NCBI RefSeq assembly: GCF_001194135.2
Contig: NC_068995.1
Span: 4,007,381 to 4,050,276 of the forward strand
Length of the DNA: 42,896 nucleotides
Source: Octopus bimaculoides
Taxonomy: Eukaryota
Direction: 5' to 3'
This document shows positions 1 to 42,896 of the stretch, piece by piece. How positions within the stretch are numbered: position 1 is the first letter of the stretch; each line of letters starts with the position of its first letter. The notes under the pieces are model-generated. The model was given only the letters and a program-made list of their open reading frames with translations. It ran no database searches and had not been told where the DNA came from. The position numbers and the translations under genes were made by a program.

Positions 1-24508: not shown

Positions 24509-27500
24509 CATTATTTCTCTAATCACTTAGAGAGGGAATGTGAAGCCCATGGTCTTTTCAACACGTCCGGAATCTGTCGAAAGATCTTCGTATCCGTAGA
24601 CTGGACATCCTAATACGTACAAAAATCCTAAAAAAGACCTCAATCCTAATACGTACAAATATGTGACGTCTGTGAAAGACAGCCATGACCCAGATTGAGA
24701 TGTGAAAGTGAACGATTAATAGATACCGATTTCTCTTAAAATTATATAACCGTTCTTTGTACATTAATTTCCTGCTTGTCTTTCCAGTGGCACAACAAAG
24801 AGGGACTGGTTTTCTTCTCACCTCGACGGTTGAAACCGTTTCCAAAGGACATCATCTTCACCATAGATTATACTGAATCCATGAAAGGCGAGAAATTGTC
24901 CGAAGTGAAAAAAGCATTGTCCAGCATATTACGGATGACCTCCCCAAAAGACCGGTTCAAAATTCTTCTATACAACAAGAACGTGTACCAAGGGGCTTAT
25001 GGCTTGCTGCCTGTTAACGCCCACAACATTAAAATGGCTTTCGATTTATTTAAGAATACTATTCCGTATGATAGTAAGTAATCAGTAATTTGCGCTTACT
25101 TGTAGTAGTTGTAGTAGTAGTAGTAGTGTGAAGGCGCATGGATTAGTAGTTAGGATGTTGTACACGTGATTGCGAGATTGTGGTTTCGATCACCAGAGCA
25201 GGCATTGTCTTGTGTTCTTGAGCAAAGCACTTCATTTCACGTTGCTCTGCGATAATTTCCTCATCTGGCATATGGTACACGGTACACCTGTACAGGTAAT
25301 GTCGATTTGATGGTGGGTGGGGTGGAGTGTGTTACACAGACATTTGATCGCTCTAAACATATTGCAGAACACTCATACGCCGTCCAAACAACGAGCGAGT
25401 CCATAAGTAGTATTATGTAGCTGCTGTAGTTTTGTATTAATGGTGGTGAATCTCTTTTTGATTGTTGTTTCTGTTGTCGTTGATGGTGAGGTTTTCTCTG
25501 TTGTTGATTCATCCTAGATTTTGAACAAAAAGACAGAGACTCAAGATGATATAATCGTGGATATTATTATATTATCCCTTGATAATGTTTATGGACTGAG
25601 ATCCCCGCTTATAGACCGCTGATATTAAATAATGTGTTAAACACTTATGGTATGCAAATCAGTAGATTCAGTTCTGTGTAGCTACTTTATACAAGCAGTT
25701 TGGCTGCTTGTTTTTCTAGGATTGAGCAAGTGATGTAACGTACCACTGATGAGACCCCAATAAGTTACGAAAATCGACTAAGGTTGTTAATCACTTTTTC
25801 AATCTGCGGAGCAGTAGTTGCTATGCCGTGTTTGTATGTCTATTACGAAGGTTTACATATATACTATGTCTGTGAAAATTATACTATATCATCTAAATGA
25901 GGAATTTAAAACAACATCAAGTTGCCGGTGTTGTCGGCACGTTTGAAACGCAATAAGTCTAGCTGCTCACTTTTAAATCTCCTTTACGACTTGTTCCATC
26001 AAGGATGTCTTGGACTAAGCGACATCGACATGGATTTTCCCCAATATATATATTTTTTTTTTGCTTAGTATTTCTATGAAATTTTGTGTTCTTTATCTTA
26101 TTCTTCTGTTATTTCTAATTTTTATTCTGTAGCGAGTGACTTAAATTTGGCCATTGAAGAAAGTTTAAAACAGTTGAACAAATCTGATCCCAGCGAAAAA
26201 AGAGTCCGAGTTGTGTATTTCCTTACAGATGGCTGGCAGTCAATGAATAATATCAGAAGACACAAAATAACCAAATCGTTCCGTAAAGCTAACAAAGATT
26301 GCAAAGCTATATTCTTCAACGTTGCTTTACATTTGAAAGCTGACTACATCTTATTGAAGACCTTATCGAATCTGAGCGGAGGCAAAACTTTGAGAATTAC
26401 TGAGAAACAAAATATATCTAAGTCTATGGTAAATTTCTACAAAGAAATGAAGACGCCACTTTTAACTAATTTATCAACAGTTGGACCTTATCATAATACA
26501 TCATATTACGTTGGTTTAAAGGATTATTACAAAGGTTCTGAAAATATCTTGTATTTTAACAAAACTAATGTAAACTCTAGTGATGGTAGCACGTTATATG
26601 TCTACTCTGACGGCGCAAATGGTGCGGTCAAGTTCAAGAATACCATTAAAGATTCTCACATCGAAGATAATATTGGAGGGCTTAACAGTTTTGAGAGAAA
26701 GAATTTCATGGCAAAATATTTGGATTTTTTATTTATAAGAATGGTCATTGACCGAAAGTTGAAAGCACGCAGGGAAGAGGCAATCGACAAAGCAATGAGG
26801 GTAAGTTATAAAACCAAAAACACCATCAAATATCGTAAACTTTACGAATTCTGATCAAATAGTATCGGAAATGTTGCTATGGTAACAGAGTTAAAGTACG
26901 CAGAGTGAAGCTGTTTGGCACAGATTGACCGTCATCTCTGTTGCGCATGCACACCAAGGCATAACACTCTCACTCACTTCCGTTCTTTATAGGAGTGTTT
27001 GGAAGTAAAGTGTGTGAAGTGTGGTCGTCTCACCACACCACAGAGATTCCATCTATTACCACGGCAAAGAAAATCTATGTGTGCGCACACGTGTTTGTAT
27101 ATGTGTGTGTATGTATGTGTGTGTGAGTTTGTGTGTGCGTGTGTGCGTGCGTGTGTTTATATACGCTTGACTCGTGTTTGCGTTTCTGTTTGTCCCCACC
27201 GCCGTTTGGCAAACGGTGTTAGCTTGTTTACGTTCCAGTAACTAAGCGGCTCGGCCTAAGATGCCGATAAAGTAAGTACTGGACTTCAAAAGTAAGTACT
27301 GAAGGCGGGGGTCGGTTTGTTCGACAAAACTCTTCGAGGTGGTGGCTCAGCATGGCCGCAGTGCAAAGGCTGAAACCAGTAAAAGATAAATGTTGGAAGG
27401 TCATATCCGGTCAAATGTATATTTCTTGTAATGCTACATCTGTCTGAGAGGAGAGAGAGAGTGAGAGAGAGAGGTACCGACAAACAGACAGATAGATGTG

Positions 27501-29941
27501 GGGGAAGTGCAGATTTAAATGTGGTTCTATTTGCTGTTTTTCTATATTTCAGAATGGCTTTTTGACACCCTGGACTTATATGTCTGCACTGCCCAGCTCT
27601 TACAACGCTGTTCAAAATTTAGGTAAGAAAGCTTAAGTTTGGGTCAGGGGAGTAAGCCGATTACATTGGCCTCCAATACTCAACTGGTACTTATTTTATC
27701 CACCCCGAAAAGATGAAAGGTAGAGTCGACCTCAGTGGAATCTTAACTCAGAACTGTTTGGATTTTTAGGTCACCTCGTCTTTTCTTTCTTTGCATTCCT
27801 TTATGCTACAATGTCATTAGTTGCCAAACCTTGTTTAGCTCAAAAACGTTCAGAACAGGAAAAGAAAACAGTCCCTTTTGGTGGTTTGTAGATTACTATT
27901 TGTGGGCTTTTTAGTTTGTTTCTTTTCTTTTTTGTTTTTGGTTCCACTTTGTAAAACCATTATCATCAGATTCCTTGGGTTGTTCTCGTTACCCTTTTCG
28001 TCATCTATCTCTCTTTCTATCGATTGATCGATCTATTTGAAAAATATATATTTTTATATATATACGAAGGGGTGCTTTAAAGGTGCGAAAGACCTGGCTG
28101 GAGGCCCAAACTTCTGACTTCTTTTACAGGGCCTAGGAAAAACTGAAGGACTGATGCAATAAGTGTGAATTTGAAAAGGGAACATGTTNNNNNNNNNNNN
28201 NNNNNNNNNNNNNNNNNNNNNNNNNNNNNNNNNNNNNNNNNNNNNNNNNNNNNNNNNNNNNNNNNNNNNNNNNNNNNNNNNNNNNNNNNNNNNNNNNNNN
28301 NNNNNNNNNNNNNNNNNNNNNNNNNNNNNNNNNNNNNNNNNNNNNNNNNNNNNNNNNNNNNNNNNNNNNNNNNNNNNNNNNNNNNNNNNNNNNNNNNNNN
28401 NNNNNNNNNNNNNNNNNNNNNNNNNNNNNNNNNNNNNNNNNNNNNNNNNNNNNNNNNNNNNNNNNNNNNNNNNNNNNNNNNNNNNNNNNNNNNNNNNNNN
28501 NNNNNNNNNNNNNNNNNNNNNNNNNNNNNNNNNNNNNNNNNNNNNNNNNNNNNNNNNNNNNNNNNNNNNNNNNNNNNNNNNNNNNNNNNNNNNNNNNNNN
28601 NNNNNNNNNNNNNNNNNNNNNNNNNNNNNNNNNNNNNNNNNNNNNNNNNNNNNNNNNNNNNNNNNNNNNNNNNNNNNNNNNNNNNNNNNNNNNNNNNNNN
28701 NNNNNNNNNNNNNNNNNNNNNNNNNNNNNNNNNNNNNNNNNNNNNNNNNNNNNNNNNNNNNNNNNNNNNNNNNNNNNNNNNNNNNNNNNNNNNNNNNNNN
28801 NNNNNNNNNNNNNNNNNNNNNNNNNNNNNNNNNNNNNNNNNNNNNNNNNNNNNNNNNNNNNNNNNNTATATATATATATATGCATATGTATATAGCTCTA
28901 GATCTCTGTCCATGTTATAACCACCTTCACGTGAATGTTGTGTTCGAAATCAGGATACTGCATTATTTACTTTGAGAAGACCTCTCATATAAACTCGCGG
29001 TGCATAATGAAATTACAGCGTCCGTAGCAGACGATCCTTGTCTGTTAGCGATATAAATACGACTACTTTCATGCAGCACGACTTTTTCTGAGAGATCCTC
29101 TCAAAATAACTGACGCACGATTCTGTGCTCTAACACAAAATTCACGTTAAGGTGGATATAAAGATTGTCTTTTCATATTAATATTGATGCTACCGCTATT
29201 AACTGTTTTATGCATAAAAGTATTTATCTATCATATATATGTGTCTGTATGTGTGTCTGTATGCAGTGTATGTGTGTCGGCATGCACACTCATAACCTTA
29301 TATATTCACCAATTTGTTTGCTTTCATACTTCGAAGTCTCATTTTAAACCTTTATCCTTTTGAATTCTCCACCCATACCAATTACACTCACACAACACTA
29401 CAATCAAACCATCATCCAAATCTCAGGAGTCGGAGATCCTCATTTCACAGTTAGCATCCGTGGATTGAAAAGACCAGTTTGTTTTGATTTACAAGGAGAT
29501 GATGGCGACGTTATCAATTTGCTGGCAGACGACACTGCAAGTAAGTAAAACTAAGAACTCTCGTGATTTGCTTCAGTCTGTAACAATATGTATTTGTACG
29601 ATCCAAATCTTCTTCAGCAAACTTTCTATCTTCTTTTAAAATTTATTCCCGTTTAAACGTGGGTGTTCTGTTAAAACAAATTTACTGTTGTATTTACCAT
29701 AAGAGAAACTCTTAAATAGGCTTTCGGTGCAGAAAGCTCACTGCTTTGATTATATCGCTGACGGAGAGATAACTCTCCACCAACCCCAGCGCCGACAGCA
29801 CCAGATCAGGTGATTTCGATCTGCCTGTCTTTTGATCTACTAACTCAACTTCTCCTTCCATGATAATGTTTTCCAACCCTCTGTTCCTTCGAATATGGCC
29901 ACTTACAATACAACCACTCCAATATTTATCTATTTATTCAT

Positions 29942-29972
<31 letters not shown>

Positions 29973-30457
29973 TTTCTTCATTTATTTATGTTGTTGTCGT
30001 CGTTGTTTCAGAACTGTATGTCAATGCGAGAATTATTAAAGCCAGCATCAATTCTAAGAAAACCTATTTAGGAGAAATAAGCATCCTAAAACCAAATAAA
30101 ACGTGGGTGATCAGCCCAGACCAAGTCGAACGTACGATATCTGATCAACTGCAATGGAAAGATATCGATAAAATTAATATGACTAATGCAGTCAATGAGA
30201 CGTACGATGGTGATCACATTAACCAGATTGACAACACATCGATTAACGACATATCGATCAGATATTCTGGTTACAGAACTTTAACGTTGACGACTAGCAG
30301 CAAGAAAGGCAGAATCGAATTTTTATTACGACGTTCTCAAACTAAACATCAACCAATTGAAATAAAGTATTTAAATTTCTATCTGACCGATTCTACTGGA
30401 CTGAGTGGCTCCGTTTACGGATTGATTGGTAAGTAGACATATATTACATATTTTATC

Positions 30458-30504
<47 letters not shown>

Positions 30505-30780
30505 CATAATAATAATAATAATAATAATAGTAATAACATTACTAATAACAACAACAACAAGAATGATAATCTTTTCAACTAAATGTAGAAGGCCTTAAAT
30601 TTGGGGGAAGGTCCAGTCGATTATATCAACCCCAGTGTTTCACTGGTACTTAATCGATCGAGCACGAAAGTACGAAAGGCAAAGTCGACGTCGTCGGAAT
30701 CTGAACTTTGAACGTGAAGACGGACTAAATGCTGCTAAGCATCTTACCCGGCATGCTATCGATTCTGCCTGGTCATTGCC

Positions 30781-30843
<63 letters not shown>

Positions 30844-31213
30844 CTGTGAAAACAACATCCAGTCATGAATCTATTTCTGAAGTATAAAAATATATTTATT
30901 TTTCAAAAGTGATATATAATATCTGTGTTTATTAACTCTTTCTCTCTAATTTTCAACAGGTCAGTTTATCAGTTGGAAAGGAAATATTACAAAGCTCTAC
31001 ATGCAACCGAATGGAAAAATCCAGTCTTGGATCAAGTTAGAAAACGAAAGACAGAATGGAGGTCGAAACTTTACAGCTGTTTTAACACACAATCGCCGAT
31101 CAATGTATTCGCATCAGCAATGTTGGACAGTTTGGAAAGAAGGTAAAGATTTCATTAAAGGAAAATATGAAGATTACTTAATACACGGACTACATTCTAA
31201 GCCATCATCGTAA
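6852..31213 (+). CDS. ITIH: Complete spliced gene model: secreted ITIH-like protein (signal peptide-VIT-vWA-GDPH-ITI_HC_C), 11 coding exons, 853 aa. Join: 6852-6917, 9892-10052, 19534-19647, 22452-22708, 23893-24047, 24788-25073, 26133-26800, 27553-27622, 29427-29540, 30012-30428, 30960-31213
   Basis: Manual splicing gives GT-AG at all ten introns with phases 0,2,2,1,0,1,0,1,1,1, all matching; total 2562 nt = 854 codons including stop. ITIH-family motifs occur in the expected order: [91 protein letters not shown]. The symbol is family-level only; orthology to a numbered vertebrate ITIH cannot be assigned. Confidence 0.9.
7417..7470 (+). mobile_element. SINE-like family A 3' end after a gap, followed by an (AAC)n tail
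   Basis: gctaaggatttaacccggtttgctaacgtttctgccag..cgcctt matches the 3' end of 10261-10434. Confidence 0.55.
9595..9775 (+). mobile_element. Penelope-like element terminal (pLTR-type) fragment carrying a hammerhead motif; boundaries approximate
   Basis: Shares motifs (ttttttt.ctccgt, cc.gagcgtc..ctaata, gtcctcg..ttgtt) and the hammerhead with the inverted copy at 13630-13830. PLE assignment is inferred from the minimal hammerhead; no RT or GIY-YIG coding sequence seen. Confidence 0.5.
9647..9683 (+). ncRNA. Minimal hammerhead ribozyme motif, decayed (core A6 to U; ACGU to AAGU)
   Basis: UCUUU-CUGUUGA-A-GAGC(GUA)GCUC-GAA-AAGU-C-AAAGA. Same architecture and homologous flanks as the 13732 copy. 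Confidence 0.65.
9892..10052 (+). CDS. ITIH: ITIH-like exon 2: VIT domain N-terminal part ([25 protein letters not shown]...[11 protein letters not shown])
   Basis: Acceptor tgtattttcag, donor TT|gtaagt. Matches the VIT pattern I.YRFA.T.V...N......F...LP....I.N. Confidence 0.9.
10261..10434 (+). mobile_element. SINE-like family A copy (aagtcga..cccagt..actggtactta..gaaaggatgaaa..aagtcgacct..ggaatttgaactcagaac..gccagctcgccgcctt)
   Basis: Present in at least six diverged copies in this window; some end in (AAT)n or (AAC)n tails. Confidence 0.8.
12742..12947 (-). mobile_element. SINE-like family A copy, inverted relative to 10261
   Basis: Reverse complement aligns by eye with 10261-10434 along its length; truncated by a gap. 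Confidence 0.8.
13630..13830 (-). mobile_element. Penelope-like element terminal (pLTR-type) fragment carrying a hammerhead motif; boundaries approximate
   Basis: Homologous to 9595-9775 in the opposite orientation; contains the intact hammerhead motif. Confidence 0.5.
13732..13766 (-). ncRNA. Minimal type-I hammerhead ribozyme motif, apparently intact, PLE-type
   Basis: Minus strand reads GUUU-CUGAAGA-A-GAGC(GUU)GCUC-GAA-ACGU-U-AAAC: stem I 4 bp, full catalytic core, stem II 4 bp, palindromic ACGU in place of stem III, NUH cleavage triplet. Activity untested. Confidence 0.75.
14569..14858 (-). mobile_element. tRNA-derived SINE family B copy with duplicated 3' segment
   Basis: gcttctttcagtttccgt..accaaatccact occurs twice (about 14574 and 14701); head is homologous to 21702-21864. 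Confidence 0.7.
16437..16505. repeat. (TCTA)n microsatellite
   Basis: Direct inspection. Confidence 0.97.
17300..17837 (-). mobile_element. Degenerate mariner element, 5' TIR plus N-terminal transposase
   Basis: Minus-strand end TA-CGTGGTCTGATCAATAAGTATCCG; translation EQRICIK..KL...[20 protein letters not shown]....DERSGRPAT...[17 protein letters not shown] is the mariner HTH region, with stops and frameshifts. Confidence 0.85.
19534..19647 (+). CDS. ITIH: ITIH-like exon 3: VIT middle ([21 protein letters not shown]...EDRS)
   Basis: Acceptor atttattttacag, donor CT|gtgagt, phase 2/2. [10 protein letters not shown] matches the VIT motif I.G..Y...V.EK. Too short for the ORF track. Confidence 0.85.
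21702..21864 (-). mobile_element. tRNA-derived SINE family B copy
   Basis: Minus strand: GGCGTGGCTGTGTGG (A-box-like) ...GGTTCAGTCCC (B-box-like) ...gaaactgaaagaaacccgtc; homologous to 14569-14858. Confidence 0.75.
22452..22708 (+). CDS. ITIH: ITIH-like exon 4: VIT C-terminal part and start of hybrid region ([31 protein letters not shown]...)
   Basis: Acceptor ttctccttcag, donor A|gtgaga. F.V.V..AA.SK..F.LTY..LL.R is the VIT C-terminal signature. Confidence 0.9.
22859..23746 (-). mobile_element. 5'-truncated non-LTR retrotransposon 3' end, R4/Dong-type, interrupted by gap 23177-23561
   Basis: [23 protein letters not shown]...[18 protein letters not shown] (CCHC knuckle) and terminal [17 protein letters not shown] followed by about 190 nt of 3' UTR; these motifs are typical of R4/Dong-clade ORF ends. 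Confidence 0.8.
23747..23860. repeat. (ATT)n followed by (GTT)n microsatellite flanking the LINE fragment
   Basis: Direct inspection; the partner (ATT)n is at 22812-22857. Confidence 0.97.
23893..24047 (+). CDS. ITIH: ITIH-like exon 5 ([24 protein letters not shown]...[19 protein letters not shown])
   Basis: Acceptor tatattttttag, donor TTG|gtaagt. Phase 1/0 bridges exons 4 and 6 exactly; H.S(Y/F)....F...Y....G resembles the ITIH pre-vWA segment. Confidence 0.85.
24145..24440. mobile_element. Composite of SINE fragments: family C head (+) and a SINE 3' end in reverse orientation at about 24385-24440
   Basis: Head motifs shared with 25130; ggcactcggttacgacgacgagggttccagttgatccg is reverse-complementary to the gatc..caactggaa motif seen at 41480-41690 and 42665-42850. 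Confidence 0.5.
24788..25073 (+). CDS. ITIH: ITIH-like exon 6: vWA N-terminal part with MIDAS-like DYTES
   Basis: Acceptor gtctttccag, donor A|gtaagt. [40 protein letters not shown]....DRFKILLY matches ITIH FFAP..L...PK.V.FVID.SGSM.G.K....K.AL..IL....D.F. Confidence 0.92.
25130..25400 (+). mobile_element. tRNA-derived SINE (family C), degenerate
   Basis: ggcgcatggattagtagttagg (A-box-like) ...ggtttcgatcacc (B-box-like) ...gtgttcttgagcaaagcacttcatttcacgttgctc; the same head is at about 24150-24270. Confidence 0.6.
26133..26800 (+). CDS. ITIH: ITIH-like exon 7 (668 nt): rest of vWA plus hybrid region
   Basis: Acceptor tttattctgtag, donor AGG|gtaagt. Contains [42 protein letters not shown] and AKYLDFLFI (ITIH RLWAYLTI equivalent). 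Confidence 0.92.
27190..27392 (+). mobile_element. SINE-like repeat (family D), degenerate
   Basis: ggtgttagcttgtttacgt..taactaagcggctcggc..gataaagtaagtac..tttgttcgac..cagcatggccgcagt..ctgaaaccagtaaaagataaa; a short inverted remnant is at about 31420-31475. Recognised as a recurrent octopus-type repeat by pattern only. Confidence 0.5.
27553..27622 (+). CDS. ITIH: ITIH-like exon 8 ([23 protein letters not shown])
   Basis: Acceptor tctatatttcag, donor G|gtaaga. GFLTPWTYM corresponds to ITIH Y.FVTPLTSM; phase 0/1 fits both neighbours. Not in the ORF track. Confidence 0.85.
27638..27753 (+). mobile_element. SINE-like family A partial copy, about 15 nt downstream of the exon 8 donor
   Basis: Same core: actggtacttattttatc..cccgaaaagatgaaagg..gtcgacctcagtggaatcttaactcagaac. 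Confidence 0.75.
28063..28188 (+). mobile_element. Internally deleted mariner-derived element running into an assembly gap
   Basis: Starts TA-CGAAGGGGTGC (mariner-like TIR) and continues directly into sequence encoding a decayed mariner C-terminus (KL...NKC.NLKREHV, compare RW.KC..L.G.YVE). Confidence 0.5.
29427..29540 (+). CDS. ITIH: ITIH-like exon 9: GDPHF motif and start of ITI_HC_C ([35 protein letters not shown])
   Basis: GDPHF.V......CF...G..G.V.NL..D is the start of the ITIH C-terminal domain; donor A|gtaagt. The acceptor (ccaaatctcag) is atypical, see findings. Confidence 0.88.
30012..30428 (+). CDS. ITIH: ITIH-like exon 10: ITI_HC_C domain (LYVNARII...KTYLGEISI...[20 protein letters not shown])
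   Basis: Acceptor gttgtttcag, donor G|gtaagt. VN.....KTY.G.I.I and L.FY..DS...S..V.GL.G motifs are present. Confidence 0.9.
30586..30782 (+). mobile_element. SINE-like family A copy with (TAA)n tail in intron 10
   Basis: Same core motifs; followed by (AAT)n at about 30783-30842. Confidence 0.75.
30960..31213 (+). CDS. ITIH: ITIH-like exon 11, terminal coding exon (QFISWKG...[32 protein letters not shown])
   Basis: Acceptor ctaattttcaacag. Joins to give GLIGQF; CW.V...G..FI.G.Y.DY.I is the ITIH C-terminal motif; TAA at 31211-31213. Confidence 0.9.
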
Positions 31214-31988
31214 AAAGGACAAATCACTAACAGATAAAACCCAAATATTCTCTAAAATACTATGTTATGTACGAATGTTATATACGATCATATAAATTGT
31301 GAAACGGTACAGCGGCAGAAATGCATCAAGTGAAATTTTGGTGAAACTGAGTGGAACTTAGTTTCTGGACGAAATGCTCAAAGAAAATATCGACGTATTT
31401 ATCGATCAGCATTTCTCTTCCGCCCTTTTCTTATTGGCTTCAGTCATTTTGGTGTAGCCAGGCAGGTGGAACGCTATGAAAATGATAATCACAGACGCGT
31501 GTGTATGCGCGCACGTCTATCTTTGGATATATGTATGCATGTATGGTACACAGACAGACACCCGCACACAGACACGCGGGCTCTCATACACACACACACG
31601 TATGTATATGACGCCGGTTGGTCATAGCGGTACCAATACACCAATTATTAGAACTCAATCAATTTATTTATACTTCACAGTATTACTCGAGTCTGGTAGT
31701 GAGCAGATGTGAATAATCTGATGTTTGCCATTCTGCTGGATTCTTATATGCACGCACGCACGTACGTATGTATGTATGTATGTATGTATGTATGTATGTA
31801 TGTATGTATGTATATCTGCACTGATACATTTGGTTGCAAAACCAAAAGAATGAACGCTTTTAATAGTTTGACACATAGTTGCATGACTTAAAGTTTCACA
31901 GGCGCACAAATTACATCTGGTCGTTCGGACGTTTAATACTGACTAATACTAACACGCACACATATTGTGTGTGTCTGGGGATCGTTTG

Positions 31989-32064
<76 letters not shown>

Positions 32065-32579
32065 CGTGCGTGTGTGTGCGTGTGCGTGTGTGTATCTAAT
32101 GATATAAACTGTTGTAAGTCCTAACGATCCATGAGACAAAACGATCAGTTGCTTCAACAAAACTCATACCCATCGTATTCCGGGCGACTCTTTTACTGCT
32201 TGTCGACAAATCTCACCCCTGCATATACACACGCAGGAACGTGCGAAATTTATAAATATAAATATATATTTTTTGTTTAGATTTGTACCTTTATATTATA
32301 TATTGATATATTCCAGCAAACTGCTATCTGACACTCATTCCATTCATACACTTTGGTTGGTTTTCTTTTGCTATTGTCTTCTTCAAAGATCGTAATCTCG
32401 GTCGATTTACAAAAGTTATTATCATACATAAAATATGAAATGGTTGATAACGACATCTACTGTACAAGAACCAAACTGCATTGCATTATTTACCTGTGTT
32501 GGGCAGGTGAATAGGCATATCTGTTCATAGATCTATTCACTCAAAGTTGATTCATGGTCAAACAGCAACAACAATAAGA

Positions 32580-32790
32580 ATGGTTTCAAATTTTGGCACA
32601 AGGCAAGCAATTTCATGGGTAGTAACAGGTCGATTACATCGATCCTTCTACTCAACTGGTACTTATTTTATAGATCCGAAAGGATGAACGGTAAAGACGA
32701 ATTCGGCGGAATTTGAACTTAGAAGGTAAAGTCAGACGTAATACTGCGAAGTATTTCACCCAGTGTGCTAACGATTCCACCAGCTCACAG
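32580..32790 (+). mobile_element. SINE-like family A copy downstream of the gene
   Basis: tttggcacaagg..gcaattt..gtcgattacatcga..actggtacttatttta..gaaaggatgaa..ggcggaatttgaact. Confidence 0.75.
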
Positions 32791-32849
32791 TTTTAACATC
32801 AACGGTAATAATAACTAAATTTATAGTACAACGCACTGCCACCATATTG

Positions 32850-32950
32850 ATAGATGTTTTCGATCTAGTTTGGATTCTTTGCCATCAAATTTGAATTCTT
32901 TGCAATCAAATTTGATGGCAAAGAATCCAAACTAGATCGAAAATATCTAT
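32850..32950. repeat. Near-perfect 45-bp inverted repeat with 11-nt loop
   Basis: Arms 32850-32894 and 32906-32950 differ from perfect complementarity at one position (G.U on the plus strand). Confidence 0.97.
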
Positions 32951-33431
32951 ATATTAAGCTCAAATACTTGCAGCAGAAAATTTTGTAGTCTTTCTGACCA
33001 AAAGATTAATTCTTCATTACTTCGTTTTATTTAATTATGGGGGTATACCTCAGTGTGCTGAAGGCTACAGTCACCGTAGCCGATAACCAAATTGGTTCCA
33101 CTTTTCATTGAACTATGAGAAAAGGATCATCTCCTAAACTTGTATCACAGACTGGCATTAAATCTAAAACAAAACGTTGATCTTTTTAATGAGTTATGTT
33201 CCCTTTCTTGCATGCATATGTATATATGTTAATATGTGAACATAGAATCGTACAAATATATTCTTCTGGTTATATGTTTAAAATTATGCACTAATAGAGA
33301 AAAAAATGCCGGTAGTATGATTTTTTTTCTTCTGAATCTAGGTAAGATCAACTGTGTATGTATGCATGCATGATAAACAATATATGATATATAATATATC
33401 ATATATAATATATATATATAGACACACACAC

Positions 33432-33463
<32 letters not shown>

Positions 33464-33910
33464 NNNNNNNNNNNNNNNNNNNNNNNNNNNNNNNNNNNNN
33501 NNNNNNNNNNNNNNNNNNNNNNNNNNNNNNNNNNNNNNNNNNNNNNNNNNNNNNNNNNNNNNNNNNNNNNNNNNNNNNNNNNNNNNNNNNNNNNNNNNNN
33601 NNNNNNNNNNNNNNNNNNNNNNNNNNNNNNNNNNNNNNNNNNNNNNNNNNNNNNNNNNNNNNNNNNNNNNNNNNNNNNNNNNNNNNNNNNNNNNNNNNNN
33701 NNNNNNNNNNNNNNNNNNNNNNNNNNNNNNNNNNNNNNNNNNNNNNNNNNNNNNNNNNNNNNNNNNNNNNNNNNNNNNNNNNNNNNNNNNNNNNNNNNNN
33801 NNNNNNNNNNNNNNNNNNNNNNNNNNNNNNNNNNNNNNNNNNNNNNNNNNNNNNNNNNNNNNNNNNNNNNNNNNNNNNNNNNNNNNNNNNNNNNATATAT
33901 ATACGGAATG

Positions 33911-33955
33911 TGTCACTGAAGAGGTCACAGATATGTAGCGAAAAATTTCCTGACA
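33911..33955 (+). ncRNA. Hammerhead-like motif, partly decayed, different repeat family
   Basis: UGUCA-CUGAAGA-G-GUCACA(GAUA)UGUAGC-GAA-AAAUUU-CC-UGACA: stem I 5 bp, intact core, stem II with one mismatch and one wobble, palindromic AAAUUU, one surplus C at the cleavage site. Confidence 0.5.
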
Positions 33956-34059
33956 ATGGATATGAGTTAGAATAAGAACAGTAATAAACGAGTAAAGAAC
34001 GAATATATACTGCTTGTATTTATATGGCAAAAATAAAAAATAAATATGACAATACAGAA

Positions 34060-34096
<37 letters not shown>

Positions 34097-34269
34097 TTGT
34101 AACATTACTGGCCACTGTTAAACCCTGTTCTATCATCTACGGCACCCAAAACAACCATCACCAGAATCCCAATGTAATCACAGAACATGCTAAAAATAAG
34201 AGTGAAATCTTCGACTAAAATGATTAGGTGAAAATTCTCAGTGTAATATAGACTCTAATACGCAGTGTA

Positions 34270-34565
34270 ACTATAATAATAAACGCGAAATTCAGTCCGT
34301 CCGTCTGGGACCCCAGCAGCTCAGTCTACATTTGGTCTACATAGACATATTAAACCTTTTTGAAATCAGAATGATGCTACCAATTGAAAATTCAAATTTG
34401 TGAACTTACAAGTTTTTCATTTAAACTTAATTTAAATTTATATAATATTGGTAAGGTACCAATAAATTCTTTCTTATTAGCCGCTTTAGTTTTGGGCTAC
34501 GGGCCCAATTGGCACTCTGCAGGAGCTAGCTAAAAGGTCCCCACGGCGAGCATCTCATAAGCTAG
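34270..34565 (+). mobile_element. Probable non-autonomous Helitron
   Basis: Begins CTATAATAATAAA followed by a (GTCC)/(GTCT) tract and ends CCCACGGCG...CTAG|T. The 5' TC is not intact and the subterminal hairpin is decayed. Confidence 0.5.
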
Positions 34566-35887
34566 TATATAAATGAAGGGAGAATGATGAAGTCGTGGCT
34601 AGAATGCCTTTAATCATCCGTCTACAGTGTCGAGGCTGACCGGAGGAGGGTTGAGCTTTGAGACACATAGCAGCTATATGGAGCAGACTGGCAAAGCGTT
34701 GAGTACATGTGGTATTTAGCTACCGTCCCTTACGTTGAAGGTTCAAATCTGCTCCTCATTCTCTCTGGGTCGAGAAAATAGCATTCGAGATTTGGAGTCA
34801 ATTCCTATAAAACTCGGTAGCTATGAATGAAGTTATGAAAGAGAAACAACAGTCCGTCTTGAGATTCCACGACCGTATGAATGTAGGGGAGATAAATAAA
34901 TATGACAGGGGAGAGAACTAAAGTGGCATAGATTTCTTAACACTTAGAATTTTTATAAATTACATTGTTCGTATTCATTATATCGCCTTTTCTTTTCCAA
35001 TAAAGCATTTTTACACAAAATGTATCGTTTGTTTTTGGTTTGTTTTTTTCGAAATATACTGAAATACAAAGTATAAAATGCAAAAAGCTTAATCTATGAA
35101 TAAATTAAGATAATGAATGAATAAATGTTTTTCTATGATCTTGAATTGTCTATTAAATATACTTTCAAAACACATCACGCTAATCTGGTGCCACAAAATG
35201 TCACCCAATCGAATCTTTCCTCGGCCCTGCAATGTATGCATTTGTGAAGATGATCAGCGAGAGATAATTGCTAAATAAATAAGCTTAATTAAATAAATTA
35301 AACAATTTGTCAACAGAAATAGATTTTTTGAAAAGCGAGAAGGAAAATAAGAATTCTCAGTTAGAAGTCGGAAGAAACAGTTTATAATCCGTTTTACTTA
35401 TTCTTTCTTTTTCACTCCGAACATTGCGAGTATATTATGATTAAAACAAGTTTAGGTTTAACCAAAGCATAAAAGATATATCAATGAATTTATTACTTTT
35501 CAACATCGGATCAGAAAATAAATAAATAAATTCAGTGCAATTTCTTTTTTTTTTTTAACATTTAAAAAATGTATTGAACGATTTTAACTTTACCAAGTTT
35601 AAAATGTGGTTGGTGTCCATGATTAATTGTAAAGAAAAAAATTGTTTTCTATCTTTCGTTTAAACCATGAAATGAATGTTTTAATGAACTTTAACATTTT
35701 GCCAAACTACTGCTTTACTCAGAAAATACACGAAATGGTCGAAGGGAAAAGAGAGAAAAAAGGACAACAGATGATAAATTTTGATACGATTAAAAAATAT
35801 TTGAAAGAAATGTGATTTTATTTCAAAGGCCTCCTTTTCACTTTTCTTCATTTTCTCTCACATTATGTCTGTGTGTCGGATTGTCTG

Positions 35888-35937
<50 letters not shown>

Positions 35938-35990
35938 GATCGATCGATCACTATATATGTTGCTAAATAGATCGATCGATCGATCGATGC

Positions 35991-36037
<47 letters not shown>

Positions 36038-36105
36038 TGCGTGCGTGTCTGTGTATGTGTGTGTATGATATATAACAATAATACTTGGATGCAATTTATA
36101 GATAA

Positions 36106-36181
36106 TTAACGCATCGCTACGCGCGTTTCCACGAATCACATGTCTCTTAAGATCACGGAAACGCGCGTAGCGATGCATTAA
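36106..36181. repeat. CpG-rich 25-bp inverted repeat with 26-nt spacer, TTAA at both ends
   Basis: TTAACGCATCGCTACGCGCGTTTCC ... GGAAACGCGCGTAGCGATGCATTAA, one mismatch. Confidence 0.95.
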
Positions 36182-36664
36182 ATGTTTATGAATTCCATCC
36201 AAGGATTATATTTATCCTACATTATATCGGTATCGCACTATGCAATCTCGTTTTTCGTTTCCTTTATTTCTTTCCTTTCCATGAATTACTTCACCTTCAT
36301 TCATTGTAGTTTCTTCCCCTTCATTTGTGACTATTACGTTGCTATTACATGTAATCTCTGCTGCTGTTGTTGTAATCGTTGTTGTTTTGTCATTGCTGTG
36401 TTCAAGGCCTCAGTGCCTAAGTTAATTAGAAGTTAATTAGAATGAACGTCTTATTGATAGATGGAGAGGTAAAATGGATAGTTCTCTAAAAACGAACAAT
36501 AAACGGCGTAGAATCTCTTTGTTGAAAACATAGTTAAAATGGTTGACGATCATCACGATAGAATGAATTCTGTCCTTGGATGGATGTTGCTCTTCGACGT
36601 ACATTGTTTCTTACTTTTTGTCTTTGTGTGTGTGTGAATGTCCGTCTGTGAATGTATGTATGCG

Positions 36665-36970
36665 TGGCATACTCAGGGAGGCCATCTGCAAGCCGATTGA
36701 GAAGTTTCGGCGAATAGTCATGGAAGACCCTGATGTAACAGTTTAGGAAATTGCTCATGAAATGGGTATAGTCACAGGATCAATCCATTCCATTTTAACA
36801 AAGGATTTGTGCATGCAGAAAGTATCGGCGAAATTCTTCCCCAACGTTCTTGCGGAGCAGCTCCCCACAGAAATCGCTGAACTGGAAATGCTGGACTGTG
36901 CAAACCACGATCCAGCCTTAATGAAGATCATCACCACTAGTGATGAGACATAAGTTTACGGTCTTCGCAC
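36665..36970 (+). mobile_element. Degenerate mariner transposase fragment
   Basis: SGRPS...IVMEDPDVTV*EIAHEMGIVTGSIHSILTKDLCMQKVSAKFFPNVL...MKIITTSDET*VYG matches mariner KVSAKWVP and I.TGDETW motifs. Confidence 0.8.
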
Positions 36971-38219
36971 GAAGTGATTCGTCATCTTGAGTGAAAACGA
37001 AATCCGACGAACACGCACTGCCCGTTTGTGTTCCAGGCGCAACAGCAGGGAACTAATGCGGTCTACCGATGTAAAAATATTCACGCGTGTGCAGGAATGG
37101 TGAAACATATTTTACCAGACCCACAATAATAAAAGCAATGTCGACCCTGATGGTGTTTGAACTTAGAATGTAAGATAAGTTTCCTATATACTTTCATTTA
37201 CCATAATCCGTTTCCTCTCTTCTCTCCTGCTTCTGTTAAGATATCACGTTTAAGCTAAAAATATTAAAAACCTATTGTTGATCTTGGACTGAGAACATAA
37301 AAATATAATAATGAAATGGAAGTATAATTAAAATAGTTAGCTCTGTCTTAAAGAATTATTCGAGTTGCTGGATGTGTCGGCTGTTTGTTATTTCTGGGAA
37401 GTATTTTAGAAGCGAGTTTTTTTTTTTTGTGTTGATGTTGTTGATAATGTTATTTTGCAGTTGATGGTATCTTCGTATCAATTTTTCTTTTTAACACAAA
37501 TATAGAGGATTTTATTAAATGAAATATCAACAAACTAATAACAGAAGCATGTAAACTTGCCTGTATTGAAGCGACCAGAGCTAATTTTTATGAAATTCTT
37601 TGAAATGAGATAATTTAGCCCTTTATGGGTTTTTCGAAAATCTTAGAAATATTTGATGTGCTTTGTCGACCGAATTATAACTACGCTTAAAATTACTTCT
37701 AGGATGGCGGTTTCCATGGTGCAAACGTCTAAGTACCTTCCTTTTCTTTTCAATTATTTTCTTTCGTAATTTTTCCATCATTGTGTATATCACATGTATA
37801 TTATTTTTGACGTTTCTGCGTTTAAATCTACTGACAGCCGGAATATGAATAACTGCGTTCCTGCTCGCCCATTTCTCTGCATTTAAATCAGCCGTATTGG
37901 CTTCTAAAAATAAGAAGAAATACAGGAAATCAACAGCTGTCAGTGACATTTTACTTCCAATGACAAACAAAACAATATACAGATTAATGACTTGTAAGTA
38001 CGTGTTATTTCGTTATTCAACCATAATATACAATAAAGAGTGTTCAAGAAAGAGTGTTCAATACCAGAAGTGTAGGTAACATTTTATTATATAATTTATG
38101 TGGAAATTCTAGAACCCACCGTTTCATGCTGACAATAGTCTACAATTTACTACAAGAATTATTATCATTAAGAGTAAATTGCAAGAGAATAAGACGAAAT
38201 TTGATGTTACTATTGTCAA

Positions 38220-38230
38220 TATAGTAGTAA

Positions 38231-38308
<78 letters not shown>

Positions 38309-38325
38309 CAGCAGCAGCAGCAGCA
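38220..38325. repeat. (GTA)n then (GCA)n microsatellite
   Basis: Direct inspection. Confidence 0.97.
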
Positions 38326-39361
38326 TACGAAGATGATCAAAAAGAAAACTATTATTTAACCTCTCTTTGCTGTCACTCACTTTTTAATATATCCGTCAAT
38401 AGCATTCGACATCCATTCTATCTGGAGACAGCCAAAAGATGCACGCCGCTAACTATCATATTTGAAAGCATCACGGAAGAGTAAAACCATCAGTGAAGAT
38501 GGTTAATAAAAGTTAGGAATAAAATTGGAGAAAATAACTTTACCGTTATGCTGTTCACTGTTGATCGTTCCCCAAACTAAGGCAGGTAGGAATACCATGA
38601 AGTACAGGGGCAAGAATATCTTCATTTTTTATATATTTAGCAGCTTGAAACTATAAAATGCAAGAAAGAATAAGAAACAATATGTGTGTGTATGTATACG
38701 CACCTATGTATATGTATATACTGACATACCCATATGTATATGTGTGCGTGTGTACACTCATACGCTCATGTATACAAACACCCACATATGCATACACACG
38801 CGTGCGAGGAGAGTGTAGTGGATTTTAGTGCCAATCTCGATAATCTTATTCAAAATTTGGCAGAAGGTGCAAAGTGTCGCACAAAGCTGATAGAGCTCAA
38901 GTGTTACACCGATGGTGATTGGTGGATGTACGCATCGCAGATCGTCTGGTCTGAATTGTCAGTATAAAAAGATTCTTTGCCAGACTTCTGTGAATATAAA
39001 CCTGCTTTGTTCGCCGACCTGTTAGAAGACGTCTACTGAACTGGCTTTGGCGAAAGAAGTTGTGTGATGGACAACAGTTTAAGAACCAAGCTTTCGTCAA
39101 CATTTACAAATTTGGTCTGGAAAGGAAAGTAGATTTGGAAAGGTAGGCGTAGTCCTCCACAACTACATCCATTGAAATCTGAACCAAAATATTTGTAAAG
39201 GTGTCTAAGCTGAGTATGTGACTGTAGGCTTGAAAATCGGCAGATCAGAGCCAAAGGACACTTGTACTCGATGGTCAGGGCGGTACAGGTTTTCTGGGGA
39301 TTTACTTGATTGACCCTAAGCTGCCAGCAGAACTCTAGAACACTGGACATAATGTTTAGTG

Positions 39362-39490
39362 CCATTTCGGACACGTTTACGTTTGAGTTTAAAATCCGCC
39401 GAAGTCGACTTTAACTTACATCGTTTAAGTGTTGATAAATTAAGTACCAGTTGCGCACTGGGGGCCATGTAATAAACTGACCGCTATTCC
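39362..39490 (-). mobile_element. SINE-like family A partial copy
   Basis: Reverse complement shows ccccagtgcgcaactggtacttaatttatc..gttaaagtcgacttcggcggattttaaactc. Confidence 0.65.
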
Positions 39491-41479
39491 CAACATGTCT
39501 TCAAGCGTTCTGACAATACTAGAAATGATTATTATTATCATTTATCGAATTTGTCGTAGTTATCTTTTACAAGAAATAGGAAATAAAGAAGAAATAGTTT
39601 GAAAAACATGTCAAAATAAATTTACATACACACATACACACACACACGCACACACACATATACATACAAAGTATACGGACAGNNNNNNNNNNNNNNNNNN
39701 NNNNNNNNNNNNNNNNNNNNNNNNNNNNNNNNNNNNNNNNNNNNNNNNNNNNNNNNNNNNNNNNNNNNNNNNNNNNNNNNNNNNNNNNNNNNNNNNNNNN
39801 NNNNNNNNNNNNNNNNNNNNNNNNNNNNNNNNNNNNNNNNNNNNNNNNNNNNNNNNNNNNNNNNNNNNNNNNNNNNNNNNNNNNNNNNNNNNNNNNNNNN
39901 NNNNNNNNNNNNNNNNNNNNNNNNNNNNNNNNNNNNNNNNNNNNNNNNNNNNNNNNNNNNNNNNNNNNNNNNNNNNNNNNNNTATATATATATATACATA
40001 TGTATATATATATATATAAGTACTGATATATATTTATATATAAACATGCATATATATATATATACATATATGCATTAGTATGAATATATATATAATTTAT
40101 ACACACACACACATATATTCATAAATGTATGTGTGTATATGTATATGAACTTATAAAATATAGTGTGATAAAATGATTGACATACCGTATGTGTGTTTCT
40201 TGACAACCGTTCTCAGGATTAAATATCAATGTCTTTATATAGTAAGTAGTAGTAATAGTAGTAGTAGTAACAGCAGCAGCTGTTGCCACGATGGTGTTAG
40301 TAGTAGTAGCAACAGTAGCTTTGGTAATGGTGGTGGTGGCGGTGGTGGAAGGGGGGTCGTGGTGGTAGAGGGTGGTGAAGATAGTGTTCGTGGGGCAGTA
40401 GTAGATCACAATCAAAAGCGTGTACTCATACCCAGTCATAGGCCAAGATTAGTTTTGTTGCCTCCGATAAATCGGGAAAAATTTGAATAAAGCGCACTCT
40501 GGTGGCTATTTTATTGTTTCGCAGATTCTTTTGTACATTATTTACATTATTTATTTAATCGGGCGTATATTTGCAATGATAACTGTTATAATTGTCGTTT
40601 TCTATACATAACAGGTGACAAATTTGGTCTGGACGTGAGGTTGGCTGTCAGTACATTCCATTGACAGCGCTTAATTACGCAGAAATGCACCTGTATTCCC
40701 GTTGGCCACTGATGGAGCGGTTCTCGAAATGCTAACGGCTACTTACACTCTGTATTCAACATGTAAGTTGCTTTCAGTTTTGTAGTTCGGACTGTAGCAG
40801 TCACAGTTATATTTGAGAGAACTAAAAAGTGTGGGTCTAATGAATATTTCATTTACTGCCATTCATTAAGTTAAATAAAATATAATACGACAAACAGACG
40901 GTGCTTGACCCTGACTAGGGGTTACTTTTTATGACAGCCCTTTCCTCGGTGTACAGCACAGTTGGTGATGCAGCAAATTGCTAATGAAGAAAGTGTTAAT
41001 TATGTAATTAAATTAACAACCGCAGGACGTTACTTATTGTGAATTGATTTATTATGTAACTATGATTATATGTCAGTATGTGTGTGTGTTTGTGTTAGTG
41101 TGAATATGTGTGTGTTTGTGTCCGTGTCCTGAAGTCACGACGATAACATGAATATAGCTTCAATATATCCTGGTGTTAACAGAATTTTATTACCACTTTG
41201 CTATTCTGACAGTTGTGGTGTATCAAAGGTTAAACAAGATAATGATAAAGAAGCATTCGGTGTGATGGACACCAAAGTAGTTTGTATTCTCAGTTGAACG
41301 CATTTCATTTTGATATTTTGTATAATTTGATATCTTTCTATTGTTAACAGAAAGGGCATTCCCTTCTTGGTGGACACGAACATACGTACGTGCAGACACA
41401 TGAATGCATGCGTGCATCTATTGATGTAAGTATGCATTCATGTATCGGCAGAATTTCCCATCATGTGTTTTCAGCTGTT

Positions 41480-41690
41480 CGTTCATCTGATCTCGGACAA
41501 AATTCCCGAGCAGACGTGCCTAGTTGTTCGATCACCTGATCTGGGGCCAAATTTTCTATCAGGTGTTTCCAGTTGTTCGATCGTCTCAACGACAAAATAC
41601 ATTTAGTAAAAACACACAAATTACTGAATATTCCACTGTTACGTCTAACTTTAAAGTAAATCTCCCGTGCAACCAGCTTGATCCAGTCTG
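41480..41690 (-). repeat. Old SINE-related repeat with about 45-nt internal tandem subunits; left arm of an inverted pair
   Basis: Reverse complement aligns with 42665-42850 (ctttaa.g.ta.acgtaac.gtgga.ta.tca..atttgt..aatgtattt.gt.gtt.agacgatcgaacaactggaaac). Confidence 0.7.
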
Positions 41691-41842
41691 TGACAAAGAT
41701 GGACATTTCTTCTCACAGACACAATCAATCCTAAGGGTTTTCACAAAGTTACCTACAATTCATTTTCATGAACATCTTGGACAATCATGGACAATTGTCT
41801 TTATTTCTACTCTCATCCGGGTGTGCATACACACACATAGTC

Positions 41843-41988
41843 GTCTTCTTCTTCTTCTTCTTCTTCTTCTTCTTCTTCTTCTTCTTCTTCTTCTTCTTCT
41901 TCTTCTTCTTCTTCTTCTTCTTCATCATCATCATCATCATCATCATCATCTTCATCATCATCACCATCATCATCACCATCATCACCAC

Positions 41989-42029
<41 letters not shown>

Positions 42030-42057
42030 CCATCGTCATCATCATCATCATCATCAT
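41843..42057. repeat. (TTC)n then (CAT)n microsatellite
   Basis: Direct inspection; explains the poly-L/H, poly-F/I and poly-M/K ORFs. Confidence 0.97.
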
Positions 42058-42664
42058 AGTTGTTATAAACGTTGCACAGTATACAATATTGTGAGGTTGT
42101 TGATTAAAAATAATATTGTATCTACCGGGGGGGGGGACTGTTTGTCAAATCCCAACAGGGACCTTTCTTCATATCTCCGGACGGGTCAGCCTGAGTAGAA
42201 CATTTTTGGTTCTCCTTCACGAGAGAACGAAGCATCTTAGGCTTCTTGTGGTTTTCAACGAATTTTAGCATCCAGTCGTTAGTTGTTTCAAGATATTTAG
42301 CTCGTCTAGTGTAATGATTTGGTAAGAAATTTCAAATTGGAGGAAGCCCCGAACTTCTTAGGCTCTGGAGAAGTAACGACTTTTGACACATGGCATTCTT
42401 AAAGAAAGAAACAGGAGAACAAGCTTTACAAACTAACTCAATCAAGTGTAACTTTGATAAAACAGCAGTATCACCTTTGTGTAGACTAAGGGAAAAATCA
42501 TGTGAGATAGGCATATAATTAGTGGATGCTCAAAACTAGCTCAAAAGGAGTCCAAAAAACCATCATGACAAAGTAACAGCGTGAATACAATGGAGAATAT
42601 GCAAGAAATAAGGGCAAGAATGTTCCAACAAGAAGCATGAGACCTAACCTTTGCCATTTGGAAG

Positions 42665-42850
42665 GGTTAAACTGATTTCACAAGTTATTTGCTTTAAGGG
42701 TACACGTAACTGTGGAGTAATCAACCATTTGTATATTTATTCAATGTATTTGGTTGTTCAGACGATCGAACAACTGGAAACGTCCGCTCGGGAATTTTGC
42801 CCAATTCAGACGATCGAACGACTGGAAACGCCTGATGAGAAATTTTGCAC
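42665..42850 (+). repeat. Old SINE-related repeat with about 45-nt internal tandem subunits; right arm of an inverted pair
   Basis: cagacgatcgaac.actggaaacg occurs twice; homologous to the reverse complement of 41480-41690. Confidence 0.7.
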
Positions 42851-42896
42851 GTGCTATATCACCTTCTCATCATATACATGCATATATATATATATA

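Follow-up and report, generated by a model that had tools for sequence, protein, structure and literature searches.

The window, a 42,896-nucleotide stretch of AT-rich eukaryotic DNA, lies on chromosome CM046615.1 of the Octopus bimaculoides assembly GCA_001194135.2. It contains 13 runs of N, and because the public locus is identical to the window, N runs included, these runs are gaps of the public assembly. The public annotation divides the locus into two genes. One product, P0002 ("ITIH5"; 596 aa), carries VIT and VWA domains, and the other, P0001 (LOC106882729, "uncharacterized"; 167 aa), carries the Pfam domain ITI_HC_C. P0002 ends in ...VQNLGKKA followed by a stop codon, and its final four residues arise by read-through of a perfect splice donor (TTA G/GTAAGA) at 27622. 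The annotated start of P0001 is an internal Met codon at 30179. No annotated CDS covers an exon encoding a G-D-P-H motif (the GDPH exon) or the initial 167 nt of the exon after it. When a query protein built from the exons near GDPH was searched against a protein collection, its sole match was LOC106882729 (P0001). Literature searches found no mention of DPHFII or of LOC106882729, and the window held no second ITIH-like copy, tRNA, or Rfam family. As described below, these two GenBank entries most likely represent a single ITIH-like gene. The name "ITIH5" or "ITIH5-like" that relatives of both halves bear in GenBank is an automatic best-hit transfer, not orthology.

Joining 11 exons between 6852 and 31213, all on the forward strand and all bounded by canonical GT-AG sites, produced an 853-aa open reading frame (ORF) with VIT, VWA, and ITI_HC_C domains. 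Exon 1 (6852 to 6917), placed by exact mapping of P0002 and followed by a GT donor, supplies the start codon and a hydrophobic N terminus that, judged by eye, is a likely signal peptide. The VIT domain begins in exon 2 (9892 to 10052), continues through exon 3 (19534 to 19647), and ends in exon 4 (22452 to 22708); exon 5 (23893 to 24047) encodes the linker between VIT and VWA. Exon 6 (24788 to 25073) opens the VWA domain and includes a MIDAS-type motif, D-Y-T-E-S, at 24866 to 24880, while exon 7 (26133 to 26800) encodes the remainder of VWA and the helical region after it. Exon 8 (27553 to 27622) ends at the TTA G/GTAAGA donor with one G carried over to the next exon; this is the donor that P0002 reads through, adding GKKA before a stop at 27634 to 27636. 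The intron that follows contains an assembly gap (N run, 28189 to 28866). Exon 9, the GDPH exon (29427 to 29540; 114 nt), has a cag acceptor and a GTAAGT donor and belongs to no annotated CDS. Exon 10 (30012 to 30428) encodes the main part of the C-terminal domain (ITI_HC_C, VWD-like) and contains the internal Met at 30179 at which P0001 starts. Exon 11 (30960 to 31213) completes this domain with a conserved C-W and ends in a TAA stop codon at 31211 to 31213.

The donor of exon 8 is in phase 1 and the GDPH exon needs one carried-over base, so the phases of the two exons match. Exon 8 as placed here also matches the FVTPLTSMVV motif of the family, and the octopus protein shares a motif of this kind with the vertebrate heavy chains HC1 to HC3 (ITIH1-3). 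An ORF piece at 28976 to 29053 was considered as the exon preceding the GDPH exon and was ruled out, having no GT donor or AG acceptor of compatible phase.

All three domains of the assembled protein scored above the curated Pfam cutoffs, bearing out the proposal in an earlier note on this DNA that the locus encodes an ITIH-like protein: VIT (PF08487) at residues 28 to 139 (32.9 bits; cutoff, 26.5), VWA (PF00092) at residues 272 to 412 (41.1 bits; cutoff, 23.8), and ITI_HC_C (PF06668) at residues 709 to 827 (38.3 bits; cutoff, 27). A locally built C-terminal profile gave 234 bits over residues 575 to 849. The protein is very divergent, with just 33 to 41 bits per Pfam domain. It shares with HC1 to HC3 the order (likely) signal, VIT, VWA, linker, D-P-H-F, and C-terminal propeptide domain, but identity to these chains is only ~20 to 25%. 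The MIDAS motifs also differ, reading D-x-T-x-S...S...D in octopus and D-x-S-x-S...T...D in the vertebrate chains; the Asp and Ser of the MIDAS do not vary across the aligned columns, and the two conservative swaps (S to T and T to S) are common to the three octopod orthologs. Besides the hydrophobic N terminus noted above, the 853-aa protein has 16 N-x-S/T sequons and only three cysteines. C403 lies in VWA, and C611 and C824 both lie after the predicted cut, where they occupy the conserved family positions C-F (invariant in the aligned set) and C-W (94%).

The GDPH motif itself is encoded at 29427 to 29446 (gagtcggagatcctcatttc), immediately 3′ of the cag acceptor, and reads G-V-G-D-P-H-F with the carried-over G. 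The codons of D596 and P597 occupy 29435 to 29437 and 29438 to 29440, respectively; the scissile bond is predicted to lie between them, with 257 residues after the cut. The earlier note had derived this residue pair and the 257-aa C-terminal piece, and both are exact in the spliced 11-exon ORF. GDPHF aligns with the D/PHF column of vertebrate heavy chains, which confirms the further claim that the Asp-Pro site sits at the homologous processing position, and it is followed by C-F, L, and D and later by S, G, G, and C-W at matching spacing. The same scissile Asp-Pro column is shared by coelacanth H2, an axolotl H3-like protein, and hagfish H1. A D-P-H-F consensus marks the boundary between heavy chain and propeptide in HC1 to HC3, HC5, and HC6, and the octopus GDPHF falls in this column.

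We considered whether GDPH might be a chance occurrence or an artifact of an arbitrary exon join, given that the exon appears in no annotated CDS and that the motif was first reported by a reader working without tools. The exon has, however, a canonical acceptor and a canonical donor with matching phases; the motif stands in the cleavage-site column of the family with conserved residues after it; and two further octopod genomes retain this exon. From typical residue frequencies, we estimate that a GDPH tetrapeptide is expected by chance ~0.003 times per protein of this length. Chance or artifact is thus already refuted as a reading, and we give it practically no weight.

Relatives of the protein place the motif in a wider context. 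In a set of 34 aligned sequences picked for DPH(F/V), the window protein agrees with the consensus wherever conservation reaches ≥85% (DPHF, C-F, L, D, T, L, S, G, G, and C-W). In a broader alignment of 46 sequences, 45 of them distinct (P0053 was entered twice), the cleavage columns held D in 28/45, P in 43/45, and H in 28/45. Because ~38% of the relatives in this broader alignment lack the Asp and His, both cleavable and noncleavable classes exist, and the octopus gene falls in the former. Of the top 150 relatives of P0002, nearly all that have a strong C-terminal domain carry D-P-H-F at the same place.

Octopod carriers of DPHF include two Argonauta paralogs (annotated A. hians proteins of the family are GAB1605209.1 and GAB1605232.1) and an O. 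bimaculoides paralog with its equivalents in O. sinensis and O. vulgaris. This same-species paralog (XP_014789100.1) is annotated as an 850-aa protein that reads ...FGDPHFLV.... DPHF is found in the mollusks Ruditapes, Pecten, Mytilus, Sinanodonta, Patella, Haliotis, and Lottia, in Lingula, Ptychodera, Antedon, Acanthaster, Branchiostoma, and Penaeus, and in vertebrate H1, H2, H3, H5, and H6 from hagfish to birds. The full VIT-VWA-DPHF-ITI_HC_C architecture is shared with clam, scallop, mussel, limpet, and abalone and with the same six other invertebrate genera. The octopus locus differs from these in being missplit, with an unannotated GDPH exon, and its protein is 22 to 26% identical to other molluscan members; the octopod gene groups only with octopod sequences at >60% identity, all others being at ≤30%. 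Since the site is common to cleavable members across invertebrate phyla and vertebrates, it is ancestral in Bilateria. By these alignments the motif is an ancestral feature of the family, not an oddity of the octopus gene, and the site is already visible in public invertebrate annotations. Its retention in an invertebrate is therefore nothing peculiar to the octopus protein: annotated ITIH-like proteins from many invertebrate phyla, as well as the O. bimaculoides paralog, have DPHF.

We examined the joining of the two halves in other octopods. At the O. sinensis locus, orthologs of exons 3 to 11 are all intact. In a comparison of O. bimaculoides with O. sinensis, exons 9 to 11 differed by 19 synonymous and 23 nonsynonymous changes (dN/dS, 0.30; Fisher P = 2.5e-4), and exon 9, with a protein identity of 95%, had a dN/dS of 0.18. 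The value for exons 3 to 8 was 0.45, i.e., weaker constraint than that on the C-terminal exons. At the nucleotide level, the C-terminal exons were ~95% identical versus ~89% for the flanking introns. The C-terminal exons are under purifying selection. An exhaustive HMMER search with P0002 identified an Argonauta hians ortholog, P0004 (GAB1605209.1), of 883 aa and 62% identity, in which a single ORF runs from VIT to ITI_HC_C; exons 8 and 9 of the Argonauta gene agree in phase with those of the window. The intact orthologous exons of O. sinensis and the single 883-aa protein of Argonauta support the join, and the two halves most likely form one gene.

The Argonauta gene contains one additional exon, here termed exon 8b, between exons 8 and 9 (63 nt; 33228 to 33290 of the Argonauta locus L003; peptide DSPQNILDDEIEIPGRGFTGS). 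In O. sinensis, exon 8b is 61 nt long (23433 to 23493 of the orthologous locus L002) and encodes LLENILDVEIEIPGRGFTGS in the conserved frame. We looked for exon 8b in the window and did not find it there. Synteny places it at ~28791 to 28851, within the gap at 28189 to 28866, and in O. bimaculoides exon 8b (~63 nt) probably lies in this gap. Because the exon is expected inside the gap, the true protein probably has ~21 more residues before the motif, with the Asp near residue 617. The residue number in the earlier note is accordingly exact and phase correct on the visible exons and probably ~21 too low for the protein as a whole.

These observations bear on a different reading of the locus, in which Octopus makes no full-length protein from it: the VIT-VWA half would be produced alone or with a frameshifted tail, the GDPH and ITI_HC_C exons would be an untranslated or separately used remnant, and the motif would be unused. 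Such a split agrees with the two NCBI genes of O. bimaculoides, one ending in intron read-through at 596 aa and the other starting from an internal Met at 167 aa, and with the annotated O. sinensis model (P0003; 510 aa), which reads the GDPH exon out of frame. The O. sinensis exon 8b is 2 nt shorter than that of Argonauta, and its 61 nt put the GDPH exon out of frame, as in P0003. In addition, no Octopus predicted protein containing the GDPH exon was found in the collections searched, including one of 5.8 billion sequences, a weak negative in that the word-indexed search also missed the Argonauta ortholog twice. Against a split locus, exons 9 to 11 keep their splice sites and frames in O. bimaculoides as well as in O. 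sinensis and are more constrained than the N-terminal exons, and all highly conserved (≥85%) family residues are kept. Argonauta has one continuous ORF, and skipping of exon 8b in O. sinensis restores the frame (...VQNLGVGDPHF...). The O. bimaculoides split coincides with an assembly gap, and a misassembly could account for the 2 nt by which the O. sinensis exon is shorter. We regard a split locus as improbable and favor a single gene: the feature is the canonical cleavage-site exon of a misannotated, divergent, octopod-specific gene of the ITIH family.

Structures were predicted for the Argonauta ortholog P0004 and for a fragment of the O. bimaculoides paralog (P0157), which stand in for the window's own protein. 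The AlphaFold2 model of P0004 had a mean pLDDT of 80.4, with values of 82 to 93 in the C-terminal domain. Its N-terminal 590 residues superposed on the crystal structure of human HC1 (6FPY; TM, 0.72; E = 1e-36). D621-P622 of this model lies in a turn between strands 616 to 619 and 623 to 626, and the 25 residues before it are disordered. The model of P0157, a C-terminal fragment (pLDDT, 82.6), places D46-P47 between strands 41 to 43 and 48 to 51, and the C-terminal domain of P0004 has the same strand order. In a Foldseek search with P0157, the top 24 PDB matches were all VWD assemblies (MUC2, MUC5AC, MUC5B, and FCGBP D10) with a probability of 1.00, E values of 7e-5 to 2.4e-2 (best five, ≤1.2e-4), and ~150 to 173 aligned columns. 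This likeness appeared only with the C-terminal-only model; the full-length model gave fold matches to VIT and VWA only. By sequence, Pfam VWD (PF00094) had no match at E ≤ 0.01 in the 853-aa protein, and the last 284 residues matched no PDB sequence. In the predicted models, then, the C-terminal domain resembles VWD in fold only, with GDPH between the first two strands.

This placement agrees with a published remark on human ITIH3, ITIH5, and ITIH6, whose VWD-like sandwich, likewise unannotated, carries GDPH between strands 1 and 2 (PMC10880436, section 2.7); the predicted sandwich of ITIH5 and ITIH6 carries G-D-P-H as the octopod models do (PMC10880436). The GDPH-cleaving VWD domains of MUC2, MUC5AC, FCGBP, and the RGMs share with the models a β-sandwich with GDPH between strands 1 and 2. 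They also carry out an Asp- and His-dependent self-cleavage (PMC10880436, PMC8267560) that would be predicted for the octopus protein as well. Unlike them, the octopus protein has no Pfam VWD match and no C8 or TIL modules. The mucins differ further in that the octopus fragments have no linking disulfide, so that release of the propeptide, not a nicked domain, would be expected.

The chemistry on which the earlier note drew (cleavage at D/P, esterification of the Asp to chondroitin sulfate carried by bikunin, and autocleavage of mucins and RGMs at GDPH) is documented in the literature (PMC8267560, PMC10880436, PMC7170535). Cleavage of ITIH3 is autocatalytic at low pH, late in the secretory pathway, and its Asp is esterified to the C6 of GalNAc in chondroitin sulfate (PMC8267560 and its references 13, 19 to 22, and 24). 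Self-cleavage in a VWD domain depends on the Asp as well as on the His of GDPH (PMC10880436, section 2.4). In the ITIH family, esterification to chondroitin sulfate is the fate documented for the Asp (PMC8267560, PMC7170535). Literature searches on cleavage or glycan-adduct biochemistry of invertebrate or cephalopod ITIH proteins gave passing mentions only.

By analogy with these systems, we propose the following for the octopus protein. Its predicted architecture comprises a secretion signal, VIT, VWA, a short disordered linker, and a C-terminal domain of ~257 residues that opens with G-D-P-H. In the secretory pathway, the Asp side chain would attack its own Asp-Pro bond with assistance from the His, by the mechanism of vertebrate heavy chains and of VWD domains. 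Such a cut would yield an N-terminal heavy chain of ~575 to 600 residues with Asp at its end and a 257-residue C-terminal propeptide, which would then be free to leave. Its release is to be expected, since no cysteine is positioned to bridge the cut. The new C-terminal Asp, as a transient anhydride, could form an ester with a sugar hydroxyl or be hydrolyzed by water; the most plausible ester acceptor would be a chondroitin sulfate chain on some core protein. We consider self-cleavage at D/P probable on these grounds, and the explanation as a whole (a single ITIH-like gene with a GDPH-opening C-terminal domain, D/P self-cleavage, and then ester formation or hydrolysis) reasonably probable.

The two fates of the Asp are judged separately. 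Formation of a glycan (glycosaminoglycan) ester, which would be the covalent attachment to a cephalopod glycosaminoglycan suggested in the earlier note, is a reasonable extrapolation from the vertebrate chains and a serious possibility that falls short of an even chance, and hydrolysis alone after cleavage is likewise possible at less than even chance. In its strict form, the latter holds that cleavage serves only maturation or stabilization: the anhydride would react with water, the propeptide would be shed or stay noncovalently bound, and no cross-link would form. FCGBP offers a precedent, since all of its GDPH sites are cleaved, its C-terminal Asp is hydrolyzed, and a covalent partner was not detected (PMC8267560); GDPH cleavage also makes the VWD domain more stable to proteases (PMC10880436). 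For ITIH proteins, however, the Asp is documented as the chondroitin sulfate ester cited above. The lack of a disulfide across the cut, unlike in VWD proteins, also means that the exposed Asp would leave the sandwich. The acceptor bikunin and the transferase TSG-6 are, as far as is known, vertebrate inventions, which would favor hydrolysis; neither these two nor the final acceptor hyaluronan is known outside vertebrates or chordates. Yet DPHF and the entire propeptide domain are conserved in phyla without bikunin, which suggests a role beyond folding. On balance, we consider a purely maturational or stabilizing cleavage somewhat doubtful, and we retain the proposal of self-cleavage with either fate of the Asp.

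At the locus, the practical outcome is an annotation correction, in which two models, both missing the cleavage-site exon, become one. For the family, the question is what the attachment partner is of heavy-chain-like proteins with an intact Asp-Pro in animals without bikunin, TSG-6, and hyaluronan. Dozens of annotated invertebrate proteins, among them the better-annotated paralog of the same species, already allow this question to be posed, and the octopus locus adds little leverage to it. Octopod and, by extension, many invertebrate ITIH-like heavy chains may cut themselves at GD/PH and esterify the new Asp to a glycan, be it chondroitin sulfate or a different one, borne by a core protein other than bikunin, a generalization that we offer tentatively and hold to be rather unlikely. 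If it is true, protein-glycosaminoglycan ester cross-linking would be a matrix mechanism ancestral to Bilateria that predates bikunin, TSG-6, and hyaluronan.

The public annotation divides what is most likely a single ITIH-like gene into two (window 27553-27636 and 30012-30181), represented by the 596-amino-acid "ITIH5" protein (P0002) and the 167-amino-acid product of LOC106882729 (P0001). The final four residues of P0002, GKKA, are encoded by intron sequence beyond the donor of exon 8, which the annotated model reads through, and P0001 starts at an internal Met within exon 10. The annotated coding sequence omits exon 9 (29427-29540), which carries the predicted GDPH cleavage site, and the initial 167 nt of exon 10.

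A further short exon, 8b, precedes the GDPH exon at the O. sinensis locus (L002, 23433-23493) and at the Argonauta locus (L003, 33228-33290). It measures 63 nt in Argonauta; the O. sinensis assembly has a 61-nt version, which introduces a frameshift into the annotated model of that species. Exon 8b was not found in the window, where its expected position falls inside the assembly gap at 28189-28866. This is one of 13 N runs (others include 7825-8707 and 14861-15787) that total 5,954 nt of assembly gap; the stretch of the public assembly compared with the window (20179-41213) contains five of these runs, and all five are gaps there as well. The introns and the downstream region also contain an interspersed repeat of ~170 to 230 nt, probably a SINE, whose copies share 71 to 75% identity and lie at 10266-10434 (+), 12755-12938 (−), 27683-27754 (+), 30561-30790 (+), and 39386-39479 (−). 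Microsatellites and low-complexity runs are abundant in introns, for example, at ~3650-4260 and ~41800-42100.

All three octopod orthologs have D-x-T-x-S ... S ... D as the metal-site (MIDAS) motif of the VWA domain; in the window, D-Y-T-E-S is encoded at 24866-24880 and a further part at the start of exon 7 (~26133-26145). The remaining aligned relatives carry D-x-S-x-S ... T ... D (41 to 42 of 45); the octopod differences are two conservative Ser/Thr swaps. In a fold search, part of the ortholog model was matched very closely by PDB 9c4f chain I, which is 189 residues long (TM score of 0.90 on the target, 24% identity); the entry is titled "Infectious B19V capsid," and chain I is presumably a capsid-bound host domain of the ITIH type.

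A second O. bimaculoides ITIH-like gene with GDPHF (P0048; C-terminal fragment, P0157) lies outside the window on the same chromosome, CM046615.1. The two Argonauta paralogs (P0004, the ortholog of the window's gene, and P0024) share one contig (BAAFZT010000042.1), with accession numbers 23 apart, an arrangement that suggests an old linked duplication. Across the 45 distinct ITIH-like sequences of the broader family alignment, nearly all keep the Pro of the cleavage column, and Asp and His are missing there in ~38%; a non-cleavable class therefore seems, on these sequences, to be present among the relatives as well. Such a class would resemble ITIH4, a non-cleavable member in vertebrates.
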